Source of the DNA: a virus
IMG/VR virus record: IMGVR_UViG_3300037245_000806
Location: 32,001-96,000 of that record
Direction: 5' to 3' (one strand)
Length of the DNA stretch: 64,000 nucleotides
This document shows, in pieces, positions 1 to 64,000 of this stretch; the first letter of the stretch is position 1, and every line of letters starts with the position of its first letter. Position numbers and translations under genes: made by a program. Below the pieces are notes generated by a model. The model saw only the letters and a program-made list of their open reading frames with translations, searched no databases and was not told the DNA's origin.

Positions 1-462
1 CGCAATGGGCTCTTCGAGAGTCCAATCCTCAACGTCTTCCCCGGCCTTATCCGCCTTCTCCGCACGCGCGTCGGCGATGGTATCCGGGGTGTTTTCTTCG
101 AGGTCTTCGAGAATGTTGACCGGCGTGCGCTGCATCTGGCCGCAGTACGCACACTTGTAATCGAAGTTGTAGTTGGGGCCAAACGTGATCGTCCTGAGCG
201 CCAGCATGGTCGCCATGCGGTCCGTCAGCAGCAGGTCTTCATGCTTGAAGCCGCCGGGAAGCTGGACGCAACTCTTCAGGGTGAGGTTCATCCTGTCGAG
301 GCCTTGAGCACCCTGCCCAAGCAAAAGTGCCTCCTCGGTGGCCTTGAGCTTCCTGATGCCTATGACACCATCAGGAATGCTGTCCCCGTAGAGGACGCCG
401 CGAGAAGGCAAATTTGCCGTCGTGTAACCCAATTGCTTCGTATCAGACTGTGCTTCGCCCAT
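1..462 (-). CDS. T4 gp26-like baseplate hub assembly protein (3' end runs off the window)
   Basis: Not in the ORF track. My translation: MGEAQSDTKQLGYTTANLPSRGVLY...IRKLKATEEALL...EDLLLTDRMATMLALRTITFGPNYNFDYKCAYCG. LPSRG, EE.LL, DR...L..R and CxxC pattern; directly follows the tail tube gene; AAGGGG RBS. Confidence 0.7.
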   Translation of the reverse strand, partial: MGEAQSDTKQLGYTTANLPSRGVLYGDSIPDGVIGIRKLKATEEALLLGQGAQGLDRMNLTLKSCVQLPGGFKHEDLLLTDRMATMLALRTITFGPNYNFDYKCAYCGQMQRTPVNILEDLEENTPDTIADARAEKADKAGEDVEDWTLEEPIA

Positions 463-544
463 CTTAATACCCCTTCGCTGAAAGAGGGCCTATACCAACT
501 CCGACACAATGCCGGAACACACACACATGCATCGTCTCACCTGA

Positions 545-1066
545 TTAGGCGAGGACGTTTCCGCCTGCGACCGGGATCGCCTTGTCGATGGTGAGCGTCA
601 ACGTGATGTTGATCGTGTCCTCACCCGCGAGGTCAACGTCGCCCGGATCGAAGCCCGAAGGCCAGCAACCGATGAGGTCGTACTGGCGGATGAACTCGCC
701 GTTGGGCGCGTAGAGTTCCGCCCAACCGTTCTTCGCGTACTCCCACTTGAGGCCAATCTTGCCGGTCTCAGGATCATACACGAGCTTGCGCCACGCGTGC
801 AGGATCGAGGACGTGTTCACAGGGACGTAGTCCTTGTAAAGCACGGACAGGTCGTCGAACGTCGGCAGGCCCGCGAACTTGCGCTTCTCGTTCACGTGCC
901 CAATCTCGACGATACCGTTCGTCACCTTCGGGAGAGGGAATGACGCCAGCGAGAGCGACAACTCCTCGTCACCCGGAAGATCGGCGAAGTGCAACACAGC
1001 GTTGTTTACGCGCTGCGGCTCCCAGCCCTGCGAACCGACATGGTCTGCTACAAGGGAAATCGGCAT
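545..1066 (-). CDS. Tail tube protein (T4 gp19-like)
   Basis: EPQRVNN, RKFAG, W...VYDP.TG.IG...YAK, GCWPS motifs; directly downstream of the sheath. Confidence 0.9.
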   Translation of the reverse strand: MPISLVADHVGSQGWEPQRVNNAVLHFADLPGDEELSLSLASFPLPKVTNGIVEIGHVNEKRKFAGLPTFDDLSVLYKDYVPVNTSSILHAWRKLVYDPETGKIGLKWEYAKNGWAELYAPNGEFIRQYDLIGCWPSGFDPGDVDLAGEDTINITLTLTIDKAIPVAGGNVLA

Positions 1067-1124
1067 GTGAGCCTCCCAACCTTCACCGCATCCAGAAGCC
1101 TAAAGGCTTCGCCTCATCGCGTCG

Positions 1125-3428
1125 TTACTCCGAGAATTCTACCCCGGAGGCGAAGACCGCGAAGTCCATCTCAATGCCCTCAGCGCCGGGCGTCGGCGTA
1201 AGGTAAAGCTTGCCCTTCATCGACCGCCTGCGCCGCAACGTCGGCGGGTTCGTAGTGCCGTCACACACGACCTTGAACGACTCCAAACCCCGCTGGGCCG
1301 CGATGTCCCCGAGGTGCTTGTTGCAGACCGTCTGGAACTTCTTCCACGTCGTCGGGTCATTCGGCTCGAAGACCAGATACTTCACGGACGTGGCGCAGAG
1401 CTTCTCGGCGCGCAGGAGCAAGCGGCGCACATGCACGTCGGTCAGCTGAGACCACTTCCTCTGAAGCGTCCGGTTGCCGAAGAGCGTCGGCCCCTGCCCC
1501 ACGAAGTCCACGATGGGGTTGACGCGGTTGTCGCCCGTGAAGATCGGGCACATCTCGTCGCGGTCGTCCTGCGACGGACTGTACTCGACGGCATCCGAAT
1601 CGATGATACCCCGGTTGTGTCCGGCGGCGGGGAACCATGGCGCGGCCACGCGGTCGGTGTACGCGAACCGTGCAGCGACGTAGCCGGATGTCGGCAGCCA
1701 GATGTTCTGCTTGTTGTACTCGTCGTACACACGCGACCACGACCACGTGAAGGTACCGTAACTCGTGTCGAGCGCGACGAGCGGTGCCTCCGGGTCAGTG
1801 GCGAGATCGCCGTTGTGCCAGTCAATCGCCTCGGCCTTGGTGAGCCCGAAGGGGGCGTCCACAAGGCAGATGCTGTCGAGGCGCTTTTCCGCCGTGGCAA
1901 TCATCTCGTTCACCACGTCGCGATGGCTGACGCCCGGCACCGCGAGGACGTTGAACTCGATGGACTCGTTGTTCTGCACGGCCTTGAGGCCGGTCGCAGA
2001 CGTGCCCGAGATCGTGCCGACGTAGTCGGCGGTCGTGAGGCCGGTGATACCATTGCGACCCTCAGTTGCGGGTGACGTGCCGAGTTGGTACGTGGCATTC
2101 GTCGGGGTACCATCGGTGATGACGTCCAGAGTGATGTACTCCGACGGATCGACCTCGTTCAAGATGCCTTCCTCGATGACCTTCTCGGCGTAGCGTTCTG
2201 AGGCCGGGTCGAGTACGAGGTTCACGAAACGCTCGACAATCGCGCGGGCACCACTCTTGTCCACCACGGCCTCGACGACGAGGTCGAAGGCGTCCACGGG
2301 CGCATTGAGGGCGCTCGTGTCGCTGATGATAACGGAAACGTTGTTATTCGCCCACGTCCCCGGCGTTGCCGCAACTGCGTCCATCAACGGAATGACGCCG
2401 CCCGGTATGGCGTCCACACCACCGGTCAGACCGACCGTCCCGATGTTCACGCCGTCAGTGACGAGCACTGCATTGCCGTCGATGCCGCCGGTCTTGTGCG
2501 TCACGTCCATCTGAGGAATCGTGACAGTGCCGTCCGCAACGTTCACGTCAACGCTCGTGAGCGCAATGGCGGCGATGAGGTTGGTCAGCGTCTCGGCAGC
2601 ATCCGTGCCAATGAGGACGGGCACGTTGCCGGGGAGATAGCTGGCGTTGTCGTCGAACTCGAAGGTGTACTTGTGTGTATTCGCGTAGTTCACGCTGCTG
2701 ACGTTGAACGCCTCGCCGTTGATCGCAGCGTGGAGCGCGGCCATCGCCTCGTAAGGATCGGTGATGCCCGTGATGTCCACCCACACCTCGGTGACGGGGT
2801 CAACCGTGTTGAACTCGAAGGTGGTCGGCGTCACGCCATCGGAGACAATGACTTGGTCACCAGACAGAGGCATGGCGCTGCCAATGAGCTTGAGCGTGCC
2901 GACCGCAGGATGTGTCGGGTCGCCACCGTCCATGCCAGTTGCGGCGATGCGCGCACCACCGACAGGCACCGAGAGCGCCACGTTACCGAGCGCACCGTCG
3001 TTGTCATTCTCAAGGTTAAGCTGCGGCACCGTGTCGTGGATGGTGACGGTCTCACCGTCACTCGGGTTCGTGGACGCGGTGAACGAAACGTTACCGCTGG
3101 CGTCAACTGCTGCCACGCCCGCCGAAGGCCCGTTGATCTCTACCTCAGCGCTCGCCACGCCGGTGACAGGAGTCTTGTCGGCGACACGCGTGTAGATCAG
3201 CTGGTCGCCCTCCTTGAGGTATTGAATCGCGGCCTGAAGGCCGTAGTCAGTCACGAGGGGTGCGCCGAACTTTTCGATGAGTTCCGGCTCATTGGTAACG
3301 AGCGTCGGGGTATCGACTGGCCCCTTCGTCGCGCCGCCAAGAGCACAGAAGCGCGTGAGGCCCAGCTGCGCAGCGTACTCGGAGAAGTCCAACTCATTAA
3401 CACGAACGCCTGCACTCAGGATAGCCAT
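1125..3428 (-). CDS. Contractile tail sheath protein (T4 gp18-like) with inserted domains
   Basis: N-terminal SAGVRVNELDFS and KGPVDTPTLV...ELIEKFG; C-terminal PWFPAAGHNRG, RVNPI, GNRTL, VRRLL, VFEPND. Confidence 0.95.
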   Translation of the reverse strand: MAILSAGVRVNELDFSEYAAQLGLTRFCALGGATKGPVDTPTLVTNEPELIEKFGAPLVTDYGLQAAIQYLKEGDQLIYTRVADKTPVTGVASAEVEINGPSAGVAAVDASGNVSFTASTNPSDGETVTIHDTVPQLNLENDNDGALGNVALSVPVGGARIAATGMDGGDPTHPAVGTLKLIGSAMPLSGDQVIVSDGVTPTTFEFNTVDPVTEVWVDITGITDPYEAMAALHAAINGEAFNVSSVNYANTHKYTFEFDDNASYLPGNVPVLIGTDAAETLTNLIAAIALTSVDVNVADGTVTIPQMDVTHKTGGIDGNAVLVTDGVNIGTVGLTGGVDAIPGGVIPLMDAVAATPGTWANNNVSVIISDTSALNAPVDAFDLVVEAVVDKSGARAIVERFVNLVLDPASERYAEKVIEEGILNEVDPSEYITLDVITDGTPTNATYQLGTSPATEGRNGITGLTTADYVGTISGTSATGLKAVQNNESIEFNVLAVPGVSHRDVVNEMIATAEKRLDSICLVDAPFGLTKAEAIDWHNGDLATDPEAPLVALDTSYGTFTWSWSRVYDEYNKQNIWLPTSGYVAARFAYTDRVAAPWFPAAGHNRGIIDSDAVEYSPSQDDRDEMCPIFTGDNRVNPIVDFVGQGPTLFGNRTLQRKWSQLTDVHVRRLLLRAEKLCATSVKYLVFEPNDPTTWKKFQTVCNKHLGDIAAQRGLESFKVVCDGTTNPPTLRRRRSMKGKLYLTPTPGAEGIEMDFAVFASGVEFSE

Positions 3429-3497
3429 CGGTCACCAACCTTCTTTCACATTAGCCGCCGAACCACGTCCGGTAGCCAACCCTCCGATGCGCCCCTG

Positions 3498-3695
3498 TTA
3501 CGCAGGGCGGATTTTGATGTGATGCCGGTCAGCGAGGTGCTTCGTGCGCTTCGTCTGACAGGATGCATCCACCGGTCCATGCTTGCCGCGTGGCCCAAGG
3601 TTTACCGTCTCATCCTCGCCTGCCGCGTTGCGGAGCACGAGCTTGACGGACTGATTGAGCTTGTTATGGATTGTTATCATGTCGGCCACGGTCAA
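3498..3695 (-). CDS. Small basic hypothetical protein upstream of the sheath
   Basis: 65-aa ORF with AAGGAAGG RBS inside the structural operon. Confidence 0.6.
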   Translation of the reverse strand: MTVADMITIHNKLNQSVKLVLRNAAGEDETVNLGPRGKHGPVDASCQTKRTKHLADRHHIKIRPA

Positions 3696-3721
3696 CCCAA
3701 CCTTCCTTGCAGATACGCCGC

Positions 3722-5269
3722 CTATATTGAATGGCCCCGATAGGGACCGTCAAACCTTTGAATATAGACCGCAGAAAGCGCGGTTGTCTTCGGAACGCGC
3801 AGCGCGAGGGTATCGCCCTTCGGTTGCACGAGGAAGACAGCGCCCACGTTCACGGAGGAATCTACAACACGCTGCGCCGAGTAGGCGGGGGCGGCAGCAT
3901 CATCCTCAACCGTGACAATGTTGGGGCCACCGGTAGTGGCCGAAACGACAATTATGCACAGCCATGGTTCCCGTGCAAGTGAAAACCACTCATATTTTAT
4001 CTCCTCGCCGAGGTCAGTTTGGGCGTCGGGAGCGACCTTTGTTTGCTCATATACCCGGCGAACCTCGATTGCAGACACGAGCACGTCCTGCGCGGCCTGA
4101 TTACCGATGCCAGCGATGCGCGCGATATAAGAATCTTCATCGACAACGCTGAAGTAATGTACCTTCTGCCACAGGTCGCTCGCGGGAAGGATCAAACTGT
4201 CAGCGCTTGACAGTGTGTCAACATCGAACTTGCGCTGCACGACTTCGAGTTCAACCCGTCCTGACGCCGTATACTGGAATGACGTGGCGAAGACGTTAAG
4301 GCCGTCGTCATCGAGAAGCGTTGGGCTCTCGATCAATGGCACCTTGTCTGCCTGAACTGCCACGCCTATACGCAGGGTCAATGGCACGCCGCCAGCAAAG
4401 GCGTCCTTGGGGAACTCAACACTCGCTTTTACCGTAGCGTCACCCTCGACAGGCCACAACTCTGAGAAGCGGTTCTCAGGGAACTTGACGCGAAAGAGGT
4501 TCCACGACTGCACTGAAAGGTCAGCGGTGTCCAGAAGCACCCCGTCGTCGCCTACCTCCGCGTATACATCAGTGCCACCAACCTCGACAGGGTATCCGCC
4601 TTCAGTCGAGGGCTTGAACACCCACGTGCGCAGACTGAACGTGTATTCCTTGCGCATGTACCGCGCGCCTTCGCCTTCGAGGTCGGAAAGGTCACTGCTG
4701 CCGGTCATCTTGAGGGAATGCATGATCTCACCGAACGGCTCTTTGTGAACCACGGGGATGAAGAGTTCGTTCTCAGCGGCTCCGCGATTCCCGAGCTGTC
4801 CGTATATCCATTCGCGCATATAGACTTCGGTATACTTCTTGATGCACCACAGGGTGACGCGGTAATCAGTGCGGTAGTGCGACGGGAATGGATGCCGCTC
4901 ATACTGCCCGGTCGCCTCATTGAAATACTTGGTCCTGAACTCCTTCGTCGGCGAACCGGGAAGCTCAGGATCGAGGACCGGCTCATCGCGTTCCAGCGTG
5001 GCGATGGGGAGGGGAAGTATCGTGAAGTCCTTCTTCGCCTCTTTGCGCATCTCTTCCGCGTCGGCACCCTTTACAAAATCCAGCCCCACGAGGAGGTCAA
5101 CCACGGTCGCATACGCGCGTTGAGGGGTGCTGTACACACGCAAGATAGGGAACTGCGGCTTGGCCTCACCACCGAGATCGCCGTAATCGACAAGAAGCCC
5201 GCTAATCCAGTTGTAGAAGGCCACGTCGTGGACCCGCATGCTGTCTTCAAATGTCTCAGGGACCGCCAT
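3722..5269 (-). CDS. Putative tail terminator/completion protein (gp15-like) with a long beta-rich C-terminal extension
   Basis: Lies between neck and sheath genes; ILPLPIATL, P....TDYRVTLW and R.EYTFSLRTW pattern. Confidence 0.6.
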   Translation of the reverse strand: MAVPETFEDSMRVHDVAFYNWISGLLVDYGDLGGEAKPQFPILRVYSTPQRAYATVVDLLVGLDFVKGADAEEMRKEAKKDFTILPLPIATLERDEPVLDPELPGSPTKEFRTKYFNEATGQYERHPFPSHYRTDYRVTLWCIKKYTEVYMREWIYGQLGNRGAAENELFIPVVHKEPFGEIMHSLKMTGSSDLSDLEGEGARYMRKEYTFSLRTWVFKPSTEGGYPVEVGGTDVYAEVGDDGVLLDTADLSVQSWNLFRVKFPENRFSELWPVEGDATVKASVEFPKDAFAGGVPLTLRIGVAVQADKVPLIESPTLLDDDGLNVFATSFQYTASGRVELEVVQRKFDVDTLSSADSLILPASDLWQKVHYFSVVDEDSYIARIAGIGNQAAQDVLVSAIEVRRVYEQTKVAPDAQTDLGEEIKYEWFSLAREPWLCIIVVSATTGGPNIVTVEDDAAAPAYSAQRVVDSSVNVGAVFLVQPKGDTLALRVPKTTALSAVYIQRFDGPYRGHSI

Positions 5270-5271
5270 GG

Positions 5272-5694
5272 TTACGCGCGTCCGTTTCCATTCAGTATGT
5301 TCTTGACAAGAACGATGTCAAAACCCTGATCCTTCAGCCATGCGTAGAAGGTACTCACTTCGAGTCGCGGCTCGTCGAGACCGAACGGCTTTATCAGCCC
5401 TTCGGGGTCACCGAAGACTTTCTGGTCGAGGAACACGCGCCCGTAAAGATGCCCGTCCTTCTGCTCGTCGTCGATATGTATCAGGATATTCTTGCCACCC
5501 AGCAGGACCACAAGACAATGCTTCGCCTTGCTAACGAGTGTCTTTGGGATGTCTGCACGGTCGATACCTTCGAGGACAACGGTCTTCTTCACGGATATCC
5601 CGAAGCCGAGGTCAATGTCAACTTCAACGCAATTGACAGAGCGCACACGGAACGTGCGCCCACGATAAAGACGTGTCGGAAGCACCGTGTTCAT
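5272..5694 (-). CDS. Thermonuclease (SNase)-fold protein with a degenerate active site
   Basis: VEVDIDLGFG...V.LEGID and YGRV match the phage SNase-like pattern, but the DGDT motif reads SVNC. Confidence 0.65.
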   Translation of the reverse strand: MNTVLPTRLYRGRTFRVRSVNCVEVDIDLGFGISVKKTVVLEGIDRADIPKTLVSKAKHCLVVLLGGKNILIHIDDEQKDGHLYGRVFLDQKVFGDPEGLIKPFGLDEPRLEVSTFYAWLKDQGFDIVLVKNILNGNGRA

Positions 5695-6266
5695 GCTCCG
5701 TGCCTCCTGTGTTCACAGTTGATTGCCATGTACAGCCTCACGTTCGTGTTCTTCCAATAGCCCACACGGTCGATCTGAAGGAAGGTGTACTCGTCACCGT
5801 CCCATGACACGTAGTCACCCTGCTGCATCGTAACCCCCGCCTTGTCGAGGAGCGTGAGCGGGATGAAAAGCAGGAGGTCACGTATCTTGTCGAATCCGTA
5901 CTTCTTCAATTCAAGCTCATGTGCCTCACGCTGAACACGGAAGTTAAGCTTCACGGGGTCGCGGAAAAGCTCCGTGTCCGCAGCGTCCGCAACGCCATCG
6001 CCGTGGGGTTGCTTCCACCCCGTTACCGCCATGCTCTCCGGTACCGACTCGCCCCACACGGGGTCAAACTGCGTATTGCCCGGCTCGCCGGTTGGCTGGT
6101 CGGGGTCAGTCATGGGCGTCGTGGCTTTCTTGAGCCCGTAGTAATCAAGCTCTGGGAAGTGCCGAAGCCACTTGGACTCGATCTGCCGCAACACGTTGAC
6201 AATATCTTTGCCATAGGCCTTGGGCCATGTGGCAGAGATCAACGGGTCAGGTGGAAGATAGCTCAT
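5691..6266 (-). CDS. Head closure/neck protein (gp14-like)
   Basis: DPVWGE, F.DPV.L, L.KYGFD..RDL.LFI and GD.V.WDG motifs; position in the neck block. Confidence 0.7.
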   Translation of the reverse strand: MSYLPPDPLISATWPKAYGKDIVNVLRQIESKWLRHFPELDYYGLKKATTPMTDPDQPTGEPGNTQFDPVWGESVPESMAVTGWKQPHGDGVADAADTELFRDPVKLNFRVQREAHELELKKYGFDKIRDLLLFIPLTLLDKAGVTMQQGDYVSWDGDEYTFLQIDRVGYWKNTNVRLYMAINCEHRRHGA

Positions 6267-6805
6267 TTGAACACCGCCGGGAACCTCTTCTTCATGCGAG
6301 TGCGCACGCGCTTCATCACACGCTTGCGCACTCCGGGGGCCTGCCCTCGCATCACGTCATAATAGGGCTTCCAGTGCCTGCGCCTTGGAATGTGCATCTT
6401 GACCGACCCGTATTCGTGTACGCGGGCCAGCTTCCACAGCGGATACGGAACCTTCTTGCCCTTACTGTTCTGAGCCATCGTCAGCCGGTCGAAGCCCACA
6501 CGGAACCGCATGCGATACTTCGACTGATGCTCGCGGAAGACCTGTATCGAATCAAGGTAGTGACGCGTGCGAATCATCACGCGCGGGTCGAGTCCTGCCT
6601 TGATCTTCGCGGCCCTGTACTCCGGGTTGAGGGGTGCGGCGTTGAAGTCCTCGAAGCCCTGTCGCTTGACACGATTGACAAAGCCTACCCGCGAGCTATC
6701 CGCGAAGCTTGACACCTCCGCTTCCGTCTCCTGCACAGCAACTTCAGCCAGCACCGTCACAATGCGACGGAAATTCGGTATGTGCGGTTTCTTCGGCCCA
6801 CCCAC
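6263..6805 (-). CDS. Virion morphogenesis protein (HK97 gp10/Mu gpG-like, basic)
   Basis: APL...Y...K, MIRT..Y.DSI and LARVHEYGS...IP.R.HWKP motifs. Confidence 0.7.
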   Translation of the reverse strand: MGGPKKPHIPNFRRIVTVLAEVAVQETEAEVSSFADSSRVGFVNRVKRQGFEDFNAAPLNPEYRAAKIKAGLDPRVMIRTRHYLDSIQVFREHQSKYRMRFRVGFDRLTMAQNSKGKKVPYPLWKLARVHEYGSVKMHIPRRRHWKPYYDVMRGQAPGVRKRVMKRVRTRMKKRFPAVFK

Positions 6806-6815
6806 AGCGCACCTC

Positions 6816-6830
6816 GTAACACAGTGTTAC
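6816..6830. promoter_or_regulatory. Palindromic operator-like site GTAACACAGTGTTAC (copy 1)
   Basis: Perfect inverted repeat around one base; overlaps the gp13-like stop codon and abuts the next GAGG RBS. Confidence 0.75.
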
Positions 6831-7591
6831 CCAATAATCGGGTTGATGGGGACCATTCGCAGCTTGATCTCCTCGATCAGCTTCTCCTGATCCGTGCGAC
6901 CCTCCTCCTGAAGCTCAGCGTAGTCATTGTCCTCAACGCTGCCGTCAGGCATGTTGACGCCGTGGTACTTGCCACGAATGCGCCCGAGTATCTGCTTCAC
7001 GAGCGCGGTGACGAACTGCAATATCCAATCCACGTCGCCATTCGGGACGAACTGCATCCCGGTGTCCTTGTCGTTGTCAGGCGTCACGTGCCACGTGTAC
7101 GTGTAAGAGCACAGGTAATTCACGTTCGGCGAAACGTCGAGGAAGAGGTACAGCTTGTTGTCGCGCTCCCACTCGACGTGGAACTCGGGCTCTGAACTCG
7201 TCACCTGCCGCGCCTGTTCGAGGTAATCCAGCTGCTGCGCGAAGGCACCGTATGTGTCCCCGGAGCCTAGCAGCTGCCCGAATCGATATGAGTACGGGTT
7301 AAATGGATCGATGTCGCCTGTGTGGACGGTCGCGTTGACGAACTGAACGCGCGTGATCCCAGCGATACCCGCGTGATCGATGGGGCCATACTTCTTCTGC
7401 GCGGAAGTAATCGGGATGGCTTGGTTGGCGTGCTGAGGCCTGTAGCGATTGTATTCGCCAATGGCCTCGTCTAGACAGGAAAGCACGTCCTCATCGTCGG
7501 TCTCGACGTCAACGCCCGTGCAACTGGACGCGCCGAGCCGACGATTCACATGCTCCGTTATCTTGGACCGCTTGAGTCGATTGTTCGGCAC
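6827..7591 (-). CDS. Head-tail adaptor/neck protein (gp13-like)
   Basis: RRLG....VDVE, CLDEA...Y, W...FV.AL.K..LG.IRGKY, L..EG..D..KL.EE, P..G C-terminus. Confidence 0.85.
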   Translation of the reverse strand: MPNNRLKRSKITEHVNRRLGASSCTGVDVETDDEDVLSCLDEAIGEYNRYRPQHANQAIPITSAQKKYGPIDHAGIAGITRVQFVNATVHTGDIDPFNPYSYRFGQLLGSGDTYGAFAQQLDYLEQARQVTSSEPEFHVEWERDNKLYLFLDVSPNVNYLCSYTYTWHVTPDNDKDTGMQFVPNGDVDWILQFVTALVKQILGRIRGKYHGVNMPDGSVEDNDYAELQEEGRTDQEKLIEEIKLRMVPINPIIG

Positions 7592-7627
7592 AGTACACCT
7601 CCCGGTTAGCCGTCAGCGGGAAGCGCC

Positions 7628-8101
7628 CTACGCCTCGGGGTCGCCCTCGCCACCCTCGCCCGCAGCGGCTTCCTCAATATCGGCGATGCGCTTCTCGATG
7701 GCGTCGAGTGCGCCCTTGCGGGCTTCACCCTCAAGCTCGATGGAGAGCCACGAGTTGAGTTCCTCGACGTCGTCCATCTTGGCGACCATCTCCTTGATGA
7801 GAGGGATGGTGTAGTCGCTCACCGTCTCGACTTCGGGAGCGCCAGAGCCGCCGTCACCTGTGCCTTTACCATCCGCTTCACCCTTGTCAGAAGCCTCCGG
7901 GGCAGGCTTGGCTTCTTGGGGACAGGGAAACAAGGGGCCTTGCGAGCTGACGAACTGCTCGTAGTGCGCTCCCGTCACGGAGTAGATGCCATCGCCACCG
8001 GCCTTGCGCTTCTCCCATGGGGCAACTCTGACAGGACGCCGCTCTTCATTGAATATCTGGACGGGAGCGTCTTGCAGGTTGACGAACACTTGGTCCGACA
8101 T
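7628..8101 (-). CDS. Capsid-associated hypothetical protein with a C-terminal helical E...RKG.L.AI domain
   Basis: Follows the major capsid gene; start moved to MSDQ (AAAGGGG RBS). Confidence 0.65.
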   Translation of the reverse strand: MSDQVFVNLQDAPVQIFNEERRPVRVAPWEKRKAGGDGIYSVTGAHYEQFVSSQGPLFPCPQEAKPAPEASDKGEADGKGTGDGGSGAPEVETVSDYTIPLIKEMVAKMDDVEELNSWLSIELEGEARKGALDAIEKRIADIEEAAAGEGGEGDPEA

Positions 8102-8179
8102 GGTAAGACCCCTTTCACAGACTGCCGATAGCAGTTGTCCTCGACTTGACAACCCTCACATCAGAGGGTCGCCAAGGCG

Positions 8180-8201
8180 AGGGGGTGGTTTCCCACCCCC
8201 T
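8180..8201 (-). terminator. GC-rich hairpin downstream of the major capsid gene
   Basis: AGGGGGTGG-GAAA-CCACCCCCT on the minus strand; 9-bp stem with a GNRA loop; no clear U-tract. Confidence 0.55.
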
Positions 8202-8218
8202 GCCAAGGAACGCGGAGC

Positions 8219-9730
8219 TTACACTCCGAGGTCGATCCTGACGTACATCAGGTTGTTGACCATCTTGGTGGCGTACCGGGACGCCATGCCCTTCTGCGTG
8301 ATGAAGTCCGCAGTCTGCAAGGACTCGGTGCTGTAGAGCAGCTGGTACGGGCTCCACACCATCCCGGCCTCGAAGAACTGCGAGCCCTTGAAGCCCATGA
8401 GGATGTTGCCGTAATCCGAGGCACCGACTTCCTTGTCGAGGTGCAAGTCCTTGTAGACCCTGTACTTCTTCAGGAGCGTCCCGATGAAGTGCAGACCCTG
8501 CACGTTCGACGGGCGAGGTGCCGCGACGAACATGCCCTGAGGGAGCGACTCGATGACGTTCGACGCGCCCTCATCGACGACCAGCCAGTTGCCGTAGCCC
8601 TTCTGCGTCCGTGCCCAGATGCGGTTGGACGCCTGATGGAGGACATAGCCGATGTCCTTGAAGTGGTCCTGCTGGTTGTATCCGGGCGTCGAGGGCGGCG
8701 TGATGGGGAACGACGCGACGACCGGCGCGACGACCCACATCTCGTGGATGATCTGCCGGGCGATCTCGAAGTTCATCTGCTCTGCCGCGCCGGAAACGAG
8801 GTTGGGCTCAAGGCTCACCCCGAACTCGGCCATGATGTCCTGCATGGACTCCATGCTGTAGTTGATGAGGATCGCACGACGCTCTGTCTCGACGGTGGAG
8901 GTGATAATCTGCACGTCCACCTGAGGCGTGAGCTTCGACCCTTCCGAGTCCCAGCGGTACGTTGCGGTCGCCGGGGTCGTGGTGAAGGTCGTCGTGTCGA
9001 TGACGATCTCCCAGACGCCGGTCTTGTAGTCGATGACGCTGGACACGATGGAGAAGCCAGTGCCGCCGGAAAGAATGAAGGCACCCTGCGAGTTGTCATT
9101 GAACGTGACAGTTGCAGCACCTGCGGTGATCTGTGCGGTGAGCTTCACGGTGCCGGGGCGAACGCCGCCGCCGTCGTGCTGCTTGAGCGTGCCACCGATG
9201 GTCGTGCCAGCGCTGCCGAGCGTGGCGACGGTCTCGATGTCGATGACTTCGTTGGAGAAGTTGAAGCCAGCGTCCTGCTTACCGGTCTGCGCGTCGAAGA
9301 GGCGCATGCCCTGATGGTACGAGCCCTTGCCCTTGCCGACGATCCAGTTCCAGTACACGATGGTCGCGTTCCGGCGAGTCGTGGGCTGGACCGACACGAG
9401 GTCGTTGATCGGGTTCGTCGGGAAGGCGGCGCGGATGATGGGGAAGATGTAGTCGGAGAAGCCGCCGACCATTGCGGAGCGGGTGACCTCGTCGATCACG
9501 AACCGACCCTGAGGGTCGAGCCTCTTCCGGCACTTCGTCGCCATCCAGCGCTTCGCGTTTTCGAGCATCAGCGCCGTCTGCGAACGCAGGTTGTCGTCGG
9601 GGATGCGGAGGTCCGCGTCGTCGGACTCGGAGAAATACTCCTGCCAACCGCCCTCTGCTTCCGGCGTATCCGCGAGGCGAAGACCCGCCTCGATCATGCC
9701 CTCGTAAAGTCCGTCATTTCCCAGAATCAT
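8219..9730 (-). CDS. Major capsid protein (T4 gp23-like)
   Basis: TALMLEN, FPIIR..FP....DLVSVQP, E.MQD...FG, EI.RQII, GNWLV, LMGFKG.....AG.V.SPY and G.ASRY motifs. Confidence 0.96.
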   Translation of the reverse strand: MILGNDGLYEGMIEAGLRLADTPEAEGGWQEYFSESDDADLRIPDDNLRSQTALMLENAKRWMATKCRKRLDPQGRFVIDEVTRSAMVGGFSDYIFPIIRAAFPTNPINDLVSVQPTTRRNATIVYWNWIVGKGKGSYHQGMRLFDAQTGKQDAGFNFSNEVIDIETVATLGSAGTTIGGTLKQHDGGGVRPGTVKLTAQITAGAATVTFNDNSQGAFILSGGTGFSIVSSVIDYKTGVWEIVIDTTTFTTTPATATYRWDSEGSKLTPQVDVQIITSTVETERRAILINYSMESMQDIMAEFGVSLEPNLVSGAAEQMNFEIARQIIHEMWVVAPVVASFPITPPSTPGYNQQDHFKDIGYVLHQASNRIWARTQKGYGNWLVVDEGASNVIESLPQGMFVAAPRPSNVQGLHFIGTLLKKYRVYKDLHLDKEVGASDYGNILMGFKGSQFFEAGMVWSPYQLLYSTESLQTADFITQKGMASRYATKMVNNLMYVRIDLGV

Positions 9731-9758
9731 AGCCTAACTCCCTTTTCCTTGACGTTTC

Positions 9759-11363
9759 TTAGCTACTCGGTGCCGCCATCTTTCTGACGGCCCCACCAGC
9801 CATACGTGCCCCACGGCTCGGGTTGACTCCTTGACGCTGCGGACCACCGCTAACGTCAGACTCGACAACCATACCGCGCGCGGGTAGCGCACGACTCACA
9901 ACAGGTTTCGGCGGCGTCACAGAATTCCGGGCCGCTTGCCTCTTGGCGGCGACCGCAGGAAGAAGCTCTTCAGCAAGCTCAATGACCGCGTCGGCATCCA
10001 CTGCCTTTTCAAGCGCAGAGCGGAAGTCTTCAAGGCCAGCGACCTCATTGATTGCTTCGTCCACGGCTTTCTGCTTCGCGTCATCAACCTCTACAGTGGA
10101 TTGCGAGGATATCACATCCCGCGCAATGGAAAGCATCCCACGAACACGCTCAAGTTCGGCCTTCGCGTCTTCAAGGTCTTCCTCAAACGTGTCGTCGTCG
10201 GACATGCGTGCGGCTTCGAGTTCCTCTTGCGTAGTCTCCAATTCGGCCCGGAGACTCTCAACTTCCTCAGAGGCGCTTTCGACTTGGCCCTGAAGGTCAT
10301 TGATCACGCTTTGGGCTGCCTCATCCTGCTCGGGGTCACCGTCTGCAACGATGTTGGCGAGGACTTCGTCAATGTCCGTCAACGCAGTGTCCGGGCTGGC
10401 CTCATGTGATTCCTTCAGCGTTCGGACCAACCAGTCCTGAAGCTCGGTGACATCTTCGTCCGACATGCCGTTCGAGCGTCCGAGGCTGTTGACTCGGCTG
10501 AGTTGACCCATGAGATCAGACATGAACTTGCGCCGGGTGGACTCGTCAAGGCCCTCCACGTCAATCTCGCGCAAACTTGTGACTTCCGCAAGACAGGACT
10601 TCGCATCCTCAGTGAGGCTACTCGGTCCGTTCGCACTCTCCGTGGTACGCTTCCCCTTTCCTCCGGTAGGTTGCGGATAAGCTCCGGGTGTGGAAGGGCG
10701 CATCACAGCGTCAAAGGTAACGAGTTGGAAATCAGACTCATTCACCTTGCCGCCGTCGTCAACAGAGCCATTGCCCCGCGACGATACACCCCACCTGACC
10801 TTCTTACGTGTGTACTCCTGAAGAATGAGACCGTTGGGGGTGTCCAAAAGCTCGGAGGCACCCCATACCACGCCGTCTTCTCGAAGGCGTAGGCTCCGGG
10901 TGACAATCGCGCCTTCCTTGCCATCCATGCGGCCATCCGCAGGATGCTCAAGGTGCCCGACCATGCCACCGGCTTTGATATTCTGCTGAGCGTCACTCGA
11001 CTCGTTGCCGACGATGCGCTCCCATATCTTGCGTGAGTAGGTTCGACCATTCGCGTTCTTGGTATCGGAGCGCTGGTACGGACCTTCGACGATCCAGACG
11101 CCGTCCTTCACCGTCTTGATGGGCTTGCCGCCGACCACGCGCTCGACAAGCTCAAGGTCTTCAAAGTTCTCGACGATGTCAACCGACTCGTCAATTGACT
11201 CAATGAGAAGTTGCGTAGATTCGCCTAGCGCGAACCACGCCTTCTTGCCCTGCTTAACGCAGATGACTTCGGGGATAGAAAAAACGCAGGCTCCTGCATC
11301 GCCGAAGCCTGAGTCAAGGCCTTCACATATGGGACCGAAGGCTTGGGAGATTTTGGGGTCCAT
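9759..11363 (-). CDS. Prohead protease (gp21-like) fused to an acidic coiled-coil scaffold-like region
   Basis: NANGRTYS, GHLEHP, LDTPNG, GVSSRGNGS and TFDAV..PSTPGAYP motifs, then a long acidic coiled coil; start MDPK follows GAGGAGGAG. Confidence 0.93.
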   Translation of the reverse strand: MDPKISQAFGPICEGLDSGFGDAGACVFSIPEVICVKQGKKAWFALGESTQLLIESIDESVDIVENFEDLELVERVVGGKPIKTVKDGVWIVEGPYQRSDTKNANGRTYSRKIWERIVGNESSDAQQNIKAGGMVGHLEHPADGRMDGKEGAIVTRSLRLREDGVVWGASELLDTPNGLILQEYTRKKVRWGVSSRGNGSVDDGGKVNESDFQLVTFDAVMRPSTPGAYPQPTGGKGKRTTESANGPSSLTEDAKSCLAEVTSLREIDVEGLDESTRRKFMSDLMGQLSRVNSLGRSNGMSDEDVTELQDWLVRTLKESHEASPDTALTDIDEVLANIVADGDPEQDEAAQSVINDLQGQVESASEEVESLRAELETTQEELEAARMSDDDTFEEDLEDAKAELERVRGMLSIARDVISSQSTVEVDDAKQKAVDEAINEVAGLEDFRSALEKAVDADAVIELAEELLPAVAAKRQAARNSVTPPKPVVSRALPARGMVVESDVSGGPQRQGVNPSRGARMAGGAVRKMAAPSS

Positions 11364-11670
11364 CCGTCTCCTCCTCAAAGCTCACTCTCGCAGTGCGGTC
11401 ACCCCCGCGAGGGAACACTGCAACTGCACGGCCAGTGACGAGTGAAGCCTTAACGGCTCCGAACTCTTTCGCTATGTCAATGGCCCGGTCACCAAGTTCG
11501 CTGCAACCCCACCGCCTGAAACATGCACGCGCGGCAGGGATATCGCCACTGAGGTTGTAGCTGCTCGCGTCCGCGTCTTGGATGTGGAGGATGAAAACAT
11601 GCTTGTCCCGATTCCACTCCAAGGCGAAGACCTCACCGGGTAACTTATCCGGCAGAGGTGCTTCAGCCAC
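11323..11670 (-). CDS. Hypothetical protein overlapping the protease start
   Basis: 115-aa ORF with GGAGG RBS. Confidence 0.6.
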   Translation of the reverse strand: MAEAPLPDKLPGEVFALEWNRDKHVFILHIQDADASSYNLSGDIPAARACFRRWGCSELGDRAIDIAKEFGAVKASLVTGRAVAVFPRGGDRTARVSFEEETDGPQNLPSLRSHM

Positions 11671-11768
11671 GTACAGCCTCCCTCACTCGTCGTCAGGCTT
11701 CGCGCCCCTCGGTGTCTCGCACGAAGGACACGCTGAGGGATAGCGACCCGGATAGATCGGCAGCGGAA

Positions 11769-11805
11769 AACCGCAACCGCAAATTTCTCGGTTGCGGTTG
11801 CGGTT
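11769..11805 (-). terminator. 14-bp hairpin built from AACCGC repeats
   Basis: AACCGCAACCGCAA-N9-TTGCGGTTGCGGTT, ending in a T run on the minus strand. Confidence 0.6.
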
Positions 11806-11834
11806 CAACGCCTTCAAGACTCCGTTTGTCAGTT

Positions 11835-12281
11835 TCACGCTTCTGCCCTCGACTCCCACCGCTGAAGGTCGTCAGTCCATGACACGATGGCGAGCCTGCC
11901 ATGCTGCGCTTTGCTCACCGCGTCGGCCTTGAAGCGGAGGTAGCTGTCGCCAGCTGTGAGTTCGCCGGGCTCGATGGCAAAGACAACGCGGGCACCGGGG
12001 ACCACGACCACGCTTGTGACCTCGCTGCCGAGGTTACGTATTTCGATGCCCGAGTACGCGTCAACCTTACCATCGTCGTCTGACTCCTCCACAGAGAAAG
12101 TGAAGGGTTCATCACCGAGGTTATCGACCATGCCGAAGAGGGGCGCAACAAGCCCGTCCGCTTCAGCCCGGCCAAGCAACTTGAGCCCGCCGATGACCGG
12201 CTCCAACGCTGCGGGGGTACCGGCGACCTCACCGACTTCAAAGGTCTCTATTCTCGGTAGCAACTCGGTCGGCACAGTCAT
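11835..12281 (-). CDS. Small beta-sandwich virion protein (possible head decoration)
   Basis: Acidic and beta-rich with FSVEESDD and YLRF; lies in the head operon. Confidence 0.5.
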   Translation of the reverse strand: MTVPTELLPRIETFEVGEVAGTPAALEPVIGGLKLLGRAEADGLVAPLFGMVDNLGDEPFTFSVEESDDDGKVDAYSGIEIRNLGSEVTSVVVVPGARVVFAIEPGELTAGDSYLRFKADAVSKAQHGRLAIVSWTDDLQRWESRAEA

Positions 12282-12340
12282 GATTCATCCCCTCGCGTTA
12301 CAAGCGCACGCAGAAGCCAGACACTACACCTGAAACGCGC

Positions 12341-12709
12341 TTAAATCTTCAGCGTTTCGAGGTTCATGTCGGCACGAATCTGCACCTGCAAGCGCGTCTC
12401 GCCGAGGCCGACGACCCGCATGTGCGTGTCCACGCCCTCGCGGAGGAGGAGCGTATAGTCGCGATGCTCGACCTGCGGAATCACCTCGTCAACCACGCCC
12501 TTGAGGTTGTCGGCGTCCGTGGTGTCGGCCCACGTGCTGCCATCGGGAGAAACCTGCACGGAGACGGTGCCGTCGTAAAGGCCCTCTGCGTTCTCGAATC
12601 GCATCGAGACCTTTCCGCCATGGACGACGCGGAACTTGAGGACTTCACCCTCGGTGGCCGGAAGGCCAACGTCGAAATTCTGCACCGCAGCAACCTGACT
12701 CTTCGGCAT
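12341..12709 (-). CDS. Small beta-sandwich virion protein (possible head decoration)
   Basis: VSVQVSPDG.TW and HMRV pattern; first gene after a promoter and operator. Confidence 0.5.
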   Translation of the reverse strand: MPKSQVAAVQNFDVGLPATEGEVLKFRVVHGGKVSMRFENAEGLYDGTVSVQVSPDGSTWADTTDADNLKGVVDEVIPQVEHRDYTLLLREGVDTHMRVVGLGETRLQVQIRADMNLETLKI

Positions 12710-12728
12710 GACCGACCTCCTTCTTCCC

Positions 12729-12743
12729 GTGACACAGTGTTAC
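12729..12743. promoter_or_regulatory. Palindromic site GTGACACAGTGTTAC (copy 2)
   Basis: Between the predicted -10 element and the RBS of the head operon. Confidence 0.75.
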
Positions 12744-12759
12744 CTAACTACGAGTCCGA

Positions 12760-12788
12760 ATAATAGGTGGGGGGTAGTAGTTTGTCCA
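12760..12788 (-). promoter_or_regulatory. Sigma70-type promoter TGGACA-N17-TATTAT
   Basis: Read on the minus strand; A-tract (GCGAAAAT) upstream; degenerate palindrome TTGACGCTATGTCAC at 12808-12822. Confidence 0.65.
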
Positions 12789-12828
12789 GCGTATTTTCGC
12801 CATTTTGTTGACGCTATGTCACGAGGAT

Positions 12829-13557
12829 TTAGCGCTGACGATTGACAATGTCATCGACATAGCCGGTTGTCATCTCGATCTTTCCGGCCTCAAGTGACGC
12901 GGGGATGGGAAGGCGCTGCTCGATCAACCACGCGAAGAAGTCTTCCATGTCTGGCCTGTCTTCGTTGGAACTCCACTGCTCCGCGAAGACCTGAAGCCAC
13001 TCACTGGAACCGCCCACAGCAGCATTCCCATACTCGTCTATGGCGAGCACAGCCTTGGACCCCTGCACGGAATTCAGGAAGATTCGACCAACCTTGCGAA
13101 GGCCGCTATTGCGCTCCTGTAGTTCCTTCACGACGTCAATCTCAGGTCGTGCGTTGACTGCCTCGATCCATGGGCTGATGTCAATGCCATCGCCGAGTGA
13201 CTCCTGAAGATTCGCCAACGCAGTCAGGTACTCACTGCGATGCAGGTCTGTGTTTTCGCGTGCGCTCACGATACGTGCGGCCATATCGGCATCCGCAGCC
13301 CCGGCCAACACAATGTCCTTCGCGTCACCCATTGCCCAGCTATACGGCTCTTCCCCGACAAGTGGAGGTATGGGCTCGAACTCGTCATACGCGACTTCCA
13401 AGCCCTCACCCAACGCCCACGAAATTGTCCACCAATGTGCCCACAGAACCACAGACACGCCCTCGGAGGAGAGCGCGAAGTCAACCGGAACATCTTCCTC
13501 GTAGTACGGGGAGTGCAATTGGAGCCCACGCATGCTCGCCTGAACAAGGTCTATCAC
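12829..13557 (-). CDS. Acidic hypothetical protein coupled to the giant polyvalent gene
   Basis: 242 aa; its GTG start overlaps the TGA stop of the giant ORF. Confidence 0.7.
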   Translation of the reverse strand: MIDLVQASMRGLQLHSPYYEEDVPVDFALSSEGVSVVLWAHWWTISWALGEGLEVAYDEFEPIPPLVGEEPYSWAMGDAKDIVLAGAADADMAARIVSARENTDLHRSEYLTALANLQESLGDGIDISPWIEAVNARPEIDVVKELQERNSGLRKVGRIFLNSVQGSKAVLAIDEYGNAAVGGSSEWLQVFAEQWSSNEDRPDMEDFFAWLIEQRLPIPASLEAGKIEMTTGYVDDIVNRQR

Positions 13558-16500
13558 AGCTTCTCCTTGCCAACCAACACAAACACTTTCTCAGGGGGTT
13601 GCTTCTGCGGTCCGAAAGCTGTCCAGCCACGCTCTGCACACATGTCAAGAATAGCGTCTATATCACTTTGATTCGCGCACGTGGCACGGTAAAGGTAATC
13701 GAGAAGGTTAATGCCGTGTCGAACGTTCACTTGATACCGTGACATCGTGTTAAGCGCGCCAGAAGAACTGCCGTAGCCTTCGTCAAAATCCCTTTTCCAT
13801 TGCTCGGGCGTCATCAAGCGCTCTTTGACGTCACTGCCAAATTCGTCACCACGACCGACAACGACGCAATCAGTGCGCAGAGCAAGAGACTTATCAAAGT
13901 AAAGCACGTGATCCTGCTTCGTGGCTGCCTTACGGAAGCCCAAGAATACACCCTGCGTACCGCCATAACCGTAGTCTGACTCAACCGAAGCGCCTGTGTT
14001 GCCTGCGCCCCAGAACGACCTGACATTATGCGCCATGAGAATTGGCAATTCACCCAGCGACTTGATATACGACTTGGTGGTGCTGTTCAAACCATGCCCT
14101 ACATAGAAGTGCTTGCCAAAGAGCTTTTCCAGCTTTGCCCTGTCCCAGCCAAGGCGTTCGTGGCGCATGTACCCCACACTGCCTTCGTCGTACCGCCCGG
14201 CGAGCAATGGTTTGGCCTCAGCCTTAGCCTTGGTCACAGAGATTCCAAGAGCTTTTGCCGTTTGCTTCTGCAAGGCAGACAACGCCAGATCGTCGGCACC
14301 CTTACGGTACAGCTCCATGGCAGTCGTATACTCAGGGGTCACAACGCCAGTACCGTCCGACTTTGGCTTAATTTCGCCACCACTCTGATTCAAGTAGGCC
14401 TGCTTGGACCAGAATAGAATCTCTTTATCCTTCTCCGTAGCCACAGACATATCGATGCCGGTTGCCTGCGCAAAGAGCGTGAACAACGTTGCAATAGTTG
14501 CTGCGGACGCCGTCCCCTCAATGTACCCCCAAGACTGCCCTTGATGGCCTTTAACGCCCGTCTGCAATCCGGGCAGATTGGAGTCCATACCCGTGGAGTT
14601 CACGAAGAGTTTTGCGCCCAACGCCTTGGCCACGATCACAAACTGGTCCTGATTAGCGCCTGCGTAAACGTCATGGCTATCGTGCTGAAGAAGCAACGTG
14701 CCGTCCGCCTCCTGAACTACCTTTGGCCACTTGGCGTGGCTGTTCCCCTTCACGTCGAAAGCCTTCGGCACGTCGGGTTGCTCGTCAGATTCATCGACCT
14801 CAGGGGCTTGCCACAGGAACTCGCCCAGCTTCGGCGTGTGCTTACCCTTATGCGCAAGGAGGTCAGCCATGATAGGCTCAATGTACAAAGTGAGGTATTC
14901 AAGGTACATCCCGGCCATCGAGTTCACGATAGCGTTGGGCTCGTCCATCGGGCCATAAGTTCCAGCCGTCTTACCAGTAGCCTTTATGATCGCTATCAGG
15001 TCGGGCTTGATAGCAAAACAGGCCGCCATGGTCTTCTCGTTTACCGCCATATCCTGATTAGCCCCGCCGCCATCCTCTTCAGGGGCGAGGTGGTAGTTGA
15101 TCGACTTGATCGCGGCTTGGATTTTGGACCAGAAACCGTTCTGCGAGTCCACGGCCAATAGGTGCGGCCCCCCACTCCCCGTCACTTGCTTGATAACACC
15201 GGACTGCTTGAGCAACTTCGGAACAGCAAGCATCCCGGCGTGGCGTGCCATACGGAAATGAATGAGTGTTGCCGGAACCTTCTTACCCGGCGACTTCTCC
15301 CACATCACCGCCTTGACCATCACCTCCTGCTGCTCTATGGAATCACGGTCCACCTTCATCGCTCGCCCGCGTATCGGATACGCGGAGGCTATCGCTATGT
15401 CTTCCGCCTGCGCCTTGCCAAAACCCAAGGTCTTCGGATCAATGCGCAGCCGTGGTGCCTTCATCGACATCTTGATCTTGCCGATCTTCGGCCACTTGAA
15501 GTCGCTCTGAAGCTTCTTCAGCACCTTGGTCCAATCCTTCAGGTAGTTCTTCTGCCGTTTGTACAGCGTGTCAAGAATCTTGGTGCGCTTAGCCCCCGTG
15601 ATATCCTCAGACGCGAAGATGGGCGCGAGGAGCCCCTGAATATGCTTCTCCGTTAGCTTCCTGATCTTCTCGATCATTTCCCGAGCGGCCTTCCAAGCCA
15701 ACTCAGGTATCTCAGCCGTGGAGGCACCCCAATCATTCAGAAGCTTCTTTGCGTAGCCCTCCCCAACATTGCCCTTCGGATGCCAATGGGGGTCGAGACT
15801 CTCCGTAAGGCCCTTGAGTACGAACTTGAAGGCCTGTCCTCGATCAACAGGAACAAGACGCCCGGCCTTGAGTCGCATCCAGTTCCCGCGATGCCCGTCA
15901 TGGTCACCCATGAACATGTCGAGCATATGCTGTGTAAGGATTTCACCCTTGTCTTCATCCGGCAGGTCATTGGGGTCTGACTCAGGCGGCGAGCCTTCAA
16001 GCAATGGCTGGAAACTCCCGAGCTTCCCGTTGAACTCCATTTTCCCGACAGGTACCGTTGGCGTCTTGTCAACAAGCTGCGCCAGTTTGAAGGCTGCAAC
16101 CTCAACGTGTACCCGAACCTCAGCTTGGTCCTTTGGCGTCTTGAAGAACCATTGAAAGCCACCCGGCGAGGAGAGGACAGCGCAAGGATTGCTCCCACCG
16201 CTAATTGTGCCGCCCGTGTCCTTGAAGAGTCCGGGCTCAGGCGCACTGACCTGCTGTAGTATCGCGGGTGAATCGAACGCGATTTTAGCTGTGCCGATCT
16301 TCACGACAGGGGCAATGACGGGCTTCCACGCGGGCACAGCTGCGTATGACTTCTGCACCATTCCCGTCGCCGTGGGCGGCGCACCCACCGGAGCTTTCGT
16401 CTTCTTCGCGAGCTTGTTCTTGCCCTTGTGTGAGGCCTTCATGCGCGCCTTGAGCATACCGATGACAGCTTCGTACACAGGCTTCGTTGCAGCACCGGGT

Positions 16501-19500
16501 ATGAACAAAGACGCCACGTCCTGCACAACTATCTTCGTCATAATCGACCATGCAGGAAACTTGACCTTCTTCATCCACGCCGTGCTGAACGTCGTCATGT
16601 TTGTACCGACGGCCTTCAAATTTCCGCCGTTAGCGTAGAGTTGCTGAATCAACTTATTAGTCTTGGGGTCAGGGTGAGTGAACCACGCGTCGGGATTGCC
16701 AAAGCCTTCGTCACCGGACACCGGGAGGTACGCCCCCATTGCGGTGTCGGTCGCGGACAAAACGATATACTGTCCGGCCTTATTCTGTGAGAACATAAGC
16801 TTGTGCTGCTTCTTCATTGTGTCCGTGACAGCGAGGTAGCCAAGACACACAAGAGGTGCCCCGTGCAGCAGGAACACGTCACCAAACGAGACACCCGGAA
16901 CACTGGCGTGCTGACGTGAGCAATTGAAGGCGGCAGGAGCATACCCCTCTTCTGCTACGACGTCCTTCAGCACCGTGAGCATTTCTTCGTTGACCGGATA
17001 CGGGCACTTGAACAAGAGCGCGCGCCATATGTCAGCCTTGCTGGTGTCCGCAGGGATCGTCTTAGTCTTTGCCATGACCGGTGAGACGACGGGGTAGAAG
17101 TCTTTAGCCTTCGTGGCGTATTCCTTCTTGCCGGTCGGCCCTTCAGCCTCCATCTGCCAATACAGCGTGCGCCAATCGAAATCAGTACCCGACTGCATTA
17201 CAATCGCAGTCGTGACAAAGCCCCCGGTGGTCACGTACCGCATGTAACCAATAACAGTCTGTTGTAGCTTTTCAATTTTGACGGTGACCTTAACGCCGGG
17301 CGGAGGATAGCCCTGATCCAACATCGACAGCGCTGGAATCCATGCCCACGTCTTTGCGTCCGGTAAACTCAATGAAGCAGACACCCACGCCACTGCACCC
17401 GCTGGGACAGCGTAGTCAACAATACTGGCCTGCTGGTCTGTGCCGGTGGCCGCTATCGTGTGCATGTCATTCGGATTGAACGCCACAACGCCGGTCTGCC
17501 CCTCGACGTCCTGCGGACCAGTGACCTGACTATACGCGTCGGCCTTCTCACCCGTGAAGAGGTGCGGCCAACCCTTGTCAAGAAGCCACTTGACCGTGGC
17601 GTCGGTGACCAGCTGATCACGCTTGTGCAGTTCCCCGTACCACGGCAGCTTCTGGTACGAAAGGGGCACTGGCTTGAATGTCACAGCGTCAGTCTCACTG
17701 CCCGCCTTCAGGGGGTCGCCGCCCGTGATATAGCCAATGAAGAATCGCGTGACTGAGTCGTTGCCCTTGAAATCGCCTAGATAACCCACGGGCTTCACGG
17801 CGAGGCCTGTCTCCTCGTACACTTCCCTGACAGCCGTCTGCTCAAGTGACTCGCCCTTGTCCACGGTCCCCTTCGGGTACGTGAGCGTGTACCCGCCGTA
17901 GTCGTTCATCGGGTTGACCAAGAGGAAGAGCGTGCTCGGTGCGGGTGCCATGGACTCGCCGTCGCTCATCATCGCCAGCGGAGGCATGACGGCAATGATA
18001 CCTGCTGAGATGTGTCCTCCCGTGGGGAGCTTCGCCATGGGGGGCTGCTCCACTGGGTCGGGGTCATCCCAGCCGTATGGCAGAGGAACACCCGCCCCGA
18101 TATTGGCGTCATAGGGGGTCTTCAGCGTCAAGCCTTGGCCGTTCATCTTGCTGAAGACCATCTCACCGGTAACCGAATTCATGTCGGCGCTGTGCTTGAA
18201 CGCGATGGTGTAGCTGTTCGCAAGGTCTTCGACTTCGACGAGGTACGTGGCATCGTCGTCCTTGTGCCGCAGGACCGCCAACTTTTCACCTGTTGGCTCG
18301 CCCATCTTCGTCTGGTCTACCCACGCAATCAACTTGATCTTCTGGGGCTCAGTGGCGGGCTTGTACACCAGCTTAGCACCGACAGGGAATGGCGCGTCGT
18401 CTGGCGACGGGACGTAAATCAGTTTGTCTTCCAGCGCCACCTTCTTCGCGGTGCTGCTCAGCGCATAGTTAAGCTTCGGGAACGCAACCACCTCCTTGCC
18501 GGGGGCCGGGAGGAGTTCGTCCACCACGTCCTGCAAAATCTCGATCATGGGGCCATACGCCATGTTCCCTGAGAGCGCCTGCTTAAAATTGATGTTCCCC
18601 TTCTCAGTCATGATGATGTAGTAGTGCTTCGGCGAATCGCCATCTGGTTGTCGCGCGTACCCGATGATCGTGCGCGTCTTGGCGTGCCCGTAAGCAAGCT
18701 TCCCCCCAAGATCAAACATGAAGATGGGGCTGTCGCCCTTCGTGAGGGGTACAAAGCCCTTCTTCGCGATGAACTGAAGTGCCTCCGGGGTGCCTGACAT
18801 CTTCGACGGGCCAGCCTCCGAGTCCAGCGCGTCTTCAGCACCTCGCTCGGGTCGCGGACCTTCGGGCTCATAGCTGGACGTGACCGGCTTGCCTATGGAC
18901 GCGTAATCGATGACGTAGTAATTGGGGTACGTGATTGTGTTGCCGCTCAGCGTGATGGTGTCGAACGCATATGCCAAGACAACCTTGCCGTCGTCTGTAT
19001 CGAAGGCACTGACAAGGGTGTAATCCTTGTCGCCGAGCGCAACAGGGCCACCGGCAGAAAAGCCCGGCGGCAGGCTAATCGCAGACGCCGTTGTCCAATT
19101 CGGTATGGTCACGTACTTCTCGCCGGTCATCGTGCCGTCAACGTGCGTGGCAATGTCTACACCACTGTCCTCAATCGACTCCTTCAACTGAGTCTCGACA
19201 TTGCACCCTGTCGCTGACGCATGCAGGCGCAACAGCTGATACATACCGTCGTCAAAGCCAAGGACCAAGTAGTTCCCCAGACCTTGCCGCTTAACGATGG
19301 TGCCGATCTCGAACTTCATCGGAGGCCCGCCTTCAGTGGCGGTCGTGGGCGTGCCAGCTATTTCCGGCGTTTGCGAGGCCACGTTCAAGACATTCGGGTC
19401 TTTCCAGCCCGACAACTTGATGTTGCCCTCCGAAATGATATCAGCGAAGTCACCGTCATCCTGCCAGATTAGCTCGCCGTCAGGATTGCGGATGATGATG

Positions 19501-21305
19501 ATCAAACCCTCGGGCGTCGTATACACCGCGAGGAACACGAACACGTCGCCGTTCTTGTCTGTGAGCGTCATGCCCTCTGAGAGGTGCCCGCTAAAACGAT
19601 TGTAAGCCGCCATTGACGAGTCTGTGTCATTGAACGACGCCTTCTCAAATGTCGTGTAGTGGTTGGGGAAGTCAGCCGCGAGAAGCTCGTCGATCTCGCC
19701 TTCCTGCGTCGTAACAGGCTCCTGCACAGCCGCAGGTGCCACCACAGTCTGGCCATACAGAGTTCCGGGCATGTCCTTGTGCGCCTGCTTGACGACAGTC
19801 GTGCCTCCGGTCAGATCGCTGGTAAAATTGTGGTCCAAGATACCTACCACTTTGCCCTGCGGATTCTCGACCATGTGTACGACCGTACCTGACGCGTTCT
19901 TCCACGCGCCAAGATACACGTAGTCCACGCCAGCCAACGTTATTATGGAGTAAACACCCAAGGGCGTCTTCTTACCCAACGCCACGAACGCCGCCTTGGT
20001 GCTCTTGACCGGGGTGGTCTTTGAGTTCTTCCAAGCAGGGCCGCTGAGATACTTGGCGACCTTCGCCTTTTCCGACTTCTTCGCAAGCGTCTGCTGAAGC
20101 TTGATGCCGTCCTTGGGTATCGGGTTGCCCTTCACGAACTGCTCGAAGTATGGGCGCACGTCAGCGTCACGTGGGATGTTCTCTAGAATGTGCTGCCAGT
20201 TGCCCTTCTTCCAATCGGCGATGAAGATATGAAAGAGGTTACCGGCAAGCTTGTTCTGTGCTGTCCATCGCCGAGCGGAGCCGAGAAGCTTCTTGGCAAA
20301 TGGCGGCGGAATGTTCTTGCCGTAGTACGCCTTCCATACGAGCGAGATCACCTCGGCCTCAACGCCGCTGAACTTCGGATCGCCAGCTGAGGAGACGTAC
20401 CGACCGCCGTCAGGATGGAAGTAGGAGATGCACGTGTTGATCGTGTCATTGTACGATAACCACGACAGCGGATTCTGGCCATACTTCGGCGGCTTCGCCG
20501 ATAGCTCGTTGTACTCCTTGACGATATCAGGCGCTTCCGTGGCGAGGATGAAGTACGCCACGAATGGAGCCCACACAAGCTTCGCAGCCTGCTTCGGGTT
20601 CATGCCCGTGAAGACATACTTCTTGAACGCCTCCAAGACCAGCTTATCGTCAGGCGGCGTGTTGCGCTTGAGGAACGCAAGGTCACGTGAGGCGGCAATG
20701 CGATACTCAACGTCTTCCGCCATCATCGCACGATACAGCGTTCGGAACGGGTTCGGTGTGTGATAGCGCCTGTACACCGCGTTCCCGACAGCCTCAGCGC
20801 TCTGACCGAATGCCTGCCTGAGGTCCAGTGGCCATCCTGTTGCACGCATGTAGTTCTCAGTGAAACGCGCTGCCTTGCGTGGGTTCAGATCGTACTCGTA
20901 ACGCCACGCGCCGAGTGCGAAGCGATTGTACACACCTTCCGGGCGAAGGGTCATGAGTTCCGTCACGGGATCAGCCGGAATGATGCCCTGCTCAACTGAC
21001 TCCTTGAAGACCCGGTCGGACCACGCACGCCCGCTGGCTGAACCGTGTAGGTACCACGATTGAATCAGCGCGGAGTCCTGAAGGGTCTTGAAGGATTGCA
21101 CCTCTTCGAGATACGGCTTCGCGTTGACCGCGAAGAAGCGGTGCAGCTTGGCAACAACATCGAGAGTCACGTGACCGCTGGCGAGAGCCTCAGCCATACT
21201 GAAACCAGCGACACCGGGTAGCTTCCCCTCGGGATCACTGTGGGCGTCTAGGCCCTTCTGGGCGGCACGCTGAACAATCGCTGGAACGATGAAGGTCATT
21301 GGCAT
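13554..21305 (-). CDS. Giant polyvalent protein (~2,580 aa): head-associated N-domain, Nudix hydrolase, HipA/PI3-4K-like kinase, C-terminal ART-like domain
   Basis: Nudix box GTVDKGESLEQTAVREVYEETGL; kinase GGSN...FFK...EVAA...D.FMGDHDGH.GN...VDRG; start moved to MPMTF (GAGGG RBS). Confidence 0.85.
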   Translation of the reverse strand: MPMTFIVPAIVQRAAQKGLDAHSDPEGKLPGVAGFSMAEALASGHVTLDVVAKLHRFFAVNAKPYLEEVQSFKTLQDSALIQSWYLHGSASGRAWSDRVFKESVEQGIIPADPVTELMTLRPEGVYNRFALGAWRYEYDLNPRKAARFTENYMRATGWPLDLRQAFGQSAEAVGNAVYRRYHTPNPFRTLYRAMMAEDVEYRIAASRDLAFLKRNTPPDDKLVLEAFKKYVFTGMNPKQAAKLVWAPFVAYFILATEAPDIVKEYNELSAKPPKYGQNPLSWLSYNDTINTCISYFHPDGGRYVSSAGDPKFSGVEAEVISLVWKAYYGKNIPPPFAKKLLGSARRWTAQNKLAGNLFHIFIADWKKGNWQHILENIPRDADVRPYFEQFVKGNPIPKDGIKLQQTLAKKSEKAKVAKYLSGPAWKNSKTTPVKSTKAAFVALGKKTPLGVYSIITLAGVDYVYLGAWKNASGTVVHMVENPQGKVVGILDHNFTSDLTGGTTVVKQAHKDMPGTLYGQTVVAPAAVQEPVTTQEGEIDELLAADFPNHYTTFEKASFNDTDSSMAAYNRFSGHLSEGMTLTDKNGDVFVFLAVYTTPEGLIIIIRNPDGELIWQDDGDFADIISEGNIKLSGWKDPNVLNVASQTPEIAGTPTTATEGGPPMKFEIGTIVKRQGLGNYLVLGFDDGMYQLLRLHASATGCNVETQLKESIEDSGVDIATHVDGTMTGEKYVTIPNWTTASAISLPPGFSAGGPVALGDKDYTLVSAFDTDDGKVVLAYAFDTITLSGNTITYPNYYVIDYASIGKPVTSSYEPEGPRPERGAEDALDSEAGPSKMSGTPEALQFIAKKGFVPLTKGDSPIFMFDLGGKLAYGHAKTRTIIGYARQPDGDSPKHYYIIMTEKGNINFKQALSGNMAYGPMIEILQDVVDELLPAPGKEVVAFPKLNYALSSTAKKVALEDKLIYVPSPDDAPFPVGAKLVYKPATEPQKIKLIAWVDQTKMGEPTGEKLAVLRHKDDDATYLVEVEDLANSYTIAFKHSADMNSVTGEMVFSKMNGQGLTLKTPYDANIGAGVPLPYGWDDPDPVEQPPMAKLPTGGHISAGIIAVMPPLAMMSDGESMAPAPSTLFLLVNPMNDYGGYTLTYPKGTVDKGESLEQTAVREVYEETGLAVKPVGYLGDFKGNDSVTRFFIGYITGGDPLKAGSETDAVTFKPVPLSYQKLPWYGELHKRDQLVTDATVKWLLDKGWPHLFTGEKADAYSQVTGPQDVEGQTGVVAFNPNDMHTIAATGTDQQASIVDYAVPAGAVAWVSASLSLPDAKTWAWIPALSMLDQGYPPPGVKVTVKIEKLQQTVIGYMRYVTTGGFVTTAIVMQSGTDFDWRTLYWQMEAEGPTGKKEYATKAKDFYPVVSPVMAKTKTIPADTSKADIWRALLFKCPYPVNEEMLTVLKDVVAEEGYAPAAFNCSRQHASVPGVSFGDVFLLHGAPLVCLGYLAVTDTMKKQHKLMFSQNKAGQYIVLSATDTAMGAYLPVSGDEGFGNPDAWFTHPDPKTNKLIQQLYANGGNLKAVGTNMTTFSTAWMKKVKFPAWSIMTKIVVQDVASLFIPGAATKPVYEAVIGMLKARMKASHKGKNKLAKKTKAPVGAPPTATGMVQKSYAAVPAWKPVIAPVVKIGTAKIAFDSPAILQQVSAPEPGLFKDTGGTISGGSNPCAVLSSPGGFQWFFKTPKDQAEVRVHVEVAAFKLAQLVDKTPTVPVGKMEFNGKLGSFQPLLEGSPPESDPNDLPDEDKGEILTQHMLDMFMGDHDGHRGNWMRLKAGRLVPVDRGQAFKFVLKGLTESLDPHWHPKGNVGEGYAKKLLNDWGASTAEIPELAWKAAREMIEKIRKLTEKHIQGLLAPIFASEDITGAKRTKILDTLYKRQKNYLKDWTKVLKKLQSDFKWPKIGKIKMSMKAPRLRIDPKTLGFGKAQAEDIAIASAYPIRGRAMKVDRDSIEQQEVMVKAVMWEKSPGKKVPATLIHFRMARHAGMLAVPKLLKQSGVIKQVTGSGGPHLLAVDSQNGFWSKIQAAIKSINYHLAPEEDGGGANQDMAVNEKTMAACFAIKPDLIAIIKATGKTAGTYGPMDEPNAIVNSMAGMYLEYLTLYIEPIMADLLAHKGKHTPKLGEFLWQAPEVDESDEQPDVPKAFDVKGNSHAKWPKVVQEADGTLLLQHDSHDVYAGANQDQFVIVAKALGAKLFVNSTGMDSNLPGLQTGVKGHQGQSWGYIEGTASAATIATLFTLFAQATGIDMSVATEKDKEILFWSKQAYLNQSGGEIKPKSDGTGVVTPEYTTAMELYRKGADDLALSALQKQTAKALGISVTKAKAEAKPLLAGRYDEGSVGYMRHERLGWDRAKLEKLFGKHFYVGHGLNSTTKSYIKSLGELPILMAHNVRSFWGAGNTGASVESDYGYGGTQGVFLGFRKAATKQDHVLYFDKSLALRTDCVVVGRGDEFGSDVKERLMTPEQWKRDFDEGYGSSSGALNTMSRYQVNVRHGINLLDYLYRATCANQSDIDAILDMCAERGWTAFGPQKQPPEKVFVLVGKEKL

Positions 21306-21316
21306 AATTAGCCCTC

Positions 21317-21331
21317 GTAACACTGTGTTAA
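21317..21331. promoter_or_regulatory. Palindromic site GTAACACTGTGTTAA (copy 3)
   Basis: Abuts the RBS of the giant gene. Confidence 0.7.
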
Positions 21332-21353
21332 GCGGTTGCGGACATTATGCACT

Positions 21354-22571
21354 TTAGATGGCAGGCGTCAAGGCCTGCCAATCGGCATCTTCTCCATGAA
21401 CCTGCTCGACCCAACGCATACGAATCGTGTCAACGTGAGTTGGGCTCATCTCAGCCATGTAGCAGACACGACCGAGCGCCTCAGCTGCGGCGAGCGCGGT
21501 ACCCGATCCACCGAAGGGATCGAAGACAATTTGGCCTTCCGAGGTCGAGTCCTCAACCATCTGGGTAATCAATTCCACGGGTTTCTGGCAGGGGTGCAGC
21601 TTGTTGACCTTGGGCTGCGGGTACTCAAAGACATTCGAGCAAATCCGGTTCGGCTTCGGCAACGCAACGCCAGCACGACCGCCGTAAAGGAGGAGGTCGA
21701 ACTGATGCATGTAGTCACCCTGCGTGAGGTTCCACGAGTCCTTCGCCCACATGAGCCACTGGTGTACCTCGCCCTTGTTCATTAGCCATGACTCGAAGAG
21801 GTTGGGCAGGAAGCGACTCGCGCAAAAGACATACGACGCGCCCTTCGTGACAGACAGGATGGTCTTGCACATGGCAGTCAGGAACATCGCCCACGAATCG
21901 CTGTCCATGTCGTCGTTATCAATGCCCTCCCACGAGTAGTTCTCGTAATCGACATTGTACGGCGGGTCGGTGATGCAGACGTGCGCCTTCTTGCGCCCGA
22001 AGAGGTCGAGCACTGCGCCGGGTTGCATGATGTCGCAGCACGCGAGACGGTGCTTGCCCAACTTATAAATGGTGTCCTTCTTCGACGCGGCTTTGTCTGG
22101 TGCCTCGGGTGTCTTGTCCTTCGCCCTGTTCTGAAGCTTCTTATCCTTCGGCAACAGCGCGTGAATGGACTCCTGTAGCTCAGCGAAACCCATCACGTCA
22201 AGCTGCGGCAATGACTTGCGTATCGACTCAAGCTGAGGGAGCGCCTTCTCCGCGTCCCAATGGCCCTGCACCGCTGGGTTATTCATCACGAGGTTCGCCG
22301 TCTTCTCAGTCACCTCATCGAACTCGACGACGATGCAGTCCACGAACTCAAAGCCCTCCTCAACGAGGCCTCTGATTCGCTGATGCCCCGAAATGCAGCG
22401 CGGAGGATCGACGGCAACGTTGACCACCGGTACTTCGAGAAGGGTCAGCGCGCGGAGGGATTCCTTGAGCCCGCGAAGAGCGTCGGGCGTGATGTCTCGC
22501 GGGTTGTAGTCGGCAAGCTCGATGTCAGCTAGGCGAAGCTTCCGGGTCTCCGGCTGAAGCGCTGCGGGCAT
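21354..22571 (-). CDS. ParB-like N-domain plus N6A/N4C DNA methyltransferase
   Basis: YNPR.I, ISGHQR, TDPPYN, HPCQKP and DPFGGSG motifs. Confidence 0.9.
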   Translation of the reverse strand: MPAALQPETRKLRLADIELADYNPRDITPDALRGLKESLRALTLLEVPVVNVAVDPPRCISGHQRIRGLVEEGFEFVDCIVVEFDEVTEKTANLVMNNPAVQGHWDAEKALPQLESIRKSLPQLDVMGFAELQESIHALLPKDKKLQNRAKDKTPEAPDKAASKKDTIYKLGKHRLACCDIMQPGAVLDLFGRKKAHVCITDPPYNVDYENYSWEGIDNDDMDSDSWAMFLTAMCKTILSVTKGASYVFCASRFLPNLFESWLMNKGEVHQWLMWAKDSWNLTQGDYMHQFDLLLYGGRAGVALPKPNRICSNVFEYPQPKVNKLHPCQKPVELITQMVEDSTSEGQIVFDPFGGSGTALAAAEALGRVCYMAEMSPTHVDTIRMRWVEQVHGEDADWQALTPAI

Positions 22572-22812
22572 TTTTGGTCTCCTTCACAACTTGCGCGAGC
22601 GCGTGTGCGCGTGCGCCGTTACTCGACATGGCTCTCAGCCGGGTGTAAAGCCTGTGCGCTGATTCAGCGGTCTCGCGCACGATCTTACTGGTTTCAGACT
22701 CAGGGTCATCAAGTTCCTTGAGCCTTTGCGCCGCCCTCTCTGCAATAGCCTTGCGCAACTCAGGTGACAACGCGCTGAGCGCCGCGTGTAGTTTGTTCTT
22801 TGAAGCCGTCAA
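22525..22812 (-). CDS. Small helical hypothetical protein between the two methyltransferase genes
   Basis: Probable TTG start overlapping the upstream stop; start uncertain. Confidence 0.4.
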   Translation of the reverse strand: MTASKNKLHAALSALSPELRKAIAERAAQRLKELDDPESETSKIVRETAESAHRLYTRLRAMSSNGARAHALAQVVKETKNARSASAGDPEASPS

Positions 22813-24089
22813 TCGATCATTGGTGTCACGGCCTGCCACTTCGCCCCCTCGCCATGTACGAACGTGGCCCATCGCTTCCGCACGATGTCGCAGAGCCGGG
22901 GCGTTCGCACGTATCCGATGAGCCGACGACCTGTCTTCTCAGCTGCAATGACCGTGGCCCCTGTGCCCATGTTCGGATCAAGCACGGTGTCGCCGATCTT
23001 CGAGGAGTCCATGATCGCGCGAGTCACGATCTCGACCGGCAACTTCGTCGTGGGCTTACGCTTCAAGCGGAACAGATTGCCAACGCTGCGCTCGCCCTTC
23101 ACCGCATTCCTCGCACGGAAGTATCGAGGAGAGCCTTCGCGCCAACCGTAGAGGACCGGAATCGTCGCCTCCCGGTAAGGGTACTTGGAGCTTGCCTTGA
23201 GCGAAGGGATCATCCACGCAAGCGTGTTGGACCAATGCCCCCCGAGCGCCACGAACCTTTGGTGGAGTCGCGGCAGCGTGAGAAGATTACTCGCTACGTA
23301 GACGTTGCCGTCAGTGTTATCGAGCGTGTGCTGAAGCATGACGTTCAAGAAGTCTTCGTTCACGTGCTTGGTCTCAGCGATGCACGTGAAAGCCATATCG
23401 GCGACCTTGACAGGAAAGCCTTCAAGGCTCCCCGGCTTCTCAATGGCGGCGCAAGCAATGACGTGCTCGCCCAGCTGATAGAGCCGTCCCCGTACTGACT
23501 CGGGTGATGTGCGCGCCACGGAGGGCTCAATATCCTCGTCAACCTTGCCGTGATTCTCGACGTCGTCAACGCCAGCCACAGCGCGAAGACTCCGCAAGGT
23601 GGTCTTGAGAAGTGAGTCCAGCCGCAGTGACTTGAGTTGCTTCTGTGCCTTGTCCCCGAGGGTCGAGCCGATGTCAGCGAGTAGTCGCTTCGTGAGTTCC
23701 GGTATGAAGTGCCCCCGGATGGTGCCGTTGTTGAGCGCGAAGTTGGCCCGGCGCTCCGTGGCATCATCGAAGCGGACGACAATGCAGCTAACCTCCTCCA
23801 CGCCATGAGCGATAAGCTGCCGGATGCGCTGGTGACCGCCGACGATACGCGCGCTGCCCTTGCGTAGGTTCACGACAGGGAAGGCGAGCAACCCCAGCTG
23901 CTGAAGGCTATTCGAGAGCCCGGTGAGCGCGTCCTGCGTAATGGACCTCGCGTTGTACGGGGCCTCTTCGAGCGCTGCTATGTTGAGGGTCTTCAGGGTG
24001 ACGCTGGCGTACTTCGGGTCGGCCTTCGGCTTCTTCACCGCAGACTTGCTCTTCTTCTTGGCGCTCTTCTTCTTCTTACGGGCAACCAT
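22809..24089 (-). CDS. ParB-like N-domain plus degenerate DNA methyltransferase
   Basis: YNAR.I, IVGGHQR and VLDPNMGTGATVIAAE present; the DPPY catalytic motif is absent (ADMAFTCIAE). Confidence 0.8.
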   Translation of the reverse strand: MVARKKKKSAKKKSKSAVKKPKADPKYASVTLKTLNIAALEEAPYNARSITQDALTGLSNSLQQLGLLAFPVVNLRKGSARIVGGHQRIRQLIAHGVEEVSCIVVRFDDATERRANFALNNGTIRGHFIPELTKRLLADIGSTLGDKAQKQLKSLRLDSLLKTTLRSLRAVAGVDDVENHGKVDEDIEPSVARTSPESVRGRLYQLGEHVIACAAIEKPGSLEGFPVKVADMAFTCIAETKHVNEDFLNVMLQHTLDNTDGNVYVASNLLTLPRLHQRFVALGGHWSNTLAWMIPSLKASSKYPYREATIPVLYGWREGSPRYFRARNAVKGERSVGNLFRLKRKPTTKLPVEIVTRAIMDSSKIGDTVLDPNMGTGATVIAAEKTGRRLIGYVRTPRLCDIVRKRWATFVHGEGAKWQAVTPMID

Positions 24090-24143
24090 GCTGCCCTCCC
24101 TCTCGTTGTAAAGGGGTACGGGCGTGTGAAACACAACGTAGTC

Positions 24144-25517
24144 TCAACTCACCCAATCAGCGAAATTCACAGCACTCTGTCGAGCTTCGGCGTCGGTCTT
24201 GATCTTACCGGCCTTCGCTCGCTGTTCCTTCTCCCAATCGTCCTGCTTGCCCATCTCCCAATCGCCGTGGTACGTCAGCTTCGGAAAGAACTTGTCGCCG
24301 ACACCAAAGCCACTGAAGGCACGGTGCGACCAGCCATACCACTTGCCGGTCTTCGCGCCCTTGCCGATGCTGGCCACCTCGTGACTCGAATGTGATTTCT
24401 CAGGCGTGATCTTGTACCGATTTCGGAAGTCCTTCGGATTGTCACGCCAATGCTTCTCGTCCAACGCGATGGGGAACATCACGTCTGCGCGCTCGGAAAT
24501 GAAGCGTGAGCCCCGAAAGCGAAACTGCTCAGTCGGGACGTATACGCCGTCCTGTTCGCGCTCGAAGAGGATGGACAAGTCGGGACGTGCATGGATGTAG
24601 TATTCGGTCGCAGGCTGCACTGACTCAACGATGAAATTAGACTGACCGGGGCGCAGGAAGAGCGGGCCTTCGACCACGGAACGATCCATCGCCTCGATGA
24701 TCGCCTCGGTGGTCCCATGCTTCTTCCCGGTCTTCTTGGCCTTGTACTTCTTGGCGTTGAACGGGGGCGGTACCTTAGGCTTGGGCCATTCGTTCTTCCC
24801 CGGCTTGTCGAACGTTCGCGTGGCGGGGTTTTGCTGCTTCTTGAGCCACGCCTTCCCGATAGGATTCTTCAACGGGCGCTTGAGGATACGCTGCCCAAGG
24901 TTATGTAGCTGCGGCTTGATAACCGCGACCCAATCGTCAACGCTCACGTCCACGTTGTTATCGACAATGCGCATGTTCTTCGGGCCGAAGAGCTTGGCGT
25001 ACTTCTCCATATTCCGGTGCGCGCCACGCCACGCATCTTCCACGAAGCTGTCGGGCACGAAACGTCCACCGGCTTCTTTGCGCACGCGGTTGCGTTCGAG
25101 CGCCTTCTCAAGTGACGTGGTCACGAAGACCATGAAGATGTCATAGCCGAGCGCCCTGAGTTTCCGGGCGGGTTTGGCAACGCGGTCATAGGCCCATGCG
25201 GTACCGTCGATGATGAGCCCGAGGCGTCGTTGAGCGTAGTGGCGCAACTCCATCTTCATGGCATCACGCGCCTTGGTGAAGAGCCCGTATTCTTTGCCGA
25301 CCTCGGCGGGGGGTATACCGGCGAATTTCATGTAACGCTCAAGGTGCTTGTCTGCGTTGATGATCTTGAGGCCCGCACCGCCGAAGAGCGCCGTGGATAC
25401 CAGCGACTTGCCTGCGCCACCAGCACCGGCGAGGAAGACGGCGCGTAGGGTATGCGAGTCGCGAAGCCCCTCAGAAACCACAGAGTCTTCGGACACGAAC
25501 GCCTCACTCAGACTCAT
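24144..25517 (-). CDS. Zeta-toxin-like P-loop kinase fused to a C-terminal KWYGWSHRA domain
   Basis: AVFLAGAGGAGKS, INAD, LIIDGT, GY..FMVFV.TSLE.ALERN..R. Confidence 0.8.
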   Translation of the reverse strand: MSLSEAFVSEDSVVSEGLRDSHTLRAVFLAGAGGAGKSLVSTALFGGAGLKIINADKHLERYMKFAGIPPAEVGKEYGLFTKARDAMKMELRHYAQRRLGLIIDGTAWAYDRVAKPARKLRALGYDIFMVFVTTSLEKALERNRVRKEAGGRFVPDSFVEDAWRGAHRNMEKYAKLFGPKNMRIVDNNVDVSVDDWVAVIKPQLHNLGQRILKRPLKNPIGKAWLKKQQNPATRTFDKPGKNEWPKPKVPPPFNAKKYKAKKTGKKHGTTEAIIEAMDRSVVEGPLFLRPGQSNFIVESVQPATEYYIHARPDLSILFEREQDGVYVPTEQFRFRGSRFISERADVMFPIALDEKHWRDNPKDFRNRYKITPEKSHSSHEVASIGKGAKTGKWYGWSHRAFSGFGVGDKFFPKLTYHGDWEMGKQDDWEKEQRAKAGKIKTDAEARQSAVNFADWVS

Positions 25518-25978
25518 GCGTCCTCCTCAGGGAGCCGAGTAACCGGCGCGTCCTCGATGAGGCCCTCTGCGCCAATGAGAAGATACGCACGCGCGATGGT
25601 CTCCGTCGTGAAGCCCAACGAGACAGCAGCATGTTGCGCGGCGTCAACTGCGTAAGCACCGTACTGGTCAGCAAGGTCGTGCGCGGCCACGATTGATGGC
25701 CCGCGCTCAACTGCGCCCTCTTCGCCCTGAACTTGGTGGCAACAGTCGAGCATACGCTTGACGAGCCGATGCGTAGTGATGGACTCGCGGACCACGCGCA
25801 GGTCGTCGCCTTCGAGGTCAGTCAACTCCACTGACTCCCCCGAAAGCACGTTGACGGCGAACCACTGGCCGTCCTTCTCCGACTTGACCGGCGTAAGTCC
25901 ATTTTCTTGCTCAGCAACTTCGCAGTCGGATATCTGTCGCATGATATGGGCGTGGGGATCATAAATGCGAAGGCTCAT
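25514..25978 (-). CDS. Hypothetical protein
   Basis: 154 aa, with start/stop overlaps to both neighbours. Confidence 0.65.
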   Translation of the reverse strand: MSLRIYDPHAHIMRQISDCEVAEQENGLTPVKSEKDGQWFAVNVLSGESVELTDLEGDDLRVVRESITTHRLVKRMLDCCHQVQGEEGAVERGPSIVAAHDLADQYGAYAVDAAQHAAVSLGFTTETIARAYLLIGAEGLIEDAPVTRLPEEDA

Positions 25979-26319
25979 GTGAGCTTCCTCATCCGGCCAA
26001 GTGCAGCACTGGCCAAGGACGCACCGGTCTTCTGCTCGACAACTGGCGAACGCTCTCGCAGGAATGCACCGGGGTCGAAGGGCTGATCACCTTCATCCTC
26101 GGCCAAGTCACCCGCCAGACCAGCTGCGAGCGCGCCAAGCGTAGTCACGACAGGGCGCTTCGGAGCGGTCGGCTTTACCGGCGGCTTGGCTTGGAAGTCC
26201 TCCTGCGCCGATTCATCCGCGTGTTTGGTGATGCCTCGATACGTGGATGCGTCAGCTTGTAAGTGTCCGACAGGGGGGAGTACGCCGGAAGGTGCGTTGT
26301 CTGGTACAGGGTTCATCAT
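25975..26319 (-). CDS. Pro-rich hypothetical protein
   Basis: Start moved to MMNPVP (GAGGAGG RBS). Confidence 0.6.
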   Translation of the reverse strand: MMNPVPDNAPSGVLPPVGHLQADASTYRGITKHADESAQEDFQAKPPVKPTAPKRPVVTTLGALAAGLAGDLAEDEGDQPFDPGAFLRERSPVVEQKTGASLASAALGRMRKLT

Positions 26320-26343
26320 GGCCTCCTCGGTAGTAGGAGGATT

Positions 26344-26377
26344 GGGGGCGACCACCCTGCCCGAAGTGGTCGCCCCC
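26344..26377 (-). terminator. 12-bp GC hairpin
   Basis: GGGGGCGACCAC-N10-GTGGTCGCCCCC in the intergenic space. Confidence 0.55.
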
Positions 26378-26407
26378 GTTCCCGCCGCGCAGGAAGGAGG
26401 AAGAATA

Positions 26408-27358
26408 TCAGGCGTCGTCGCCTGCCTTGTCCTTCTTGGTTTCGTCTGGGGCACGCCCGTTGGTCACGTGCTCGCAAAGGCTGCCTGCGAGCGATGCGCC
26501 TTCGAGGATGCGCTTGGGCCTCGGCTGGCCTTCGACGGATGCGGCAATGCCCTTCTTGCCCTTTTGCGCGCCCTTCTTGGCGAGCTTCTTGGCCGCGCCC
26601 TTCTTGGCCTTCGCCTTCTTCTTGACCGTCTTGCCGCCCGCAGCGTCGGCGGTCGCCTGCCCCATCTTCGCCTTCTTGGCGGTACGGGCAATCGCGCCCT
26701 TGTGCGCCTTCTTGTACTTCTGCCACTTCTTGACGCCCGCCGGGGTGCCATCGGCGTAACCGGCAGGGTCTTTCTTGTAGTCGCCCGACTTGTAACCCTT
26801 GCCCGACGGAACGCGCTTGATGACCGACTTGTGGAGCATGGCGAGGAGCATGCGCGTGACCCTGTCCTTGCCCTTGTCGCTGCGGTTGCGAATCTTGCGG
26901 AACTCGCCCTTCTTGAACGGCCCCTTCGCCTCATCGACCTCGTAGCCCGCGAACTCCAAGGCCGCTGCGAGACGCGCCTTCTCTTCGAGCGTGTCGCCGC
27001 CGAGTTCGTTCTCAAGGTGGTACTCGAACATGGCGAGGAGGTCATCGACGTCGATGATCTTCGCGAGCGCCTCGGGGTCGAGGGTCTCGACAGGATACAG
27101 AGTCGCGCCCTCTTCGCCTTCCTTGGAGGCCTCGAACACACCGTCCTTCTCGGTGAGCCAGAGTTCCTCGAAGGTCACGATACCGGACTCGCGAACCTCG
27201 GGGTCAGCGAAGACCTCCTGAAAATCCACGCCATCGAGGAAGTCGCTGATGATTTCGCCTTCGAGGGTGAGGGTCTCCCCGTCATCCTTGAAAAGCAGGC
27301 CCATTACGTCCTGAGGATCACTGCTCGCTGCTTCGCCAACGCTAATCTCGACCGGCAT
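26408..27358 (-). CDS. Putative prohead core/internal protein (acidic N-half, Lys/Ala-rich histone-like C-half)
   Basis: Charge switch at EVDE/AK; GGAGG RBS at MPVEI. Confidence 0.65.
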   Translation of the reverse strand: MPVEISVGEAASSDPQDVMGLLFKDDGETLTLEGEIISDFLDGVDFQEVFADPEVRESGIVTFEELWLTEKDGVFEASKEGEEGATLYPVETLDPEALAKIIDVDDLLAMFEYHLENELGGDTLEEKARLAAALEFAGYEVDEAKGPFKKGEFRKIRNRSDKGKDRVTRMLLAMLHKSVIKRVPSGKGYKSGDYKKDPAGYADGTPAGVKKWQKYKKAHKGAIARTAKKAKMGQATADAAGGKTVKKKAKAKKGAAKKLAKKGAQKGKKGIAASVEGQPRPKRILEGASLAGSLCEHVTNGRAPDETKKDKAGDDA

Positions 27359-27396
27359 GTTACGCCTCCTTCCGAATCCCATTCGTAGTACCCGGA

Positions 27397-27425
27397 AGCT
27401 TAGCGCCGGGTGACGCGCTTGTCCA
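27397..27425 (-). promoter_or_regulatory. Sigma70-type promoter TGGACA-N17-TAAGCT
   Basis: A-tract GCAAAAAT upstream; palindrome about 19 nt upstream of the -35. Confidence 0.6.
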
Positions 27426-27440
27426 GCATATTTTTGCTCA

Positions 27441-27461
27441 CTCGTGACACAGTGTCACGAG
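27441..27461. promoter_or_regulatory. Extended palindrome CTCGTGACACAGTGTCACGAG (copy 4)
   Basis: 21-bp inverted repeat containing the core motif. Confidence 0.78.
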
Positions 27462-28775
27462 CTACTCAGCGTCGGAATCGTCTTCATCGTCTTCGACTGT
27501 CTCGTATGTGACCTCGTCGCCCTTGAAGAACATCTTGACAGCGGACGCGACTGACTCGTCAAGGGTGACCTCGTAGCTGTCGCCAGTCTTGACGACCTCC
27601 GCGCTGTCGCCCGCACCGGCCTTCTGCGCGACCTCGATGAACTCCTCAATGCGCGTTGCGGGGAGGGTGACAACGACCTCACCGACACCACCGGCATCGT
27701 GTGGCTTGCGTGACTTGAACAGGCCCTTGAATTCGCCACGGTATTCCCGTGCGCCGACCTTGAGCTTGCGAATGACCATGTCCACCGCGCGGAAGTCAAC
27801 ATTCCACGTACCGTCCTTCTGCTTGGTGGGGGGGTGAATGTCCGAGACGCCGCCCTCGTAGTCGTCCAAGATAGCTTCTTTGAACTTCTTGGCGTCTGCC
27901 TGCGACTTGAAAATAACCCGAGCGCCGCGCCACTTGCCACCGGCTGCCTTCTTGCGCTCATCGACGGACTCGCCAGTGTTCTTGCCCGGCCCCGGACCGA
28001 CATCGAGGGGTTTCTTCGGCTTGGGTGCAGCCTTCGTGGGAACGCCTACCCTTGGGCTGCCCTTGCCGCCTGCGCCAGTGCTCTTGCCCGGACCCGGACC
28101 GACATCGACCGGCTTCTTCGGGGCGGGAAGCGACTTGCCAACGGCCTCGGCGATGGCGTTGGCCGCGACGAGTGCCTCGTCGTAGTTGCCCTCTGCCTTG
28201 GCGTCGTCGAAGATGCGGAGAGCCTCCATCAGCTTCTCCTGCGCGAAGTCGGCCCCGTCGAGGATTTCTTCGACCCGCTCTTGCAGTCCATCGAGGGTGC
28301 TCTCGGGCTTGAGCTTACCGTCCTCGGTCTCGTCTTCGAGGACGTAGCAGAGCGAAAGGCCCTCGGCCTCGAATGCCTCTGACTTCTCAGTGGCATCCTC
28401 GGCGGTAAGGCTGCACGCGTCGGAAATGACCACACCGGTTTCCATCTGGACGAGCACGTATTCCTCAGTGTCGCCCTCGTTGGTGTCATCATCGTCATCA
28501 TCGTCATCGTCGAAGGTTTCGCCCGATGCGGGAAGGTCAGCAATCTCGAAGGCACCGCCGTGGCCCATGAAGATCGCATGGCCGGGACTCGCGATTGCGA
28601 AGCCGTCATGCATCTCGTAGACGTCACCGGGCTCCTCGTCGAACTCCTCGAAGAGCGATACCGACGCTTCACGCGCAAGCAGCTGCGGTGACTCACCGGA
28701 TTCATCGATTTGATCGGCGGAATGAACTTCGATAACCGTCCTGCCAAAAGCAGCCTCGACCTGAGCCTTGGACAT
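27462..28775 (-). CDS. Putative internal head protein, acidic with a basic module
   Basis: QIDES and GESVDER motifs, a poly-Asp tract and a duplicated PKKPxDVGPGPGKxTG; start MSKAQ. Confidence 0.65.
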   Translation of the reverse strand: MSKAQVEAAFGRTVIEVHSADQIDESGESPQLLAREASVSLFEEFDEEPGDVYEMHDGFAIASPGHAIFMGHGGAFEIADLPASGETFDDDDDDDDDTNEGDTEEYVLVQMETGVVISDACSLTAEDATEKSEAFEAEGLSLCYVLEDETEDGKLKPESTLDGLQERVEEILDGADFAQEKLMEALRIFDDAKAEGNYDEALVAANAIAEAVGKSLPAPKKPVDVGPGPGKSTGAGGKGSPRVGVPTKAAPKPKKPLDVGPGPGKNTGESVDERKKAAGGKWRGARVIFKSQADAKKFKEAILDDYEGGVSDIHPPTKQKDGTWNVDFRAVDMVIRKLKVGAREYRGEFKGLFKSRKPHDAGGVGEVVVTLPATRIEEFIEVAQKAGAGDSAEVVKTGDSYEVTLDESVASAVKMFFKGDEVTYETVEDDEDDSDAE

Positions 28776-28824
28776 TCGATTCTCCCCTCGTAGCCTGAAG
28801 ACCACATCATGCACGGAGCGAATA

Positions 28825-29037
28825 CTAAGTCAAGCCCTTTCGAGCGGAATTTATGACCTTCCGCAGGGTGCCGCTGGACTTGGATTTCGTTACGCGTTTT
28901 CGCGCCTCCGCGCATCGCTGAGAAAGCGTGTCTGCCTCTAGAAGTGAATTCAAATTGGTGGCCAACTCCGCAACAAACGCCGCACGGTCTTTACGACTCG
29001 TGTCGATACACCACGAAATGAATTCTCCATACTCCAA
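28825..29037 (-). CDS. Hypothetical protein
   Basis: 70-aa ORF with an RBS-like purine run. Confidence 0.5.
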   Translation of the reverse strand: MEYGEFISWCIDTSRKDRAAFVAELATNLNSLLEADTLSQRCAEARKRVTKSKSSGTLRKVINSARKGLT

Positions 29038-29064
29038 CCTGCCCTTCCCTTCTCCCCCCGTAGC

Positions 29065-29475
29065 TTAACAACCCCCGGCCTTCCGCATACGCTCGCGAAT
29101 ACTCATGCGAGATTTCTTGCGCACACCTCCGCTCGATTTCTTGCGAACGCCCGCACTTGGCTTCTTGGTGGTCAGGCCTGCATGCTGCTTCAGCACCGTG
29201 AGCGCTTTCAACGTGTGGAGATTGACGTCTACTTCGTTGAGCAACTCCGTATCGAACCGCTCGATTGTGCGCACGATACCGGCGAGGGTGGAAGCTTCCA
29301 TTGGCTCACTGCCGAAGAGCAACTCGGAGGCGAGGTATCGCGTTTGCTGTTGCGGGAAATACATAAGCACGGCTAGAAGCGCGTCTTCAAGGTCTTGCGG
29401 CAGCTTCGATGTTGACGTATGTGTAGGTGTGCTGCGCAGAGGCGGGGCAGACGAGGCGCGCTTGCGCAGCTTCAC
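29065..29475 (-). CDS. Hypothetical protein with basic termini
   Basis: Probable GTG start after GAGGG; repeated GVRKKS at the C-terminus. Confidence 0.55.
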   Translation of the reverse strand: MKLRKRASSAPPLRSTPTHTSTSKLPQDLEDALLAVLMYFPQQQTRYLASELLFGSEPMEASTLAGIVRTIERFDTELLNEVDVNLHTLKALTVLKQHAGLTTKKPSAGVRKKSSGGVRKKSRMSIRERMRKAGGC

Positions 29476-29479
29476 GCCC

Positions 29480-29686
29480 TCATTGGGCTTTACGCGCTTG
29501 CGGAGGCGTACACCCGAGTTTGCCGTCGCACGTGCATTCGTGCTGCATTTCGCCGACGAGGTTGCGGAGCCGCTTTTCATTCATTGCCTTCTCTCGAACC
29601 GTTCTCCTGAGTCGCCAGTTCTGTACTGCCTGCACGACAACCAACACGTACAGCACAATGATTACGGCTGCGCAGGGTATTGACAT
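29480..29686 (-). CDS. Small membrane-anchored protein
   Basis: Hydrophobic N-terminus; GGAGGAGG RBS. Confidence 0.55.
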   Translation of the reverse strand: MSIPCAAVIIVLYVLVVVQAVQNWRLRRTVREKAMNEKRLRNLVGEMQHECTCDGKLGCTPPQARKAQ

Positions 29687-29707
29687 AACGCCTCCTCCCC
29701 CTGTAGC

Positions 29708-29735
29708 AGAATAGCAATCGGTAACACAGTGTCAA
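29708..29735 (-). promoter_or_regulatory. Promoter TTGACA-N16-TATTCT whose -35 lies inside palindrome copy 5 (29721-29735)
   Basis: Minus strand reads TTGACACTGTGTTACCGATTGCTATTCT, with an extended -10 TG. Confidence 0.65.
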
Positions 29736-29737
29736 GG

Positions 29738-30553
29738 TCATCTGCTCCCATGGAGTAATCGCCAAAACTTCCTCAAGCTCTTCTTCCCATACAGGTGCTT
29801 CGGAAGAAGCGCGTGTATCGGGAAGCTCGGAACAACGTGATTGTACACCTGCACATTCCGCAGTGCGCCTGTCCGGGGAGCGTAGCCGTCTGTCGAATCA
29901 AACCAGCGCAGCAACCATTCCTTCCAGCCCTCCCGCAAACCGCGAAGCTGGTGCGGCCTGATCCGGCGGAAGTCGCCACGCCATTGCGCGCCGTCCTCAA
30001 GGCGACACTGCGCAAGAATGGCTAGGACCACGGCGAAGTCGAGCACGTAACATTCGTTGACATGCTGCGCGAGCGCGTACTGAAGCTCGCTCTGATACTC
30101 AAAGTCGCCAACCTTCTCCTTGATGCCGTGGACCCAGAAGACGAAGAGCATCGCGGGGTTCGGGTCGAGCCCCCGATGCACGGGTTCATACGCCTCCGTC
30201 AATTGCATGTAGTTATCTATCGCCCGTTCATGCAGGAAGAAGTGTCGGCCCCGTGGCCCGGTCGCCTTACACTCAATGAAGAATTCACCGTTGGCCTCAA
30301 TGTGATCGGGGCACAGGTCTGCGTTGGAATCGTTGACGTATCGATTAGCGCCATTCACGCCGAAGAGGTGGCTCGTGAGTTCCTCGAAGAAGTCGCCGAC
30401 AATCACGGAGCCATGCCAAGACCCGCGCACCTCGGGGTCGTCCCACGGGTCACCCCCGTCGTCTTTACCGCCAGCAGACGTGAGGGACATTTGATCGAAG
30501 CGCGCCCTGTTCCGAGGCAGCTTCTTCGGTGGAGTCTCAGGTTCTTTTGCCAC
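29738..30553 (-). CDS. PD-(D/E)xK nuclease, restriction-endonuclease-like
   Basis: GDFFEE...LCPD...FIECKA. Confidence 0.7.
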   Translation of the reverse strand: MAKEPETPPKKLPRNRARFDQMSLTSAGGKDDGGDPWDDPEVRGSWHGSVIVGDFFEELTSHLFGVNGANRYVNDSNADLCPDHIEANGEFFIECKATGPRGRHFFLHERAIDNYMQLTEAYEPVHRGLDPNPAMLFVFWVHGIKEKVGDFEYQSELQYALAQHVNECYVLDFAVVLAILAQCRLEDGAQWRGDFRRIRPHQLRGLREGWKEWLLRWFDSTDGYAPRTGALRNVQVYNHVVPSFPIHALLPKHLYGKKSLRKFWRLLHGSR

Positions 30554-30575
30554 GGTACCTCTGGGGGGTCAATGT

Positions 30576-30896
30576 TTAGAATGCGCGCTGAACCTCAGCG
30601 TCACTCGGTAATGGGCCATCAGCACCTACGAGCGGGACTGACACTTCAATGGACCCGAAGACTGTAGTAAAGAACGTGATGTGATCCTCGTGTACGCGAC
30701 TTATCACCTTGAGGCTCGGGTCGTCCACGATCTTTTCCATCGCCTTGCAGAGCGTCTCAGACACCTTCATGCGTGCCTCGACGATCTCAGAGGGTGTCGG
30801 AGAATCCCCAAGTTGCTTCGTCAGTTCCTCCGTGAGTTCCTCGCTGAGTGCTGCGCCAGCACGGCATAAGAGCGCCAGTGTGTTCTCAGTCATCAT
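30576..30896 (-). CDS. Hypothetical protein
   Basis: Start MMTEN with GGAGG RBS. Confidence 0.6.
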   Translation of the reverse strand: MMTENTLALLCRAGAALSEELTEELTKQLGDSPTPSEIVEARMKVSETLCKAMEKIVDDPSLKVISRVHEDHITFFTTVFGSIEVSVPLVGADGPLPSDAEVQRAF

Positions 30897-30903
30897 GCCT
30901 CCA

Positions 30904-31620
30904 TTATCCTGCGAGTACCGCGCCGAAGCGCTGTAGTGTTTCCATGGCTTCCGCTGAGATAGCAAGCTTTGGCTTGCCGCCATAGAGCGCCGCGAACTTC
31001 TCCTGCTTCGTGAGCTTGAACTCCTTCATGAGCTTCACCACCATTGACTCGCCGTACTCTGACGGCGGAAGACTCTGCACAAGCCCCATACCGTGGGGAG
31101 GCTCCATACCAGCGCATGAATCCCAGACCACCCCGGCTGCCTGCTGCTGTATACCGAAGTTCTTCACATTCGTGACTATCGCCGCCATCATCTTGTCCTC
31201 GGCCTCGGCGAAGTCGATACCGCCCATGTGCGCCACGTCCTTGGGGAAGTGAACCTGCTTGAGCCCCGGCAGGATAGACTTCGGCAGGGACTTAACCGCA
31301 GACGCGTTACCGTACAAAACATCGTGTAGCTGCCCCTTGAAAGCTGAGGGATGATGCTGGCCGACGATCACCCCGGACGCTGTCTCCAACGCTTTCGCTT
31401 CCAGCCATGCCTTGGCAGCGGACTCAGTCATTTCCAGACACATCTGGTCATACGCGTGGTCGGTGATTGCGAAAAGCTCCGCGAGGCACTTGCCACCACA
31501 GTACAACCGATACTGCAAGGTACAGAGGGACATGCTGCCCACACACATGATATCGTAGCTGTTCCCCTGAAACACGAATGACTTCACAGACGTGCCCGGA
31601 AGCAGCTTGGAATGTGTCAT
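30904..31620 (-). CDS. Hypothetical motif-mosaic protein with the shared C-terminal tag
   Basis: 238 aa; ends ISAEAMETLQRFGAVLAG. Confidence 0.7.
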   Translation of the reverse strand: MTHSKLLPGTSVKSFVFQGNSYDIMCVGSMSLCTLQYRLYCGGKCLAELFAITDHAYDQMCLEMTESAAKAWLEAKALETASGVIVGQHHPSAFKGQLHDVLYGNASAVKSLPKSILPGLKQVHFPKDVAHMGGIDFAEAEDKMMAAIVTNVKNFGIQQQAAGVVWDSCAGMEPPHGMGLVQSLPPSEYGESMVVKLMKEFKLTKQEKFAALYGGKPKLAISAEAMETLQRFGAVLAG

Positions 31621-32135
31621 GAGTCGTCCTCCGATAGAACTGCACCGAAACGATTGAGCGTGCGCATGGCCATGGGCGTCAGGGCCTTGACGATCACAGC
31701 CTTCTCCTTCACCGTGACGTCCTTCTTGAAATCAATATCGCCCGGCGTGAACGTGAAGTCACCGGTAAAGGACACACGCACGTGCTCGTTGCCATGCATG
31801 AACTCGTACTGTGTCGGCCACAGTTTCATCAGACCACGCTCAGCAAGCACCTCACCCGCAGCATCGAGGTAGCAGAGCGTACCGTCCTGCTTGTGGCCTC
31901 CGCTGAGAATGGGCGGGTCGAATACTGTCTGCCGCCACTCCATGAGCTTCTGAAACTCCATCGAATCCGCAGGGACTATGACGCTAAGCTCAACGTCGGG
32001 GTCACGCTCTATGTACCCGCCGAGCGGATAAGGACAACCGGCGTAATTGGCCGGTGTGACCTCGAACACGTTGACGTCCAGCATCATCGGGACGCCAGCC
32101 ACGTCGGGCAACAGTAGTTTCAGTCCACTCGGCAT
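31617..32135 (-). CDS. Divergent tail-tube (gp19)-like paralogue with the shared C-terminal tag
   Basis: EWRQTVFDP...GHKQDGTL..LD..GE...R.L..LWP aligns by eye to 545..1066; ends LTPMAMRTLNRFGAVL. Confidence 0.7.
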   Translation of the reverse strand: MPSGLKLLLPDVAGVPMMLDVNVFEVTPANYAGCPYPLGGYIERDPDVELSVIVPADSMEFQKLMEWRQTVFDPPILSGGHKQDGTLCYLDAAGEVLAERGLMKLWPTQYEFMHGNEHVRVSFTGDFTFTPGDIDFKKDVTVKEKAVIVKALTPMAMRTLNRFGAVLSEDDS

Positions 32136-32143
32136 GACGGCTC

Positions 32144-32521
32144 CTAGCTTTCGAGGTACGCGCGCGCGTCGGTGCGCGGCTTGTTACTCCTGCGCGGCTT
32201 GCGAGTCTCGCGCCGCTTGTTCCGCTCCCGGCTCTTCTTCCGTTTCTCCCGGCAGGTCCGACAGTGCCTCGGGGGCACGAAATCATTCGTCGCGTAAAAC
32301 GCCTGATCCTTCTTGGACCATATGAAGGTGTTGTCGCAGGACTCGCACGTCATCCGCTTGCCGTCACCCTTCTGACTCTCGAAGGTAGTCTTGCGCACCT
32401 CGCGACAGGCCTTGCAACGCTTGGGCGTCTTGAACTTCTTCAGCGCGAAGAATGTCTGCTCGCTCTCGGTGTGTACGAATGCCTCCTGACAGTCCTCGCA
32501 AAAAATGGTTTGGTCCGGCAC
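32144..32521 (-). CDS. Tandem zinc-ribbon protein (CxxC...EQ.F....F..P.RCxxCR, two copies; zf-trcl-like)
   Basis: Two repeats of the motif and an Arg-rich tail. Confidence 0.8.
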   Translation of the reverse strand: MPDQTIFCEDCQEAFVHTESEQTFFALKKFKTPKRCKACREVRKTTFESQKGDGKRMTCESCDNTFIWSKKDQAFYATNDFVPPRHCRTCREKRKKSRERNKRRETRKPRRSNKPRTDARAYLES

Positions 32522-32523
32522 GG

Positions 32524-32685
32524 TCAATTGTCCTTTCCGGCGCATACCTCATGTATGAACCTTTGAAGAAATGGCACGCCGTCACGGTTCCATTTGCGCA
32601 CCTTGCGCATCCACTTCCGCTGGCGACGGCCCGCGCGCATTCGCTCGATGCCGCTCTCTCGAAGCTGTTCTGTGAGTGACTTCAT
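32524..32685 (-). CDS. Small basic protein (53 aa)
   Basis: My translation MKSLTEQLRESGIERMRAGRRQRKWMRKVRKW...; ATGA overlap with the upstream gene. Confidence 0.5.
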   Translation of the reverse strand: MKSLTEQLRESGIERMRAGRRQRKWMRKVRKWNRDGVPFLQRFIHEVCAGKDN

Positions 32686-34430
32686 TCTGAATCCTTCGGG
32701 GTCACGCCAAAGCGCTTGAGCGTAGCAAGGGCCTCCGGGCTCAGTGTGGCCTTGCTCGATATAGACATGGGTTGATGCGCTGGCGGTATGTGTACCCCCA
32801 TGAACGCGTCCGCTTTGAAGCCCATCAATTGCCCGCTGATAATACTCGCAATCGCGGGAGCATGCACGTCCTTGTTCTTGTCCGGTTCTCCGAACACCTT
32901 GATAAGCTCCTCGGTCGTCTTAATGACCTTCGTAGCTTTCAGCGGGAAGACGGTGTTGAAGTCGCTTTCCATCCCCGAGTCGAAATTACCATACGTCTGT
33001 TCCAGCGCCACCCGCAGCTTCGCAGCTATGCGAAACACCATGCGGGCCTTGAACTTTTCGTAGTCCTCCGGTGACGCTGTGTCAAGGTCGTCGAAGTCTG
33101 ACGCTATCTTTGCGTTGATCAAGATGTGCGCGGCGTAAAACGCTGACTTGCTCAGCGTGTCCATAAAGCCGAAGGCCGTATCCATGACGAACTCAGCACA
33201 CGCCACAGCCCACTTCTCACGCTCCATCGCCTCATTGAACACGTCGGGGGGCGTTGCATACGCGAACTCAGGCGACCACGGCACATTAACATAGCCCGGA
33301 GCCAAGTGCTTGAGCCCGACGACCTCGCCCGCCTTGTACCCCTTCGGCTCCACCCCAATCGCGCGCGCCTTCGCAGCGAGCATCGGGAATGACTTGTGTA
33401 CGGCAATCCACCAACTCGCGAGACGATCACGGTAGTCCTCGGCTATCTCCCCGTCGTACCGCTTCGGCACGAACTCAACGAAGTCCTTGAGCGATGTCTC
33501 ACCCAGCGCGTGTACCATCAAGTCATAGTGAACCTGCGCCACCTTACCGGCTGTGTGAACATAGGAGCCACAGCCTGTCAGCAGCGCATCCGGTACCGGC
33601 GTGTTCTTCACCTGATCTTCCAGCAACGACAGTGTTATATGGTCCGTGGTTGCGTCAGCAAGCATGAGGTACGCCTGCTCGGTCGGCGCAACCGTCAGCT
33701 TCGACGTCACCACACCAGCTGCTGCGTCAAGCATCTCCTCGGTGACAAAATCCGAAAGGTGCCCCACGAGCGCTCCCTTGGTGATGGACCCCCCAGACTC
33801 CGTAACAAAATCCGAGATTAGTTCCACGGGAATCTTCAGGGCGTTCGCCACTGCCTGTAGCTGCTTGGCGTTAAAGTGAAGGAAGTTATCCTGACCCTTC
33901 AGCGTGTTGCTGTAAATCTCCTGCGCACCTGCCTTGAGCTTCTCGTGAAAATACGCCTCATCCGCCTTGACGGCCTCGGAACTCGACAGCAGCTTCTTGT
34001 GCTTGCCCTTGGACCAGTGCTTCGCCACATGCTTCTTCCACGCCGCAATCGCCTGCGCCACGTCAGGGTCAAGCTCCGACACGTCGGTTTCCGTGACATG
34101 AACACCGGGCTTGAGGGATAGATTCTTCACCAACTCCGCATTGCACTCGACGTGATGGAAGTCGTCCGCAATCCCCACGCCCGGCGGTAAGTTGGTAGCA
34201 TCAAAGCCGCCACCGAATACACCGTCGAACTCGGGGAAGCCGGTCGGAATCGCTGTTTGGATAATCGCCTTCAGGTCAGCAAGTGAGGCAGGCTCCCCAA
34301 CGCATCCCTTGAGCGCCTGCCCCACCACTTTCTTGACCTTGGTGAGATTCGACTGTACGAACGCCTTGCCGCTGGCCTTCTTGAGCTTGGCCTTGAGACT
34401 CTTCGATGACTTCGGCTTCTTTGGCGGCAC
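32682..34430 (-). CDS. Hypothetical motif-mosaic protein (582 aa) with the shared C-terminal tag
   Basis: Ends LSPEALATLKRFGV; contains several short segments resembling core phage proteins. Confidence 0.75.
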   Translation of the reverse strand: MPPKKPKSSKSLKAKLKKASGKAFVQSNLTKVKKVVGQALKGCVGEPASLADLKAIIQTAIPTGFPEFDGVFGGGFDATNLPPGVGIADDFHHVECNAELVKNLSLKPGVHVTETDVSELDPDVAQAIAAWKKHVAKHWSKGKHKKLLSSSEAVKADEAYFHEKLKAGAQEIYSNTLKGQDNFLHFNAKQLQAVANALKIPVELISDFVTESGGSITKGALVGHLSDFVTEEMLDAAAGVVTSKLTVAPTEQAYLMLADATTDHITLSLLEDQVKNTPVPDALLTGCGSYVHTAGKVAQVHYDLMVHALGETSLKDFVEFVPKRYDGEIAEDYRDRLASWWIAVHKSFPMLAAKARAIGVEPKGYKAGEVVGLKHLAPGYVNVPWSPEFAYATPPDVFNEAMEREKWAVACAEFVMDTAFGFMDTLSKSAFYAAHILINAKIASDFDDLDTASPEDYEKFKARMVFRIAAKLRVALEQTYGNFDSGMESDFNTVFPLKATKVIKTTEELIKVFGEPDKNKDVHAPAIASIISGQLMGFKADAFMGVHIPPAHQPMSISSKATLSPEALATLKRFGVTPKDSE

Positions 34431-34442
34431 GACGGTTCCCGT

Positions 34443-34871
34443 CTAGTTCTCGTCGGTGCCTTCAGGCTCGTTCTCGTCGTCGTCGTCGGTGCGGCTCTTG
34501 CAGACCTTGTGGCAACCGGAGCAAACGACTCTCTCGGCCCGCGCGAACTCGTCGGAGGACACGCCAAGGCCCGTCCCGCAGTTGCCGCAGACGAGCTTCG
34601 GGGCGATGCGAACCACCATCTCCGCTGGGTCTTTATAGTAGTCGCACTCGGTCGTCCGCGTCTTGCGGAACTTCGCGTTGCAGCGGCTGCACTTGAGCTT
34701 GATCGTCTTGGGCGTCCCTCTGGAACGCCGCCGGTATTCGAGGTCAACACCGCCACAGAGCGGGCACTTCGCCTTCTCGTCGTCGAAGTAATACTCCAAC
34801 CCCGGTCGCGTGAGAACCACGCCCTTCATGCCCTTCACCTCGGCACCGCTCGTCAACTTGTCCTCAGACAT
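34443..34871 (-). CDS. Double zinc-ribbon protein
   Basis: CPLC, CSRC, CGNC and CSGC; start MSEDK with AAGGAGG RBS. Confidence 0.7.
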   Translation of the reverse strand: MSEDKLTSGAEVKGMKGVVLTRPGLEYYFDDEKAKCPLCGGVDLEYRRRSRGTPKTIKLKCSRCNAKFRKTRTTECDYYKDPAEMVVRIAPKLVCGNCGTGLGVSSDEFARAERVVCSGCHKVCKSRTDDDDENEPEGTDEN

Positions 34872-34924
34872 TCTGTGCGCCTCCTTCTCTGGGGGCCGCG
34901 TTGTCGGCCCGTGTTCACTGCCAT

Positions 34925-34953
34925 AAGGTACGTGCTCGCGGGCTTGTACGCAA
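34925..34953 (-). promoter_or_regulatory. Sigma70-type promoter TTGCGT-N17-TACCTT
   Basis: Preceded by CCATGCGAAAAAA, as at the promoter near 46053. Confidence 0.55.
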
Positions 34954-34980
34954 GGACTTTTTTCGCATGGCACGCGACTT

Positions 34981-35248
34981 TCTTTGTATGCGAATAGTGT
35001 GCAAGTAGTGTGCGAATAGTGTGTCTGCTTACAGACCCTTTACTTCCAAAGGGCGCGTTACTGCGCAGGTATCAGTTTGTAAGGTTGCGAATTCGTAAGG
35101 CCTCAGCCTGCTGTAGTGGTTCTATGAGCACATCGCCCAGATGGGTGTCACGCTGCCCTTAGAAGTAAAGGGGTGCGTGACAAAGGCAATACAAAGAGCA
35201 TACAAAGACCATACAGACCGTAACCAATGGACAGACCATAGCCAATGG
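34981..35248. repeat. Non-coding region with 11-bp and 18-bp direct repeats and nested inverted repeats
   Basis: CRARTAGTGTG x3 (34991-35023); ACAAAGNNNAT x3 (35180-35212); ACAGACCRTARCCAATGG x2 (35213-35248); inverted repeat 35035-35061/35147-35174. Confidence 0.7.
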
Positions 35249-36730
35249 TTACTCGTCGCTGGGTCCGGGCGAACCCTTTGGACCTTGTGGTCCCGTGGGG
35301 CCTTTCGGACCTTCGGGGAACTTGCCGCCGGTCGGAGGAGGTGCCCCACCACCGCCAGCTGGTGCGGGCTCGGGTTCAGGCTCGGGTTCAGGCTCAGGCG
35401 GCGGGGCCAACGCTGCTTCCTTCTTCCGCAGCCCTGTCGGGTCGGGGACTTGGGGAGCCAAGATGGTTCCGATGGGGCTCACCTTGATGCGCCTCAGCTT
35501 GAACTTCCGCTTCGTCTTGATGAGCGCGGCACCTTGGTCGAGACCGGAAGCGATCTGCATGTCGTAGTAGGCCTGCACATCCTTGAGTTCATACCCGATC
35601 TTCTCGGCCTGCTCCTCTGCCGTCTCAAGGTCGGACATCTCGTCCTCTTCGTCCTCGGGAGGCGGCGGGGGAGCTTTCTTCTTGGCCTTCTTCTTCTTCG
35701 CAACCTTCTTCACGGCGGGCTTCTTCTCAGGCTTTTCCTTCGGCTCATCCTCGGGCGGCTCGTCGTCTTCCTTCTCGACGAACATACCCTGAAGCGTCTC
35801 GACCACCTTGGGCTTCCCCTTCAGCGCGACGACCTCGCTCGGAACATTGCGCCGCACAGTCACGATGCCGTCGTAGCCGTCCTTGATAAGCGCGCGCGTG
35901 AGTGCCTTACCCTTCTTGCCGTACTTCTCCCAGAGCGCGTGCTTCCAGCTGGACTTGTCATACCCCATGCCGAATTCGAGCACGAGAGGGTTCTTGAACG
36001 TGGCGACCCCGTGCGCGAAGTCTTTCCCCGCACGCTTCCACGTCTTAATGCCCTGCTTCTCCGCGATGATCATGTAGTAACCGGCAGGCTCGATGTCCTG
36101 CTGGAAGCGCCCACCCATATTCGGGGCGCTCTCGTTGCTGTGCATGAACGGGAACGACACCTTCTTGCCGGTGCTGAACGATGCACCGTTGGTGTATGCG
36201 TTGGTCAGCCGAAGTCGCTCGTGAGGTTCTCGCGTGTCCAGCTTGGCCGGGGCAGCATCCGGTCGGGTCTCGTCTACGAACGCGGCACTGAGCGTATCCT
36301 CGTCGGTGCTGGGGGAGCTTCCCACGAACCACTTGATGAACTCCGCACGACTGATTTGACCGACAGGCTTATCGACCATGCCCTCTGCACGCTTGACCTT
36401 GGCCGTCATGCTCGCCTTGCCCCACCGACTGAAGGCAGCCATCATGAGCTTCGCGGCAGCCGCACGTGTCGCCGGGTTGTATCCCTTGCCGCCAGCGCCC
36501 GAGTGTGTCAGTTCCCAATAGAAGAGTTTCCATGCCTGCTTCGGGTCGTAGTTCTTCTTGATGTACTTGTGTCGCCAGAGTTGCCGGTACGAGAGTGCGA
36601 GGGCCGACTTGTTTGCGAGGCCCTGCTTGGCGAGTTGCTTCGCGAGTTTGCTGTCGGCGGGTTGCTCACCTGCTCCGGGCTCGCCTTCACTCACGCTTTT
36701 GTGCTCAACAAACAGGTCGGTAAGAGGCAT
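35249..36730 (-). CDS. Putative internal virion protein with an ART-PolyVal-like domain and a PE/collagen-like tail
   Basis: FKNPL...GYDGIVT...SEVVAL; LFVE, FVDE and MFVE boundaries; (PE)n and GPKGPTGPQGPKGSPGP. Confidence 0.65.
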   Translation of the reverse strand: MPLTDLFVEHKSVSEGEPGAGEQPADSKLAKQLAKQGLANKSALALSYRQLWRHKYIKKNYDPKQAWKLFYWELTHSGAGGKGYNPATRAAAAKLMMAAFSRWGKASMTAKVKRAEGMVDKPVGQISRAEFIKWFVGSSPSTDEDTLSAAFVDETRPDAAPAKLDTREPHERLRLTNAYTNGASFSTGKKVSFPFMHSNESAPNMGGRFQQDIEPAGYYMIIAEKQGIKTWKRAGKDFAHGVATFKNPLVLEFGMGYDKSSWKHALWEKYGKKGKALTRALIKDGYDGIVTVRRNVPSEVVALKGKPKVVETLQGMFVEKEDDEPPEDEPKEKPEKKPAVKKVAKKKKAKKKAPPPPPEDEEDEMSDLETAEEQAEKIGYELKDVQAYYDMQIASGLDQGAALIKTKRKFKLRRIKVSPIGTILAPQVPDPTGLRKKEAALAPPPEPEPEPEPEPAPAGGGGAPPPTGGKFPEGPKGPTGPQGPKGSPGPSDE

Positions 36731-36742
36731 GGCACACCCTTC

Positions 36743-37180
36743 TCATGGCAGGCTGACGTCACCTTTGTAGTCATTCGCCTCAGAATCGTCAAGCTCTTTC
36801 AGCAGGCAGTAACACCCGCCTTTGAGGATGCCTGAGGCAGTCCGATACTTGACGTCGTGGACGATGTTGTGAAACGTGAAGTCTAGAAGACCGCAATCGT
36901 CACAGTCAGGATCGGGTGTCGTAAGGGGGCAATTGGATATGTCATGGCAGGGCGGTAGTGCGTTCACATGAGCGGCACCCACGCCCTCCGTCCCAGCTGT
37001 GATAACCTCTAGCTTGGAAATTCCTTCTTCGTCCCATACGATGAACCTGTCGCCCTCTTGGAGGGCCTGTACACCGTTCGGGATTGCGGGGGTACCGTCA
37101 TCCACGGGTCTGTCCTCCGCATTAAAGGGGTGGGCGATACCGCGTATACGCACCTTGGTGGGGGGACTCCACGGAGACAC
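36743..37180 (-). CDS. Hypothetical Cys-containing protein
   Basis: Preceded by a degenerate palindrome GTAACACAATGCCAC (37198-37212). Confidence 0.6.
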   Translation of the reverse strand: MSPWSPPTKVRIRGIAHPFNAEDRPVDDGTPAIPNGVQALQEGDRFIVWDEEGISKLEVITAGTEGVGAAHVNALPPCHDISNCPLTTPDPDCDDCGLLDFTFHNIVHDVKYRTASGILKGGCYCLLKELDDSEANDYKGDVSLP

Positions 37181-37251
37181 GCCCACCCCTCATGACGGTA
37201 ACACAATGCCACCGCCATATGCCTAGTAGTCTACAGCCATGATGCTCGATG

Positions 37252-37545
37252 TCAACCGAGGCGACCGAGGGTGCCCAGCGAAACGTTATCGTGGATGAAC
37301 ATGGCGATGTTCCCGACGTGCGCGGTACGCTTCGTAACCTCCGCGTCCACGCGCGCGAGGTCTTCCTCAGACTTGACGTGAGGGCGCTCCTCCAACGCAG
37401 TCCGCAGCAGGTGTGCCTGAGCTTCCAGCTGCGCGAGGTGGTCACGCAACGGAACGTCCTTGTACGGTACCGCCTTCTTCTCCTCCTCGTGTGAAACGAG
37501 TTCTGCTTCCATCCTGTCAGCGAATCGAGTTACTGCCGGTCGCAT
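37252..37545 (-). CDS. Small helical phage protein (degenerate MazG-like family)
   Basis: RFA..ME.EL...A.VGNIAMFI.D pattern. Confidence 0.5.
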   Translation of the reverse strand: MRPAVTRFADRMEAELVSHEEEKKAVPYKDVPLRDHLAQLEAQAHLLRTALEERPHVKSEEDLARVDAEVTKRTAHVGNIAMFIHDNVSLGTLGRLG

Positions 37546-37562
37546 CACTTCCTCCTTCGTAG

Positions 37563-38225
37563 CTATCGGTGCTGCTTCAGATGTACGTCCACGCGGGCTG
37601 CCGAGAAGCAACCCTCCTCGCAGACAGCACAGTGACCGTGCGCGCCCTTCCACGTCTTCGCGCACCGTGCAAAGCCTTTCGTTCGACTGTCGGCAACGCC
37701 TGCCGGGGCGAGCACGAGTTGGTCGAGGTTGTTGTCCCCGGCGAAGAGCATCGACCAACCAGACTCACGTAGTACAAGCTCCTCACGCGGCGTGGTGGTC
37801 GGGTCAATCGAGGCCATGACCCGGCTATTGCACAGGCGCATGATCTGCATCTCGATCTCAAGCCGCAGCTTCCCGCGCCACGCTCGCGTTGGTATCCAGA
37901 AGAGCGTGTCAGGACAGCGTGACATAATGTCACGGACCTTCCCGACGTCCCGCACGCGCGTCCATATCTCGCCCCGCACTGCGAACCGGAAGCGCTTGAC
38001 GTCGAGGTCACGGATTATCTTGACGATCTCCGAAACTGAACGCCCCTGCCAGAAGGCCTCGTCAAGGACGTCGCGGTCAGGGAGCTTGGGGTTCACGCTG
38101 TAGAACTTCTTGTTGAAGCATCGATGCGAACACCAGCGGGTCGTCCAGAGGCACGTGTCCCGGCCCCGGCTGAATGAGAAGAGCCCCGTGGCTTTGACGA
38201 AGCGGATGGGGTCAGCGGGAGGCAT
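37563..38225 (-). CDS. Gp88-like Cys-rich (radical-SAM-related) protein
   Basis: TC...T.WC...CF.KK, RFRF...GE, PDT.FWIPTR, SID and a C-terminal C...CxxC...C. Confidence 0.7.
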   Translation of the reverse strand: MPPADPIRFVKATGLFSFSRGRDTCLWTTRWCSHRCFNKKFYSVNPKLPDRDVLDEAFWQGRSVSEIVKIIRDLDVKRFRFAVRGEIWTRVRDVGKVRDIMSRCPDTLFWIPTRAWRGKLRLEIEMQIMRLCNSRVMASIDPTTTPREELVLRESGWSMLFAGDNNLDQLVLAPAGVADSRTKGFARCAKTWKGAHGHCAVCEEGCFSAARVDVHLKQHR

Positions 38226-38401
38226 CAGTCCTCGCCTTCGATAATGACCTGCGTGACCTTGCACCACTCAGGCTTCTCGTCAGCCGGGAGCAGGTGATCC
38301 TCGATGCCCCTGTCGTAGTAACCGCAGCGCGGATCATCAAGGCGGTCAACGTACCCGAGCGGGCAGCGCATGCAATTCTCTACTTTGGTGCAGACGTCCA
38401 T
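38225..38401 (-). CDS. Small Cys-rich protein (58 aa)
   Basis: My translation MDVCTKVENCMRCPL...C...PEWC; GAGG RBS. Confidence 0.55.
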   Translation of the reverse strand: MDVCTKVENCMRCPLGYVDRLDDPRCGYYDRGIEDHLLPADEKPEWCKVTQVIIEGED

Positions 38402-38410
38402 GGCGTCCTC

Positions 38411-38602
38411 TCAGTACGGGCTCTTACACGCCTTCTCATAGAGCCCGTCAATGTACTTCTGCTGCGGCAGGGTCAGGCGGAAGGTCGAGTCCTTTAGCTT
38501 CCGCTCCATGTCGCGCAGGAACTGAATGTTCTGCGCATTGAAGAGACCCTCCCCGATGATCTCAATACACTCTGCAACCTTCTTGGCATTCGAGTCTGGC
38601 AC
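38411..38602 (-). CDS. Hypothetical protein
   Basis: 63 aa; GGAGG RBS; FL.DM...LT..Q..YI..LY.K. Confidence 0.6.
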   Translation of the reverse strand: MPDSNAKKVAECIEIIGEGLFNAQNIQFLRDMERKLKDSTFRLTLPQQKYIDGLYEKACKSPY

Positions 38603-38622
38603 TGCTCACCTCCTTGACACCA

Positions 38623-39933
38623 TCAAACGTGGTGCCGAGTCTTCTTGAGTGGTCGCCGAAGCGACTCCATTGAGATACCTTCACGAAGCGCTGCCACAGC
38701 ACCCGCCGCTTCCATGTAGCTGTCCACCTGAATGCACGGCCCCACGAGGTCCGGGCGATTCTGCATCCAGTTGCGGTTCTTCACGAGAATCAACGGAATG
38801 CCCTGCGCGAAACACGCGAGTGTCGGCAGACCGAAGCACGTGTCAGGCATCACAACGCAGTCCACGTCGCTGGCATTGAGCACACCGGGGTCGTGGTATA
38901 TGTGATCGCCCATTGCAATCTGGGGAGCCTTGGCGAGCCCCTTCACAGTACAGTACGTGTAGTCGCCGACCGCTGCTTCAGAAGCCTTCCGAGGATCGAC
39001 GACCCCGTACAGCGCATCGGCTTCTTCCAACGTCGCCATGAGAGGTGCGTGGGCGACAGGCTTCCCGAGGAGCATCGTCATGGTGTGTGTCAACATCGCT
39101 TCGACACCACCCCACGGATTCACCATCTCAGCCGCCACCGTCATGTACGAATGCGCGCCGCCTTCAGGCATCGTAATCGGCGAGGAGATAGCAACCGTGT
39201 CGAAGTCGGACAGGAGTGGCTTGATGTGATCGCAGAGAACCCCAAGACCGTTGACCTCCCCGACCGCCGCACCGCTCTCCGTGTAGTCACTGCGCATCTT
39301 GAAGCCAATGTCCTTCGGGAGCACGAGAATCTCGGCCTCAATGCCGAGGACAGCGCGAGCGGCAGCAACCATGTTCCTACAGATATCAAGCACCCCGCCC
39401 TCCACGCCGCCGTCGAGGACGACCAGCACCTTGTTCGAGCGCACCGGAGTAAGCCCGCACGTCCCCATCAGGAAGCGCGTGAGAATGGAGCCCTCGACGT
39501 AAAGGGCATTCGACGGCATCTCATTGATCGCGGAGGAGTTCACGACGTTCGGATGCAGGATGAGGTTGTCGCAGATACTCCCGAGGAGGCGCGCGGCAGG
39601 CGTAGCGTCACCAGCGTGGCCCCCGACCTCAGCACCCACGCCGGTCGGTACGATCATCACCGCGTTGAAGCTGTTCGCCCTCGCGCCCATGCAGTGCTCG
39701 AACTCGAAGATGGAACTGAGGTGTCGGGGTGTCTCGCCATCATCCGGTGCCAGCGCACTGACGGAGTATTCGTAGCCGTCAACGTGCGGGTGGGAGCGGG
39801 TCACGAAGAAGCGGACAGGAGTACAGTCGCTCCCAACTGCCGCCTGCGCGCTCGCCGCCAACCGTTGCAGGATAGACGCTGAGGCCCTGCCCCACTTGCT
39901 GTCCATATAACTGCTGCACTCAAAGACCTTCAT
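38623..39933 (-). CDS. DUF3326-like protein
   Basis: IVPTGVGAEVGGHAGDA.P, ILHPNVVN, NALYVEG, NPWGGVEA..TH, AHAP and VDPR.A.E. Confidence 0.85.
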   Translation of the reverse strand: MKVFECSSYMDSKWGRASASILQRLAASAQAAVGSDCTPVRFFVTRSHPHVDGYEYSVSALAPDDGETPRHLSSIFEFEHCMGARANSFNAVMIVPTGVGAEVGGHAGDATPAARLLGSICDNLILHPNVVNSSAINEMPSNALYVEGSILTRFLMGTCGLTPVRSNKVLVVLDGGVEGGVLDICRNMVAAARAVLGIEAEILVLPKDIGFKMRSDYTESGAAVGEVNGLGVLCDHIKPLLSDFDTVAISSPITMPEGGAHSYMTVAAEMVNPWGGVEAMLTHTMTMLLGKPVAHAPLMATLEEADALYGVVDPRKASEAAVGDYTYCTVKGLAKAPQIAMGDHIYHDPGVLNASDVDCVVMPDTCFGLPTLACFAQGIPLILVKNRNWMQNRPDLVGPCIQVDSYMEAAGAVAALREGISMESLRRPLKKTRHHV

Positions 39934-39944
39934 CCTGCCCCCTG

Positions 39945-40124
39945 TCAGCTTAGCTTTCCGTGCTTACGTAGTTCCTCGCGGGCTTCCTCGAAGTCCACCT
40001 TGCGATGCGCCTTGCACACCCAGAAGCGCCAATCCCAGCCGAGCAACCCTGTGAGGAACCAGCTGAGCCAGTGCATCTTGGGGCTCTTCTTCTTGCAGCC
40101 GTGGAACCAGCACTTGATCTTCAT
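39945..40124 (-). CDS. Small Trp/Cys-rich protein
   Basis: Start MKIKC with GGAGG RBS. Confidence 0.5.
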   Translation of the reverse strand: MKIKCWFHGCKKKSPKMHWLSWFLTGLLGWDWRFWVCKAHRKVDFEEAREELRKHGKLS

Positions 40125-40281
40125 CAGGCCTCCAACATCTTGTGCCACATGATCGCCGCGACGATGATGCCGAGCGGCAGGAATTCCCAACTCCCTCGGG
40201 AGAGCATGTACGCCGTCAGGCCGAGTTCAACGAACGCCAAGCAGCCATACCGAAGGCGCTGCCCCCATTGCTTCGTCATGG

Positions 40282-40482
40282 CTATATCTTCCCGAGGAGC
40301 CAGAGACCCACAACGATGAGCCCGATCACCGCGACACCCCCGGCGACGATGAGCTTCTCACCCAAGGGCATGGACTCGTCGCGGCACTCCGGGCATCGCG
40401 TGTAGTACGGACCGCGTCTGTGCTCATGGTATTCCTTCTTGCACACACGGCACTTCTGATACGGACTCCCATACGCTGCCAT
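40282..40482 (-). CDS. Zn-finger protein with a C-terminal transmembrane helix
   Basis: CRVC...CPEC followed by a hydrophobic tail. Confidence 0.6.
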   Translation of the reverse strand: MAAYGSPYQKCRVCKKEYHEHRRGPYYTRCPECRDESMPLGEKLIVAGGVAVIGLIVVGLWLLGKI

Positions 40483-40802
40483 TGCGATAACCCTCTCAAG
40501 GCATACACTAGCGAGCCATTGATGGCGGGATTCCCCACCCCGCACCTGCACCCATAGGGCGCGAACCGTTACTCCGGTAGTCTATATACCGCTGAATCGG
40601 CAGACGTCAGCGGACCGGCGGTGCATTTTCCTCTTCAACCACGGCGCTGCCGCGCGCGCATCAATGGCACGACTCCTGTCTTGTCGGCGTCCAGCACAAG
40701 CATGCTTACGTCGGTCCAAGCCCCGCCAAGCCAAAGTAGTGCGCGGCGATATATCGCGGGTTATACGCGGCGAATCGCAATGCTTAGACCAACTTTCTCG
40801 AA

Positions 40803-41801
40803 TTATTCTGCTTCCCATCCCTGAGCCTCTAGGAGCACTCCTATGGCAGGCGGCTTGTGGCTTGCAGGCTTAATCCACTTGCCGTCATTTCGGCGATAAC
40901 CCGAGCGGAACTCGACGTCACAGTCCTGACAATGACGATCACCCGGCACTTTTCCGCCCCCGACAAATGGCCCACCCGGCTTACCGCACTCCGGGCAGTG
41001 ATGCTCGAACTTGGCGAGGTTGTTCTTGTCCACCTCCTGTAGTATCGCCACGTCGGTGATGCCGCAGGCGATGAGCATGCCCGCGTTGACCACGCTTATG
41101 TCAGCGAAGCCGTCAACGATGGCTTCAAGGTCCGGGCGGATGATGGAAGGCACGATCTCAACGGTGTCCTTGTTCACCTCCACCATCTCACCGTTCGATG
41201 AGCGCACCCGCACGCACGTGCCGAGCGCCAGCGTGGTCTCTAGCACTTCCTCGACCGAGAGCTTGGCCCTGAGGACGCGCGTCTCCTCGTCGGGGACGCA
41301 GGGCTTGTCAGGTGTGTCCTGATTCGCGTGCTCCATGAACTTCTTGACGCGGTCGTAGTGCGGAGTCGTCTTCGACTGAGGAGCGAGCAACCACGCGCAA
41401 CTGCGCATGGCCTCTTCGACCTCGATCTCCTGCACGATCATCTCGTCAGGCGCGCAGGTGAGCTTACCGTCCCACATGTTCAGCACATTCAAGACCGGGT
41501 TCAGGTCATCGCTGACCGGCTCGATCTTCTTGCCAGCGGTGTGCGGCTCCGCACCCGCAACGTTGTAGAAGTATGCTCCGACAGACAACTCATCGAAGCG
41601 ACACGTCGGCTTCCCGCGACTCGGGAAGTGCTCCTTTACCTCATCCACGGCGTCCGTCCTTCCTTGTTTGAATTGGCTGTCCCACTTGCGGCGGTCTTCC
41701 TCGCTAAGCCCGTAGTAGAAGCTCCCGATACCGCGAACGATTTCTTCCGTCTCTATGTCAAAGCACTTTTGCCGAAGCGCCTCTGCAAAGTCTTTCATCA
41801 A
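40803..41801 (-). CDS. MazG/PRA-PH-like nucleotide pyrophosphohydrolase with an N-terminal extension and a Zn-ribbon insert
   Basis: RVKKFM...Q, R.KL..EE..E, D...D..VV, EV...N..K, R.DGK..KP....P. Confidence 0.8.
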   Translation of the reverse strand: MMKDFAEALRQKCFDIETEEIVRGIGSFYYGLSEEDRRKWDSQFKQGRTDAVDEVKEHFPSRGKPTCRFDELSVGAYFYNVAGAEPHTAGKKIEPVSDDLNPVLNVLNMWDGKLTCAPDEMIVQEIEVEEAMRSCAWLLAPQSKTTPHYDRVKKFMEHANQDTPDKPCVPDEETRVLRAKLSVEEVLETTLALGTCVRVRSSNGEMVEVNKDTVEIVPSIIRPDLEAIVDGFADISVVNAGMLIACGITDVAILQEVDKNNLAKFEHHCPECGKPGGPFVGGGKVPGDRHCQDCDVEFRSGYRRNDGKWIKPASHKPPAIGVLLEAQGWEAE

Positions 41802-41937
41802 GCCTCCACGAAAGAGTCAGGGGGCGGGGTCCACCAGAAGCAGACCGCAAGAGGAAAAGAGAGCATGCACGCAGCAGCTAGTTCCCGCCAGTTGTCACGT
41901 CACGCCCGGACCCAAGCCCGATGCCGCCCCCCGATTA

Positions 41938-42276
41938 CTAACGCGACGAATCGCTGTGCGACGGGTCACCGCGTCGAGTCACGTCACCCGGCCCGCCGGG
42001 CTTCTTCTCAACGTCGAGCTTTGTGGGTGCGTCCTGATTAGGCACGAGGACCGCGCGGTTCACGTCGATCCAGTGCTCCTTGATCTCACCCTTGTGGATG
42101 TACTCAAGGCAGACGCGGTTGCAGCCGGTGAACCAGAGCGAAACGCATATCGCAACGCCCTCGATCTTCTCACCATGCACCTTGTCATGGTAGCGCCACC
42201 CCAGACTGATCCCCGTGTCGCCAATGGTCACCGGCTCAGGCGACCCCTCTTTCTTCACGCCCACATCACCGTCCAT
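41938..42276 (-). CDS. Hypothetical SH3-like phage protein
   Basis: LG....D...G...G.....W.TGC....LE...W.D..R, then PGGP. Confidence 0.65.
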   Translation of the reverse strand: MDGDVGVKKEGSPEPVTIGDTGISLGWRYHDKVHGEKIEGVAICVSLWFTGCNRVCLEYIHKGEIKEHWIDVNRAVLVPNQDAPTKLDVEKKPGGPGDVTRRGDPSHSDSSR

Positions 42277-42332
42277 GAGTCTCCTCCTTCTTTCTGGTAC
42301 GTCACAAGCCTCACCCGCTCAGGTGAGGGTAG

Positions 42333-42548
42333 TCAGGTTCCGTTGTACCGACCGAAGCCCATGCCGCGACGACCGCGATTGCAGGGGACGCCCGCCGGTT
42401 CGTGAGCACAGCGCGGCTCTTGATCGCCCTCCTGCACCTTGGCGATGGCAGCCTCCACGAGCCCCACGACTTCATTGGGCCGGTAACCACCACGACTCGA
42501 CTTGCGCATGTCTGCCTCAAGCTGTCGCAGCACTTTCTCAGTATCCAT
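42333..42548 (-). CDS. Hypothetical protein
   Basis: Start MDTEK with GGAGG RBS. Confidence 0.55.
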   Translation of the reverse strand: MDTEKVLRQLEADMRKSSRGGYRPNEVVGLVEAAIAKVQEGDQEPRCAHEPAGVPCNRGRRGMGFGRYNGT

Positions 42549-42570
42549 CGGGCCTCCCTCTTTCTGTAGT

Positions 42571-42834
42571 CTACTCGTCCGTCCGGTCGCGCACCGGCAG
42601 GTCGCCAGCCATCGCTTCATGTCTGCTCGTGAAGACGTCTGCCCTTTTGTAAAAGCGTATGGCGTGCTTCGTCGGACGACCCCGGCCCTTGGAGTACACG
42701 CACACCTTCGCGTCGTCGAATGAAATGACGCGCGCCTGTATGACGGACACATACGTCTTGAACGCCAGCCTGATGAAGACACGTACACCGACGCCCATGC
42801 TCGGCACCAGACCGGCAGGCAACTCACCGCTCAT
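42571..42834 (-). CDS. Hypothetical protein
   Basis: 87 aa; ATGA-coupled. Confidence 0.55.
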   Translation of the reverse strand: MSGELPAGLVPSMGVGVRVFIRLAFKTYVSVIQARVISFDDAKVCVYSKGRGRPTKHAIRFYKRADVFTSRHEAMAGDLPVRDRTDE

Positions 42835-43037
42835 CGTGTCGCTCCATCCTTCTTGTCAACGCCCCCGGCAGCGTGGGAATGCACGTCGAAGAAGACCGGG
42901 TTGTCCTGCTGGCAGCGCGTGCAGATGTCCCCGATCCATCCTTCTGTGCAATCTTCGCAGCACTCCTTCACACCACATTCGATACACACGCGTAGTTCCC
43001 TGATCTCCCGACACGAGCGACAGAGTTCTTTGCTCAT
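42831..43037 (-). CDS. Small Cys-rich zinc finger protein
   Basis: Four CxxC pairs. Confidence 0.6.
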   Translation of the reverse strand: MSKELCRSCREIRELRVCIECGVKECCEDCTEGWIGDICTRCQQDNPVFFDVHSHAAGGVDKKDGATR

Positions 43038-43264
43038 GACTTCTCCACAAATGCCTCAAGCCGGTCAGCGTAATCATTGGCGAGCTTGATGTAATACCCT
43101 CGTGCTTCCTTCGCCCCCTTGAAGACCTCGTGCTCCTCGCCCCCGGAAAGCGTCATCACCGGGCACGCTTCTGCGCGCTCAAGGGCCTGCTGGCGCGCGT
43201 CGGCCAGCCACAATCCTGTTACGACCTTGGGTTCTTTCGGGCGCTCCATCTGACCCCCACTCAT
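43034..43264 (-). CDS. Hypothetical protein
   Basis: 76 aa; ATGA-coupled. Confidence 0.55.
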   Translation of the reverse strand: MSGGQMERPKEPKVVTGLWLADARQQALERAEACPVMTLSGGEEHEVFKGAKEARGYYIKLANDYADRLEAFVEKS

Positions 43265-43860
43265 CGCTTCGGCACATACAGCACAACCTCAGCCACGAAC
43301 TTCCCGGCGGTGGCCGTGCCGAGGATTCCATCGCGCCCCACGGCGAAGCACTTCGGCAAAGCCAGCACGTGCGAAAGGCGGTAGTCGAGTATGAAGAGGG
43401 GGGCAACGCGCCCGGAAGTCCTGATACCCAAGCGCACCTTCTTTACGTACCGTTGGTCTATGCCATCCGCTTCGATCTCGAAGAGGTGCGAGGCCACACT
43501 GCGCGTGAGCGGCAGTACCGGTTGGCCCGACTTGTCGAGCAACTTGATCTTCACGTCAGCGAGGTGGAAGTGCTTCGTCTCCACCACGTCACGCTCGAAC
43601 TCAGGGATATCAGCAGCGCGAAGCAGCGGACGTGACGCAGGTGAGAAGTCAGGCTTCTCCATGTGCGCGTCCTTGTCGAAGACCCAGCCGAGCCAGCCCT
43701 CGAAGTCACACGCGCACTTAACCGCGAACTCAGGCTTGCTCGTGTAACGCCCGACGCCCGTGTACTGCAAGTCGGGCTTGAGGCACTTCGGACAGGGGGT
43801 CTGAATCAGCTTCGCCACAGACTCCGCGCCCGGCATCTTCATTTCTTTGTCATTCGGCAT
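43261..43860 (-). CDS. Zn-ribbon-containing hypothetical protein
   Basis: CPKC...CAC; start MPNDK. Confidence 0.6.
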   Translation of the reverse strand: MPNDKEMKMPGAESVAKLIQTPCPKCLKPDLQYTGVGRYTSKPEFAVKCACDFEGWLGWVFDKDAHMEKPDFSPASRPLLRAADIPEFERDVVETKHFHLADVKIKLLDKSGQPVLPLTRSVASHLFEIEADGIDQRYVKKVRLGIRTSGRVAPLFILDYRLSHVLALPKCFAVGRDGILGTATAGKFVAEVVLYVPKR

Positions 43861-43997
43861 CGCTGTAGTTCCCTTCTCGAACCCGCTTCCGAAGCTCACG
43901 CGCCGCCTTGCCAAAGCTCACGCCACGCCCCGGCACAATCGTCATGCCGTGCGGGCCTTTCCTTTGCATGCCATCATACTTATTCATCAGGACACGC

Positions 43998-44561
43998 TCA
44001 GCCTTGTTGATCGCTGCTAACGTCGCCACTGGTCGGCCTTTCAAAGCGGCGCATGTCAGCCGCATTCTTCGGACAACTGCCACTGTAATGCCCGGCCCCA
44101 CCACAGTACCGACAGGGCCTCTCCTCCGTAGCCGGGTCAGCCCACTCAGGGCGCTCGATCTCCGAAGGCTTCGCAGTCACTGCCTCGCGAAGCGCTTCAA
44201 AGCAGCTGCCCCGAGCGTCTATAGCTGGCGTCGATTCCATCGGACCGAGCTTTCGGACGCGCCAACTCTGCCCGAGTATGTGCGCAAGTACGCGCTCCGC
44301 AGCCATGCGGACCTTGTGATCCATCGTGCTATTGACGCACGAGTCTCCCTGTAGTTTCCAGCCGGTCGCCACGGCTTCCTTGGGGGATTCCATCGCACGC
44401 TGCGCATCGCCCATGCCCCGGCAGAACTTGTATTGAAGCGCGCGCCTCTCGTCTGGGGTGACCTGCTCTGTGGCGACCATCTCATCCAAGGCCTTGATGC
44501 CGCCCTCTGTGAGATGCTTGATCATGTTCGCTATGCACTTGCGGAATTCGTCGGACATCAA
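43998..44561 (-). CDS. Hypothetical protein with a CCHC zinc knuckle
   Basis: CRYCGGAGHYSGSC matches CX2CX4HX4C. Confidence 0.65.
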   Translation of the reverse strand: MMSDEFRKCIANMIKHLTEGGIKALDEMVATEQVTPDERRALQYKFCRGMGDAQRAMESPKEAVATGWKLQGDSCVNSTMDHKVRMAAERVLAHILGQSWRVRKLGPMESTPAIDARGSCFEALREAVTAKPSEIERPEWADPATEERPCRYCGGAGHYSGSCPKNAADMRRFERPTSGDVSSDQQG

Positions 44562-44567
44562 AACTCC

Positions 44568-44942
44568 TTACCCGCGCAGCCTGAAACGGCCCTTGTATTC
44601 AGGTAACACGCGACAAAGATTGCAGAGCAATCGAATATCGTCCGGGTTGTACGTGCTGGCCGTGCCAGAAACCTTCATTTGAACCTTACGAATACCGTAC
44701 CGGATACCCGAACGCTGGCACCCGGCACAGGGCTTCGTCTTTGGCTGCTCGCCCTCGTAGTGCGGCCCCATATCAAACATACGCCGCTCGATCTCAGTCA
44801 ACGAAGTTGCCAGAGCGATAGCCGCGTTCTCTATTCTGTCCCGCTCAGGCTGGTCCACCCTATGCAGATTCCGTTCGCACCATGTGTCGAGCTTAGTCGA
44901 TACCCAACCAAGGCCCGCTATGCGCTTCTTACTTTTCAGCAT
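44568..44942 (-). CDS. Hypothetical protein with a C-terminal Zn finger
   Basis: CAGC...LCNLC. Confidence 0.6.
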   Translation of the reverse strand: MLKSKKRIAGLGWVSTKLDTWCERNLHRVDQPERDRIENAAIALATSLTEIERRMFDMGPHYEGEQPKTKPCAGCQRSGIRYGIRKVQMKVSGTASTYNPDDIRLLCNLCRVLPEYKGRFRLRG

Positions 44943-45418
44943 CAGGCACCAAACCTTCCGTAGACCTCCCGCTGGAACTGTGCTTCGTTACCGCAGTTGT
45001 CAATGACCAGAAAGACACGAGCGTGCCCGCCTTCAATACCCAACTCTGCAAGTATCGCCTGACAACGGCGCATCGTCTTCACGCACCCCTCAGCCGACGT
45101 GAATTCGTTTAGCCAACGCTCAGGGATATGCACGCGCACGACGATGAAGAAGCTGTACTTGATGGCGTCCATGATATCGTCGGCTGTCGGTCGGGCAATG
45201 AAGCGGAGAAGCGCGCGCACCACCGCAGGCGTTGACCCAAGTAGTAATCTGTCATACTCAGCTTGCTGCTGGACACACGCCTTTGAGAGCCCCCACCCAT
45301 CGCCATCGTCAGACTCAGTTGCACGAGCCACGGTGGGCATTGGCGTTATCGCCCCCGGCATCGTGGCCATGCGCTGTACGCGCTCACCCCACGCCGGTCC
45401 TCTGGGTTCATCGGTCAT
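44942..45418 (-). CDS. Hypothetical protein, paralogue A
   Basis: Start MTDEP; aligns by eye with the adjacent gene. Confidence 0.65.
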   Translation of the reverse strand: MTDEPRGPAWGERVQRMATMPGAITPMPTVARATESDDGDGWGLSKACVQQQAEYDRLLLGSTPAVVRALLRFIARPTADDIMDAIKYSFFIVVRVHIPERWLNEFTSAEGCVKTMRRCQAILAELGIEGGHARVFLVIDNCGNEAQFQREVYGRFGA

Positions 45419-45837
45419 GCGCAGAATCCCGCGCGAACCTTCTCCTTGAACTCGTCGGCGGCAGTGCAGCTGTCGGCCATGAGGAAGACACGCGGATTTC
45501 CACCCACGATGTCCAACTCCTGTAGCATGGCCCGGCAGAGCTTGAACACCCGCAGCATGCCCTCTTCGGGCGTGAGTTCCTTGCGCCAATGTGACGGGAT
45601 GCGGATGCGCACGACGATGAACGTGTCGTCGGTAGTTGCGCGCTCGATGTCCTGCTTGGTTGGCCGGTCGATGAAGTGAACCCGCTTCGCGACGGCGGCA
45701 GCACTGGCCACCGGTGAGAGCGACTTGAATACCTGTATGAACTCGTGCTGCTGCTGGATGCATTCTAAGGACATGCCCATGCCCTCGTCATGATCGCCCT
45801 TGCACGTCGCGCGAGCCATCCCACGCAGTGTTCCCAC
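45415..45837 (-). CDS. Hypothetical protein, paralogue B
   Basis: Shares G.S..C.QQQ.E, FI.RPT..DI, FIVVR..IP..W and RVFL..D.C with paralogue A; start uncertain. Confidence 0.65.
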   Translation of the reverse strand: MGTLRGMARATCKGDHDEGMGMSLECIQQQHEFIQVFKSLSPVASAAAVAKRVHFIDRPTKQDIERATTDDTFIVVRIRIPSHWRKELTPEEGMLRVFKLCRAMLQELDIVGGNPRVFLMADSCTAADEFKEKVRAGFCA

Positions 45838-45866
45838 GGCAGGTGCTTCCTTACGGTCCTCTTGGC

Positions 45867-45881
45867 TTGACACAGTGTTAC
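45867..45881. promoter_or_regulatory. Palindromic site TTGACACAGTGTTAC (copy 6)
   Basis: Overlaps the TAA stop of the 41-aa ORF. Confidence 0.7.
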
Positions 45882-46003
45882 CATCCAAACATGCTGAACA
45901 TCTCACGCATCTCCTTGAACGCATCGCGCAACAGTTTGCGCACGACACAATAGGCAGCCACAGCCACCGCAGCGACTGCACAGACAATGTATAGGGTAGT
46001 CAT
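45878..46003 (-). CDS. Small membrane protein (41 aa)
   Basis: My translation MTTLYIVCAVAAVAVAAYCVVRKLLRDAFKEMREMFSMFGW; GGAGG RBS. Confidence 0.6.
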   Translation of the reverse strand: MTTLYIVCAVAAVAVAAYCVVRKLLRDAFKEMREMFSMFGW

Positions 46004-46029
46004 ATGCGCCTCCCTCAATGAACACGGGC

Positions 46030-46075
46030 ATCCTTACGCATGCCTGTGCCCTTGTCAAGATGTTTTTTCGCATGG
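46030..46075 (-). promoter_or_regulatory. Probable promoter at the start of the accessory region (CCATGCGAAAAAA...TTGACA...TAAGGAT)
   Basis: Consensus -35 at 46053-46058 with an upstream A-tract; the -10 is imperfect. Confidence 0.5.
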
Positions 46076-46088
46076 AGCGTAAACTTAT

Positions 46089-46994
46089 TTAGGGCGAGTT
46101 CTCAGGGAGGAGCGCGAAATTGATGTTGTCAATATCAGGGATAATGTACTCGCACATGGAGACGCCACCCACCTTGAACGAATACTTGACGTTCTCTGCG
46201 GTGTACTCCCCGGAGCGATTAAGGACCAGTTCCCAATAGCCGTCAGGCCCGGCGGTGACAGTCTTCGCACTCTTGATGACCTGAATGCCACCCGTAGTGA
46301 AGAACTTGTAATCGACGAGGTTCGCCACGACGTCGCGCGCCGCAGGGTCGTCACTGATGTCGTGGAGGAAGCCCCACACAACACAGGTTCCCGGCGAGGG
46401 CGGCGAGGAGGGATTGAACGGGGCACCTTCGTAAAGAACCGGTGTTGCGCCGCTCACCACGAGGTCTTTCGGAAGCGGGTCGAAGGTGTACTGCCCGAGC
46501 TTCTTGAGCATCACCTTGTAGTTACCGTCGTCCAGATTCCTCAGGAGTTGGCCTGCCGCATCCGTGAGCCCGAAGGCGTACAGCGTCGTCAGCGTTGCGT
46601 CGAATATCTGAACAGTGCAGTCAGGAATAAGCGGTCCGCTGCCGACCTCTTGCACGGTGAAGGTCACGATGTTCGAGCCCGAACCCGCGCCGTCGATGTC
46701 GTCGAAGAGTTGGTTGTACACGTCGTAGTCATTCCGCTTGCCCTCGGGGAAGAAGGTCGCGTGCGTAATGATGATGAGCCAGCGGCCCGTGAGGTTAGGG
46801 GTGAAGACCGTGGCGTAATCGCCGTTGCCAAGCTCGGTGATCGTGACAGGGATGCTGCCCGAGACCTCTGCCCCGGCGGGGTTCCACAGGCGCACCCCGA
46901 ACGTGGCGGGGAGGACGCCCGTCTTCAGGTTGCCGAGGGCATCGTCGCATACAAAGGTGTCGTGAAGCGGCGTGGCCTTCTTGCCGAGCAGCAT
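46089..46994 (-). CDS. Virion structural protein with tandem Ig/transthyretin-like beta domains
   Basis: ITELGNGDY...FTP, TDAAG.....LD.G.Y.V and T.GPDGYW.L.L. Confidence 0.6.
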   Translation of the reverse strand: MLLGKKATPLHDTFVCDDALGNLKTGVLPATFGVRLWNPAGAEVSGSIPVTITELGNGDYATVFTPNLTGRWLIIITHATFFPEGKRNDYDVYNQLFDDIDGAGSGSNIVTFTVQEVGSGPLIPDCTVQIFDATLTTLYAFGLTDAAGQLLRNLDDGNYKVMLKKLGQYTFDPLPKDLVVSGATPVLYEGAPFNPSSPPSPGTCVVWGFLHDISDDPAARDVVANLVDYKFFTTGGIQVIKSAKTVTAGPDGYWELVLNRSGEYTAENVKYSFKVGGVSMCEYIIPDIDNINFALLPENSP

Positions 46995-47003
46995 CGTAGT
47001 CCC

Positions 47004-47447
47004 CTATGGTGTTTGCTTGATCTTCTCGACCTTTTCGGCGAGGTCATCAAGAGTCTTACAGATACGCTCGTCTGTATCCTTGAATGATGTGTGTTCCGCG
47101 CGCATGTCGCGGAGTATAAGGCTCGTATCACGCGCGTCCTTCTCGCGTTGCTTGGCACCATCTTGGAGGGTCTGCTGAATGGTACTTACATGCTCTAGGC
47201 GCTTGGCAGTTTCCAGATTCATCGTAGTTTGCACGCCCCGGTCTGCATGGATGGCGTCGAACTTCTTGTCTGATTCCTCGACGTGCTTCTGGACAATGGT
47301 GAGGGTCTTCTCGATCTGCGTGCTCTGCTTTCCGATCACGCGATACTGGACTATCTCGGCCACGAAATAGGTGGTTACGAGAAACGCGACGAAAGCCAAC
47401 GCCCTGAGCACATTCGTGACCGTCAGGAACTTGCCTTCTTTAGGCAT
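47004..47447 (-). CDS. Single-TM coiled-coil membrane protein (possible lysis accessory)
   Basis: N-terminal hydrophobic helix then a coiled coil; start MPKEG. Confidence 0.55.
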   Translation of the reverse strand: MPKEGKFLTVTNVLRALAFVAFLVTTYFVAEIVQYRVIGKQSTQIEKTLTIVQKHVEESDKKFDAIHADRGVQTTMNLETAKRLEHVSTIQQTLQDGAKQREKDARDTSLILRDMRAEHTSFKDTDERICKTLDDLAEKVEKIKQTP

Positions 47448-47619
47448 CGTTTTTGCGTCCTTCCATTCGAGGTCCAGCGTAGTTACCCAACGGCCAGTAC
47501 CACGGTGCCCCACTCGGCTTGAAACAGGACGCGCACGCTATTATCCCGGCACAATACGCTCCGGGTGTTGCAACAAGCATTCCTATCACCAATCCGAGGA
47601 GCCACCACATTTCGCCCCC

Positions 47620-48024
47620 TTACGAACCGACTTCATCTCGATATTGAGGCCACATGAAGTGACCCACAGGGAACCCGAGCGCGAACACGACATGCGGATG
47701 ATTGCACAAGTAGTCGATTGGCGCAAGTGAAGGACACGTCAATGCGAGACCGGTGAGGAGAATGCCGAGGAGAGCGACGACGATCAACCGTTGCTTCAAT
47801 GTGGAGTTGTCGCGGGGTCCATCCTTGTGCCAGAAGATGTGCCCGGCGAGGACGCCGAACACATACGGGAAGCCCAACAGGCGAGACGTGATCCGCAGGA
47901 CTGCGCTGATCGTAGTGTCCTCCAACCCATCGTGTAATAGTACCACATCCCACACGATCAAGCCAGCAGCGAGCGCTAGAATTCCGTACAGCGTCTTTCG
48001 CCCGTCAGATGTCAGCAGACCCAT
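47620..48024 (-). CDS. Multi-TM membrane protein (holin-like candidate)
   Basis: About four hydrophobic segments; repeated GH.FW/GHFMW. Confidence 0.5.
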   Translation of the reverse strand: MGLLTSDGRKTLYGILALAAGLIVWDVVLLHDGLEDTTISAVLRITSRLLGFPYVFGVLAGHIFWHKDGPRDNSTLKQRLIVVALLGILLTGLALTCPSLAPIDYLCNHPHVVFALGFPVGHFMWPQYRDEVGS

Positions 48025-48029
48025 GTTAC

Positions 48030-48626
48030 CTACCGCTCATCTTCGACGGCGACGACCTCTGCGACTGTCTCGCAGGCAGCCACCAGCATCTTGAGCGCGC
48101 GTCCGCTGTCGGTGTGCGTCTTGACCGTGCCGAGCGCGGTCAGATAGAACGTGTTGTACGCGGCTTCGTCCGCAAGCGCATGCTCAATGTCAGCGTCACT
48201 CGTGGATACCTTGTGCGGGAACGTGATCTGACCCATGTCGATGGCAGCCTTCACCCCGACGATGTTCATCTGCGCTTGGTCAGACAAGCTGAACTGATGC
48301 CCGTCATAGGTGAAGCCCTCGCCGATCTTCACACGCGTAGTCACGTCGATCTCCGCACCCTTGGCGACCTTGACAACATCCAGCGGGCGCTCGTCGAGCG
48401 TCTTGGGGCGCACCGCCGTCTTGGCGTCGAGGTCGTAGGTCCAGTCATTCAACCGGACGGTGTGCGTGAGCGGGTTGAGTGCTGGCGTCGAGACAGTCGT
48501 CTCCGCGAGGAACACGATGTTCTCCGCGAGTCCCGGTATCTCCCCGGTGCCCTCTTCCGTCGTGGGCCACGGCCTGCCATGCGCGACGGCCTCGCCCGCG
48601 TCGGTGTCATAGATCGTATACAGCAT
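48030..48626 (-). CDS. Tail fibre assembly chaperone (DUF4376-like)
   Basis: K.AK.AEID...I..GF.YDG..F.LS...Q.N...LK..V.AC.TV.EV.AV. Confidence 0.75.
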   Translation of the reverse strand: MLYTIYDTDAGEAVAHGRPWPTTEEGTGEIPGLAENIVFLAETTVSTPALNPLTHTVRLNDWTYDLDAKTAVRPKTLDERPLDVVKVAKGAEIDVTTRVKIGEGFTYDGHQFSLSDQAQMNIVGVKAAIDMGQITFPHKVSTSDADIEHALADEAAYNTFYLTALGTVKTHTDSGRALKMLVAACETVAEVVAVEDER

Positions 48627-48635
48627 ATCGTCCTC

Positions 48636-50735
48636 CTAGATCGTTGGTGCTGCATCCTTGTACGGATGTCCACCGGGGAGCTTGCTTTCCTGCCCCCACT
48701 TCCAAGCGAAGTAGCCTTCCATCCGCTGCCGATCAGCTTCGGTGAGTTCACCATCGACAATGACGATCTCACCGATCATACCATCCGCCGCGTGCGCGTA
48801 CTGGTTGTCCGCGATGGCATTCATACCGAGCGTCCTCGGATAGCGGTATAGTCCCGCGTTGTCGGTCAGTACACCATCGACACTGAACTGCTTCTGCGAC
48901 GTGCGGATGTGCGAGAGGAAGCCGAGGATGTAGTCGGTGGCGATGACCGCAGTCTGAGCCGCCTTCGTGTCGGTCGGACTCCACGGCGAGGCGCTTCCCC
49001 AGTTCCGAATCAAGCCGGTCGTGAGGACCGTGTTCTGCGTGTTGCTGCCTCCGATGCAGGTGAAGTCAGCGACCAGCGCGTCGATGTTGATGACGCACCA
49101 CATCTCCTTGCCGATCATGTCGATGGCTGAACCGAAGTCGAGGTGCTGACTCGACGCGCCCACGTAGTCGAAGACGTTCTCGCCGCCGATGGTGCGCGTC
49201 CCGGTCGTCGGCCTGTTCCCGCCCGACTGCGTGGCGTCGTTTTCCCTGCCGCTCTTGTCGTCAATCTGATCGACCGCGCCAGCCGTGTCGGAGATCGTCG
49301 CGGAGTCGGCGGTATCCCACCACGCTTCGAGGGGTTCCCCGGCGTCCTTCGGCGTCCACGCCCGCGTCGCACGAGTCGGAGCGTGGCCCTTGTACGGGTG
49401 CCCGATGGGGAGTAGTGCTTGGATGCCCCACTTCCACGCGAGGTATCCCTCGATCTTCTGAATGTTGGCAAGCGTCAGGTCCGTGATGACAATGAACTCA
49501 GCCATCGCGCCGTCAGGAATAGCCGTGCCCGCGCGGTCAGCGAACATCCTGAGAGTCTGCGAGGCCGAGAGCTTGGTCGAGTACGTCTGCGGCGTCCCGT
49601 TCACTTCCCCATCGACCCGCGCACTGATCTCTGTGTCGCCGGTGAAATCGAAGATGGACGCGAACATGTGCGCGCCCGTGTAAGGGCCACCCGTTAGCGC
49701 GACGTTGGTGCCTCCCGTGGCGTCAATCTCACCGTCGAACTGACTCGCGTTCGCAGCGTCTAGCTGGTAGTCCTCCGCAGCGTCCGCGCTCCACAGTGAA
49801 TCGTTCGCGTCGTCCACCGAGTCGATCAACACGACGCCGATGACCGCGTGGTCTCCCGAGGCGTCGATGGGGAAGGCGGTCTTCGCCATGAAGTCGCCGC
49901 CGTCGCAGTCGAGGACGTTCAAACCGTTCTGTGTGCGTGCGCCCGAGGTCGGCTGCGCTGCCACAGTCGCTTGAACCAGATCGCGCTGCTGGTTCGCCTT
50001 GTCCTGCCACAAGCTCACGTCTGCGGCTTCAACCGTCAGGAGTGGCGATATTCCGTAGATCGGAAGATCGTAGGTGTCAGTATTGACGCCACGATCAATC
50101 CAGAACTGTTGCTCGGCCCGTGCAAGACCCAAGTTGGTGTTGCCACCGTTGCCAAGAGGATTTTCGGCAGTGCCGTCCCAACGAGTACCCGTCCAGACAG
50201 CACACCACGATGTCCAAATAGGAGTGTCATTCGGACGCAGGTTTCCGTCTTCGTCCAAGTCTATATTGACTCTGGCCCAACTACTGCTAGGCCACATATC
50301 TGAGAGCTTGAGGAAAGCCACCTGTGCGCCGTCCATCAGGATAACCGCACTGTCCGTGTCGGAGCCGGGATCGGTGTTAGTATTATCTTTCGCGTCTACA
50401 GTGGCCGTGGACACAACAGCCGTCCATCCCGTACCGAGTCCAGCCGCAGTCGCTAGGTTCTGAATGAACGTGTTGTAGTCCGCTATCGTTGCAGACGACC
50501 CATCCCGCACGCCACTCGACACGAACATCAGTCGGTACTTGTCCCCGACCTGCCACGGCTTCCCTGTGTTGGGATTGATCGGGAGCGCGTCAACGTCGAG
50601 GACGCCAAGCTCGCCAGCCGCACCGAGGATCGTCGCCTCGTCGGCGGCGTCATACCACGCGTCGAGGTCGATCTCAGACGGGAGCCACGGCGTAGACGGG
50701 ATACCAAATGTCCTGAATGGGTTGATGATCTCCAT
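48636..50735 (-). CDS. Fibre/receptor-binding protein: two LamG-like repeats, the first interrupted by a C-type-lectin-like insert
   Basis: L.AW.D.AD..TI, W.DK and EGY.AWKWG...LP.GHPYK occur twice; insert GDKYRLMFVSS...WTGT..DG. Confidence 0.75.
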   Translation of the reverse strand: MEIINPFRTFGIPSTPWLPSEIDLDAWYDAADEATILGAAGELGVLDVDALPINPNTGKPWQVGDKYRLMFVSSGVRDGSSATIADYNTFIQNLATAAGLGTGWTAVVSTATVDAKDNTNTDPGSDTDSAVILMDGAQVAFLKLSDMWPSSSWARVNIDLDEDGNLRPNDTPIWTSWCAVWTGTRWDGTAENPLGNGGNTNLGLARAEQQFWIDRGVNTDTYDLPIYGISPLLTVEAADVSLWQDKANQQRDLVQATVAAQPTSGARTQNGLNVLDCDGGDFMAKTAFPIDASGDHAVIGVVLIDSVDDANDSLWSADAAEDYQLDAANASQFDGEIDATGGTNVALTGGPYTGAHMFASIFDFTGDTEISARVDGEVNGTPQTYSTKLSASQTLRMFADRAGTAIPDGAMAEFIVITDLTLANIQKIEGYLAWKWGIQALLPIGHPYKGHAPTRATRAWTPKDAGEPLEAWWDTADSATISDTAGAVDQIDDKSGRENDATQSGGNRPTTGTRTIGGENVFDYVGASSQHLDFGSAIDMIGKEMWCVINIDALVADFTCIGGSNTQNTVLTTGLIRNWGSASPWSPTDTKAAQTAVIATDYILGFLSHIRTSQKQFSVDGVLTDNAGLYRYPRTLGMNAIADNQYAHAADGMIGEIVIVDGELTEADRQRMEGYFAWKWGQESKLPGGHPYKDAAPTI

Positions 50736-51535
50736 TATGGCTGCGCTCCGATCAGCGCAATCTTCAATCCCAAGCCCGCGACGGAGGCACCTACGGCGTC
50801 GATGTCCACTGTGATCTCCACGTCGCCCCCGAGATTCGGGTCGTCGATGACAGGAGGCGTCACTGCGGTCACGGAGGTCTTCTCCCCGGCGTCAATCGTG
50901 ATCTCCGTAGTGAGAATGGAGACGCCACCCACATTGATGTCCACCGTGATAGCAGAGCCGGTGGGCGCGGTCTTCACGTTCGCACGCACCCCCGAGAGTA
51001 CGAACGCGTAAGGCATTCGGAACGTGAGCTTGTCCGTTCCCGTAGTCAGCGGAGTAAACTCGTTGCTCACCGCAGCGACGATGGCCTCGACGGGGTTGCC
51101 AGCGTGACCAATCAACTCGATCTTCAAGCCCGCCCCGGCGATGGTCGAGCCTATAGCGTCGATGTCCACGGTGATCTCTGCATCGTCCACGAGGTTCACG
51201 TCGTCGAGCACAGGAGGATTCACTGAGTCGAGCGAGGTCTTGGTCCCCGCGTCAATGCTGATCTTCGTCGAGAGGATGCTTACGGGACCGCCGCCTGTGT
51301 CCTGATTGATGTCCACCACGAGGGCCGACCCCGTGGGAGCCGTCTTCGAGTTCGCGCGGACGCCGGTCAGTGTGAATCCATAGGGGACGCGGAACGTGAG
51401 CTTGGCGCTCCCTGTAGTCAGGATCGAATCTTCGTCGCCCACCGCAGCCATGATCGACTGCCTGACGTTGCCGCCGGGCACACCGGGATCGCCCTTCGGC
51501 CCTTGGAGTAGCTCAATCGCTGATTCATCAGCCAT
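50735..51535 (-). CDS. Fibre adaptor protein with two tandem ~120-aa beta domains and a short Gly-X-Y stretch
   Basis: LTTG..KLTFR.PY.F.L.GVRAN.KTAPTGSA..VDIN occurs twice; QGPKGDPGVPG. Confidence 0.75.
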   Translation of the reverse strand: MADESAIELLQGPKGDPGVPGGNVRQSIMAAVGDEDSILTTGSAKLTFRVPYGFTLTGVRANSKTAPTGSALVVDINQDTGGGPVSILSTKISIDAGTKTSLDSVNPPVLDDVNLVDDAEITVDIDAIGSTIAGAGLKIELIGHAGNPVEAIVAAVSNEFTPLTTGTDKLTFRMPYAFVLSGVRANVKTAPTGSAITVDINVGGVSILTTEITIDAGEKTSVTAVTPPVIDDPNLGGDVEITVDIDAVGASVAGLGLKIALIGAQP

Positions 51536-51543
51536 GACTCACC

Positions 51544-51804
51544 CTATCCTGCTTGCGCCAGCTTCGCCTTTATGCCAAGGCACTTGATGCTGCCTTCTTT
51601 GAACTTGCGACACGTCGCCGGACGATCTTCGTAGATGGTACATAACATTGTGTCAAGGTCCAGCGCCACGCACGTCTCGTCAGCCCGCTGTTGCATGTAC
51701 CTTACGCCGCCAAGGGTGAACGTCATCTCCTCGGGGACGTTGTTGAAGCGACCCACATCCGTGAGCATCTTGTGACAACACGCCCCGCAGCCCATGCAGC
51801 CCAT
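51544..51804 (-). CDS. YkgJ-family CxxCxxCC cysteine-cluster protein
   Basis: CMGCGACC...CVALD....CTIYEDRP.TCR.F. Confidence 0.85.
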   Translation of the reverse strand: MGCMGCGACCHKMLTDVGRFNNVPEEMTFTLGGVRYMQQRADETCVALDLDTMLCTIYEDRPATCRKFKEGSIKCLGIKAKLAQAG

Positions 51805-51811
51805 GATTCAC

Positions 51812-54800
51812 CTACTCATTGAGAGTACCCACCTGCCACTCCCGAATACCATAGAAGAAGTTCTCCAACACGACGTCGGCTACAAGATCGTCACTCCCAT
51901 GATTGGCGGGGCGCTGTAGTCTACACCAGATGATATCGCCCGTCTTCCGGTCAGAGATGTCTATTCGCTTAGCGAGTACGTATCGTTGCGACCTGCCCGC
52001 AGGCCAAAGGTTAGTGAACGTGATGAGATTCACCTGCGTGGGCTCCTCAAGCGCAGAGCCATTGAACGTCGCACCCGGACCTGTCTTCGCTGCGTAGAGG
52101 TTCATCACAGCGACCTTGTCGCCCCCGGCAATTGGAGCATCAGCGGACAACTCGAAGACCACCTGTATACCGGACGACGTGTCCATGTCTGCCGTGATGA
52201 GAATGCGGAAGTACATGTCATCGTCTTTTGTGTCCTCGAACTTGTTCTCCTTGAGCCCGAACGCAGGGATGTTGGCCGATATGTCAATGGACTGATCGCC
52301 AGCGCCACCCTTGAACACACCCGACTCGGAAAGCTGAGGGCGGGCCGTGCGCGCGTCACCATGATGTGAGACCGTCCCGTTGGGGCGTATCTCGAAGTAA
52401 CTTCCCTTCATGCGGGGCGACCTGAGTATCGGCGACGTAGTGATCGCAGTCACGATGCGACAGCGCATCCAGTAACCGGTGTCGCCATCCACAGCAACCG
52501 TCGCCCAACCCGCCGCACTCGGGCTGGCCTCAGTGACCCCATCGTGGATGCGCTGGTCCCAACGGATCGTATAGCCCTTGTCGCTCGCGCCGCCGAAGCT
52601 CACGTCGGCAGTCGAGTTGGAGAAGCCCGACCGCGTGTTCAGTGAATTGATCGCCAGCCAACTCGCCGAACCGCCGTCGTAGTATTCCCACACGATAGAG
52701 CCCGCCCCGAGATTGATCGGGGTGATGCCCATGATGTACCCAATGGCGTGAAAGATGAATGGGCTCAGGTCACCGAAATAGATCGCCGCGTCGGCGTTCA
52801 CATTCGGGAAGCTGATATCATTACCATCGGCCACGTCGGCATAGGTGGCGCTGCCATCGAACGTCTTGACCTTCGTCCCGAAGAAGTACGGGCCACCCTG
52901 CCCTGCGCGGAGGAAGTTGCCACCCGTTTGTCCGTGAGAGCCGACCGCCATGTCTTCGAGGAAGCGGTACACGTTCACATCGGTATCGAATCCACCAATG
53001 TTGACCGTAGCACCCGCAGCGATGCTCACACGGTCCCGCGAGAAGGAGACGGTCTGCGCCTCGATGACACCCGACGCCGTCTCGACAAGTATGTCAAAGA
53101 TGGTTGACTCGATCTGAATACCCTGCGCGGAAATCTGACCTCCGCTGCCGCCTGTACGGAAACCGTAGTCCCCTCCGCTTAGTCGTCCACCGATTACAGC
53201 GATAACACCGCTGTCGGCGTATGCGCTATTGATGACCTGATTGCTTGTTGACGCGAAGCCGACTGCCGCCACCACAGCACCCGGCGCAGAGGCATGAAGG
53301 ACTGTATCAACAGGCGCATTCCTGATAATCATCGACGTGTACGACAAGACCGTTCCGCCAGCAACCGACGACCTGAAGTACGTCCCAAGCGATGTTATCG
53401 GCGCAGCCGCGCAGTCATAGCAGAGGACGAGAGCGCCTGCTGCGGCACACTCGATGCCGACCAGCCCATCCTCAACACGAATGTCGCGGAGAACCCATGT
53501 ACCATTACTGACGGACATCTTGGCGAGCGCAGCAGTCGTAGTGCCCCTCAGCGTGAAGCCCTCAAGCTCGCTGTTGTCTGCGCCAGCGAACAGGTCGGAA
53601 CTCGACGTGTCAGCCTCGATGACTGTACTCGACGCGCCATTGCATGACACAATGTCAACATACGGGATGTTCACGAGCGGGTTGTCTTCAATGAAGACGC
53701 CGGGGCCGACCTTGATGATGTATCGGTTGGTCACGTCTGCATCCGTGATCGTGGACAACGCGTGCTTGAGCGTCAGGAACGGGGAGGTCATGTGCCCCAA
53801 CCCGGTGAGGTCACTCCCGTTCTTCGCAACCCACAAGAGATTCTTGATTACGGTCTGAGGCTGCGCGGAGAGCTTGAGACCGATCAGGTCGAGTATCTCG
53901 CCCTTGTCTGTTGTCGAGGTGCGGAGGACGGGGAGGACGATCTGACCCACCGTTGTCGGCTTGGTCGTAGTGGGGACACCTGCCGACGTCGGGCTGAGGA
54001 AGTATGTCGTGTTGACAGTCAGCGCGCCACCATTCTGCCACCCCGTGATAACCACGTCACCGATCTTCTGCACGGTGAAGTTGTCCACGCCAGCAACAGC
54101 GATAACGACCCAACACGCCTCCGCGTTAAGCGACGAGTCAGCCTTCGCGCGGACCCAACCTGCGTTGGTCGGGCGAACCACGGTGACTGCCGTAGTCGGT
54201 GCAGTGAAACCATGCGCCACCTGATTGACGCTCAACGAACCGCCACCGAGGTCGAGGTCGTCAATCGTGTCAAGCGCCTTCTGCACATCGGTATCTGAGG
54301 CGGACAGGTTCTTGGTGAAGGCAGCCACGACTGTGGAGATAGCGCTCGCCGGGTGCGAGTCGGGTGCGGAGCGACCCGTCGTGCCAGCGTGTACTATCGA
54401 GCCCGCATCGACAGCCGGGCCAGTGCTGACGTTACGGTAGTCTACCGCTGAGATGAAGTCAGGCGTCCCGCCCACGTTCCGATACGTGACGCGGTACAGC
54501 AACTTCCACTCGGCCACGCCCATCAAGATAGCCGGGAAGCTCTCATTCTCTGCCCCGGACACAGTGGTGTATTGCGCCTGCCCGACGAGCGTCTGAATCG
54601 GTGAGCCCAAGACGCCTGCGCCATAGATGTAGTAGTTGATGTACCGATTGTTCGCCGCAGCGGTCAGCGTTCCCGCATCGTCAAACATGAGCGTGTCATC
54701 GACGCCCGCGTTGACAACACGATACGGTGTGGCGACGGCGTTCTCTACGCGCATCGACGTGAGGCCAGCATTCCGATACCAGATGTTACCGCTCGCCTGC

Positions 54801-55309
54801 GCGATGATGTTGTGCAGCAACTCCTCGTCGAAGACCACGCCCTGTTCGATGCTGAATGCCGCATCGAGGAACGCGCCCGCGAGGCCAGAGCCATAGCGCG
54901 TCCCGATAGAGAAATGGTCCAAGCGGTGCTGCACCCGGTTGCTGCTGTAGTCATGGCGCTCTTCGGTGATCTTGTAAATCGCGCCGTCTCGGAACACCGT
55001 CGCCACAGGCACAGTGGAGGCGAGCAAGTCCCACGGAGTCGTACTCTGCTGAAGCACGCCTGCGGGATCGAAATACACGAAGGTCAGGTCTTGGTCAGCC
55101 GCGATGGTGACGATATCCGTAGTCGTCTTTATTACGAGCACTCCCTCGACCCAATAAGTATAGGACGCCGCCGAAGGCGCAATCTCGAAGTCCCCACCGT
55201 TCATCACCATGGTGGAGTCGGTGAGGTTCGGGAAGCCATGGAAAATCTTCTTGCCAGCGAGCGCGGGCAGAAGACCGGCAACCTGTTTCTGTTCAACCGG
55301 ACTTGACAT
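51812..55309 (-). CDS. Large fibre/spike protein with a beta-helix-like central region
   Basis: HPASAIS...DVQ.ALD, LWVAKNGSD..G.G....PFLTL..AL..I and Gly-rich repeats. Confidence 0.75.
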   Translation of the reverse strand: MSSPVEQKQVAGLLPALAGKKIFHGFPNLTDSTMVMNGGDFEIAPSAASYTYWVEGVLVIKTTTDIVTIAADQDLTFVYFDPAGVLQQSTTPWDLLASTVPVATVFRDGAIYKITEERHDYSSNRVQHRLDHFSIGTRYGSGLAGAFLDAAFSIEQGVVFDEELLHNIIAQASGNIWYRNAGLTSMRVENAVATPYRVVNAGVDDTLMFDDAGTLTAAANNRYINYYIYGAGVLGSPIQTLVGQAQYTTVSGAENESFPAILMGVAEWKLLYRVTYRNVGGTPDFISAVDYRNVSTGPAVDAGSIVHAGTTGRSAPDSHPASAISTVVAAFTKNLSASDTDVQKALDTIDDLDLGGGSLSVNQVAHGFTAPTTAVTVVRPTNAGWVRAKADSSLNAEACWVVIAVAGVDNFTVQKIGDVVITGWQNGGALTVNTTYFLSPTSAGVPTTTKPTTVGQIVLPVLRTSTTDKGEILDLIGLKLSAQPQTVIKNLLWVAKNGSDLTGLGHMTSPFLTLKHALSTITDADVTNRYIIKVGPGVFIEDNPLVNIPYVDIVSCNGASSTVIEADTSSSDLFAGADNSELEGFTLRGTTTAALAKMSVSNGTWVLRDIRVEDGLVGIECAAAGALVLCYDCAAAPITSLGTYFRSSVAGGTVLSYTSMIIRNAPVDTVLHASAPGAVVAAVGFASTSNQVINSAYADSGVIAVIGGRLSGGDYGFRTGGSGGQISAQGIQIESTIFDILVETASGVIEAQTVSFSRDRVSIAAGATVNIGGFDTDVNVYRFLEDMAVGSHGQTGGNFLRAGQGGPYFFGTKVKTFDGSATYADVADGNDISFPNVNADAAIYFGDLSPFIFHAIGYIMGITPINLGAGSIVWEYYDGGSASWLAINSLNTRSGFSNSTADVSFGGASDKGYTIRWDQRIHDGVTEASPSAAGWATVAVDGDTGYWMRCRIVTAITTSPILRSPRMKGSYFEIRPNGTVSHHGDARTARPQLSESGVFKGGAGDQSIDISANIPAFGLKENKFEDTKDDDMYFRILITADMDTSSGIQVVFELSADAPIAGGDKVAVMNLYAAKTGPGATFNGSALEEPTQVNLITFTNLWPAGRSQRYVLAKRIDISDRKTGDIIWCRLQRPANHGSDDLVADVVLENFFYGIREWQVGTLNE

Positions 55310-55321
55310 CAGCGCCCCCTA

Positions 55322-56683
55322 CTAGGCAGCGGTATCGTAGACAAGCGCAATCGAGTCAGTCGCGGCATCAAGCTGATAGCCCGCACTTGAACCGCGCCAG
55401 TGCAGCGTGTCGGCAGCGTCGATGGCGCTCAGGGCACGGGCTGTTATCCCGGCGTCATCTGAGAAGAAACAGTCCTTCGTCTTGTCGCCGCCAAGCTCCA
55501 CGCGAACGCCGTTGACATACACGTTGACCGCTCTGTCCCCGGCGGGCCTCTTCGTGATGGCAACGCCGGTCGCGTCATCGTCAGTCGTCGTAGTGCTCAC
55601 CGGAAGGTCTTTGTCAGCGGCGGTCGGGGTCGCGGCCTTGAGTTGACTGCCGCTCTCCTTCACGGTGTCATCGTCAATCTTGACCGCGACACCGTTCACG
55701 TTCACGTCGATAACCTTGGCGAGGTTCGCACCGCCCGTAGCGTCAGGAACCACTGCGAGAGGTGTACCGCCACCGCCCGAGATGCCGTTGCCCGCGACCG
55801 AAGTGTTCAGATGCGACTCGGTGATACCGGCTGCCTTGACCCGCACTTCACCGACTTGCCCTGCCACGTCCGAAACCTCAATGGTAGCGTTGTCAGGGTT
55901 GACAGCGATGTCGTCGGCGTTGGCAAGGATGCCGCCGCCTTCATTGCCGCCACCGTCACCGAGCTTCTCACCGACGCTAATCGTGTTGCCACTCTTGGTG
56001 AGGCCTGCGCCCGCGTCGATCTGTCCAGCGCCGGAGGTCTGCGTGAACGTGAGCGCGGTCGTGTCAACGGTGATTGTGTCTGGTGTGATGAGCGTCCACT
56101 GCGAGTCCTGATTCACCGTTCCCGCAGCAACCCACGCGTAGTCGCCGTGCTCGACTTCACCTGTGGGTGAACCGTCGAAGTCCTCGGCACGTGTGAATTC
56201 CGCCTGCACGCCGGTCGCGCCTTCGGTCGTACACTTGTAAATACCGTGATCGACGTGCGCGCCTTCTGCCCCCTGCGCACCATTCTCGTTCTTCACGATC
56301 AAGCGGTCATCGAGGAGCACCTTCACGCTATCCACGAAGAAGTCGCCGGTCGCGTCAATGGTGAGCGTGCGGCCCACGCCAGCCGGGCCACCCATCGTGT
56401 ACGCGGGTAGTGCAGCAGCGGTCGCAAGGTTACAGGTCTGCTTGGGGTGAAGCCCATTGGCAATATCGTCAACGTACTTCTTGTTGACCGCAGACGAGTC
56501 ACCCGCTGGGGTGTCGGCTACTTGGATGTCACCTCCCGAGAAGTCGTAGGTCTGCGTCTTATCGACCTTCGAGGGGATCACTGCATTGTTGGCGAGTTGT
56601 GTGGTATCGACCGCGCCGTCTTCGAGCTTCCCGCCGGGGATGCTCTGGTCCTGCATCTGCTTTCCGTGAATCGGCTTACTCAT
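55322..56683 (-). CDS. Fibre protein
   Basis: AVNK.YVD....GL..K and AG.GL/GNGI repeats; shares its C-terminal domain with the next gene. Confidence 0.75.
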   Translation of the reverse strand: MSKPIHGKQMQDQSIPGGKLEDGAVDTTQLANNAVIPSKVDKTQTYDFSGGDIQVADTPAGDSSAVNKKYVDDIANGLHPKQTCNLATAAALPAYTMGGPAGVGRTLTIDATGDFFVDSVKVLLDDRLIVKNENGAQGAEGAHVDHGIYKCTTEGATGVQAEFTRAEDFDGSPTGEVEHGDYAWVAAGTVNQDSQWTLITPDTITVDTTALTFTQTSGAGQIDAGAGLTKSGNTISVGEKLGDGGGNEGGGILANADDIAVNPDNATIEVSDVAGQVGEVRVKAAGITESHLNTSVAGNGISGGGGTPLAVVPDATGGANLAKVIDVNVNGVAVKIDDDTVKESGSQLKAATPTAADKDLPVSTTTTDDDATGVAITKRPAGDRAVNVYVNGVRVELGGDKTKDCFFSDDAGITARALSAIDAADTLHWRGSSAGYQLDAATDSIALVYDTAA

Positions 56684-56693
56684 CGAACACCCC

Positions 56694-58265
56694 CTAGACC
56701 TCGTAAATAAGGTCGATCACATCCGTGGGATCAAGCTGGAAGCCCGCCGCCCCGCCGCCCCAATAGAGCTTACTGGCACCACCCGCGATGGAACCTATTG
56801 TAGTCACCGTGCCGCCGCCGTCATCTGAAAAAAAGCAGAATGATGTGAGTTTCTCAGCAGTGTCTCGTGCGGGCTTGTACTCCACCCCGTTCACACGCAC
56901 GATCACGTCATGCTCGGGCGTCCGCGTGATGGCTGCTGTTGCAGCAAGCTGGTACACACCCGTCGTCGTGAGCGCAGGGATGTCGTAGTCACCGTTGAGC
57001 GCGGGGGCCGGTACCGAGTTCCACCGCTGTCCGTCATGGCGGCGTATGTCACCAACATTGGCAGTCGGTGCCTCCTTGAAGGTCACCGCATTCGTTCCGG
57101 CAATGACAAGCTCGACAGGGACAGGGCCGGGATAGATCGCTGAGTAGCAGTCCTTCCAGAAAGAGAAGGAACTCAGCGTACCGTCCACGATGATGTCCGC
57201 TGTTCCCCTGCGCCAGAATCCCACGCCACTCAATACCAGCAGGTTGTTCACAGTTCCGACGAGCACTTCGATCTCGCCGTTTATCACGCCCTTCCCAAGC
57301 CCCGGCGTACCCCTGCCTGCGTACATGAAGAATGCATTGCCAGACAAGCGGAACACTGTCCCTTGGAACGAACCTGCATACGCCGTGCAGTCGATGCCTG
57401 CGAAGCGGCCACCCGTAGTAATGTCCATCACAATGTAACCGACCTCGCTGGTGAGCGTACATCTCTCAGGTGCTATCGTGACACCACCCGAAGCCAGCGG
57501 TGCATATGTGATCGTGTCCGAGTCCGGCGAGCCCTTCACGTTGCAATCGAAGAGATAGATGCGCTTGCTGTAGTCGCCCCCTGCAACGTGGATCGCTGGA
57601 CCCGTTGTTGGCAGAACAGCAATCCCGCGCAGCGTGATGTCGTTGGCTATCCCCGACAGGTTGACCGTATACGTCAGCGTTCCGAGGATGCTAACTCGCT
57701 GCCCGGTCGGGTAAACATCCACCACGCCCGTGAACACGTCCACAGCTTCGAGGTTGATCCACGGGCTCGGAATCGAAACGCTCTCAGCGTAATCCCCGTT
57801 CAGGATGCCGACGCGCGCTTGGATGTCCCTTGTCCAGCCCGCATCCGTGGCGGCTTGATCCACGGCGGATTGAATCGTCTGGAAGGGTGCCTTACCTACC
57901 GGCCCCACGAGGTAGTCGTAATCGAATAGCGGCGTGCGGTTGCGCCACACCGCTGCGCCGATTGAGTTGTCGAGGCACTGGAACACATTCTCAGTGGTAG
58001 TGTTCAGCCAGCCACCGCCCGCATTGAAGCCCGCGTTGGCATCATCGTTGACAGTCGGGTCGATGGCAGACACGTACACACCCGCGCCGCCTGACTCGGT
58101 CCATACTGCCGCGCCAATCGCAGCGTTCGTACACATGAAGGCTTCGTCAGTTGCCGTGTTGATCCAGAACGTGAAATACCCGAAGCCCAAGCTGCTGTCA
58201 TCCGTGGGCAGCGGGTCGCGGGTATCAGTCCACAGCTTGATGCGTTGAACCGGACGCTCGATCAT
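56694..58265 (-). CDS. Fibre/spike protein with a pectin-lyase-like region
   Basis: Tandem DP...DD...GF....W.NT.T...F.C.....GAAVW; F.TIQSAVD.A...I..GDY.E.V. Confidence 0.75.
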   Translation of the reverse strand: MIERPVQRIKLWTDTRDPLPTDDSSLGFGYFTFWINTATDEAFMCTNAAIGAAVWTESGGAGVYVSAIDPTVNDDANAGFNAGGGWLNTTTENVFQCLDNSIGAAVWRNRTPLFDYDYLVGPVGKAPFQTIQSAVDQAATDAGWTRDIQARVGILNGDYAESVSIPSPWINLEAVDVFTGVVDVYPTGQRVSILGTLTYTVNLSGIANDITLRGIAVLPTTGPAIHVAGGDYSKRIYLFDCNVKGSPDSDTITYAPLASGGVTIAPERCTLTSEVGYIVMDITTGGRFAGIDCTAYAGSFQGTVFRLSGNAFFMYAGRGTPGLGKGVINGEIEVLVGTVNNLLVLSGVGFWRRGTADIIVDGTLSSFSFWKDCYSAIYPGPVPVELVIAGTNAVTFKEAPTANVGDIRRHDGQRWNSVPAPALNGDYDIPALTTTGVYQLAATAAITRTPEHDVIVRVNGVEYKPARDTAEKLTSFCFFSDDGGGTVTTIGSIAGGASKLYWGGGAAGFQLDPTDVIDLIYEV

Positions 58266-58285
58266 AGGTCAGTCCCCACGTAGTC

Positions 58286-58300
58286 GTGACACAGTGTTAC
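58286..58300. promoter_or_regulatory. Palindromic site GTGACACAGTGTTAC (copy 7)
   Basis: Overlaps the upstream TAA; lies about 20 nt before the start of the fibre block. Confidence 0.75.
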
Positions 58301-61227
58301 GCTCTGGCCGGTCCGATCTTCGACATGCCATCGTACCAGATGAGTCCCTTCTTGCCGAGCGCTTTTGCGGCACTCATGAGTTTCTTGAAGTGAATACCGG
58401 TGAACTCAGGGCGCTTGGCGATTGCGGATAGCTTGTAGTCGCCCCCCTCGGCAGTCTTCTCCATGAACGCGAGCAACGCCGCCTGCGCCTTGCCCTTCGC
58501 GGCTGCCTCCTGAATGCCCTCCGCGACCTTCTCGGCACTCACAGAGTCCGTGCCATACATGGAGTCGTCAGCGGGCGTGAGGTACCGCTGAACCTGTCGC
58601 TTCGTGAAGCGGTCCGTGTTGCCGGTCAGCGTGGTGAGCGCCACGATGTCTGGCAGGATGTACTGGACGAACACGCGGCCTGCACCGATCCGCACGCCAG
58701 TGCCGCCCTTCATCTCCTTGTTCAGGATCGCATTGCCCTTGTAGTTGTCGTTGTCATCGATCACGAGCCCGAGCTTCGTGACAAGCTTGTCATTGGACCC
58801 GGCGACACCCTCGGCAATGCCCTTCTTCCAGAGGTCGCAGATATCATCCTGCTCGATCTTCCCGCGCACCAGCTGGCAGGCATCGGGGAGGACCACAGAC
58901 GAGCAAGTTCCGCAGCGCTTGTCGCCGTCCTTGTCAGTCTGCGAATGGCGGTAGTTCACTTCCTCCTTGGGCTTCCGGTCCACCGCTTTGTTGCGGGTGG
59001 GGGCGGCTGCCTCATCGACGGGCTCCAAGACTTTCTCACCCACGTCCTTCGAGGTCATTGAAACGCGCCAACCCTTGCCATTCTTCTTTCGCCACTTACG
59101 CATCAACCTCGCAGAGCCGCGCTTGACCACAATACCCGCAGGGTCCACAAGCACATAGCCCACCATGGCTTCCTGTAGTTTGATGATATTGGCAATGCCT
59201 TTCCCCGCCGGAAGCGAGCGCTGTGACGCCGGGGTGACACCAAGCTCCTTCTTCAGCGCAGCCCGGAACGATGGACTCTTCATGGCGTCAGCAAAGGACA
59301 CGCTGGCGAAGCCACCACTGAGCCTGACCTTCCCGCCGTACTTCTTGGCGAGCGCGCGAAGTGACTTCGTGAACGCACTGTCGGTCGCCTCATCGAGCTT
59401 GACGCGTGTGGTATTGAAGCCCGCGCCCTTGACTGCTCGAATGATGCGACTCACTGAGGCCACTGCTTCTGCTGCCGTCGCAGGCTTACGCCGTAGTGTT
59501 GCCATGAGTTTCTTCGCCCCCGTACCAATTGCCTTGAGCACCTTCACGAGCGTTGCGTCCGGTCGCTTGTCATCCACCGCGCGAATCGCATACGCCTTGA
59601 TCTTATGCTTCCCCTTCGGACCGAAGTCAACAAGATACTCAGGATCAACGGTAGTGTCCTTCGCGACCAGTGACACAATGTTGCCCCGGAGGCTCGCAAC
59701 CTTGACCTTCTGGCCGGGCTTGAAGAAGCTCTCCTCGTCGATGGATTCGCGCAGTGCTCTATGGGGCTCATCCGCGAGGCGATACTTCTGACCCTTGAGC
59801 GTGAACCAATGCTTCTTGCCGTGCGACACCATCACGCCCTTGAGTTGCTCATCCGACACAGCTTCAGCAACCCCCAGCTGAACGTAAACGCGGTAGACGT
59901 GCGAGCGGAAGCTGCTGTCCTCCTCGATGTCGTCCAACGCGAGGTAAATGCGCTTGGCTGCCTGCGTGTTCAGGGCGATACGGTAGTTGGCTCCCGCCTT
60001 CTTCGCCTCGCCTATCGCTTTGACGCCAGCCCGATCCAAGGCATCCTGCGGGTCGTCCACTTCGACGATCTTGTAACGCAACTCCTCGAACAGCTTCTTC
60101 GATACGACAATGTGCCGGGGCAGCTTGTACACTTCATCGATGGACTCGCGCGCGGACTTGAGTTCCTTGTACTCACTCCACCAACCGTCCAACGTCATGG
60201 CGTCCACTTGCGAGGTCATGACGCTCGCCGTGTACCATCCCGACGCACCCCCGCCAATGAAGTAGTAGTAACCCTTACCCTTTACCAGCTTCTCCTTGAC
60301 GCCCTTCGCCTTGAGCATCTTGTTGACCGTGCCGAGGGTCACCTTGCCCTCATCGATGGATTCATTCTTCCTCTTGAGCCGCACCTCGTCAGCCTTCACG
60401 GTGATCTCATTCGGGGTCTGCGTCTTCGTGCCGGGTGCGACACGTGCGTAGTCCTTTGGATCGATCAGGACCACGAGTGTCGCTGGACCCTTCGGATAGA
60501 AGACATTGACATCGCGCTTGATGATCTTGCCGGGGACCGGAGGCTTGACTGCGATGGGCTTGTACCCGCGCTTCCATCCGAACCTGCGGACGACCACGAT
60601 CTCATCGCCCACCTTGTACGTTGGGCCTTTGTAAATGCTCGGTATGAAGATGCGCTTCTCATCGATGGCAGCCGCCTCGAACACTTTCTTCGGACCGCAG
60701 TAGTCACATACACCACATTGCGCGGTGCCACGCCACTGAGTATCCGGGTCGTCCTTGGGGCCGAACCTGATGTGCTCCGTCGAACCGCACTCGGGGCAGA
60801 GCACCTCACTGATATCTTCAGTGGCAAGCAAGGTACCGCTAAGCGGAACCGTGAAGAATCCCTGCTTGCCAGAGCCGCTCGTCCCCGAAGGCCCGTGGCC
60901 GCTGTAGTGCATATGCACCTGAGCACCAGAGCGAGCGTACTTCGGGAAATACTTGGCGATGATCTTCTGCGTCTTCTCAGGGCTGTGATACAGGCGCGCG
61001 ACCGTGAAGTCCTTCGCGTCCTGTGACTTCCCCTTGGTGGCGTCATCGAACTTCAGGTACCGGGCCTTCATGAACGTGTCGGAGTATGCGATGCGCCGTA
61101 GTTTGCTGGCCATCTCAGTGGTGACGAGCACCTCGTACACGCGCAGCTGCTTGCCGACCACCTCGATGGCAAGGTCGCCCCGATAGACTTGGCCCGCACG
61201 CTTCTCAGCTTCTAGGATGGCTGGCAT
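58297..61227 (-). CDS. Basic multi-module protein (976 aa), putative protease-processed internal head polyprotein
   Basis: ESIDE x3 plus IDE/LDE/VDE/LQE/IQE linkers between Lys-rich modules; start MPAILE (AAGGGG RBS). Confidence 0.75.
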   Translation of the reverse strand: MPAILEAEKRAGQVYRGDLAIEVVGKQLRVYEVLVTTEMASKLRRIAYSDTFMKARYLKFDDATKGKSQDAKDFTVARLYHSPEKTQKIIAKYFPKYARSGAQVHMHYSGHGPSGTSGSGKQGFFTVPLSGTLLATEDISEVLCPECGSTEHIRFGPKDDPDTQWRGTAQCGVCDYCGPKKVFEAAAIDEKRIFIPSIYKGPTYKVGDEIVVVRRFGWKRGYKPIAVKPPVPGKIIKRDVNVFYPKGPATLVVLIDPKDYARVAPGTKTQTPNEITVKADEVRLKRKNESIDEGKVTLGTVNKMLKAKGVKEKLVKGKGYYYFIGGGASGWYTASVMTSQVDAMTLDGWWSEYKELKSARESIDEVYKLPRHIVVSKKLFEELRYKIVEVDDPQDALDRAGVKAIGEAKKAGANYRIALNTQAAKRIYLALDDIEEDSSFRSHVYRVYVQLGVAEAVSDEQLKGVMVSHGKKHWFTLKGQKYRLADEPHRALRESIDEESFFKPGQKVKVASLRGNIVSLVAKDTTVDPEYLVDFGPKGKHKIKAYAIRAVDDKRPDATLVKVLKAIGTGAKKLMATLRRKPATAAEAVASVSRIIRAVKGAGFNTTRVKLDEATDSAFTKSLRALAKKYGGKVRLSGGFASVSFADAMKSPSFRAALKKELGVTPASQRSLPAGKGIANIIKLQEAMVGYVLVDPAGIVVKRGSARLMRKWRKKNGKGWRVSMTSKDVGEKVLEPVDEAAAPTRNKAVDRKPKEEVNYRHSQTDKDGDKRCGTCSSVVLPDACQLVRGKIEQDDICDLWKKGIAEGVAGSNDKLVTKLGLVIDDNDNYKGNAILNKEMKGGTGVRIGAGRVFVQYILPDIVALTTLTGNTDRFTKRQVQRYLTPADDSMYGTDSVSAEKVAEGIQEAAAKGKAQAALLAFMEKTAEGGDYKLSAIAKRPEFTGIHFKKLMSAAKALGKKGLIWYDGMSKIGPARA

Positions 61228-61237
61228 GACTGCCCCT

Positions 61238-61378
61238 TCAGATGAGGTCTTCGATGGAATCGAGCACGCGCTCTGTATCCGGCGACAGCATGATCTCCAT
61301 GACGACCAATGGTAGTGCAATGACGAGCACAACGAAAGCGCGAAGACTGAAGTTCAGCCGTGGCAGATCAGGATACAT
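61238..61378 (-). CDS. Small membrane protein (46 aa)
   Basis: My translation MYPDLPRLNFSLRAFVVLVIALPLVVMEIMLSP...; TAATG overlap with the upstream gene. Confidence 0.5.
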   Translation of the reverse strand: MYPDLPRLNFSLRAFVVLVIALPLVVMEIMLSPDTERVLDSIEDLI

Positions 61379-61686
61379 TAGAGCGCCCCCTTTGGCGTCG
61401 GTCCACACCACTTGATCTCACCCTTGGTCAGGAAGAAATGGCTCTTGCATTCGCAGGTTCGCTGTAGTGATGGTGTCAATGTCACGCGCTTGTCCTCGGC
61501 GACGGTCAAGTCCCAGCGTGGACCCTTGCCGGGCAGCACTGGAATGTTCACAGCGCGCCCGCACCCGCAGGGGCACACAAACGCAACACACCAAATGCAA
61601 TCGTCCTCGCCACAGACATAGACGACGCCCGGCTTCATGTCTTGGAGATCAGGCCGATAGTGTGTACGCTCAGCGAGCCAGATCAT
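61378..61686 (-). CDS. DUF6527-like protein
   Basis: PGVVY...F.CPCGCG...P......W......VTL.PSL....C.SHFFL..G.I.WC. Confidence 0.8.
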   Translation of the reverse strand: MIWLAERTHYRPDLQDMKPGVVYVCGEDDCIWCVAFVCPCGCGRAVNIPVLPGKGPRWDLTVAEDKRVTLTPSLQRTCECKSHFFLTKGEIKWCGPTPKGAL

Positions 61687-61985
61687 GCGCCCTCCCGTGG
61701 AAGCTCACCGTGCTGGACCTTCTTCTCGAACAGCGCCGGGTTGCGGAAGAAGAGGCGCTTGGCCTCCTCGATCTTGTTGGGGTCCGTAGTGTTCCAGAGG
61801 AGGTGGGCCTTCGCTTGGTACACCTCGACCTCGACGTGTCGCCGACCCTTACCATCTTCGTCGGCGTCCCACTCGGTGATGTACAGGAAGTAATGGCCAT
61901 CCTGCCACTCCTGCACACTGCCCTTGCGCCTCGGGGTGAACGGCATGGACTCGGGGATCGTAGTCTCCACGTTGGCCTCCTGCAT
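61683..61985 (-). CDS. Hypothetical protein
   Basis: 100 aa; ATGA-coupled to the DUF6527-like gene. Confidence 0.6.
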   Translation of the reverse strand: MQEANVETTIPESMPFTPRRKGSVQEWQDGHYFLYITEWDADEDGKGRRHVEVEVYQAKAHLLWNTTDPNKIEEAKRLFFRNPALFEKKVQHGELPREGA

Positions 61986-62084
61986 GCAGCGGCTTCAGGC
62001 ACCCCCTATGGTCCCAGCGTACCGCGATTCTGAAGGCGCAGAAGCCGGGGAGGGAAGGAGGTGCCGGGAGCGGCTGAAAGCTCC

Positions 62085-62555
62085 CTAACCCACTCGGGCA
62101 GCAGGGGTCACCCTTCGTGCTCTCGCGGCCATGGTATTATCGTTGTCGTCGCTGCGGGCTCCGTATCTAGAGCGCGTCAGGACAAGGCCCGTGTCCACAG
62201 GAAGGTCGCCGATGATCGTGCTCTCCGCTTGGTAGTCTTTAGGCGGATGTTTCAGCACTGTCCGTGACTCGTTGTCAGCATGGATGTCGGTGCCGTGTTG
62301 AGACTCACTGTTGGGCTCGGCATCTGGCGCACTGACCTGCGGAAGTTTCAGCGAGTAAACCCCGGTCGCTTGGACCTCGGCGTCGTAGTGCGCGGGTACC
62401 ATGTTGTCCGTCACGTCCATCGTGCAGCCCGCGTGGAACGGGGCGTCGGCAAGAAGCACCGTGCCCTGCTCAACCACAGGAGCTGTGTTCGACGTGCCCG
62501 CAACGAACAGTGCGAGCATTACTGCGATGAGAATCCCTGCCATGCACATGCGCAT
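62085..62555 (-). CDS. Hypothetical protein with a signal-peptide-like N-terminus
   Basis: Hydrophobic N-terminus; AAAGGAGG RBS. Confidence 0.6.
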   Translation of the reverse strand: MRMCMAGILIAVMLALFVAGTSNTAPVVEQGTVLLADAPFHAGCTMDVTDNMVPAHYDAEVQATGVYSLKLPQVSAPDAEPNSESQHGTDIHADNESRTVLKHPPKDYQAESTIIGDLPVDTGLVLTRSRYGARSDDNDNTMAARARRVTPAARVG

Positions 62556-62584
62556 TCGACTCCTCCTTTCAAGAGGTAAACCAC

Positions 62585-64000
62585 TTACTCGTCAAGTGCC
62601 GGGTCGGCTGCCTCGATCTCCTCTTCCGTCGCAGGTCTGACCTCTCCCGTTGGTGACACAACGTCACTGCCGCACTCGACGCACTTCGCGACGGTAGTCA
62701 GATTGAGGAATGCAATCGATGCACTTGAGCAATGCTCGCACCGAACCTCAGCCATGATGGGGCCGACGTCCGCGCACTCCTCTTTGCCTAGCCCGAGCAT
62801 GTTCTTGAACACTGCGGTGACAAGCTTGTAGTAACGCGAGCCATCACCACCCTCATCCTTGGACTTCTTGATATCCGGGTACTGCTTGTTGACCGCAGCC
62901 TGCGCCTTGCCCCACAGCTTGATCGCTTCATTCGCTGTCTTGCCCGCCTTGCGTGCGAGCGCCTTCATGTGCGTGGGCTCTTTCACCTTGCCCGCGCCGG
63001 GATAGGTCGTGGAAAGCTGGGCTTCGGTCACGCCCTCGACGGCTTCACCCAACGCCTTGAGCACCTTCGTGAGATGCCACAGGCCGATCTTGATATTGGA
63101 CGCGGAGACGAACGTGTCACGTAGTGTTTTCCCGTCACCCTTGGCCGCAGCATCGAACTTATTCACGAGCGCGACAGGGAGCGACCTCGTGAACGTGAAC
63201 ACGAGACGACCCTTACTGTCCACGACCCACTTGTCCCACGCGACGTTGTTCTTCTTGAGCCACCCGATCATCTTGTTGATGACCTTCTTGGCAGCCGGGT
63301 GCTTGTCCAAGTCGTCCTGCGTGTAGCCCTTGTCAGCTTCGTCCACATCTTCCTTGACCGTGAAGCCCTTGCCCTTCTTGAGGCCGTGCTTGGCGAGCGC
63401 TGGCAGCAGGTACTTCATGTGCTTCTGCTGGACGATCACGTAGTGGGTTCCGTCCGTGTCCTTCCGCATCCCGCTCGCTGTCTGCGAACTGATGACCGCA
63501 GCGATGTCGTCGGCCTTCTGCTTCGAGAGCTTGCCGAACTCCAAGGTCACCGCAGCCTCATCGAGGTCTTCCGTCTTGATATCCTTCGCACGATCCGCCA
63601 GCCCCTTGGCACCCTTGAGCGTAGGGTGAGAGCCGATGTCCTTGATGACCTTCTTGCCCTTCAGGATGACAACCCCGAACTGGTCCTGATGCGGCACCGG
63701 CTTGGGGTATCGCAGGAACACAACGCCGCCGCCTGTCTTCGCCCGGTACACGATCTTCTTGCCGGGGGCGTAGTCCTCTTCGAGGTCTTCGGACTCGGCA
63801 ACCTTCTTGATCACCGTGGCAGCCTTACGTGCGTTGTCGAACTTCTGGCCCTTCGCTTCGAGTTCGCCCTGCTTGCCACCCACCCACGCCTTGCCCGTCC
63901 ACACCTCGCGCGGATTGGCAATCGACCCCGACTTCCGGCGCACGAGAATAACTTCAGCGTACCCGGTCGCGGAAAGCTTGAGCGTCATGTACTCGTAGTC
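62585..64000 (-). CDS. Basic multi-module protein (5' end outside the window), putative processed internal head polyprotein
   Basis: Frame is open to the window edge; ESEDLEE, EDLDE, EDVDE and VTE linkers; ChaB-like helical module; C-terminal CxxC..CxxC. Confidence 0.7.
   Translation of the reverse strand, partial: DYEYMTLKLSATGYAEVILVRRKSGSIANPREVWTGKAWVGGKQGELEAKGQKFDNARKAATVIKKVAESEDLEEDYAPGKKIVYRAKTGGGVVFLRYPKPVPHQDQFGVVILKGKKVIKDIGSHPTLKGAKGLADRAKDIKTEDLDEAAVTLEFGKLSKQKADDIAAVISSQTASGMRKDTDGTHYVIVQQKHMKYLLPALAKHGLKKGKGFTVKEDVDEADKGYTQDDLDKHPAAKKVINKMIGWLKKNNVAWDKWVVDSKGRLVFTFTRSLPVALVNKFDAAAKGDGKTLRDTFVSASNIKIGLWHLTKVLKALGEAVEGVTEAQLSTTYPGAGKVKEPTHMKALARKAGKTANEAIKLWGKAQAAVNKQYPDIKKSKDEGGDGSRYYKLVTAVFKNMLGLGKEECADVGPIMAEVRCEHCSSASIAFLNLTTVAKCVECGSDVVSPTGEVRPATEEEIEAADPALDE

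Follow-up and report, generated by a model that had tools for sequence, protein, structure and literature searches.

Three neighboring genes of an uncultured, T4-like phage encode proteins with dissimilar bodies and similar last residues, which raises the question of whether that similarity is real, where the common segment comes from and what it may do for proteins so unlike one another. The phage genome (IMG/VR record IMGVR_UViG_3300037245_000806) is 143 kb long and 98% complete. The window, that is, the whole stretch of DNA analyzed, is 64,000 nt long and covers positions 32,001 to 96,000 of that record. For comparison we used a complete relative of 150 kb (G004), a second tag-bearing phage with the same gene block, represented by contigs L144 and L146, and contig L145. 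The tagged genes sit in a block of nine genes, within a variable region with no counterpart in G004. The features of the block are as follows.

29708..29735, minus strand: sigma-70-like promoter just past the block; its -35 box overlaps a copy (29722-29734) of a phage-wide palindrome
29738..30553, minus strand: 271-aa block member, an ORF with a PD-(D/E)xK-like motif (CPDH...ECK) identified by sequence reading
30904..31620, minus strand: 238-aa tagged orphan (ORF plus tail), tag helix encoded at about 30907-30960
31617..32135, minus strand: 172-aa tagged orphan, tag at about 31620-31682; residues 64-143 (31707-31946) weakly tail-tube-like
32144..32545, minus strand: 133-aa double treble-clef zinc-finger protein, an untagged block member (Pfam zf_Tbcl, E = 9.8e-23)
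32682..34430, minus strand: 582-aa tagged protein, tag at about 32685-32744; N-terminal ~77 residues (~34200-34427) UvsX-like
37228..37255, minus strand: sigma-70-like promoter at the head of the block (TTGACA, 16-nt spacer, TAGACT; 10/12, a consensus match only)

Reality and distribution of the tag

The three ORFs terminate with A[ML]xTLxRFG[AV], 4-7 residues before the stop. A six-frame search with the pattern [LIVM][ST]xxA[LMIV]xTLxRFG[AVI] gave exactly three matches, in the window as in the whole 143-kb genome, at distances of 4, 7 and 6 residues from the stop in the three ORFs. Back-translated into DNA, the tag matched three times in the window against 0.00 expected from 100 shuffles. BLASTP among the three proteins gave alignments confined to the last 16-18 residues, bearing out the sequence-only reading, in which a common C-terminal tag ends bodies that do not align. 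An unbiased all-versus-all comparison of C-terminal tails, covering 116 minus-strand genes, also found all three tagged pairs, with scores of 47, 40 and 37 (shuffled maxima, 34-39). The similarity of the three tags is real and far beyond chance. The same comparison added a fourth protein from outside the window, which belongs to the DUF932 family.

When the 238- and 172-aa copies are compared, the same degenerate amino acid stands at 9 of the 12 core positions, and seven of these nine are encoded by different codons. The RFG codons are as first quoted, with synonymous changes, and the argument drawn from them for conservation at the protein level stands. T, L, R/K, F and G are invariant across copies and phages. 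Together these patterns show purifying selection on the tag at the protein level, and since synonymous sites are saturated, the copies are old and maintained.

We also examined how far the tag extends beyond this genome. The back-translated pattern had one match in IMG/VR, out of frame, and 82 in metagenomes, none of them tagging the C-terminus of a real gene; TLxRFGAVL gave 36 metagenome matches, none real. These patterns fixed Arg as CGN and may have missed copies. In the complete relative G004, RFG-type tails are absent, as is any family of common C-terminal tails. Tagged proteins are known from two phage lineages only, and by these searches the tag does not appear to be widespread. A motif search of the genome and its relatives had been proposed from the sequence alone; C-terminal placement held in all three genomic matches, but the motif was absent from G004 and from the IMG/VR and metagenome scans.

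The DUF932 protein as source of the tag

The fourth protein is 359 aa long, is encoded between primase and DNA polymerase and matches Pfam PF06067 (E = 1.5e-10; 41.7 bits versus a cut-off of 23). The gene order DnaB, primase, DUF932, PolA is the same in four related contigs, and the DUF932 gene is conserved at this place throughout the phage group. DUF932 is a widespread family of phages, plasmids and integrative elements. The literature on it (PF06067; NCBIfam TIGR03299, phage/plasmid-like protein) gives no function, and in PDB searches with the phage protein nothing stood out as a relative, the top matches reaching E = 0.12 by sequence and Z = 5.7 by fold.

Natively, the 35 homologues with PF06067 in other genomes have the C-terminal end ...GYRTLV[RK]FGAVL... 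With an HMM built from these foreign tails alone, the phage's own DUF932 protein ranked first among 1,507 ORFs, followed by the 172-aa (E = 0.0086) and 238-aa (E = 0.026) proteins, both matched at their exact ends; the following match scored a mere 4 bits. Only the 582-aa protein, whose tag is without the final AVL, escaped this HMM. Using hhalign, we then compared a DUF932 alignment of 33 sequences with each tagged protein. Each comparison gave a single match, ungapped and end-to-end, over the last 17, 18 or, in the 582-aa protein, 29 residues, and nothing aligned beyond them. These alignments indicate that the tag copies the DUF932 terminal helix over its final 12-18 residues, and over as many as 29 in the 582-aa protein. 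It corresponds to the tail of the DUF932 subfamily found in this phage group, which replaces the original view of a free-standing signal of an unrecognized kind.

Membership of the three tagged proteins in DUF932 was considered and rejected: they have no Pfam match, the terminal helix alone aligns, and unlike true members they resemble the family over the last 17-29 residues only. A full-length DUF932 HMM found just the true DUF932 gene in the genome. By BLASTP and hhalign, the three are not full-length paralogues either, in agreement with the first description of the tag as modular and placed on unrelated, variable bodies.

The AF2 model of the DUF932 protein is confident (pLDDT 91.6), and the tail ends a helix spanning residues 336-358 (pLDDT 86-95). 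One face of this helix is conserved (positions 343, 346/347, 350, 353/354 and 357), presenting a small residue, an aromatic, Leu, Phe, Gly and Leu with i, i+3/4, i+7 spacing, and the same face is kept in the tagged proteins. In these accessory proteins the tag is preceded by a flexible linker or by a helix-start S/T-P. The AF2 model of the 238-aa protein (pLDDT 45.9) is too poor for fold comparisons; in it the tag forms a terminal helix of its own (223-237) behind a Gly/Pro/Lys linker. An Atlas search with models of the tagged orphans gave no usable match.

In G004 the DUF932 tail has diverged, nothing else in the genome resembles that tail and tagged orphans are absent. This is consistent with the idea that the tag serves in docking, as a single data point.

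Bodies and neighbors of the tagged proteins

The 238-aa protein has no Pfam, PHROG or NCBIfam match. Its sole homologue among 1.84 billion representatives is P0039, which retains the tag; loss of the tag from homologues, named in the sequence-only reading as grounds for rejecting it, is not seen here. Between the 238-aa protein and its homologue in the second phage (L144/L146), identity is 31% in the body and 66% in the tail.

The 172-aa protein matched only itself among 5.8 billion proteins. Its body aligned pairwise with the phage's own 173-aa ORF beside the sheath gene (window 545-1066, the tail-tube position; E = 1e-4) and with the G004 homologue of that protein (E = 2.4e-4), and a five-member tail tube family HMM gave a marginal E = 0.06. 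The body may marginally resemble a diverged piece of a tail tube protein. In the second phage the 172-aa protein is replaced by a tag-ended protein of 47 aa that is homologous to its last ~45 residues alone; the gene is present in two samples (L144 and L146). Directly upstream of it in both contigs is a homologue of the 133-aa zinc-finger protein (58% identity). A larger common unit of two helices and ~45 residues was tried and rejected, as longer profiles gave no longer match in the 172- and 238-aa proteins.

The 582-aa protein also matched only itself among 5.8 billion proteins, and a single-sequence scan of viral contigs gave no match. A UvsX family HMM from this phage group matched only its N-terminal ~77 residues (E = 5.6e-5, profile positions 47-126). 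BLAST segments with the phage's own UvsX-like protein are collinear, the second being weak (E = 0.016), and the G004 RecA-like protein matched with E = 1.2e-4. Walker A is absent: the GxxxxGKS that follows ...LGGG[WF] in the relatives is replaced by an unrelated stretch. By sequence, the N-terminus looks like a diverged N-terminal region of a UvsX-like recombinase. In RecA-family proteins the N-terminal region makes subunit-subunit contacts. With a UvsX-like N-terminus and a DUF932 tail, the 582-aa protein would join the terminal modules of two replication/recombination proteins. The description of the bodies as variable cargo holds in that they are unrelated to each other, but two of them are not random and resemble parts of two proteins of the same phage, the UvsX-like recombinase and the tail tube protein.

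The 271-aa gene is the best conserved of the block, and its product has no Pfam match. In L144 its homologue (70% identity over 148 residues) lies directly after a 228-aa tagged protein. More distant homologues occur in G004 and L145 with untagged neighbors, so the gene is not strictly tied to the tag. The promoter at 29708..29735 marks the downstream boundary of the block. Because the same promoter-palindrome type also lies upstream of structural genes, the timing of expression cannot be inferred from the promoters.

Possible roles of the tag helix

We consider the tag to be a portable docking or mimic helix aimed at the site of the DUF932 helix, with a probability of roughly 0.5; both the docking and its target are inferred from sequence and models. 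A tag helix at the C-terminus would present the same face as the DUF932 terminal helix, and through it fast-evolving accessory proteins could occupy, or compete for, the packing site of that helix. The candidate site is DUF932 itself, by inter-subunit contact or helix exchange, or a direct DUF932 partner in the replication/recombination machinery. The helix appears packed within its own chain in the high-pLDDT model, and its role may be purely structural instead of that of an interaction epitope. Of the three functions suggested from the sequence alone (docking, localization and degradation), docking fits best; degradation has no positive support in the tests run, and head localization by a cleavable T4-style signal is disfavored.

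If the tag docks in this way, the last ~15 residues of DUF932 would be marked as a functional epitope, four to five proteins should share a binding site, and an uncharacterized family would become a testable interaction problem. The block would also serve as an example of orphan-gene assembly, in which a constant module is kept while the bodies diverge quickly (31% identity), are exchanged for fragments of other core genes or disappear.

An arrangement comparable in outline is found in plasmid RK2, where a conserved C-terminal region of KorA, TrbA and KlcB mediates cooperation with KorB. There too several proteins, regulators in that case, carry a C-terminal module contacting one hub, a hub that is putative in our phage. 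In contrast, the sequences are unrelated and nothing in this analysis ties the tag to ParB-like proteins. Another parallel is interface mimicry by the BRC repeats of BRCA2, which copy the subunit-contact motif of RAD51. As in that case, a packing or contact segment recurs in other proteins, and the 582-aa protein has a RecA-family N-terminus without the ATPase motif. The analogy is conceptual only, as the DUF932 helix as an inter-subunit element and orphan-DUF932 binding are both putative.

The tags may instead be remnants without a common partner, new genes having picked up the DUF932 3' end and kept the helix only as a stabilizing C-terminal cap. The match between the 582-aa protein and DUF932 reaches 29 residues, a span that suggests common descent rather than convergence. 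Two of the bodies also have the look of fragments taken from other phage genes, and the block lies in a variable region that G004 lacks. However, the same helix face recurs on three unrelated bodies and on the 47-aa protein, which has almost no body to stabilize. Between phages, the 238-aa protein is also conserved best in its tail (66% versus 31%), and the saturated synonymous sites point to old, maintained copies. We regard this reading as unlikely, if the most probable of the alternatives to docking.

A further and rather doubtful extension is that the block encodes chimeric interface mimics, decoys or poison subunits assembled from a UvsX-like subunit-contact N-terminus, a tail-tube-like body and the DUF932 packing helix. 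The orphan tags (RFGAVL) are slightly nearer the DUF932 consensus of other phages than the phage's own DUF932 tail (KFGAIL), which fits a decoy and proves little. Such mimics could blunt host immune sensors directed at these conserved proteins, disable the replication machinery of related phages that infect the same cell or regulate that of the phage itself, and the 47-aa protein, with little besides the tag, would be a minimal competitor. If so, this would be an unusual reuse by a phage of interface fragments from its own core machinery.

A role as virion packaging signal, by which the tagged proteins and DUF932 would enter the capsid or tail and be injected, is improbable. This T4-like phage encodes a Gp23-type capsid protein together with an S77 prohead protease, and the 172-aa body may resemble a tail tube protein. 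Short terminal peptides on unrelated cargo are found in the T4 capsid targeting sequence and in encapsulin cargo-loading peptides, with T4-type or HK97-like capsids. The T4 sequence is N-terminal and removed by protease, whereas our tag is C-terminal. It also differs in its source, a replication-module protein in which the helix lies within a folded domain, and in cleavage sites: [ILV]DE, the putative prohead-protease motif, occurs in none of the three tagged proteins, as against 14 strict sites in a 2081-aa polyprotein and three in the protease itself.

Less probable still is a generic physico-chemical signal, either for C-terminal degradation or for membrane targeting by an amphipathic helix, as at the C-terminus of MinD. 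The tag is a short amphipathic helix, basic and hydrophobic, at the extreme C-terminus, and in the 238-aa model it is a separate terminal helix of low confidence. However, such signals tolerate wide variation, yet all copies and phages agree in T, L, R/K, F and G, and the same residues lie in the confidently folded DUF932 helix.

In T4, the C-terminal tails of gp43, gp33 and gp55 bind the gp45 clamp, and in bacteria the clamp-binding consensus is QL[SD]LF. A clamp-binding tail of this type, one hub being bound by the short hydrophobic C-terminal tails of unrelated proteins, can be largely dismissed: the L-x-x-F spacing is loosely PIP-box-like, but the motif is unlike QL[SD]LF, the polymerase is of family A, and PF09116 and PF00712 (the latter, as a control, positive in 11 of 14 genomes) revealed neither a gp45-type nor a beta-clamp gene in this 98%-complete genome.

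The tails of T4, and the acidic tails of T7 gp2.5 and gp4 that bind the gp5 polymerase, are still among the closest parallels to the proposed docking helix in form. Like the tag, they are short modular C-terminal peptides near the ends of unrelated proteins, with one carrier from the replication module. They differ in that no clamp was found in our phage and in that the tag motif is unrelated to theirs and not acidic. Short docking tails common to several phage proteins are known already from T4 and T7; here the common piece is, in DUF932, the end of a folded helix and not a flexible tail.

Three unrelated proteins with one C-terminal tag

Three genes of the window encode proteins that end in the same motif, A[ML]xTLxRFG[AV]. 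We refer to these proteins as the orphans.

30904-31620, minus strand: 238-aa tagged protein
31617-32135, minus strand: 172-aa tagged protein
32682-34430, minus strand: 582-aa tagged protein

All three ORFs and tails match exactly the description given in the sequence-only reading, which proposed a modular docking, localisation or degradation signal on variable cargo. A six-frame search of the whole genome finds a strict form of the motif, [LIVM][ST]xxA[LMIV]xTLxRFG[AVI], at three places, all of them four to seven residues ahead of a stop, and the back-translated tag pattern matched three times in the window and never in 100 shuffles. The bodies had been judged unrelated, and BLASTP among the three proteins indeed aligns only their last 16-18 residues. 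All three were also recovered when C-terminal tails from 116 genes were compared without bias, all versus all. Apart from a DUF932 protein, the other high-scoring pairs in that comparison were full-length paralogues or low-complexity tails only.

Within the 12-residue core, the 238- and 172-aa copies have nine degenerate amino acids in common, seven of them encoded by different codons. The conservation is therefore at the protein level, as had been claimed; selection on the protein maintains these copies, which are old and are not a DNA repeat or the outcome of recent gene conversion. That the tags are neutral remnants is unlikely, as it is at odds with this pattern of selection. The finding holds up, with solid statistics and a tag under functional constraint.

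Two further minus-strand ORFs have tails of some resemblance. A 273-aa ORF (44942-45763) ends in YGRFGA right before its stop, which could be a degenerate copy or chance; a tail HMM made from DUF932 proteins did not detect it. The other, of 53 aa (32524-32685), has a start codon that shares bases with the stop codon of the 582-aa gene, and it also overlaps the start of a zinc-finger gene. Its tail includes FLQRFI, possibly a degenerate copy, not significant in the tail HMM search.

The tag and the terminal helix of DUF932

The tail comparison flagged a fourth protein, the phage's own 359-aa DUF932 protein (Pfam PF06067), encoded outside the window between primase and polymerase. It has 35 homologues, which sets it apart from the orphans. 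Homologues of about 45% identity or more end natively in E[AS][LM]GYRTLV[RK]FGAVL[AT]N, and more distant members have a looser L.R[FY] C-terminus. We searched all 1,507 phage ORFs with an HMM of foreign DUF932 tails only. The phage DUF932 ranked first (44 bits), followed by the 172-aa (E = 0.0086) and 238-aa (E = 0.026) orphans, both matched at their exact ends; all others scored 4 bits or less. With the phage DUF932 tail as the query, the same two tails scored 35 and 31, the next ORF 22. Aligning a 33-sequence DUF932 alignment with each orphan by hhalign gave one ungapped end-to-end match apiece, over the last 17, 18 and 29 residues. The orphan bodies had no match to DUF932 by Pfam, hhalign or full-length comparison.

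These comparisons of sequence show that the tag is a short helix copied from DUF932, a conserved protein of the replication module. The idea of a modular tag on variable bodies stands, while its kind, which the sequence-only reading did not recognise, can be named as borrowed from DUF932. An AF2 model of DUF932 from the 33-sequence alignment was confident (mean pLDDT 91.6, pTM 0.84) and has the tail as the C-terminal part of the final helix (residues 336-358, pLDDT 86-95). The conserved face of this helix comprises E343, G346/Y347, L350, F353/G354 and L357, with small residues at both ends. Orphan tags retain the same face (A, M/L, L, F, G) together with T349 and R/K352. PDB searches gave no clear relative of the fold, and the literature searched describes no function for the family, an uncharacterised one on which the finding gives a useful handle.

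The replication module, outside the window, runs in the order SNF2/DEAD helicase, DnaB-like helicase, primase, DUF932, family A polymerase fused to UDG, SSB, UvsX-like recombinase and ParB-like protein. Between the DUF932 and polymerase genes is a gap of about 650 bp (genome 135018-135675, or L019 5018-5675) with no minus-strand ORF called; a small 164-aa gene fills this position in relatives. In L143 an HNH endonuclease gene directly follows DUF932. The replication helicase of a 144-kb ENA relative (L105 3092-5704) has an intein with Hom_end/LAGLIDADG matches.

The phage, its relatives and the tagged gene block

The window covers bases 32001-96000 of a single virus contig of 143,033 bp (58.7% GC, estimated 98% complete) with nearly all genes on the minus strand. 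The phage is a very divergent T4-like myovirus, encoding a Gp23-type major capsid protein, an S77 prohead protease, a tail sheath and a T4-type portal. The capsid protein is less than 30% identical to that of any deposited phage.

A HMMER search with the 238-aa protein, exhaustive over 1.84 billion representatives, found one homologue, P0039, on a 1.5-kb ENA contig (L144) with the same gene block. L144 and L146 are contigs of a second phage, and the 47-aa tag gene is present in two samples.

Counterparts of the block's proteins in the second phage
Phage under study	Second phage	Identity
133-aa zinc-finger protein	118 aa (L144/L146)	58%
172-aa tagged protein	47 aa (L144/L146), matching the last ~45 residues only, tag at end	63% over the shared tail; body absent
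238-aa tagged protein	228 aa (P0039)	body 31%, last 30 residues 66%
271-aa protein	partial, first 149 residues	70%

Conservation of the tag matches that of the conserved neighbouring genes, whereas the bodies change quickly or are lost. The sequence-only reading had asked whether homologues would lack the tag; those of the second phage retain it on diverged or lost bodies, which favours a functional modular tag. The sole complete relative at hand (G004, 150 kb, capsid protein 65% identical) encodes no tagged proteins and no other shared-tail family. The tail of its DUF932 has diverged: the hydrophobic face is retained, the T, R/K, A and V are not. Pattern scans of IMG/VR and the metagenome collection gave no further true copies.

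The tagged genes are in a variable region that has no counterparts in G004, and they form part of a nine-gene block bracketed by two predicted sigma-70-like promoters. One promoter overlaps a copy of a phage-wide palindrome, TRACAC..TGTYA (29722-29734; 32 sites at one mismatch or fewer versus 2.4 expected), which supplies its TTGACA -35 box. Promoters of this type stand ahead of structural genes too, so the timing of the block's expression is not inferable from them.

29738-30553, minus strand: 271-aa protein, the best-conserved block member

This protein has distant homologues in G004 and L145 and no Pfam match. Its CPDH and ECK, 11 residues apart, resemble a PD-(D/E)xK nuclease motif. The SLRKFWRLL at its C-terminus bears a faint resemblance to the tag (score 22, not significant).

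The bodies of the 582- and 172-aa proteins do not look random. The N-terminal ~77 residues of the former match the N-terminal region of the phage group's UvsX-like recombinase (family HMM E = 5.6e-5, profile positions 47-126); the match ends where the Walker A motif is expected, and a second collinear segment is weak. The 172-aa protein resembles, up to the start of the tag, a 173-aa ORF beside the sheath gene, in the tail tube position (pairwise E = 1e-4, but family HMM E = 0.06 only). Domain and family searches, an AF2 model and a structure search gave no lead for the 238-aa body.

A possible docking role

The tag helix sits C-terminally on unrelated, fast-changing proteins and is kept by selection. 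Docking is the simplest candidate mechanism on these sequence patterns: the tag would occupy the site where the DUF932 helix packs. DUF932 itself, for instance at an inter-subunit or exchanged-helix site, is a serious candidate for that site because the orphans keep the face most conserved in DUF932 and because the 47-aa protein has almost nothing else for packing. A third partner common to DUF932 and the tagged proteins is equally possible. Shared docking or mimic motifs are already known as a concept; what is new here is the origin of the tag in DUF932.

A generic degradation or membrane-targeting helix would leave the fixed residues of the tag unaccounted for. Two things speak against capsid targeting as in T4: the tag is C-terminal, and the tagged proteins have no [ILV]DE site, which is the proposed motif of the protease, whereas the polyproteins and the protease itself are rich in such sites. 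That the tag is a clamp-binding tail is unlikely, as no clamp gene was found in the genome, estimated at 98% complete.

Two other proteins of the window deserve mention. A 436-aa protein (38623-39933, minus strand) has a full-length DUF3326 domain (E = 9e-78), a family unexpected in a phage. A 457-aa protein (24144-25517, minus strand) joins a zeta-toxin/AAA_33-type kinase domain to a C-terminal Tad6 (Thoeris inhibitor) domain (Pfam E = 2e-25). Two DNA methylases adjoin it, one fused to a ParB N-terminal domain, and the group resembles a cluster of anti-defence genes immediately upstream of the tagged block.
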